Source: Deinococcus radiodurans R1 = ATCC 13939 = DSM 20539 (GTDB lineage: Bacteria > Deinococcota > Deinococci > Deinococcales > Deinococcaceae). Taken from it: a stretch of DNA of 32,000 bases. The DNA is taken from the NCBI RefSeq assembly GCF_000008565.1, contig NC_001263.1, positions 1,137,083 through 1,169,082 on the forward strand, written 5' to 3'. Below are positions 1 to 32,000 of the stretch, piece after piece (position 1 is the stretch's first letter; each line of letters starts with the position of its first letter). The notes under the pieces were generated by a model. That model did not search any database and was not told where the DNA came from. It worked only from the letters and a program-made list of their open reading frames with translations. A program made the position numbers and the translations under genes.

Positions 1-771
1 GCGCCGCACGAGGTCGAGGGCGAGGTAGCCCTGAATGCTTACGGCGAGCTGCGTCATCAGGTCGGTTACGCGCTGGCGCACGGCAAAGAGCAGTTCCTCG
101 GACACGACGCGGGCCTTTTCGGGGTCGGTCTGCGCGAGTTGCGTGAGCTGCGCGGTCAGCGCCTCGTCCACTGCTTTGCCGACGTGGGCGTACTGGCGCA
201 GCTTCTGCATCGTTTCCCAGAGGTGGACTTTTTCAGTCTCGATGACCGCGTTGTCGCGCCGCAGCTCGTCCTGGCCCCGGTAGAGCGATTCCAGAATGCC
301 GTTGAGGTGACTCTGCGCCGACTGGTATTTGTCCAGATGGTTCTGAACCTTTTTGGCGCCCGGCAGCAGCCCAAAGAGGCGGCGCGGCGTGGGCGTGCGG
401 CTGGGGTCAAGGTCTTCGACTGTGCGGCGCAGGTCGGTCAGGCCCCGCAGGATGTCACTGCCCTCGGCGAGCGCCCCGGCGCGGGTGGCGCGCAGCGGGC
501 GGTCGAGCATCCGGTTGCTGCTCTGAGCGGCGGCGCGCTGCTCGGGGAGGCCGAGGTCATGCACGGCGTCGAGCTTGCGGCGAAACTCGGGCGAGTTGGT
601 GCCAGCCACCAGCACGTCCTCGGCAAAGGCGCGGGCCATGCCGTCGAGCCGCACGCGGTCTTCGGGCGAGAGCGGCACCATCTCGGGGGCGTCTTGCGCC
701 TGTACGCTCGGCACCGCCTCCGGGGCCTGAAGCAGGGCGTCGGGCGGGGTCAGCATCGGCTTGTCGGTCAT
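1..771 (-). CDS. telA: TelA-like toxic anion (tellurite) resistance family protein. Partial: the C-terminus lies beyond the window start.
   Basis: I translated the minus strand by hand from the ATG (rc of 769-771). The frame stays open to position 1, and it is missing from the ORF track because it is truncated. The product runs MTDKPMLTPPDALLQ...RLDGMARAFAEDVLVAGTNSPEFRRKLDAVHDLG...LDKYQSAQSHLNGILESLYRGQDELRRDNAVIETEK and resembles the TelA/YceH family by eye. Confidence 0.65.
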   Translation of the reverse strand, partial: MTDKPMLTPPDALLQAPEAVPSVQAQDAPEMVPLSPEDRVRLDGMARAFAEDVLVAGTNSPEFRRKLDAVHDLGLPEQRAAAQSSNRMLDRPLRATRAGALAEGSDILRGLTDLRRTVEDLDPSRTPTPRRLFGLLPGAKKVQNHLDKYQSAQSHLNGILESLYRGQDELRRDNAVIETEKVHLWETMQKLRQYAHVGKAVDEALTAQLTQLAQTDPEKARVVSEELLFAVRQRVTDLMTQLAVSIQGYLALDLVRR

Positions 772-835
772 GCTTCCATTACGCGCCCAGGAGCTGAGAG
801 GTTGCATCAGGCAAAAGGTGGAGGGGCCGTCAGGA

Positions 836-1540
836 TTACTTGCGCGCCTTTGCTCCTTTTCCCCGCGCTTCCAAAACACTGCCGACCTGCAAACACCACA
901 GGAAGAGCAAGGCGCAAATCAGCGAAAAAAGGCCCCACAGTCCCACCAGGCTGACCGGGACGCCGCGCCGCAAGACGGCCAGCGTCGGCATGATGGGATT
1001 GACATAGGCCGTGGTCATTAGCTTCCCGGTCTGCGGGTCCCTCTCGCCGGCCTGAAGCTCTTGCCAGAGCGGCTTCCCGCAGTTGTTCAGATTATCGTTG
1101 CTGAAAGGAGGCGGCAGCACACGCGAACTGCTGTATTCGCGGCCCTCAAAGGTGTAGGTGTAGTGGATACCCCAGACAGGTGGCCCACCCGCGACCTTGC
1201 CACACGGCCTCGGCGCAAAAAGAGTGATGTGGGCAGGCACGGGCCGGTAAGCGTAGGATGCGAGGGCGCTCGGCAGACCCGGAATCCAGACGAGCCCGAA
1301 AATGAGGGTACTCGCCCAGCCAATCGTCAGAGTGTAAACCAACGTGAAGGTCGCAATACTGCCCCAGCGGCGGTAGGTCTGCTGCTCGGCGGGAGAAAGC
1401 TGCTGCACGGTGGGGGGCAGGTCCTCAAGTTGGCGCCGGGCGTGTTTCTCAGCCGCTGCCCGCGCCCGCGCCTCATCCTGCTGGCGGCACAATTCCTGCC
1501 ATTCTTGCAGGTCCTTTGTTTTCCGCTCAGGCTGGGGCAT
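836..1540 (-). CDS. Hypothetical membrane protein: charged N-terminal helix, TM segment, beta-rich middle, C-terminal TM segment (DUF3592-like topology).
   Basis: A 234-aa ORF with an ATG start 8 nt after the stop of the upstream gene. Hydrophobic segments are GSIATFTLVYTLTIGWASTLIFGLVWIPGL and VSLVGLWGLFSLICALLFLWCL. GC3-rich codons. Confidence 0.55.
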   Translation of the reverse strand: MPQPERKTKDLQEWQELCRQQDEARARAAAEKHARRQLEDLPPTVQQLSPAEQQTYRRWGSIATFTLVYTLTIGWASTLIFGLVWIPGLPSALASYAYRPVPAHITLFAPRPCGKVAGGPPVWGIHYTYTFEGREYSSSRVLPPPFSNDNLNNCGKPLWQELQAGERDPQTGKLMTTAYVNPIMPTLAVLRRGVPVSLVGLWGLFSLICALLFLWCLQVGSVLEARGKGAKARK

Positions 1541-1548
1541 GGGTCAGT

Positions 1549-2160
1549 TTAGTGCCGGCACCCCCGCATCCCCGCCGGAATCTCAAAGCTCGCGCTGGCC
1601 CGCTGCGTGGGGTCGGCGTTCAGGGTCGCCTTGATTTTGACCCAGCCGCGCTTTTCCAGGCAGGGAGGCACATAAAACCCTGTTTTGGCGTCAATGCGGC
1701 CCAGGTTCGGCGGGTTGAGGCTCCACGTTACTCCCTGGCGCACGATTTCGGGTGGGGCGTCCAGATACAGGCCGAAGGGGTGCCCGTATCCCGTCAGCCG
1801 GAACCCACGCACGGCGGGTGCGTCAGCTTTGGGCTGGAGAATGAAATTCACCTTCTGCGTGATGGGGTGACAGCCGTCAGGCGTGCGCGGCACTTTGATG
1901 CCCGTCTTCCCGGCGGGCTGATAATTGGGCGCACTTACGCGGACGCTGAGGCCGTCTTTGCCGCGCTCGGTGTGGATGGATGCGCCCGTGAGCTGCAAGC
2001 CGCGTTCGTTGCGGACAGTGACGTTCAGTTCGGGGATACCGACGGCGGTGCAAGCACGGACAGGGGGCGCTTTGGTGGGCTGACCGGACGATGAAAAGCC
2101 CCCGCCCGACACTTCATCAGGCAGGGGAGAACAGCCGGGCATTTCACCCTTATCCATCAA
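1549..2160 (-). CDS. Hypothetical protein with an Ig-like (Big_2-like) C-terminal region.
   Basis: A 203-aa ORF with a TTG/ATG start about 20 nt after the hemY stop. The C-terminal stretch VTWSLNPPNLGRIDAKTGFYVPP...VKIKATLNADP resembles bacterial Ig-like domains. There is no signal peptide. Confidence 0.45.
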   Translation of the reverse strand: MMDKGEMPGCSPLPDEVSGGGFSSSGQPTKAPPVRACTAVGIPELNVTVRNERGLQLTGASIHTERGKDGLSVRVSAPNYQPAGKTGIKVPRTPDGCHPITQKVNFILQPKADAPAVRGFRLTGYGHPFGLYLDAPPEIVRQGVTWSLNPPNLGRIDAKTGFYVPPCLEKRGWVKIKATLNADPTQRASASFEIPAGMRGCRH

Positions 2161-2180
2161 CCATCAGCGCAGCGGAACCC

Positions 2181-3530
2181 TCACCCATCCACGCCCAGCG
2201 CGGCAACCACATCCCGCGCCGCCGTCCGGCCCGCGTTCACGCAGTCGGGAATGCCGACGCCCGTGTAACTCGACCCCGCCACCTGAATATTCGGCGGCAG
2301 CGCGGCGCGGATGCGGGCGATGTGGTCCAGGTGCCCCACCTGATACGCCGGATTCTTGCCCCGCCAGTCGGCATAGGCGTGCCAGAGCGGATCGCCCTGC
2401 GCGCCGAACAGCCGGGCGACTTCGTGAACCGCCTCGGCCAGGGCTTTTTGCGGGTCCAGGTCCTTGAAAAAGACCCGCAGCAGCACGTGTCCCTCGGGCG
2501 CGCGGCCATGCAGCTTGGCCGAGTGGACGGTGATGGCTTTCATCTCTATGCCCTCGTCGGCGGCGACTTGGAGCCCGTGCAGGTGCATGTCGCGGGGAAA
2601 CTGCCCCTCACGGTAGGCGAGGATAACGGCCACCGAGCCGTTCGTCTGCAGCTCGCCCACCAGCGCGGACGCTGCGGGGAAACTCTGACCCAGCGTTGGC
2701 GCGGCGACCCAGGCGGGAGCCGTTAAAACAACGCCGCTTGCCGCAATTTTTTCGCCGCCGGTTAGGGTTACGCCGTCCGGGTGAACGGCCAGCACGGGCG
2801 TATTCAGCCGCACGTCGCCGGTCAGCTTGGCGGCCACCGCGTTCGCCAGGGTGGACATGCCGTCCTTGAACGACCCGAAAATCGGCCCCTGGGCACGGGG
2901 CGTGGCGCGGCTGCCCTTGATGACGCTGCCATATTTCTGCTCCAGCGCGAGAAACTGCGGAAACGCTGCTTTCATGCTGAGTTCAAAGGGATTGGCGACG
3001 TAAATGCCAGCCGCCAGCGGCACGATGAAATTCATTGCCTCCGCCCCGAAGCGCCGGATGATGAAGTCGGCGAGCGACTCGTCCTCGTCGGTGTTTTCTT
3101 TGGGCGGCACGTTCTGCTCGTCGAGCATCCGGCGCAGACCCTCCGGCGAGAGGACGCCGCTTTGCAGAAACGACTCGTCGTCGAGCGGCACGAACATTTT
3201 CAGGTTCTGCGGAAAGTCGAGCAGCTCGCCGCCGCGCAGGAAATACAGCTTTTTGGTCTCCGCGCGCGGGTGAATAAGTTCGTCTTGCAGCCCGACTTCC
3301 TGCGCGAGTTGCAGCGCCCAGGGCTTGCCGAGGATGAAGGCGTCGGCGGCCTTTTCCACCAGAAATTCGTCCTCCGTGCGCTCGCTCTGTACCTTGCCGC
3401 CGAAAGAGTCTCCCGCTTCGAGCAGGACATACGGCACGCCCCTCTGTTGCAGCTCCCAGGCGGCGGCGAGGCCGGTCATGCCCGCGCCGACGACGATGAT
3501 GGGTAGGGTATGGGCGTTAGGGTTGGTCAT
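2181..3530 (-). CDS. hemY: FAD-dependent protoporphyrinogen/coproporphyrinogen III oxidase (HemY/CgoX type).
   Basis: Contains the Rossmann motif IVVGAGMTGLAAAWELQQRG and has HemY-like length. The likely start is the internal ATG at 3530 (MTNPNAH), 10 nt after the hemH stop. The track ORF extends to 3569. Confidence 0.85.
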   Translation of the reverse strand: MTNPNAHTLPIIVVGAGMTGLAAAWELQQRGVPYVLLEAGDSFGGKVQSERTEDEFLVEKAADAFILGKPWALQLAQEVGLQDELIHPRAETKKLYFLRGGELLDFPQNLKMFVPLDDESFLQSGVLSPEGLRRMLDEQNVPPKENTDEDESLADFIIRRFGAEAMNFIVPLAAGIYVANPFELSMKAAFPQFLALEQKYGSVIKGSRATPRAQGPIFGSFKDGMSTLANAVAAKLTGDVRLNTPVLAVHPDGVTLTGGEKIAASGVVLTAPAWVAAPTLGQSFPAASALVGELQTNGSVAVILAYREGQFPRDMHLHGLQVAADEGIEMKAITVHSAKLHGRAPEGHVLLRVFFKDLDPQKALAEAVHEVARLFGAQGDPLWHAYADWRGKNPAYQVGHLDHIARIRAALPPNIQVAGSSYTGVGIPDCVNAGRTAARDVVAALGVDG

Positions 3531-3540
3531 CGGCCCCCCC

Positions 3541-4491
3541 TCACGCCACCTCAGCCGCCTTACGCTCAATCACGCTCGCCAGAGTCCCGATAAACAGCGG
3601 GTCGGTGTTCAGCGCGGGCGGGCGCACCAGCGTCATGCCGAGTTCGTGGGCGACTTCCTGCGCGGCGATGTCGATGTCGAACAGGATTTCCACGTGGTCG
3701 GACACGAAACCGATGGCGATGCTCACGACCTTTTTGATGCCCTGCTCGTTCAGGTCGCGCAGGTGCTCGTCGAGCTGCGGCCCCAGCCAGGGCTCGGGGC
3801 TGCGGCCCGCCGACTGGTAGCTCCACGACCACTGCTCATCGGTCAAGCCCGCCTGCGCCGCCACCAGGCGCGCCGTCTCGTGGAGCTGGTCAGCGTAGGG
3901 GTCGCCCTCCTTGATAATCCGGACCGGCAAGCTGTGGGCTGAAAGAATCACGTGCACGTCGTCGCGCTCGTCCTCCGGAAACTCCTGAATGCCTATCCGG
4001 ACGCGGTCAGCGAGCGCAGTGATGTAACCGGGCTCGGTGTGGTAGTTGTCGATATAGGCAAAATCGATGTGACCGTGGTTCATTTCCAGCGCGGCCTTGA
4101 TTTTTTTCTGGTACTTGGCGACGCTCAGGCTGGAATACTGCGGCGCCAGCACGATGGCGATGGCCTGCTCGATGCCGTCGTCGAGCATCTCGCGCACGGC
4201 GTCCTCGATCCAGGGCGACCAGTGGCGCATCCCGATGTAGGCCTTCAGGGGCCGCCCGGTGCTGGCGAGTTGCTCCATAGTGGCTTCCACCTGGGCGCGG
4301 GTAAATTCGGGCAGCGGCGACTTACCCCCGATCAGGCGGTAGTTGTTGGTGATTTCGTCCAGAATCGCCTGCGAGGTCACGCGCCCGGCGCGGATGTCAG
4401 CGAGGTAGCCGGGCATCTCGCCCAGGTTTTCCGGGCCACCGTAGGCCATGAAGAGGACGCCGAGGGGTTTTTGGTTGGTGAGGGTGGTCAT
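3541..4491 (-). CDS. hemH: Ferrochelatase (coproporphyrin ferrochelatase type).
   Basis: LGVLFMAYGGPENLGEMPGYL...HSLP...SVAIGFVSDHVEILFDIDI is typical of ferrochelatase. The ATG at 4491 is preceded by AAGGAG. The longer track ORF (to 4575) runs through a non-coding repeat. Confidence 0.9.
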   Translation of the reverse strand: MTTLTNQKPLGVLFMAYGGPENLGEMPGYLADIRAGRVTSQAILDEITNNYRLIGGKSPLPEFTRAQVEATMEQLASTGRPLKAYIGMRHWSPWIEDAVREMLDDGIEQAIAIVLAPQYSSLSVAKYQKKIKAALEMNHGHIDFAYIDNYHTEPGYITALADRVRIGIQEFPEDERDDVHVILSAHSLPVRIIKEGDPYADQLHETARLVAAQAGLTDEQWSWSYQSAGRSPEPWLGPQLDEHLRDLNEQGIKKVVSIAIGFVSDHVEILFDIDIAAQEVAHELGMTLVRPPALNTDPLFIGTLASVIERKAAEVA

Positions 4492-4507
4492 GGTTGCTCC
4501 TTTAAAA

Positions 4508-4588
4508 GACCCCTCACCCTTCCGCCGCTTTGCGGCTCCCTCCCTCTCCCCTGGGGAGAGGGCCTTGCGCAGCAAGGGGTGAGGGGTC
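4508..4588. repeat. Small non-coding hairpin repeat (SNR/MITE-like), copy 1.
   Basis: Perfect 12-bp terminal inverted repeats GACCCCTCACCC / GGGTGAGGGGTC, with internal sub-hairpins GCCGCtttGCGGC and CTCTCCCctgGGGAGAG. It shares the CCCTCACCCCTTGC..GCAAGGCCCTCTC core with the copies at 22.2 kb and 25.9 kb. Confidence 0.7.
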
Positions 4589-4594
4589 TTTGCG

Positions 4595-6418
4595 TCAGAT
4601 ATTCCGCACCGCGCCCCGCGAAGCGCTCGTCGTCATAGACGCATAGGCGCGTAGGGCAGCGGTGATTTTGCGGGGCCGGGGTTCGGCGGGGTGCCAGCCT
4701 TCTTCCTCGCGCTTCTGGCGGCGGGCGGCGAGTTCAGCGTCCGGCACGGCGAGGTGAATGGTGCGGTTCGGGATGTCGATTTCGATGAGGTCGCCCGTCT
4801 CGACCAGGCCGATGGTGCCGCCCTCCGCCGCCTCGGGCGAGACGTGGCCGATGCTCAGGCCGCTGCTGCCGCCCGAGAAACGACCGTCGGTGACCAGCGC
4901 GCAGGCTTTGCCCAGCCCCTTGGACTTGAGGTAGCTCGTCGGGTAGAGCATTTCCTGCATGCCGGGGCCACCGCGTGGGCCTTCGTAGCGAATCAGCACG
5001 ACCTCGCCTTCCTTGACTTCGCCGCTGAGGATGGCGTCCACCGAGGCGTCTTGCGACTCGAAAACGCGCGCCGGGCCGCTGAACTTCAGGATGGATTCGT
5101 CCACGCCCGCCGTCTTGACGATGCAGCCGTCTTCGGCGAGGTTGCCGTACAGCACCGCCAGCCCGCCGTCCTGCGAGAAAGCGTGCTCGGCGCTGCGAAT
5201 GACGCCTGCTTCCCGGTCGGTGTCGAGTTCGCGGTAACGGCGCGACTGCGAGAAGGCGAAGACGGTGGGAATGCCGCCGGGCGCGGCGCGGTAGAACTCG
5301 TGGTGGTTCTCATTGCGGACCACGTCCCACTCGTTCAGGGCGGCGCTCATGCTGGGGGCGTGTACGGTGCTCACGTCGGTCTTCAGCAGCCCGGCGCGGT
5401 CAAGCTCGCCCAGAATGCCCATGATGCCCCCAGCGCGGTGCACGTCTTCCATGTGCACGTCGTTCTTGGCGGGCGCCACCTTGCACAGCACCGGCACCCG
5501 CCGCGAGAGCTGGTCGATGTCCTGCATGGTGAAATCCACCCCGGCCTCGTGCGCGGCGGCCAGCAGGTGCAGCACCGTATTGGTCGAGCCGCCCATCGAG
5601 ATGTCGAGGGTCATGGCGTTCTCGAAGGCGTCGTAGGTGGCGACACTGCGCGGCAGCACGCTCTCGTCATCGCCCTCGTAGTAGCGCTTGGCGAGGTCCA
5701 CGATCAGGTGCCCGGCGCGCTTGAACAGGTTCTGGCGGTCGGAGTGGGTCGCCAGCACCGAGCCGTTGCCCGGCAGCGAGAGGCCCAGCGCCTCCGTCAG
5801 GCAGTTCATCGAGTTGGCGGTGAACATGCCCGAGCACGAGCCGCAGGTGGGGCAGGCCGAGCGCTCCACCAGTTCGATGTCTTCCTCGCTCACGCTGTCG
5901 TCGGCGGCCATCACCATTGCGTCCACCAGGTCCAGCGCGTGCTCGCCGTCACCGAGCTTGACCTTGCCCGCTTCCATCGGCCCGCCCGAGACGAACACGG
6001 TGGGGATATTGAGGCGCAGCGCGGCCATCAGCATGCCGGGGGTAATCTTGTCGCAGTTGGAGATGCAAACCATCGCGTCGGCGCAGTGGGCGTTGACCAT
6101 GTACTCCACGCTGTCGGCGATGATTTCGCGGCTGGGCAGTGAGTAGAGCATCCCGTCGTGGCCCATGGCGATGCCGTCGTCCACGGCGATGGTGTTGAAC
6201 TCCTTCGCCACGCCGCCCGCCGCCGCGATTTCACCCGCGACGAGTTGCCCGAGGTCCTTGAGGTGCACGTGCCCCGGCACGAACTGGGTGAACGAGTTGA
6301 CCACCGCGATGATCGGCTTCTGGAAATCGCCGTCGGTCATGCCGGTGGCGCGCCACAGGGCACGGGCGCCGGCCATATTACGGCCCTCGGTGGTGGTTCT
6401 GGAACGGTAAGTCGGCAT
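4595..6418 (-). CDS. ilvD: Dihydroxy-acid dehydratase (long, enterobacterial-type form).
   Basis: A 607-aa ORF reading [29 protein letters not shown]...NCDKITPGM...[17 protein letters not shown]...[19 protein letters not shown]. It is collinear with IlvD along the whole length. Confidence 0.95.
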
Positions 6419-6492
6419 GGGGTATTTTCCGCCCTTCGGGGAAGCGAAATGAGAGGAGTGTCTAAAAGACCCCCGTTTACAGCGGCGGCTGT

Positions 6493-7671
6493 CTAGCGCT
6501 GCGTCTGCTCGTGCACGTAGTCGGTCAGGCGGTGCACCATGTCCTGCGGGGTTTCGGGCAGCAGGCCGTGGCCCACGTTGAAGATGTGACCGGGCCGCCC
6601 GTTCGCCTCGTGCAGGATGCGGTCGGTCTGATGCTTGAGTTCGCGCCAGGGCGCTTGCAGCAGCAGCGGGTCGAGGTTGCCCTGAATGCTCTGGCCGGGC
6701 TGAATGAGGTCCCAGGCCTTGTCGAGCGGCGTGCGCCAGTCCGCGCCCATCACGTCGCTGCCCAGACTCGCCATATCGGGCATCAGGTGGGTGGCCCCGG
6801 TGCCGAAATAGATGACCGGCACGCCGAGTTTCTTGACGCGCTCGATCAGGCCGGCGGTGGCGGGCTTGACGAAGGTCTGATAGTCGTAGACCGACAGCGC
6901 GCCCACCCAGGAGTCGAAAATCTGCACGGCGCTCGCTCCGGCTTTGACCTGCTCGGTCAGGTAATCGGCCAGCACCGACTCGAACTTGCCCATCAGCCGC
7001 GCCCAGGCGGCGGGCTCGGCGTACATGAAGCGCTTGGTCTTCTCGTAGTTGCGCGAGCCTTTGCCCTCAATCGCGTAGCTTGCGAGGGTAAACGGCGCGC
7101 CGACAAACCCGATGAGCGGAATCCCGCGCGAGTTGAGTTCGGGCATCAGCAGGCGGATGCTCTCGGCGGTGTACGGCATCGTCTCGGCGGTGGCAGGCAC
7201 GCCGAGCACGTCCACGTCTTTAGGCGTATTGATGGGGTTGTGAATGACCGGGCCGACGCCGCCCACGAAGTCCAGACTCAGGCCCATGGTGGGCAGCGGG
7301 GTCAGGATGTCGTTGAAAAGAATCGCGGCGTCGAGCGGCATCGCCTTGATGGGTTGCAAGGTGATTTCGGCGGCGAGGTCCGGCGTGCGGATGCACTCCA
7401 GCATGGTCTTGCCGGCCCGCAGAGCGCGGTACTCGGGCATGTAACGCCCCGCCTGGCGCATGAACCAGACCGGCGTGTAAGGGGCCTGCTCGCCGCGCGC
7501 CGTTTTCAGAAACGCCGAGTCGCGCACGCGGGGGTCGAGTTCGGGCCGGCTGACGCCGGGGCGTCCGGGCACCCGCCCCACCGAGGGGTCGAGGGCGGTG
7601 GGCTGGTCGGCGGGCGGCGGCGCCGTGGCCGGTTGTTTTTCCGGCGCCTGTTCACTTTGAGGACGAGTCAC
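6493..7671 (-). CDS. hemE: Uroporphyrinogen decarboxylase.
   Basis: [29 protein letters not shown] followed by a HemE-like body. The GTG start at 7671 gives a P/A/Q-rich extension of about 45 aa. An alternative GTG at 7527 would give a canonical length. Confidence 0.88.
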
Positions 7672-7738
7672 CCGCGCAGCTTACGCCGCCGAAAATCCCG
7701 AAAAGTCCCGTACTGAACGGTAAGAAAGGGCGGGAGGG

Positions 7739-8120
7739 CTAACGTCGCAGGCCATTCAGAAAGACCAGGACAACCGGCGTCAGCAAGGCGGCCAGCCCGC
7801 TGAACAGCACGAAACTGAGCAGCAGACTGCCGAGGTTGTGAGCCACTTCCGCGTCGGTGTCGAAACTCGGTCCCCAGAGGATTTCCCCACAAAATTTCAC
7901 TGTAGAGCCACGCCAGAAGAGGCAGGTAAAGGCAGGCAAAGACGTACAGTGCTCGCCTCAACCGCTGGCATCCAGTCACCGACAACCGACGCCACAGCCA
8001 GCGCGAAAGCAGATAGAGCAGTGGGGCAGAAGAAAAAGCGCGGCGAAGAAAAGAACGTCGGCCATCAGCCCAGTGTGAGAGCCGCAGGCGTGGGAGCATC
8101 CGCCGAAAGTCTGGCCTCAC
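7739..8120 (-). pseudogene. Possible small two-TM membrane protein split over two frames.
   Basis: The frame of ORF 7668..8120 encodes ...ALYVFACLYLPLLAWLYSEILWG. The frame of ORF 7739..7939 encodes EILWGPSFDTDAEVAHNLGSLLLSFVLFSGLAALLTPVVLVFL with good GC3. The switch point coincides with tandem 13-mers at 7873-7898. Weak call. Confidence 0.3.
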
Positions 8121-8153
8121 GTCTCGTCAGCAAGCGGGTGAAAAACTGCGACC

Positions 8154-8810
8154 ATGCGTTTATTTGTGCCGCTGCTCGCCCTGGCTTCTCTGTCCGCCGC
8201 TTCCGCGCAGGCGCCTGCAAAGTGCGCTCTGGCCGCGCGGGTGGACGCCGCGAGCTACGCCGCCCTGACCATGACCGGGGCGAGTGAAGCCGACCAGGAC
8301 AATGTCGCCTTTACCTGGGCGCAGTGCCGCGCCGCCGCGCTCAACGCCAATCTCAGCAACAGCCCCCAACTGCGGGCGCGGATAGTGAACCTGCGCGGGC
8401 AGTACCGGGAACTGCGGGACATCGAAAGCGAACTGGCGGGCATCCGTGCGGGCGGCGGCACCATGTACGGCCACGCCGTGCCGCGCAACTACGCCGTGCT
8501 CGAACCCCGTATCGAAAGCCTCGCCAACCTCGCCCGCAGCAGCGCTGGAGCGGTGAAAAGTGTTCAGTACGAAGGCGCTTTGCGTGACGCCAGAGACATG
8601 CAGGCCGCCTACATCAAGACCCTGCGCGCCTACAAGCCGCGGCCTGACGAAACGTATGTCCGGTATGACGCCAAAGACTGGAATGCCCGCGTCAACCGCT
8701 ACGAAGCCGTCAGCAAAAGCATCATGCGGACGCTTGGCAATCGGGGCGACGCCGCCACTGCGCTGGGCTACAGCATCCTGACCGACTGGGCTTTCGGAGC
8801 TGACGAGTAG
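8154..8810 (+). CDS. Secreted hypothetical protein.
   Basis: A 218-aa ORF with an ATG start and the signal peptide MRLFVPLLALASLSAASAQA. The helical, R/A-rich body contains two Cys. I cannot name a domain. Confidence 0.6.
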   Translation: MRLFVPLLALASLSAASAQAPAKCALAARVDAASYAALTMTGASEADQDNVAFTWAQCRAAALNANLSNSPQLRARIVNLRGQYRELRDIESELAGIRAGGGTMYGHAVPRNYAVLEPRIESLANLARSSAGAVKSVQYEGALRDARDMQAAYIKTLRAYKPRPDETYVRYDAKDWNARVNRYEAVSKSIMRTLGNRGDAATALGYSILTDWAFGADE

Positions 8811-8832
8811 ACCTCCGCACGCCCAGTTCGTC

Positions 8833-9357
8833 TTATTTAGGCCCCGGAAACAGCGTCAACTGCCCCTCAATCGGCAGCAGCACATAAGGCCCACTCGGCG
8901 CGGGCCGTCCGGCTCCCTTCGCCTGATATTTGACCTTCCCAGCCTCGTCGAAAACCACCGTTCCCCACCCCGTCGTTAGCCCCAGCCAGCGGCCTAAAGG
9001 CGTAAAATTCGGGATACCTGCGCCCAGCGGCAAAGGAATGGGTTGCAGCTTGCCGCCGCGCAGAACTGCCACGCTGCCCGGAGTGGAGACGAAAATGCTC
9101 TCCCCATGCGAGAAAAGCCGCACCTCGCCATCATCCACGTTCGGCAGCCACCCGGCAGGCAGCGGCCAGAGCCTCAGGCCGGCAGCGTCCACCCGGACGA
9201 GGCGCGAACCACCGCCGCCCGGCGCATGGACCACCAGCCAGAGCGTGTTTTGATTGTCCAGCAGTGGAGAGCCGGCCCCTGCCTTTTTTCCCTCATCTGA
9301 CGTTGGGTCATTTGAGCAGGTTCGGCTGGTCGGCCACGCTCCCGGCGAGTGACTCAC
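8833..9357 (-). CDS. Hypothetical protein; start uncertain.
   Basis: A 174-aa ORF with good GC3. Its GTG start overlaps the upstream GNAT gene by 50 nt. An ATG at 9296, 12 nt after the GNAT stop, is one base out of frame across a T6/A6 run at 9284-9289. Confidence 0.4.
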   Translation of the reverse strand: MSHSPGAWPTSRTCSNDPTSDEGKKAGAGSPLLDNQNTLWLVVHAPGGGGSRLVRVDAAGLRLWPLPAGWLPNVDDGEVRLFSHGESIFVSTPGSVAVLRGGKLQPIPLPLGAGIPNFTPLGRWLGLTTGWGTVVFDEAGKVKYQAKGAGRPAPSGPYVLLPIEGQLTLFPGPK

Positions 9358-10279
9358 CCTCTCGGAACAGCTCCCATTTCCCCACCTGCGGCGCGAAGCC
9401 CAGCCGCCGGTTGACCGCCAGCATCGGCGCGTTGGCGCTGTGGTTGTTGGTCGCCATCGTGCTCAGGCCCGCCGCCCGCGCCCGGCGAATCGCGTAGAGC
9501 TTGAGCGGCAGCGCCAGCCCGCGTCCCCGCGCCTGGGGGGAAACGGCGGTGAGTTCGTTGTAGGCGAGGTCGCGGTACTGCACCATCGCCGTGGTGCCGA
9601 GCCACTCGCCGTCCGGGCCGGCGGCCAGCACCAGCCAGTCGGGACGTGGATTCTTGTCCAGATGCAACATCCCGCGCACCTGTTCGCGCTCCCAGCGCGG
9701 GTGTCCGGCGAGGTCGGGCGTCTCGATCAGGCGGTCGGCCACGAAGTCCAGATACCGCGTGACCGTCGCCTCGTCTGCCCCCGCCAGGTTGCTGAAGGTG
9801 ACGCCCTGCGCCTCGGCCCGCACCAGGGCCGGCAGAAAGGGCGTCTCGTCAAAACTGGCGAGGTCCAGCCGCGAGGAGAAACGGTGGGCGTGCAGCGCAA
9901 AGCCGCGCCGCTCGGCCCATGTCCGGCTCGGCGGGTCGTCGTCGCGCACGTTGGTCGCCAGCGAGGAGATGCCGAGGGCTTGCGTCTCAGCGAGTGCCGT
10001 CTCCCAGAGGGCCGAGCCGTGCCCCCGCCGACGAGCGTCCGGCGAGACGGTGAGGTCGAGTTGCAGAAAATTGGGCGGCAGGAACGGGAAAAAATAAAGG
10101 TGCGCGAGGCCCACGACCTGCCCGCCTTCCTCTGCCACCCAACGCCGACTGACCTGCTCGGCGAGGCGTGCCGCGTCCTCGGCCAGCAGCCCCGCTGGCG
10201 TGGCGGTGCGGTTCCAAACAGCGTTGTTCAGGACTGCCCACGCGGGCGCATCGGCGGGCACGAAGGGGCGCACAGGCAT
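9308..10279 (-). CDS. GNAT-family N-acetyltransferase with two tandem acetyltransferase domains.
   Basis: Two repeats of the GNAT core (..RRRGHGSALWETAL.. and ..ARGRGLALPLKLYAIRRA..). I prefer the ATG at 10279, because the TTG at 10297 lies inside the terminator of the upstream gene. Confidence 0.8.
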   Translation of the reverse strand: MPVRPFVPADAPAWAVLNNAVWNRTATPAGLLAEDAARLAEQVSRRWVAEEGGQVVGLAHLYFFPFLPPNFLQLDLTVSPDARRRGHGSALWETALAETQALGISSLATNVRDDDPPSRTWAERRGFALHAHRFSSRLDLASFDETPFLPALVRAEAQGVTFSNLAGADEATVTRYLDFVADRLIETPDLAGHPRWEREQVRGMLHLDKNPRPDWLVLAAGPDGEWLGTTAMVQYRDLAYNELTAVSPQARGRGLALPLKLYAIRRARAAGLSTMATNNHSANAPMLAVNRRLGFAPQVGKWELFREGESLAGSVADQPNLLK

Positions 10280-10295
10280 GGGCCGAGCATCCCAC

Positions 10296-10324
10296 AAAAA
10301 AAGGCTGGAGCGATGGCCCCAGCC
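10296..10324 (-). terminator. Rho-independent terminator.
   Basis: The minus-strand RNA reads GGCUGGGGC-CAUC-GCUCCAGCC followed by U7 (the plus-strand A7 at 10296-10302). It lies 20 nt after the TAA at 10344-10346. Confidence 0.6.
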
Positions 10325-10343
10325 TCTTCAGTTCAGGCGGCGT

Positions 10344-11143
10344 TTACTGAACGGTGACCCGGAAATCCTCGGCGGGAATCAGGGTGCCCGCGCCCCGGAA
10401 CACGGCGCGGATGGTGTACTCGCTGCGGGAACCGGCTGCCTGGCGCCGTTTTTGCCTTCCCAGCGGATTTTCTGCACTTCGCGTTGCTCGCCGGGGGCCA
10501 CGTCGGTCACGACGAGTTGCAGCGTGCAGATGGTGTTGGTGGGGTCGGGCCGCACGATCTCGCCACTGGCACTGAAGACTTCGAAACGCACGTCACAGGC
10601 GCCGTGTTCGAGGTGAATCGTGCTGCTCCCGGTGTTGCCGAGCACGAAGCTCCAGGTGTTCGCCTCGCCCGCCCGCACCGTGCGCGGGCCGCTGAGCTGC
10701 GCGGTGTGGGCCTGCGCGAGCGGGGCGCCATTGGTCGGCAACGAGCTGTTCTGATTGCTTGAGTTCTGGGTGCCCGTGCCCGGAGCGGCAGGCGTCTGGG
10801 TCACGGTGCCGCTGGTCGTCCCGCCAGCGAGCGGCACTCCGTCGAAGGCGAGCACGCCGGTCGGCAGGCCCGCTGCGGCCACCTGGGCAATGGCCTGTTG
10901 CCGGGCCGCGTCGTTGGCGACGGTGAGGTTGAGGTAGCCCCGGTCGTCGAAGCCCACGCCGCGCAGCTCCACGCCCTTCAGCGCCCCGAGCGCGTCGAGC
11001 ATCTGCCGGAAGGTGTAGCCCGAGGCGTAGCTCGGCGCGGTGGTGGACTGCGGCGTGGTCGTGGTGGTCGTCACGCTCTGAGCGGCGGTCTGGGCCTGAG
11101 CGGCGCCCGCCAAGAGGGCCAGGGTCAACAGAAAGTTTTTCAT
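10344..11143 (-). CDS. Secreted protein with a C-terminal BsuPI-like (proteinase-inhibitor fold) domain; reading frame interrupted near 10431-10447.
   Basis: Signal peptide MKNFLLTLALLAGAAQAQ, a T/S/G/N-rich linker, then TVRAGEANTWSFVLGNTGSSTIHLEHGACDVRFEVFSASGEIVRP...APGEQREVQKIRWEGKNG. The track ORF ends at 10379 after a junk tail. Shifting one base gives GSRSEYTIRAVFRGAGTLIPAEDFRVTVQ*, which ends at 10344 just before the terminator. Confidence 0.65.
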
Positions 11144-11219
11144 GCTTCCACCTTGCCCCCTGCGGTCTGACTATGGGTGAGGAGCCGTTAGGAAAACCGG
11201 GAAAAGCGGGCCGCCGGGG

Positions 11220-11615
11220 TCACTCCGCCGCTGACAGCCCGGCCAGCCACGCCTGCGCCTCCGCCGCGCCCTGCACCTGCGCGCCGCGCTCCGGGGGAAA
11301 CCAGGCGAGCAGGGCTTCCAGGCCAGCCTTCAGCTCGCCGAAAATGACCTTGTGGTCGCCGTCGGCCAGCCAGAGCAGGCCACTGGGGGCAAGGTCGGTT
11401 TCGGTGCCCACCGCGAGCGGCTCACCGAGCCACACCGCGTCCACTTCGGCGTCGTCGGCGGGGTTGAGGGTGCCGGGCAGGCAGCCGTAGTTGACCGGCG
11501 CGGGCAGCGGCTCGGTGCGGTAGGGCTGCACCGCGTCGCCGCGCCAGATGAAGCGTTCGCGTTCGCCCGCGCGCCATTCCACCACGCCGCGCCAGGGTGT
11601 TGCCGGCCCACTCAT
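11220..11615 (-). CDS. Short inorganic-pyrophosphatase-like protein (possibly degenerate).
   Basis: A 131-aa [26 protein letters not shown]...[14 protein letters not shown] echoes the family I PPase motifs NYGFIPqT and DGDPLD, but it is shorter and reads DDAEVD instead. Confidence 0.55.
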
Positions 11616-11986
11616 GGCTTGACCTCGTACAGTTCCACCTGCCGCAGCACCGTGCCGCCGAAACTCAGGACGGCGCGGTAGGCGCCCGGCGCCGGGGCCG
11701 GCAGCGTCAGCTCGGCGGTGCGTTTGGCGGCGTCTAGAAAGACACTGTCGGTGCCGAGGTCACGCGAACCGTCGAACCAGTGGACGGTGAGGTAGCCGGG
11801 TTCCAGCCGCCCGTCGAGGGTGACGCTCAGGCGCAGCTCCTCGCCCGCGCGTTTCAGCTCGGCCTGGGTGATGCGGGTGGGCAGCGTGACCGAGGTCGCT
11901 GGCGGAATCAGCGGCACGAAGTTGAAGCGGCAGCCGCCGAGCAGGGGAGAGGCGAGGGCCAGGGCGAGGAGAACGGGGCGCTTCAT
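11612..11986 (-). CDS. Lipoprotein of unknown function.
   Basis: [19 protein letters not shown] has a lipobox. The stop overlaps the start of the downstream gene by 4 nt (ATGA at 11612-11615). Confidence 0.6.
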
Positions 11987-12054
11987 GTCTGCTCAGTATG
12001 GCGGCGCGGGGCTGAGAAGGACCTGATGCCAACGGGAGCTGTCGTCAGACCCGC

Positions 12055-13551
<1,497 letters not shown>

Positions 13552-13684
13552 AGCACTGGTCAAACGGTCTGACTGTCAAACCGCAGGAGGCGAATTGTCG
13601 TCCAGTTGCGGCTCGACGGTTCGACGGTTTGACCTTCTCCTCTTTGCAAGAGGTGCGGTGCCTGACACCAAAAGACCCAGCACT

Positions 13685-13717
13685 AAAAAAGGCCACCCTC
13701 CAGCCCGGAAGGTCGCC
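13685..13717 (-). terminator. Rho-independent terminator of the coiled-coil operon.
   Basis: The minus-strand RNA reads GGCGACCUUCC-GGGCU-GGAGGGUGGCC-UUUUUU (11-bp stem with one mismatch and one G-U pair). It lies 19 nt after the stop at 13736. Confidence 0.65.
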
Positions 13718-13735
13718 CCCTTTGGACTCCTGCGC

Positions 13736-14884
13736 TCAGTTCTTGCCCTTGCCCTGGGCTTTGGCCTGCTCCATCGCCAGTTCCTTGAAGGCGCTGAGGC
13801 TGCTGGCGTTGGCCTGCCCCTCGATGGCCTTGACCGCGAGGTCCTGCATCTGGCGGCTGGCGGCGCTGACCTGCTCGGACAGTTGCTGGGCGCGGACGCT
13901 GAGCAGGTCGAGGCGGGTCTGGGCGCTCTGGATGCGCTGCTCGTAGACGCGGCGCTGGCCTTCGATGTCCTTTTCCTGCAACTCGGTCCGCACGCGGGCC
14001 TGCCGGGTGCCGATGCCGTTGCCCTCGGCTTCGGCGCGCTTGAGGGCGGCTTCGCGCTCGGCGGGCAGGGCGGCGGCGCGCTCGGTGACTTCGCGCCACT
14101 TCTGCTCGCGTTTCGTCAGCTCGGCTTCCAGGCTATTCCACTCGCGCTCCTGGGCGTCAAGCCGCTCGGCGCGGGCGCGGGTCAGTTCGGCCTGCTCGGT
14201 GCGGTAGGTCTCGTCGTCGAGGCGGCGGTCGAGGTCGCGCTGGTAGCTGTAGTCGGCCGTGTCGCGCTCGCGGGCGGTCCGGGCGGCGAGGTCGCGCTCG
14301 GCCGTAGCGCGTTCGCGGGCGTCCTCCTCGTCTTCCCACTCGCGCTGGCGCGCTTCCCATTCCTCGGCGGTGGCCGTCTGCTGCGTTTCGAGCTCGGTGC
14401 GCGAGGCTTCGGCGGCGGCATCGTACTCGGCGAGCAGGTCACGCAGCGCGTGTTCGCCCGCCGTCAGGCCGTAGAGGTCACGCAGCGCCTCGCGTTCGGT
14501 CTGCGCCAGCTTGAGCACACCCTGGAGCCCGGCGGCCTCGGCGCTGAGCTGCTCGGACAGCTCCGCCAGCGTGCCCGACGCCCCGGCCTGAAGCTGGGCG
14601 AGCAGCCCGAGCGCGACGGTCATGCGGCCCGACGCTTCGCCCGGCTCTGTCGGCAGTTCGCGGCTGGCTTCCTGCATCGGGCCTTTGGGGGCGGCCTGCT
14701 GCTGGACCACCTGCTGCTGTGCCACCTGCTTCTGAGCCTCGCGCACTTCCTTGTCTTTCTGGGCGAGCTGGCCCTTGAGGGCGCCGAGCTGACCTTCGAG
14801 CTGGCTGTACTCCTGAATCAGGTCGTCGAAGGCTTCGAGGATTTTGGCCTTGGTGGCGCTGTCGGCGGGGCGTTTGACGCTCAT
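13736..14884 (-). CDS. Coiled-coil protein of unknown function (downstream paralogue).
   Basis: A 382-aa ORF, almost entirely E/R/A/Q/L-rich helix. The ATG overlaps the upstream gene's stop (ATGA at 14881-14884), with AGGAG 7 nt upstream. No catalytic motif. Confidence 0.75.
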   Translation of the reverse strand: MSVKRPADSATKAKILEAFDDLIQEYSQLEGQLGALKGQLAQKDKEVREAQKQVAQQQVVQQQAAPKGPMQEASRELPTEPGEASGRMTVALGLLAQLQAGASGTLAELSEQLSAEAAGLQGVLKLAQTEREALRDLYGLTAGEHALRDLLAEYDAAAEASRTELETQQTATAEEWEARQREWEDEEDARERATAERDLAARTARERDTADYSYQRDLDRRLDDETYRTEQAELTRARAERLDAQEREWNSLEAELTKREQKWREVTERAAALPAEREAALKRAEAEGNGIGTRQARVRTELQEKDIEGQRRVYEQRIQSAQTRLDLLSVRAQQLSEQVSAASRQMQDLAVKAIEGQANASSLSAFKELAMEQAKAQGKGKN

Positions 14885-15863
14885 GCTTCACTCCTGCTGG
14901 TGCTGGCGGTGGTAAAGGCGCGGGTGGCGAGGTTCTGGGTCTGTTCGCTGACGCGCTGCTGCTGGGCCTGCAACTCGGCGACCTGCGCTTCGGCGGCGGC
15001 GACGGCGGCTTGCAGCGAGTCGAGGTGCAGTTCGTAGCTCTGCTTGCTCGCTTCCCAGTCGCGTTCCAGCAGGTCCGAGCGCACTTTGGCGTCGGCATTG
15101 GCCTGCCGGATGCCTTCTTCGCGGGCCTTTTTGACGGCTTCTTCGAGTTCGGCGGGGAACGCCTCCACCTTGATGCGGTCTTGCTCGAACTGCTCGGCGC
15201 CCGCTTGCAGGGCGGCCTCGCGCTCGCGCCAGTCGCGTTCCAGGGTCAGGCGGCGTTCGGCGAGGTCGCGTTCCTGGGCGCGGTCGGCGGCGTGCTGTGC
15301 GTCGGCGTCGTGCTGGCGCTCGCGTCGCGCCGGTAGCTGTGATCGGCTTCCTCCTGCTGGCGCTCACGGGCCGTTTCCTCCTGCTGACGCCTTTCTTCTG
15401 CGGCGAACTCGGCGTCCTCGCGTTCCCAGGCGCGGCGCTCGGCGCTCTGCTCGCGGTTCAGGGCGTCCAGCCGCGCCTGATGCTCGGTCTGGAGCCGGGC
15501 GACGCGTTCACGGCCTTCTTGCTGCAAGGCGGCCAGCGCGTCGGCGGCCACCCGGATGCGCCGCAGCTCGGCCAGTTCGCGCCCGGCGACCTCGCCAGCG
15601 GTCACCAGCTCGGCGAGCTTCGACGTCTCGCCCGAAAGCCGCTCCTCCAGTTGCGCCAGCACCGCGCCGACTTCGAGCTGCACGTCCGCCGACTGCCGCA
15701 CGATGTGGTCCACCGTGTACCCCGCCGCCCGGTCCAGCACCTCGCGGTCCCGCTGGGTGCGCTGCACCTCGGCGCGGCTCTGAAACCTTCCCTGCGCCGC
15801 AGCCTGCTCTTTCCGCACCTCGGCAAACGCCTGCTGTAAAGCCTGAGATTCGTCCTTCGTCAT
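14881..15863 (-). pseudogene. Coiled-coil protein of unknown function (upstream paralogue); frame broken by an apparent 1-nt deletion near 15318-15327.
   Basis: ATG at 15863 preceded by AGGAGA (MTKDESQALQQAF...). After ...EEADHSYRRD the frame yields junk (ASASTTPTHSTPP) and stops at 15246. The frame of ORF 14881..15168 is open upstream to the same point and continues ERQHDADAQHAADRAQERDLAERRLTLERDW..., colinear with the paralogue. Confidence 0.7.
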
Positions 15864-15891
15864 AGCTTCTCCTTTAAAACCCGCTTTGTTT

Positions 15892-15908
15892 TTACGCTTA
15901 AAACATAA
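15892..15908 (-). promoter_or_regulatory. RDRM-like 17-bp palindrome (candidate DdrO operator).
   Basis: The gene-strand sequence is TTATGTTTTAAGCGTAA. Six of the 8 arm positions are self-complementary, with TTAYGY / RCRTAA-type half sites. It lies 28 nt upstream of the ATG at 15863. Confidence 0.6.
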
Positions 15909-15931
15909 CACGGCGGGAGGACTTTGTGCAA
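15902..15931 (-). promoter_or_regulatory. Candidate sigma70-type promoter overlapping the RDRM.
   Basis: On the gene strand, TTGCAC (15926-15931) is followed by an 18-nt spacer and then TATGTT (15902-15907). The -10 element lies inside the palindrome. Confidence 0.35.
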
Positions 15932-15991
15932 GTGGACACACTGGGCTGTGACTCACGGTTGGGCTGAAGTGCTGGCGCTTCTGGGCAGAGT

Positions 15992-16735
15992 TCAGGTGAC
16001 CGGCGGATAGGCAATCGGATTTTGTGCGTTCCTGGCGAAAGAGGCCGTCACCGAGTGATAGAGATAGCGGTTCCTCACCTCTTCCGGGGCAACGTGTCCG
16101 ACAAATTCCCAGCGCTGCGGGTCGTTGACCGCTTCGGCGAGTCGGGTCTGATAGGGAGTTTGGCCCGCCGGGTGCCAGGACTCGATGGTGTACACCTCAC
16201 GCACGACTCCTTCAAAGACGGCCAGCGCGTATTTGACTTCCTGCTGGCGCCACTTCGCCACCTTCCAGACGCCCCGCGTCGCCTCGTACAGCTCCTGCGC
16301 GGGCATCCCGTGCCAGTAGAGCCGATTGCTGCGGATAAGCATCACTGGGTCGGTGATCACGGCGGGCGGCGCGGCGTAGTAAGTGACGAGTTCTTCAAGC
16401 GACCTGCGTCCAGAGCGCACACTTTGCCAGCCCCTCACCAGATTGGACAGCGAATCCAGTCCCAGCAGATCAATGGCCGCCGCCTCGATTCGGTAGGCCG
16501 TGGCTTCGTCGGGCAGTCCGTGGGCCAGGATGTCGAGCCTCGGTGACAATTGCGCCTGTCGGAGTTCAGCCAGAATCTGCGCCTTGCGTGACTCGCCCTC
16601 CGCCGATAAATGCGAAAGAACACGCTGGCCCTGGCCTTTGCCGACATAGAAGACCTGTTCCGTCCTGGGGTCTACGTACAGATAAACGTAATACCCCAGG
16701 TGCTGAGCGACTTCCGGCGGGATGCTGGGGGTCAC
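15992..16735 (-). CDS. GIY-YIG nuclease-domain protein with an uncharacterised C-terminal domain.
   Basis: GYYVYLYVDPRTEQVFYVGKGQGQRVLSH...YRIEAAAIDLL fits the GIY-YIG pattern. The GTG start is 7 nt after the lepA stop. Codon usage is visibly less GC3-biased than in the neighbouring genes. Confidence 0.7.
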   Translation of the reverse strand: MTPSIPPEVAQHLGYYVYLYVDPRTEQVFYVGKGQGQRVLSHLSAEGESRKAQILAELRQAQLSPRLDILAHGLPDEATAYRIEAAAIDLLGLDSLSNLVRGWQSVRSGRRSLEELVTYYAAPPAVITDPVMLIRSNRLYWHGMPAQELYEATRGVWKVAKWRQQEVKYALAVFEGVVREVYTIESWHPAGQTPYQTRLAEAVNDPQRWEFVGHVAPEEVRNRYLYHSVTASFARNAQNPIAYPPVT

Positions 16736-16742
16736 GGCCCGC

Positions 16743-18563
<1,821 letters not shown>

Positions 18564-18677
18564 GCTCCGCAGTGTAGAGCAGTTGTCTGAGCAGCGGTGT
18601 GGACGCAGTCATCGCTCTCTACCCGGCGCCCGCGCCCTGACGAAACCTTAAGACGGTGGGCCGGGCCTCAGAAATGA

Positions 18678-19259
18678 ATGTGTGGTCTGGCCCATTCTCC
18701 GGATATGAGCGACAACAAGAACGCCGGACAAAGCAGTGACAGCCAGGGCAACGGTGCGCCGCAGATGAGCCGTGACGAAGCCGTGAAGACGGTCGCTGGG
18801 CTGGTCAAGGGCATCAAATTCGCCATGCTGGTGTCGGTCAACGACGCGGGCCACATCCACTCGCGCCCCATGACCACCCAGGAAACCGAGTTCGACGGCG
18901 ATATCTGGTTTATCGGCGCCAAGGACAGCGAGGTCGTTCACGATGTCCGCAGCCGCCCCCAGGTCAACGTGAGCTACGCCGACACCGGCAGCAACAACTA
19001 CGTGAGCGTGCACGGCACCGCCGAACTGATCGAAGATCGCGCCAAACTCGACGAACTGTGGAGCGACATGTACAACATGTACTTCGAGGGCGGCAAGGAA
19101 GACCCGAATGTCCAGCTCATCAAGATCAACGCCGAGGGCGCCGAATACTGGGAGAGCGGCGGCAAGGTGCGGACCCTCTTCGCCTTCGCCAAGAACCTGA
19201 TTCCTGGCCAGCGCGCCGACGCGAGCGAGCTGGGCAAGAACGACACGGTTAATCTCTAA
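18678..19259 (+). CDS. Pyridoxamine 5'-phosphate oxidase-like / general stress protein 26 family.
   Basis: IKFAMLVSVNDAGHIHSRPMTTQETEFDGDIWFIGAKDSEVVHDV...VSVHGTAELIEDRAKLDELW is typical of this family. An alternative ATG lies at 18705 (MSDNKN...). Confidence 0.8.
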   Translation: MCGLAHSPDMSDNKNAGQSSDSQGNGAPQMSRDEAVKTVAGLVKGIKFAMLVSVNDAGHIHSRPMTTQETEFDGDIWFIGAKDSEVVHDVRSRPQVNVSYADTGSNNYVSVHGTAELIEDRAKLDELWSDMYNMYFEGGKEDPNVQLIKINAEGAEYWESGGKVRTLFAFAKNLIPGQRADASELGKNDTVNL

Positions 19260-19283
19260 CCTGACCGCAACGAAAAAGTAAGA

Positions 19284-19317
19284 AGGAGCTGAAGCACGGG
19301 CCTCAGCTCCTTTTTTT
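19284..19317. terminator. Bidirectional rho-independent terminator between convergent genes.
   Basis: AGGAGCTGA (19284-19292) pairs with TCAGCTCCT (19303-19311) and is followed by T7. An A/T-rich run on the other side would serve pheA. Confidence 0.75.
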
Positions 19318-19329
19318 GACCTGCCGCCT

Positions 19330-20211
19330 TTACTGGACCGTCCCCTGCGCCGCCGGATAACTGCCGATGATTTTGGCGTAGCTCGCCTTGACCAGAATCC
19401 CAGCGAGGGCCTGCGCCACCTGCGGATCGCTCGCTTTGCCCTCGATGTCCACGTACATCAGGTAGCTCCAGGCACGGTCGCGGCGGGGGCGGCTCTCGAT
19501 GCGCGAGAGGTTCAGGCCGCGCAGTTCGCCCAGGGTTTCCAGCAGAAAACCGGGGGTGTGGCGCACCGCGAAAATCAGGCTGGTCTTGTGCGGCGCGTCG
19601 CTCGGCTCCGGGGCGTGGCGCGAGAGCACCATGAAGCGGGTGAAGTTGAACGGCTCGTCCTCCACCCCGGTTTGCAGGATGTTCAGGCCATACAGCTCGG
19701 CGGCGCGGCGGCTGGCGATGGCGGCTTCGTCGCGGGCACCACGCTCGGCGAGGTCTTTGGCGCTGCCTGCCGTGTCGTGTTTGGCGAGTGGTTGCCAGCC
19801 GTGCTCGCGGATGAGGTGGGTGCACTGGTCGAGGGCCGGTTGCTGGCTCCCCACCTTGCGAATGTCGGCCATTTCCACCCCCGGCAGCGCCATCAGGCAG
19901 TGGCTCACGCGCACCACGACTTCGCCGGTGACGTGCAACTCGGTTTCGGTGAGCAGGTCGATGGACTGGTGAATGGCGCCCATCAGGCTGTTTTCCACCG
20001 GCAGCACGCCGTAGTCGGCTTCGCCGTTTTCCACAGCGCGGGCGACCTCGTGAAAGGTGGGGTAGCCGAGGGTCTCGCGCACCTGCGGCAGGGCGTTGAG
20101 CGCCGCGATTTCGCCGTAGCTGCCGGGGTTGCCCTGAAAGGCCACCGCGTAGCCCGCCGCCTCTTCCTGCTGCCACTGTTCCCGCTGTTCCTGCCCGCCT
20201 GCGTCCGTCAT
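19330..20211 (-). CDS. pheA: Prephenate dehydratase (PDT plus ACT domains).
   Basis: [15 protein letters not shown]...[14 protein letters not shown]...TRFMVL...[32 protein letters not shown]. Confidence 0.9.
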
Positions 20212-20423
20212 CCGGCGAGGCTAGCGCGGGGGCGGCGCGGGCCGGGGGAGAGGTCTATTCGTGGAGGGCGGAGTCTCGCTCGCCTTCTGGGCTGACCGGG
20301 TCACTGCCGCCCGGAGCGCGGGCCGACCCTCCAGCCTAACACCCGGCCACCCGGACGGCAACTTTTCGCCGTCCTCGCGCGAGTTTTTTGGTTTTTCATG
20401 GACGGCTCCTCTATGCTGGACGC

Positions 20424-20915
20424 ATGGTCAGACTGGAAGAAACGTCCCTGCCCGGCGTGGGGATGCGTTACGACTTCGATGGGCGCTTCGGCAAGCGCGT
20501 GGGCGTGATCGTTCACCGTGACGGGCGGCGCGAGATGTTCGTGTCGCGCGACGACCCCGACGCCTGCGGCCAGAGCATCACGCTCGACGAGGGCGAGGCC
20601 GAAGTGGTGGCCGACCTGCTCGGCGGCAGCACCGTGACGCGGCGGATGGGACAGACGATGCAGGACATCGAGGGGCTGGCTATGGACTGGTTGCCGCTGG
20701 AGCGGGGCAGCCCCTTTGCTGGGCGCGCGCTGGGCGACTCGCAGATGCGCACCCGCACCGGCACCAGCGTGGTCGCCGTGATTCGTAATGAGCAGGCCAT
20801 TCCCGCGCCCGGCCCGGACTACGTGCTCGAAGCGGGCGACACGGTGGTCGTGGTCGGCACCGCAAATGGGGTGCGCCGCGCCGCCCGGCTCCTGAGTAGC
20901 GGGGCCGACTCTTGA
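20424..20915 (+). CDS. KhtT-like regulatory subunit of a CPA2 cation/proton antiporter (TrkA-C/RCK_C domain).
   Basis: MVRLEETSLPGVGMRYDFDGRFGKRVGVIVHRDGRREMF parallels the N-terminus of B. subtilis KhtT. The C-terminal G..L....R..TG..VVAV.R and GD.VVVVG fit RCK_C. Confidence 0.8.
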   Translation: MVRLEETSLPGVGMRYDFDGRFGKRVGVIVHRDGRREMFVSRDDPDACGQSITLDEGEAEVVADLLGGSTVTRRMGQTMQDIEGLAMDWLPLERGSPFAGRALGDSQMRTRTGTSVVAVIRNEQAIPAPGPDYVLEAGDTVVVVGTANGVRRAARLLSSGADS

Positions 20916-20941
20916 GCCCTCCCACGGGAGGCGACTGAGTC

Positions 20942-22093
20942 ATGCTCGGACGCCTCTTTCTCGAACTCGGTACTGTCATCCTCGCCCTCGCGCTGGTAGG
21001 CCGCGCCGCCGGGCGACTGGGGATCACGCCCATTCCGCTCTACCTGATGGCGGGCATCGGCCTGGGCACGTTCATGCACCTGGACGACACCGCCGAGAAA
21101 TTCATTCACACCGGAGCCGAAATCGGCGCCATTTTGCTGCTGTTTATCCTGGGGCTGGAATACACCAGCGACGAACTGCGGACCAACCTCAAGGCCAACC
21201 GGCAAATCGGCTTGATCGACCTCGCGCTCAACTTCACGCCGGGCGTGGTGGCCGGGGCCCTGCTGGGGTTGCCGCCGCTCGCCTGGGTGCTGCTCGGGGG
21301 CATCACGTTCCTGACCTCCAGTGGCATCGCCTCCAAAATCCTGTCGGACCTCGGGCGCCTCGGCAACCGTGAGACGCCGATCATCCTCGCCGTGTGCGTC
21401 ATCGAAGATGTGGTGATGGCCTTTTACCTGCCGGTGGTGGCCGCCCTCCTCATCGGCGGGTCGCTGCTCTCGGTGGGCGTCAACCTCGCGCTGGCGCTCA
21501 CCGCCTTCGGGGTCACGTTTTTCCTCGCCATGCGCTACGGACATGTGCTGAGCCGCGTGCTCAACGTGCCGAGCGACGAAACCCTGCTCCTCGGTGTGCT
21601 GGGGCTGGTGCTGGTGGTGGCAGGCGCCGCCGATCTGCTCAAGGTGAGCGCGGCCATCGGCGCCTTTCTCGTCGGCATCGCGCTCTCGGGCGAGGTCGCG
21701 CATCGGGCGCGGCAGCAGATCGAGCCGCTGCGCGACCTTTTCGCCGCCGTGTTTTTCCTGTTTTTCGGCCTGCAACTCGACCTCGCCGAGGTGCCGGAGG
21801 TGTTGCTGCCCGCCGCCCTGCTCGCCGTGGTCACGTCCATCACCAAGTTCCTGGTCGGCTGGTACGGCGCCCGCCGCGCCGGGGTGCAGAGCCGGGGCCG
21901 CTACCGCGCCGGCACTACCCTGATCGCCCGTGGCGAATTCAGCATCCTGATCGCCGGCCTGGGCCTCGGCCTTGCCCCGGTGCTCGGCCCGCTTGCCGCC
22001 GTCTACGTGCTGCTTACCGCGATCATCGGCCCGGTGCTGGCCCGGTTCGACGCGGCTCTGGCGCCGAAAGTGGCGCGGGTGCTGGGGGGGTAG
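20942..22093 (+). CDS. CPA2-family cation:proton antiporter (KhtU/Kef-like membrane subunit).
   Basis: A 383-aa polytopic membrane protein (about 11-12 hydrophobic segments) with LGLEYTSDELR- and GEFSILIA-type motifs. It starts 26 nt after the regulatory subunit gene. Confidence 0.85.
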   Translation: MLGRLFLELGTVILALALVGRAAGRLGITPIPLYLMAGIGLGTFMHLDDTAEKFIHTGAEIGAILLLFILGLEYTSDELRTNLKANRQIGLIDLALNFTPGVVAGALLGLPPLAWVLLGGITFLTSSGIASKILSDLGRLGNRETPIILAVCVIEDVVMAFYLPVVAALLIGGSLLSVGVNLALALTAFGVTFFLAMRYGHVLSRVLNVPSDETLLLGVLGLVLVVAGAADLLKVSAAIGAFLVGIALSGEVAHRARQQIEPLRDLFAAVFFLFFGLQLDLAEVPEVLLPAALLAVVTSITKFLVGWYGARRAGVQSRGRYRAGTTLIARGEFSILIAGLGLGLAPVLGPLAAVYVLLTAIIGPVLARFDAALAPKVARVLGG

Positions 22094-22116
22094 GAAAAAG
22101 GGAGAGGGTTGGAAGT

Positions 22117-22149
22117 GGAGCGGCGAGGGGTGGCCGCTCCGCTTTTTTT
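22117..22149 (+). terminator. Rho-independent terminator.
   Basis: GGAGCGGC (22117-22124) pairs with GCCGCTCC (22133-22140), followed by GC and T7. It lies 24 nt after the antiporter stop. Confidence 0.75.
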
Positions 22150-22218
22150 GTGAAGGGCTGTTACGCCTATTGGCTGAGATGTTCGGTGGGGTGAGATGTT
22201 CTTGAGTCTGGTCTGGAC

Positions 22219-22292
22219 GCCCCCTCACCCCTTGCCTTCGGCAAGGCCCTCTCTGCTCCGCAGCTCTCCGAGTCCCGCAAGGGGCGAGGGTC
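22219..22292 (+). repeat. Small non-coding hairpin repeat, copy 2.
   Basis: GCCCCCTCACCCCTTGCCTTCGGCAAGGCCCTCTCTGCTCCGCAGCTCTCCGAGTCCCGCAAGGGGCGAGGGTC. The arms CCCTCACCCCTTGC / GCAAGGGGCGAGGG are inverted repeats with one mismatch. Confidence 0.7.
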
Positions 22293-22485
22293 AAGAGATG
22301 CTTCAGCTCTGGCTTTTTTCGCTGCCCCATAAAAAACTGTGAAACGCAGAACGCCAGGGCCGTCGGGCGCGTCAGCGCACGGGCCTCGCGTCTGTAGAAT
22401 TCACCAGCATCCAGGCCAGCCCACGCACTTGTAAAACGCTGACTGGCACATAAAATCACCGCCAGGTGCACAGCGCCAGCGTCAA

Positions 22486-22540
22486 CCCCCCTTGCCCCTC
22501 TGCTTCGCAGCTCTTCGAGTCTGGGGTAAGGGGCTGGGGG
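22486..22540 (+). repeat. Half-size derivative of the same repeat, copy 3.
   Basis: CCCCTTGCCCCTCTGCTTCGCAGCTCTTCGAGTCTGGGGTAAGGGG shares the central CTCTGCTTCGCAGCTCT.CGAGTC block and has its own inverted arms. Confidence 0.5.
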
Positions 22541-22678
22541 ATGGGGCAAAAAGCTAAAGCCCAAGCCCCAACAACCCACCCCCGCCCCCACACGCTATCC
22601 TCCCAAGTCGCCCCCGCCCTCCCCAGGCGGCCCCGGCACGCGGCCCCGGAATCCCTCCGTCAGGCCCGAGGAGAAGTC

Positions 22679-24058
<1,380 letters not shown>

Positions 24059-24064
24059 AGGAAC

Positions 24065-24105
24065 AAAAAAGGGCGCAGAGGCCGAAGCTTCTGCGCCCTT
24101 TTCTT
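24065..24105. terminator. Bidirectional rho-independent terminator.
   Basis: A6, then GGGCGCAGAGGC-CGAA-GCTTCTGCGCCC, then TTTTCTT. It sits between the convergent miaB and crotonase genes. Confidence 0.75.
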
Positions 24106-24112
24106 GTAATTC

Positions 24113-24928
24113 TTACTCTCCCTTAAACTCCGCCGGGCGCTTTTCTAGGAACGCTTTAGTGCCTTCCTTGAAGTCGCTGGTGGCAAAGGCCAGCCCGAAG
24201 AGGTCGGCCTCGATTTCCATCCCCGCTTCGAGGTCGGTGGCGAGGCCCCGCCTGACTGCTTCCTTGACGAGCGAGATGGCGAGCGGCCCATTTTTCACGA
24301 TCTGCTCGGCCACTTCGCGGGCCTTTTGCAGTGGGTCGTCGGCCACGTAGTTGACCAGGCCCATGCTCAGGGCTTCCTCGGCGCCGATCTGCCGGGCGGT
24401 CAGCATCAGGTCCAGGGCGCGGCCCGCCCCGATCAGGCGGGGGAGGCGCTGGGTGCCCGCAAAGCCGGGCAGCAGCCCCAGCGTCACTTCGGGCAGCCCC
24501 ATGCGGGCGCGCGGCGAAGCGATGCGGATATCGCAGCACAGCGCGAGTTCCAACCCGCCGCCGAGTGCGTAGCCGCCTATGGCCGCAATCACCGGAATCG
24601 GCAGGTTGCTGAGCTGCGTCATCGCGTCCTGGCCCAGCAGCGACATGTCGCGCCCAGCGAACGGCCCTTCCAGCCCCGCCAGTTCGCTGATATCGGCCCC
24701 CGCCACGAACGCCTTGTCGCCCGCGCCGGTCACGATCAGGGCGCCCACCTCGGGGTCGTTGGCGATCAGGTCGGCGGCCATTGCCAGCTCGCTGAGGGTG
24801 GTCCCGTTTAGGGCGTTGAGCGCCTTGGGACGGTTCACGGTCAGCACCGCGATGGGGCCATGCTGGTCAATGGTGATGTTCTCGAATTCCATCTCGTCGA
24901 GGCGCAGGTCGTCGTCGCTGTAAGTCAT
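24113..24928 (-). CDS. Enoyl-CoA hydratase/isomerase (crotonase) family.
   Basis: [15 protein letters not shown]...[16 protein letters not shown]...[26 protein letters not shown]. The ATG at 24928 (MTYSDDD) is preferred over the longer track ORF. Confidence 0.85.
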
Positions 24929-25094
24929 ACCTGCATGGTGACATGACTTGGCGGCGGAGGGGAGAGGCTGAGGAAAAAACAGAGAATCAAGAGATGGGCT
25001 GTCCTGAAAAACGCCACCCACAGAGGCTTGTGGATGACGGCTTGCAGGACTGGTTCTGACTGCGGCAGCTTCAGCGCGGCCTCTACCGGGCGAC

Positions 25095-25835
<741 letters not shown>

Positions 25836-25895
25836 GGGGACTCCTGGGGAAAGAAGCGATTTAGAGCATTTGACAGAATGATCTGGTCTGTCTTT

Positions 25896-25968
25896 GCCCC
25901 TCTACCCTCGTGGGACTCGTAGAGCTGCGAAGCAGAGAGGGCCTTGCGAAGCAAGGGGTGAGGGGGTC
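25896..25968 (-). repeat. Small non-coding hairpin repeat, copy 4 (inverted relative to copy 2).
   Basis: In my hand alignment, its reverse complement differs from copy 2 at only about 8 of about 70 positions. Imperfect 16-18 nt inverted flanks lie at 25861-25876 and 25975-25992. Confidence 0.7.
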
Positions 25969-25986
25969 ATTTTTCTGTCCAATGCT

Positions 25987-27333
25987 TTAGAGGGACCGGG
26001 GCCGCAGCAGACGCCCACGCGGGGTGCCCGTGAACTCGCCGTTCTGGTAGACCGGCTGGCCGCGCAGGTAGGTGGCGTGCACCCGGCCCTGGAAGCTCTG
26101 GCCCCGGTAGGGGTTTTGCTGCCAGCGGTCGTAGAGGGTGTCGAGGGTGAATTTCTCGCCCAGAGCAACCAGCGCGAAATCGGCGTCGGCCCCGACCGCC
26201 AACCGGCCTTTTTGCGGCAGGCCGAAGCGCTGCGCCGGATTCAGCGCCAGCAACGCGGCAATGATTTCAAGCGGCAGCCCGCGCTGGGCGTAGCCGTCTT
26301 CCAGCATCACGTTCAGGGTGCTCTGGGCGCCGCTGATGCCGCCCCAGAGAGAGAAAAAGTCCTCGCTGGTCTTCATGTCGGGCGGCGCGGGCGAGTGGTC
26401 ACTGCCCACAGTGTCGATGTGCCCGGCGAGCAACTCGCGCCACAGCTCCTCCTGCACCGCCGGGTCACGCAGTGGGGGCGCACATTTGAGCGCCGCGCCG
26501 ACGCGCTCCACGTCCTCGCCGGTGAAGTGGAGGTAGTGCGGGCAGGTTTCGATGGTTACGTCGATGCCCTTTTGCTTGCCTTCGTAGGCGAGCGCCACCG
26601 CCGCCCCACTGCTCACGTGAACGAGGTGGAGCGCCGCGCCAGTGTCCTGCGCGAACAGCAGCGCCCGCTGCACCGCTTCGAGTTCGGTGACGACCGGGCG
26701 GCTCTCCAGGTAGTCGCGCACGCCGCTTTTGCCCTGGGCGCGGGCGGTTTCGGTCAGGCGGCGGGTAAATTCGTTGCTCTCGGCGTGGGTGGCGACGACG
26801 AGGCCGTGGCGCTTGGCGGTTCGCATCCCCTCGTACAGCGTCAGGTCGTCCGCCGCCGGAAACTCGTCGAGGCCGCTGTGCGACATGAACGCCTTGAGGC
26901 CGATGACGCCGCATTCGGCGAGGTCGTCGAGCTGGTCGAGATTCAGCGGCGTCAGCCCGCCCCACAGCCCGAAGTCGATGAGCGATTTTTCCTCACCCAG
27001 CCGCGCCTTGTCCTCAAAGCGCTCGCGGGTCAGGACCGGCGGCGAGGAATTGAGCGGCATGTCGAGAAAGCTGGTCGCCCCGCCTGCCGCGAGCGCCTGC
27101 GTGCCGGTCTCGAAGCCTTCCCAGTGGGTGCGGCCCGGCTCGTTGAGGTGCACGTGGTCGTCGAGGACGCCGGGAAAGACGTGCAGGCCGCTCACGTCGA
27201 GGGTCTGGGCGGCGGGGGTGGCAATCTCGTCGGTGAGTTCGGCAATCTGCCCGCCCACAATGCCGAGGTCGGCGCGGCGTTCACCTTCCGGGGTCACGAG
27301 GACCGCGCCACGCAGGAGCAGGTCAAGGCTCAT
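25987..27333 (-). CDS. allB: Allantoinase (cyclic amidohydrolase).
   Basis: LLLRGAVLVTPEG...FPGVLDDHVHLNEPGRTHWEGFETGTQALAAGGATSFLDMPLNS. The body is amidohydrolase-like with the metal-binding HxH motif. ATGA overlap with the upstream gene. Confidence 0.85.
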   Translation of the reverse strand: MSLDLLLRGAVLVTPEGERRADLGIVGGQIAELTDEIATPAAQTLDVSGLHVFPGVLDDHVHLNEPGRTHWEGFETGTQALAAGGATSFLDMPLNSSPPVLTRERFEDKARLGEEKSLIDFGLWGGLTPLNLDQLDDLAECGVIGLKAFMSHSGLDEFPAADDLTLYEGMRTAKRHGLVVATHAESNEFTRRLTETARAQGKSGVRDYLESRPVVTELEAVQRALLFAQDTGAALHLVHVSSGAAVALAYEGKQKGIDVTIETCPHYLHFTGEDVERVGAALKCAPPLRDPAVQEELWRELLAGHIDTVGSDHSPAPPDMKTSEDFFSLWGGISGAQSTLNVMLEDGYAQRGLPLEIIAALLALNPAQRFGLPQKGRLAVGADADFALVALGEKFTLDTLYDRWQQNPYRGQSFQGRVHATYLRGQPVYQNGEFTGTPRGRLLRPRSL

Positions 27334-28580
27334 GCCTGCACCTGCTGTTCGGCCTGGGCCGCGAGCAGTTCCAGAAACCGGGTGCCGACCCGCAGCCCGG
27401 CGGCCACGTCCCCCGGCTCGGCCATCTCGTCGGGGTGGTGGCTCAGCGCGTTGGGCGAGCGCAGAAACAGCATGGCAGCGGGCATCTTCTGCGCCATGAT
27501 CTGCGCGTCGTGGCCGGCGCCGCTGACGAGTTCGGGGTGCGTGAGGCCCTGTTCCTCGGCGGCCTGGTGCAGCAGCGCGCGCAGAGACGGCGCCATCGGC
27601 ACAGCGGCTTCGGCCATGCGCGGCGTGACCGAGCAGGCGACCTGCCGGGCGGCGGCTTCCCGCTCGGCGAGCGCGAGCAGTTCCTGAAGCGACTGCGCCC
27701 GCACCGCGTCGTCGGCGTGGCGAATGTCGAGCGAGCAGCTCACCTCGCCGGCAATCACGTTGCCCGCGCCGGGTTTGGCCTCGATCATGCCCACGGTGGC
27801 GACCAGTCCCGGCGTGCGGTTGGCGAGGTCCTCGGCGCCCACGATGAAGCGGGCGGCGGCGGCCAGGGCGTCGCGGCGCAGGTGCATCGGTGTAGTGCCC
27901 GCGTGCGAGGCGCGGCCCGTGAAGTGCAGCGTGAGGCGGCTCTGGCCCACGATGGCGCTCACCACGCCCACCGCTGCGCCCTGGTCTTGAAGGACCGGCC
28001 CCTGCTCGATGTGGATTTCGAGGTAGCCCAGCGGGCGGTCTTCCGCCCCGGCGCCCGGAAGCTCGTCGGGGTTCAGGCCGTAGCCGACGATGGCGTCGCG
28101 CACCGTCTGGTTTTCCCGGTCACTCACCGTCAGCAGCTCGTCCGCCGTGCCCACCAGCGCCCGGCTGCCGATAAACGACACGCCGTAGCGCACGCCTTCT
28201 TCCTCGGAAAAGCCCAGCACTTCGAGGTGAAAGGGCAACTCGCGTTCACGCAGCGCTTCCACCAGCGCGTACCCGAACACCACGCCGATGATGCCGTCGT
28301 AGCGCCCGGCGTTGGGCACGGTGTCGAGGTGCGAGCCGATATACAGCGTCCGTGCACCCGGCGCCCGGCTCTCCAGCCGCGAGCGCAGGTTGCCCACGGC
28401 GTCCACGCGGGTGGTCATGCCCAGGCGGTCGGCCCAGGCGCGCAGCTCCTCGTGGACCTGCCGGGTCGTGGGGCACAGGTAGGTGCGGGTGATTTCGCCG
28501 GGCACTTCGGTGTGGCAGGCGAGGGCGTCGCAGGTGTCGAGCACCTGCCGGGTCAGTTGGGCGGCTTGCGTTTCGTTCAT
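27330..28580 (-). CDS. allC: Allantoate amidohydrolase (M20 family, AllC-like).
   Basis: LYIGSHLDTVPNAGRYDGIIGVVFGYALVEAL...LEVLGFSEEEGVRYG. The ATG at 28580 overlaps the stop of the upstream gene (ATGA). The longer track ORF start is rejected. Confidence 0.8.
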   Translation of the reverse strand: MNETQAAQLTRQVLDTCDALACHTEVPGEITRTYLCPTTRQVHEELRAWADRLGMTTRVDAVGNLRSRLESRAPGARTLYIGSHLDTVPNAGRYDGIIGVVFGYALVEALRERELPFHLEVLGFSEEEGVRYGVSFIGSRALVGTADELLTVSDRENQTVRDAIVGYGLNPDELPGAGAEDRPLGYLEIHIEQGPVLQDQGAAVGVVSAIVGQSRLTLHFTGRASHAGTTPMHLRRDALAAAARFIVGAEDLANRTPGLVATVGMIEAKPGAGNVIAGEVSCSLDIRHADDAVRAQSLQELLALAEREAAARQVACSVTPRMAEAAVPMAPSLRALLHQAAEEQGLTHPELVSGAGHDAQIMAQKMPAAMLFLRSPNALSHHPDEMAEPGDVAAGLRVGTRFLELLAAQAEQQVQA

Positions 28581-29968
28581 TCTGGCTTCTCCGAATCTGA
28601 GGACAGGTGCAGGCGTTGGGCTTCCAGAGGAAAATACGCCGCGCACGCCGGCGCCTCCACCAGATGGTCGAGCAGGCGGCTGGCGGGTTCGTCGTCGCCC
28701 AGCACGGCGCGGCGTTCCTGACGGTAGCGCTCCGGGGTGAGCCGCTCGCCGTCTTCGAGCGCCGCCCGCACCCGCACCCACTGCCACAACTGAGCGCGGG
28801 CAAGCTCAGCAGTGGCGGTGTCCTCGATGCGGCCCGCGCGCACCAGCACGCCCTCGCCCCGGTACCACGCGGCGAACACGCCGAGCGCGATTTCGAGCGC
28901 CTCGCGCACGTCGGCAAGCCGCAGCGGGCCGGGGTCGGGCAGGTCGGTGAGGCGGTGGTAAAGGTCCGCTGGCGTGTCCTTGTTCTCGCTCTGCGCCGGG
29001 GCGTCGAAGCCGCGCCGCACCGGTTCGAGCAGTTCGGGGAGCCCGGCCCACGCCGCCGTGAAGCCCTGCGCCGCCTCGCGCTGCTTATCGGCCAGCACGG
29101 CGCCCAGCGCAGGCTGCGAGTTCTGTGGGTCGGGCGCGAAGGACGCAGTGCCGCCAATCGCCTCGGCGCCGTGAGCCCGGCAGACCCGCACCAGCGTCTC
29201 GGCGTAGGCGCGCATGGCGTCCACGTCCATCGTGAGCTGCGAGCGCGGCGGCATGGGCGTGTCCCGCCGCGTGCCCAGGTGCTTGGTTAGGCTGAACACG
29301 TAGTCCCAGCGCCCGGCGTTTAGGCCGTAGGTGCGCGGCGCGAGCGGCTCAAACACCGCTTCGATATTCAGCAGCCCGCTGAACGTCTCGATTTGCAGGC
29401 AGGTCTTGACCGTGTTGGGGGCGAGACTCAGATGTTCCTCGGCGAGCAGCAGCGCGTCGTGCCAGAACTGCGCCTCGGCGGGCGTTTCCAGCTTGGGCAC
29501 GTAGATGTGAATGGGCCGTTCGGGCCGCGCCGCGAGCACTGCGCTCAGGTCGCACAGCGCGGCGATAGCCGGTCCATCAAAGTCCAGGTGCGGCTCCAGC
29601 GCGTACAGGGCGCGGGTGCGGGCGAGCAGGGGCCGGTCCGACTCGGCCACCCAGGCGAGCGCGTCGGAGGCGGCCTGCACGTTGTCGCGGGTGGGCGAAA
29701 AGGTGTCGTCGAAATCCACCACCACCGCGTCGGCGTCCGAGTCCACCGCCCGGCGCAGCATGTCCAGGTCGGACGCCTCCACAATCAGTTCGGCGCGGCG
29801 CCCTCGCAGGTCGTCCGGAATGGCGGCGGCGCGGGCAGCGGTGAGGACGGAGTTTGCGCGCGCAGGCGGCTCTCCCGGCAGCCCGGCCCAGCGGTCACGC
29901 AGGCGGGTGTGGAGCTGCCGGGCCAGGGCCAGGGCGGCGGGGGACAGGGAGAGCGGGGGCGGGTTCAT
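28577..29968 (-). CDS. Malate-synthase-A-like protein (short, divergent).
   Basis: VVVDFDDTFSPT, IYVPKLETPAEAQFW, TCLQIETFSG, GLNAGRWDYVFS, VLADKQREA and IEDTATAELARAQLWQWV are colinear with the malate synthase A motifs. Confidence 0.7.
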   Translation of the reverse strand: MNPPPLSLSPAALALARQLHTRLRDRWAGLPGEPPARANSVLTAARAAAIPDDLRGRRAELIVEASDLDMLRRAVDSDADAVVVDFDDTFSPTRDNVQAASDALAWVAESDRPLLARTRALYALEPHLDFDGPAIAALCDLSAVLAARPERPIHIYVPKLETPAEAQFWHDALLLAEEHLSLAPNTVKTCLQIETFSGLLNIEAVFEPLAPRTYGLNAGRWDYVFSLTKHLGTRRDTPMPPRSQLTMDVDAMRAYAETLVRVCRAHGAEAIGGTASFAPDPQNSQPALGAVLADKQREAAQGFTAAWAGLPELLEPVRRGFDAPAQSENKDTPADLYHRLTDLPDPGPLRLADVREALEIALGVFAAWYRGEGVLVRAGRIEDTATAELARAQLWQWVRVRAALEDGERLTPERYRQERRAVLGDDEPASRLLDHLVEAPACAAYFPLEAQRLHLSSDSEKPE

Positions 29969-30031
29969 TCGGTCGGCACCTCTGGCGGTCAGGCGGCGGG
30001 AAGGGAGTGAAAATGGGGAGGCGGGTGAGAC

Positions 30032-30835
30032 TCAGCCGCGCCACCCCAGCCGGGCGGAAATCTGCTCGGACGCGGCCTGCACGCGCCCCAGCATGTCGGG
30101 AATGTTCTTTTTGGGAAAGCGCGAGGTCGGCGCCGACACGCTCAGGCTCGCCACCACCTCGCCCGAGGCGGCGCGCACCGGGGTGGCGAGGCAGCGCACG
30201 CCGAGTTCGCGTTCCTCGTCGTCGAGCGCGTAGTCCTGGCCGCGCACGGTGTTCAGTTCGCGCGTCAGAGCGGCGAGCGTGGTAATCGAGTGGGGCGTGT
30301 AGGCGGGAAAAGGGCCGTCGCCCACCTTGCGCCGCACCTCGGCGGGGGGCAGCCACGCGGTCAGCACCTTGCCCACGCCCGAGCAGTGCAGCGGGGCAGC
30401 GGCGCCGATGTGGGTAAACATTCGCATCAACTGACTGGCCTCGACCTGATGCACGTACACCGCCTCGTTGCCGCGCAGCACGGCGAGGTTGGCGGTTTCG
30501 TTCACTTCTTCCACCAGCGCCTGCATGACGGCTCCGGCGGCACTGAGCAGCGAGTTGCGTTCACTGAAGGCCGCGCCGACCTGATAAGCGCGCAGGCCCA
30601 CGCTGAACAGACCCGAGCGCTCCTCCCACTCCACGTAGCCCTGCTGGCGCAGTGTTTCGAGCAGGCGGTAAGTCGTGCTGGCCGACAGCCCCGCCTTCTT
30701 GGCGACCTGCGTCAGCGTGGCCTCGCGCAGTTCGGCAAGCGCCGAGAGGACACTCAGGCCACGTTCGAGCGTGCGGACACTGCCCGCCTCACCGCTGCGG
30801 GCGCGGCCCGACTTGAGTTTGGGCGCCTCGGTCAC
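30032..30835 (-). CDS. IclR-family transcriptional regulator (AllR-like by context).
   Basis: N-terminal wHTH (LERGLSVLSALAELREATLTQVAKKAGLSASTTYRLLETL) followed by an IclR effector domain. GTG start. Confidence 0.85.
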   Translation of the reverse strand: MTEAPKLKSGRARSGEAGSVRTLERGLSVLSALAELREATLTQVAKKAGLSASTTYRLLETLRQQGYVEWEERSGLFSVGLRAYQVGAAFSERNSLLSAAGAVMQALVEEVNETANLAVLRGNEAVYVHQVEASQLMRMFTHIGAAAPLHCSGVGKVLTAWLPPAEVRRKVGDGPFPAYTPHSITTLAALTRELNTVRGQDYALDDEERELGVRCLATPVRAASGEVVASLSVSAPTSRFPKKNIPDMLGRVQAASEQISARLGWRG

Positions 30836-31039
30836 GGCGCCTCAGGCCCGCTGCCCGGCGCGGCGCGGCAGACGAGCACTTGGAATGTCCGTGGGGAGGC
30901 TGGGTCTGGACATGAATAAACTCCTGGCAGAGGAAGGGAGAAAGGCATCCACTGATTTTCAGCCTACAACAATGAAGTTCATGTGGTGAAACTTTGCGCT
31001 GGGTCGAACAGGCTCAGTATGCCCGCTTAAACCAGCCGG

Positions 31040-32000
31040 TTACGCCCCGACCAGCAGCGCCCGGAAGTCGTTGAGGTTGTGCCCGCTCGGTCCCGTCACC
31101 AACGCGTCGCCGAGGTGGGCGAAGAAGGTGCCGGAGTCGTTGCGCTCCAGAAACTCGCGCGGACTGAGGCCCGCCGCCCGCGCCCGGCCCAGCGTGTCCG
31201 GCGTCAGGAACGCGCCCGCCGCGTCGCTGCTGCCATCTATCCCGTCCGACCCCGCCGAGAGCGCGTACACGCCGTCTTCTCCCAGTGCGAGGGCGAGCGC
31301 CAGCGCGAATTCCTGGTTGCGCCCGCCTGCGCCGTCGCCGCGCAGCTGACCGTTGCCTCGCCGCCCGAGAGCAGCACCAGCGGGGGCGGCAGGGGAGAGC
31401 CATACTGCTGCACGCTCCGCACCAGCGAGGCGTGAAGACGGGCGAGTTCGCGCGCTTCTCCCTCAAAGGTGTCGCCCAGGATGACCGCCCGCACGCCCTG
31501 GCCTTCCAGAAACTTTTGCGCCGCTTCCAGCAGCAGCCGGTTGCTGCCGATGATCTCGTTGGTGACGTGCGGCAGCGTGTCCGGCGTGTCGGGCGCCCCC
31601 GACTGAAAATGGGCGCGAACGGCGGGCGCCGCGATGCTGTACTTCTCCAGTACTGCTAGCGCGTCGGCGAAGGTCGTCGGGTCGGGTACCGTCGGCCCAC
31701 TGGCAATCACGCTGGGGTCGTCGCCCACCACGTCTGAGAGCAGCAGCGCCCGCACCCGCGCCGGGGTGGCCTGCGCCAGCCGCCCACCTTTGACCCGTGA
31801 GAGGTGACGCCGCACGGTATTGATTTCCCCGATGTCGGCCCCCGCCCGCAGCAGCTCGCGCGTCAGGGCCTGTTTCTCTGCCAGCGTCACGCCATCCGGC
31901 GCGGCCAGCAGCGCGCTCCCGCCGCCCGAGACCAGAATGAGTGCTTCCTGGTCAGGGCGCAGTGCCCCCAGCTGCCGCAAAGCTTCCTCGGCGGCGGCGG
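31040..32000 (-). pseudogene. Glycerate 2-kinase / hydroxypyruvate-reductase-like (DUF4147 plus MOFRL). The N-terminus is outside the window and the frame is broken near 31343-31352.
   Basis: LILVSGGGSALLAAP...INTVRRHLSRVKGGRLA. After LLSGGEATV the frame turns to junk. The frame of ORF 31040..31270 continues LRGDGAGGRNQEFALALALALGEDGVYALSAGSDGIDGSSDAAGAF, a classic MOFRL sequence. Confidence 0.75.

What the first reader, a model, noticed from the sequence alone, without database searches (positions are those of the whole stretch)
13685..15931. RDRM-like (DdrO operator) palindrome on the promoter of a two-gene coiled-coil operon of unknown function
On the gene strand, 28 nt upstream of the ATG at 15863, lies TTATGTTTTAAGCGTAA (15892-15908).
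- It is a 17-mer with 6 of 8 arm positions self-complementary.
- It has the TTAYGY...RCRTAA half-site layout I recall for the Deinococcus radiation/desiccation response motif. DdrO represses that motif and is removed by the IrrE/PprI protease after DNA damage.
- It overlaps a -10-like TATGTT placed 18 nt after TTGCAC, and is followed by AGGAGA-N4-ATG.
- It is one of very few AT-rich words in the window.

The transcription unit is compact. It has two coiled-coil genes joined by an ATGA overlap with an internal AGGAG, and ends in a good terminator (13685-13717). Neither product shows any enzymatic, DNA-binding or membrane motif that I can recognise. This looks like a damage-inducible module whose biochemical role is open.

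Unverified recollection: published RDRM regulon lists include uncharacterised hypothetical genes. I cannot confirm from here that this locus is one of them.
Basis: partly seen in the sequence, partly recalled or inferred. Interest (0 to 1): 0.8.

Follow-up and report, generated by a model that had tools for sequence, protein, structure and literature searches.

The report
Known DdrO operator on ZicK/ZacK-like operon
The palindrome is the already published DdrO repressor site in front of the Deinococcus radiodurans genes DR1143-DR1142; the one new point is that these two "hypothetical" genes are clear relatives of ZicK and ZacK, a cyanobacterial protein pair that builds filaments only when both are present.

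Summary
TTATGTTTTAAGCGTAA lies at 15908..15892 on the minus strand, 28 nt before the ATG at 15863. It fits the RDRM consensus with no mismatch. A matrix built from 25 other validated sites scores it at 25.1 bits, against 9.0 for the next best site in the window.

The site is conserved at the same position in four other Deinococcus species. It is not new. The window is D. radiodurans R1 chromosome 1, and this exact site is the published RDRM of DR1143 (Makarova 2007). [quoted passage not shown] DRO_1140 rose 42-fold and DRO_1139 26-fold on DdrO depletion (2026 paper).

One correction: in this window gene 1 is broken by a missing G near 15324. Other D. radiodurans assemblies encode an intact 327-aa protein, so this is probably a sequencing error.

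New here: DR1143 and DR1142 are full-length homologues of ZicK and ZacK of Anabaena (37% and 33% identity, same gene order). ZicK and ZacK form an obligate heteropolymer resembling intermediate filaments. I found no paper that makes this link.

The regulation is already known. The role of the proteins remains an inference.

The parts
15892..15908 (-). RDRM, the DdrO operator: TTATGTTTTAAGCGTAA
   Evidence: Sequence. Only zero-mismatch consensus hit in the window. Scores 25.1 bits against 9.0 for the next best site. Published as the DR1143 RDRM. Conserved in 4 orthologous promoters.
15902..15907 (-). -10-like hexamer TATGTT inside the left half-site (TACGCT in three other species)
   Evidence: Its position is inferred; the transcription start was not mapped here.
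15925..15940 (-). Conserved upstream block TGTGTCCACTTGCACA. It contains the -35-like TTGCAC (15931..15926) and also resembles a CRP/DdrI site, TGTGA-N6-TCACA.
   Evidence: TGTG and CTTGCACAAA are invariant in 5 Deinococcus promoters. It is the only match with up to 2 mismatches to the CRP consensus in the window, but 5.7 such matches are expected by chance.
15868..15873 (-). Shine-Dalgarno AGGAGA, 4 nt before the ATG of gene 1
   Evidence: GGAG is kept in the orthologues.
14881..15863 (-). Gene 1, DR1143, a ZicK homologue. It is 327 aa when intact. Here a 1-nt deletion near 15324 interrupts it: the frame from 15863 stops at 15246, and the rest is in another frame ending at 14881.
   Evidence: ORFs. 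A single missing G is the only difference over 4 kb from CP150840.1. The intact 327-aa form is on 176 contigs; the 205-aa form is on only the 2,648,638-bp contig. 37% identity over the full length, without gaps, to WP_015137204.1, the listed ZicK homologue.
14891..14895 (-). Internal AGGAG, 6 nt before the ATG of gene 2, followed by the ATGA stop/start overlap (14884..14881)
   Evidence: The 4-nt overlap is conserved in 4 other Deinococcus species and in metagenome locus L011.
13736..14884 (-). Gene 2, DR1142, a ZacK homologue, 382 aa
   Evidence: 100% identical to the D. radiodurans protein P0001. 33% identity over the full length to WP_015137203.1, the listed ZacK homologue, E 1e-63. Paralogue of gene 1.
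13685..13723 (-). Intrinsic terminator: an A-tract, a GC-rich hairpin and a U6 run. Possibly bidirectional, facing the convergent alpha-amylase gene.

Best explanation
**Shown, by sequence here plus published experiments.** The 17-bp palindrome is the DdrO operator (RDRM) of the D. radiodurans DR1143-DR1142 transcription unit. A DdrO dimer bound there covers the -10 region and keeps the promoter shut. After DNA damage the metalloprotease IrrE/PprI cleaves DdrO, and both genes are strongly induced.

**Inferred from anatomy.**
- The two genes form one bicistronic unit.
- It has its own ribosome-binding sites and an ATGA stop/start overlap, which would couple translation and give matched amounts of the two proteins.
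- It ends at an intrinsic terminator.

**Shown here.**
- The two proteins are ancient paralogues.
- They are full-length homologues of cyanobacterial ZicK (gene 1) and ZacK (gene 2), with the same gene order.
- They are acidic, lack cysteine, and are almost entirely alpha-helical rods with no membrane segment.

**Inferred by homology.** Like ZicK and ZacK, they co-assemble into a nucleotide-independent heteropolymeric filament of the intermediate-filament type. On this reading the DdrO regulon switches on a structural scaffold rather than an enzyme. My best guess is that it organises the nucleoid or the division site during recovery.

**Frameshift.** The break in gene 1 in this window is most likely an error of the original 1999 assembly.

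**Confidence by tier.**

| Claim | Confidence |
|---|---|
| DdrO operator and regulation | about 0.97 |
| ZicK/ZacK homology | about 0.95 |
| Heteropolymer formation in Deinococcus | about 0.55 |
| Nucleoid or division role | about 0.3 |
For: **Regulation**
- Exact consensus match and 25.1-bit score.
- The same site lies 27-28 nt before the ATG in D. hopiensis, D. arcticus, D. aquaedulcis and D. sp. HMF7604. The spacer around it varies.
- In two more divergent pairs, the best-scoring site of the whole locus also sits just upstream of gene A: 18.1 and 17.0 bits.
- Published evidence: Makarova 2007; Eugénie 2021 Table 2; Wang 2015, in which 21 of 24 RDRM promoters bind DdrO and the three non-binders had lower scores; 41.7-fold and 26.3-fold induction of DRO_1140 and DRO_1139 on DdrO depletion.

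**Operon**
- ATGA overlap, AGGAG and terminator.
- Overlap conserved in other species.

**Identity of the window**
-.

**Homology**
- DR1143 against P0089, E 2e-50. Pairwise: 37% identity, 319 columns, no gaps, E 4e-62.
- P0089 is WP_015137204.1, listed as the ZicK homologue of Nostoc PCC 7524.
- Its downstream neighbour is WP_015137203.1, listed as the ZacK homologue. DR1142 aligns to it over the full length, E 1e-63.
- ZicK is 327 aa and ZacK 359 aa in Anabaena. The Deinococcus proteins are 327 and 382 aa.
- An A-type gene lies directly upstream of a B-type gene in 77 of 80 cyanobacterial loci, and also in Enhygromyxa and Leptothoe.
- The A and B families are related at hhalign probability 100%, E 1e-59.

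**Rod-like shape**
- AlphaFold2 helices 51-324 in the DR1143 type and 146-356 in DR1142.
- No transmembrane segment; pI about 5.

**ZicK/ZacK properties**
-.
Against: - Nothing here shows that DR1143 and DR1142 interact or polymerise.
- Identity to ZicK and ZacK is only 33-37%.
- The ZicK/ZacK filament data come from one study that used renatured protein and over-expression. That study did not detect a common transcript in Anabaena.
- ZicK/ZacK partners such as SepJ and SepI belong to filamentous cyanobacteria, so the cellular role cannot simply be transferred to a coccus.
- No deletion phenotype for DR1143 or DR1142 was found in the library.
- One of two irradiation transcriptome studies did not list DR1143 as induced: Tanaka 'no', Liu 'yes'.
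- The -35-like hexamer is weak and the generic scan calls no promoter. The transcription start is unmapped here.
- Both AlphaFold2 models have pTM 0.32, so only the secondary structure can be trusted.
Confidence: 0.8

Rival explanations
1. The promoter has two controls. The invariant block TGTG(T/A)-N6-GCACA, which contains the reader's '-35' TTGCAC, is a binding site for a CRP-family activator such as DdrI. It would act from roughly the class II position, with DdrO repressing at the -10 region. This adds to the DdrO model rather than replacing it.
For: The block reads TGTGA-N6-GCACA in four species, 9 of 10 positions matching TGTGA-N6-TCACA. It is invariant while the neighbouring spacer varies. 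DdrI binds the classical CRP consensus, and cross-talk with the RDR regulon has been proposed. TTGCAC is a poor -35, as is usual for activator-dependent promoters.
Against: In D. radiodurans the match has 2 mismatches, and 5.7 such matches are expected by chance in the window. Conservation could equally reflect an ordinary -35/UP region. No publication found here lists DR1143 as a DdrI target. The transcription start is unknown, so the spacing is approximate.
Confidence: 0.25
2. The proteins act directly on DNA as coiled-coil repair factors that tether or bridge breaks, in the manner of SMC, Rad50/SbcC or RecN, rather than as a cytoskeletal polymer.
For: They belong to a regulon dominated by DNA repair genes. 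Automated names on homologues include 'SbcCD ATPase subunit' and 'Chromosome partition protein Smc'. The ZicK/ZacK paper reports predicted SMC domains, an interaction with ParA and an altered DAPI distribution in the mutant.
Against: No ATPase head, Walker motif or DNA-binding domain was found: no Pfam, NCBIfam or PDB hit. The proteins are acidic, pI about 5. They are 327-382 aa, far shorter than SMC-type proteins. The RecN hit in the profile search has E 0.18, the level of generic coiled-coil noise.
Confidence: 0.1
3. The proteins act at the cell envelope, as the database labels 'protein transporter' and 'colicin import membrane protein' (TolA-like) suggest, or as a membrane-stress scaffold.
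For: These labels occur on DR_1142 and on homologues. DdrO depletion causes membrane vesicle formation, which that paper attributes to decreased CwlA rather than to these genes. ZicK and ZacK interact with septal and elongasome proteins in bacterial two-hybrid (BACTH) assays.
Against: No hydrophobic segment: the highest 19-residue Kyte-Doolittle means are 0.78 and 1.15. No signal peptide is evident and there is no TolA or other Pfam match. The labels are automatic and are typical of low-complexity, charged coiled coils.
Confidence: 0.07
4. The palindrome is a chance AT-rich word or a plain promoter element with no repressor function.
For: With one mismatch allowed, the loose consensus is not rare: 2 found, 1.6 expected.
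Against: It scores 25.1 bits, against a maximum of 20.5 in 100 shuffles and 9.0 for the next best site in the window. It is conserved with half-site changes that still fit the consensus in 4 species. ChIP-seq, EMSA and depletion data are published.
Confidence: 0.01

Closest known systems
Published RDRM/DdrO operators of the D. radiodurans radiation/desiccation response regulon (ddrB, ddrF, ddrC, ssb, gyrA and others), including the DR1143 site itself
   Same: Same 17-bp palindrome class. The score is in the upper third of validated sites. The site lies near the -10 region and close to the start codon. It has the same repressor and protease logic (DdrO cleaved by IrrE/PprI). The site is literally the one listed for DR1143.
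   Different: Nothing differs in the operator. The regulated genes encode structural coiled-coil proteins rather than repair enzymes or DNA-binding proteins. The pair is absent from D. geothermalis, so it is not part of the core regulon.
ZicK (Alr4504) and ZacK (Alr4505) of Anabaena sp. PCC 7120, heteropolymer-forming coiled-coil-rich proteins (Springstein et al., bioRxiv 10.1101/553073)
   Same: Full-length collinear homology: 37% and 33% identity to the Nostoc PCC 7524 members. Lengths match at 327 aa for the first protein. The gene order is the same. Both are cytoplasmic and all-helical.
   Different: In Deinococcus the genes overlap by 4 nt and sit under a DNA-damage repressor. In cyanobacteria they are 30-540 nt apart, next to a two-component system, and were reported as not co-transcribed. 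DR1142 has an extra low-complexity linker at residues 64-86. Polymerisation and partners are untested in Deinococcus, which is a coccus without trichomes.
Bacterial proteins resembling intermediate filaments (crescentin, FilP, Scy)
   Same: Long coiled-coil rods. For the cyanobacterial relatives, assembly is independent of nucleotides.
   Different: No detectable sequence or fold relationship: Foldseek gave only vimentin at E 8.7. Those proteins polymerise alone, whereas ZicK and ZacK need each other.
LexA/SOS-controlled damage-inducible non-enzymatic effectors, such as the division inhibitors SulA and YneA
   Same: A repressor inactivated after DNA damage releases a small structural or regulatory module that is not a repair enzyme. 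This is an analogy from general knowledge only.
   Different: The repressor system differs: DdrO is cut by a separate protease rather than cleaving itself. The proteins are unrelated. No effect on division is shown.

Membership tests
RDRM / DdrO operator (RDR regulon) | 17-bp palindrome fitting TTMYGYNNNNNRCRKAA | tested here: met
   Zero mismatches; the only such site in 32 kb.
RDRM / DdrO operator (RDR regulon) | Matrix score within the range of experimentally supported sites and above genomic background | tested here: met
   25.1 bits. The 25 other sites range from 12.6 to 27.6. Next best in the window 9.0; best shuffle 20.5.
RDRM / DdrO operator (RDR regulon) | Located in the promoter region, close to or overlapping the -35/-10 elements | tested here: inconclusive
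   The site lies 28 nt before the ATG and contains a -10-like TATGTT, 18 nt after a conserved TTGCAC. The generic scan calls no promoter, and no transcription start was mapped here.
RDRM / DdrO operator (RDR regulon) | Motif conserved in orthologous promoters of other Deinococcus species | tested here: met
   4 of 4 orthologous promoters score 21.6-25.1 bits at the same distance. Two divergent pairs score 17.0 and 18.1 bits.
RDRM / DdrO operator (RDR regulon) | DdrO binds the site in vitro and in vivo | not testable with these tools
   Published. DR1143 is in Table 2 of Eugénie 2021, which requires a ChIP-seq peak and also codes earlier EMSA evidence. Wang 2015 found that 21 of 24 RDRM promoters bind DdrO.
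RDRM / DdrO operator (RDR regulon) | Induction that depends on DdrO and IrrE after damage | not testable with these tools
   Published. 41.7-fold and 26.3-fold induction on DdrO depletion. Irradiation transcriptome and irrE-mutant evidence are coded in Table 2. Liu 'yes', Tanaka 'no'.
ZicK/ZacK heteropolymer-forming coiled-coil-rich protein pair | Sequence homology of each partner to the matching family, over the full length | tested here: met
   DR1143 against WP_015137204.1 (ZicK family): 37% identity, E 4e-62. DR1142 against WP_015137203.1 (ZacK family): 33% identity, E 1e-63. Each scores clearly higher against its own type than against the other type.
ZicK/ZacK heteropolymer-forming coiled-coil-rich protein pair | Adjacent genes, zicK-type upstream of zacK-type | tested here: met
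   Seen in the window, in 6 other Deinococcus or related loci, in 77 of 80 cyanobacterial loci, and in Enhygromyxa.
ZicK/ZacK heteropolymer-forming coiled-coil-rich protein pair | Cytoplasmic, coiled-coil-rich, no transmembrane segment | tested here: met
   AlphaFold2 models are almost entirely helical, with single helices of 210-274 residues. No hydrophobic segment. NCBI names the proteins 'coiled-coil domain-containing protein'.
ZicK/ZacK heteropolymer-forming coiled-coil-rich protein pair | The two proteins depend on each other to polymerise into filaments, without nucleotide | not testable with these tools
   Shown only for the Anabaena proteins.
SMC / Rad50 / RecN-type coiled-coil DNA repair ATPases | ABC-type ATPase head (Walker A/B, signature motif) flanking the coiled coil | tested here: not met
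   No Pfam, NCBIfam or PDB match. The best PDB profile hit, RecN, has E 0.18.
TolA-like 'colicin import membrane protein' / 'protein transporter' (database labels) | N-terminal membrane anchor and a TolA domain | tested here: not met
   The highest 19-residue hydropathy means are 0.78 and 1.15. No Pfam hit.

The most novel reading that the evidence does not exclude
The Deinococcus radiation/desiccation regulon includes a damage-inducible cytoskeleton. On this reading DR1143 and DR1142 form a ZicK/ZacK-type obligate heteropolymer that is made only after DdrO is cleaved. It would hold or reposition the nucleoid or the septum while the genome is rebuilt. More broadly, ZicK and ZacK would not be a cyanobacterial speciality. 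They would be two branches of a large family of bacterial filament proteins with no Pfam entry: about 975 clusters at 50% identity with E <= 1e-30. That family is also present in Myxococcota, Planctomycetota and many uncultured lineages, often as a single gene.
Probability: 0.35. Interest if true: 0.6.

Novelty: already known. Interest (0 to 1): 0.3.

Why it matters
As a regulatory finding it adds nothing. The site, DdrO binding to it, and the induction of both genes are in the literature from 2007 to 2026.

The useful residue is an annotation.
- DRO_1140 and DRO_1139 rank 9th and 13th among the genes most induced by DdrO depletion (42-fold and 26-fold). They have stayed 'hypothetical' for 25 years.
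- Recognising them as ZicK and ZacK homologues turns 'function unknown' into a concrete hypothesis that is cheap to test: co-polymerisation, localisation, and a double knockout.
- It also suggests that the response includes a structural scaffold as well as repair enzymes.
- It shows that the ZicK/ZacK family extends well beyond cyanobacteria.
- The 'frameshift' long attached to DR1143 is very probably an error in the 1999 sequence.

Tried and rejected
- **Family libraries.** Pfam, NCBIfam and PADLOC scans of both proteins found nothing meaningful. Pfam on ten diverse family members gave only sub-threshold coiled-coil noise such as ATG16.
- **Solved structures.** PDB searches with the single sequence and with the profile gave only generic coiled-coil hits at E >= 0.1.
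- **Fold search.** Foldseek of the DR1142 model against PDB returned one meaningless hit, vimentin at E 8.7. I did not spend further fold searches because both models are single long helices with pTM 0.32.
- **RNA genes.** Rfam and tRNA scans of the window found nothing.
- **Genome scan.** It therefore gave no census of Deinococcus species. The Deinococcus loci came from exact-protein look-ups instead.
- **CRP-like site.** It is conserved but not statistically distinguishable from chance within the window, so I kept it as a lead only.
- **Blanchard 2017.** The main text does not mention DR1143. I could not check its supplement. I rely on the 'X' mark in the Eugénie 2021 table for the statement that the gene was previously predicted.
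- **Heterodimer model.** I considered predicting a fused or heterodimeric structure.
Full report

Yes. On the minus strand the window reads ...CACTTGCACAAAGTCCTCCCGCCGTGTTATGTTTTAAGCGTAAAAACAAAGCGGGTTTTAAAGGAGAAGCTATG.

- The 17-mer TTATGTTTTAAGCGTAA is at 15908..15892, and 28 nt lie between it and the ATG at 15863.
- The arms are complementary at 6 of 8 positions.
- TTGCAC (15931..15926) is followed by 18 nt and then TATGTT (15907..15902).
- AGGAGA is followed by 4 nt and then the ATG.
- The strict consensus TTMYGYNNNNNRCRKAA is matched without mismatch only here in 32 kb.

I built a symmetrised weight matrix from the 25 other RDRMs listed in Table 2 of Eugénie et al. 2021, leaving this site out.

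- This site scores 25.1 bits, which would rank 6th of 26.
- The next best position in the window scores 9.0.
- The best of 100 shuffled windows reached 20.5.

The terminator is real as a structure. An A-tract, a GC-rich hairpin and a U6 run span 13723..13685, folding at -31.8 kcal/mol with z = -2.8. The AGGAG and the ATGA overlap at 14895..14881 are as described.

**2.

In this window gene 1 is not a single open frame. The frame that starts at 15863 stops at 15246. The frame that ends in the ATGA overlap is a different one.

I aligned 4 kb of the window with another D. radiodurans assembly (CP150840.1, 2,650,014 bp). There is exactly one difference: a G missing in the window near 15324 (CGCGACGCGAGCG against CGCGAGCGCGAGCG). 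The other assembly encodes an intact 327-aa protein.

In the protein collection the intact 327-aa form is seen on 176 contigs. The 205-aa form is seen only on a contig of 2,648,638 bp. From my own knowledge, not tested here, that is the length of chromosome 1 in the original 1999 R1 assembly. Makarova 2007 already noted 'Similar to DR1142, but with a frameshift'. A sequencing error is the simplest reading.

**3. Where the window comes from, and what is already known**

Gene 2 is 100% identical to a D. radiodurans protein found on the 2.65-Mb chromosome. The window is therefore D. radiodurans chromosome 1, and the genes are DR1143 and DR1142.

The literature settles the regulatory question.

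- Makarova et al. 2007 list 'DR1143 ... 4.78 TTATGTTtTaAgCgTAA' among the RDRM sites. They record no D. geothermalis orthologue, induction in the Liu data set, and no induction in the Tanaka data set.
- Eugénie et al. 2021 list DR1143/DRO_1140 with GTTATGTTTTAAGCGTAAA at -47. It is among the genes meeting all three criteria: ChIP-seq, RNA-seq on DdrO depletion, and motif. It carries prior-evidence codes 1, 2, 3 and 5: prediction, EMSA, irradiation transcriptome, and irrE mutant.
- Wang et al. 2015 report that 21 of 24 RDRM promoters bind DdrO and that the three non-binders had lower scores.
- A 2026 paper lists DRO_1140 at 41.7-fold and DRO_1139 at 26.3-fold among the 50 most induced genes after 16 h of DdrO depletion. 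This also supports co-expression of the two genes.

**4. Conservation**

Exact-protein look-ups gave the orthologous loci of D. sp. HMF7604, D. arcticus, D. aquaedulcis and D. hopiensis.

- In all four a 321-325-aa gene overlaps a 378-380-aa gene by 4 nt, directly downstream of lepA.
- All four promoters carry a zero-mismatch RDRM 27-28 nt before the ATG.
- Three of them read TTACGC...RCGTAA instead of TTATGT...GCGTAA, which still fits the consensus. They score 21.6-25.1 bits, each far above any other position in its locus.
- The alignment is a classic footprint. The blocks GTGTG, CTTGCACAAA and TGTTAYGYT..A.CGTAA are conserved, while the 12-13 nt between them vary.

Two more distant pairs also have their best matrix hit just upstream of the first gene.

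| Locus | Source | Score | Site |
|---|---|---|---|
| L011 | metagenome, 66% GC | 18.1 bits | TTATGTTTACAGCTAAA, overlapping a TTGACA-17-TATTAT promoter |
| L093 | Deinococcus sp. Arct2-2 | 17.0 bits | TTTAGGATATAACATAA |

**5. What the proteins are**

Neither protein matches any Pfam, NCBIfam or PADLOC model or any solved structure.

- They are paralogues. Pairwise identity is 32% over 260 residues. The family profiles align at hhalign probability 100%, E 1e-59, over 323 columns.
- AlphaFold2 predicts rods. The DR1143 type has helices 3-24, 30-48 and 51-324 (mean pLDDT 84). DR1142 has helices 12-63, 87-138 and 146-356, with a disordered linker at 64-86 (mean pLDDT 80). Both have pTM 0.32, so only the secondary structure is informative.
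- They are acidic (pI about 5) and rich in Ala, Glu, Arg and Gln. They have no Cys and no hydrophobic segment.

The family is large. A profile search finds 975 representatives at 50% identity with E <= 1e-30.

The genome scan returned 80 cyanobacterial loci. In 77 of them an A-type (DR1143-like) gene lies immediately upstream of a B-type (DR1142-like) gene. The other three are cut by contig ends or interrupted. The pair also occurs in Leptothoe and in the myxobacterium Enhygromyxa. A single-gene version of about 342 aa occurs elsewhere.

**6. The link to ZicK and ZacK**

The chain of evidence is as follows.

1. One A-type hit, P0089, is WP_015137204.1 of Nostoc sp. PCC 7524.
2. Supplementary File 2 of Springstein et al. 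(bioRxiv 10.1101/553073) lists that accession as the ZicK homologue and WP_015137203.1 as the ZacK homologue of that strain.
3. The gene downstream of P0089 encodes exactly WP_015137203.1.
4. DR1143 aligns with the ZicK homologue over 319 columns without a gap (37% identity, E 4e-62). DR1142 aligns with the ZacK homologue end to end (33% identity, E 1e-63).
5. In Anabaena PCC 7120 ZicK is 327 aa and ZacK is 359 aa, and the genes are adjacent on the same strand.

According to that paper:

- ZicK and ZacK are cytoplasmic coiled-coil-rich proteins.
- They polymerise only together, without nucleotide, both in vitro and in vivo.
- They interact with MreB, SepJ, SepI and ParA.
- The double mutant has zigzag trichomes and a more condensed DAPI signal.

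The paper does not mention Deinococcus. No paper in the library contains ZicK or ZacK together with Deinococcus in this sense. The few papers that mention DR1143 or DR1142 assign no function.

**7. Most likely mechanism**

*Shown.* DdrO binds the palindrome and represses the promoter. Loss of DdrO induces both genes.

*Inferred.*
- The operator overlaps the -10 hexamer, so DdrO blocks RNA polymerase.
- One transcript runs from just downstream of 15902 to the terminator at 13685.
- The ATGA overlap couples translation, which suits two proteins needed in matched amounts.

*Inferred by homology, unproven.* The products co-assemble into a heteropolymeric filament resembling an intermediate filament, which acts as a scaffold during recovery. 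The nucleoid or the division site is my best guess for its target, given the ParA and DAPI observations and the septal partners in Anabaena.

**8. Rivals**

- A CRP-type activator site overlapping the '-35' is an interesting addition. TGTGA-N6-GCACA is invariant in four species, and DdrI binds TGTGA-N6-TCACA. It is not statistically supported within the window.
- A direct DNA-tethering role of the SMC/Rad50 kind lacks any ATPase or DNA-binding signature.
- The 'protein transporter' and TolA-like labels have no support in the sequence.
- Chance is excluded.

**9. Verdict**

The finding is correct and was well read from raw sequence. The operator and its regulon membership are already published, so novelty is 'already known' and interest is low.

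- the ZicK/ZacK homology, which gives a testable functional hypothesis;
- the evidence that the DR1143 frameshift is an assembly error;
- the phylogenetic footprint of the promoter.

Noticed in passing
window 15992-16735 (minus strand): The 247-aa gene just upstream of the operon is a GIY-YIG protein. It matches the PADLOC anti-phage model PD-T4-3 (E 2e-44) and Pfam LEM-3_GIY-YIG. It sits between lepA and DR1143 only in D. radiodurans. In four other Deinococcus species lepA is followed directly by the pair, so it looks like an inserted defence gene.
   Followed up: partly
window 15925-15940: TGTGTCCACTTGCACA resembles the CRP/DdrI consensus TGTGA-N6-TCACA and includes the '-35' TTGCAC. It reads TGTGA-N6-GCACA, and the block is invariant, in four other Deinococcus promoters. 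By count in the window alone it is not significant: 1 found, 5.7 expected with up to 2 mismatches.
   Followed up: partly
window about 15324: A single G is missing relative to assembly CP150840.1. This is the only difference in 4 kb and it causes the DR1143 'frameshift'. The truncated 205-aa product is on record only for one contig of 2,648,638 bp. The intact 327-aa form is on 176 contigs.
   Followed up: yes
L093 3963-3979 and 4001-6270 (Deinococcus sp. Arct2-2; the same A-type protein cluster includes D. puniceus and D. oregonensis): This is a second, divergent ZicK/ZacK-like pair of 319 + 368 aa. The genes are 203 nt apart and lie next to gcvT-gcvH-gcvP rather than lepA. Only a partial RDRM is present (TTTAGGATATAACATAA, 17.0 bits), 21 nt before the ATG.
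   Followed up: partly
Upstream regions of the A-type gene in Nostocales loci, e.g. L092 about 5920-5945: An inverted repeat, CTACCCTGATGTCTGCATAGGGTAG, or a close variant of it, lies about 65-80 nt before the zicK-type ATG in 22-28 of 33 loci. It could be a leader hairpin or an operator. It is unexplained, and the conservation may simply reflect close relatedness.
   Followed up: no
L010 6001-7029 and the profile search: The family reaches far beyond Deinococcus and cyanobacteria. There are about 975 clusters at 50% identity with E <= 1e-30 and no Pfam model. Many members are single genes of about 342 aa in uncultured lineages, and one cluster is named Planctomycetota. The A and B types look like an old duplication of this single-gene form.
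   Followed up: partly
window 13685-13723: The terminator has an A-tract before the hairpin and a U-tract after it. It lies between the convergent DR1142 and alpha-amylase (12055-13551, plus strand) genes, so it may terminate transcription in both directions.
   Followed up: no
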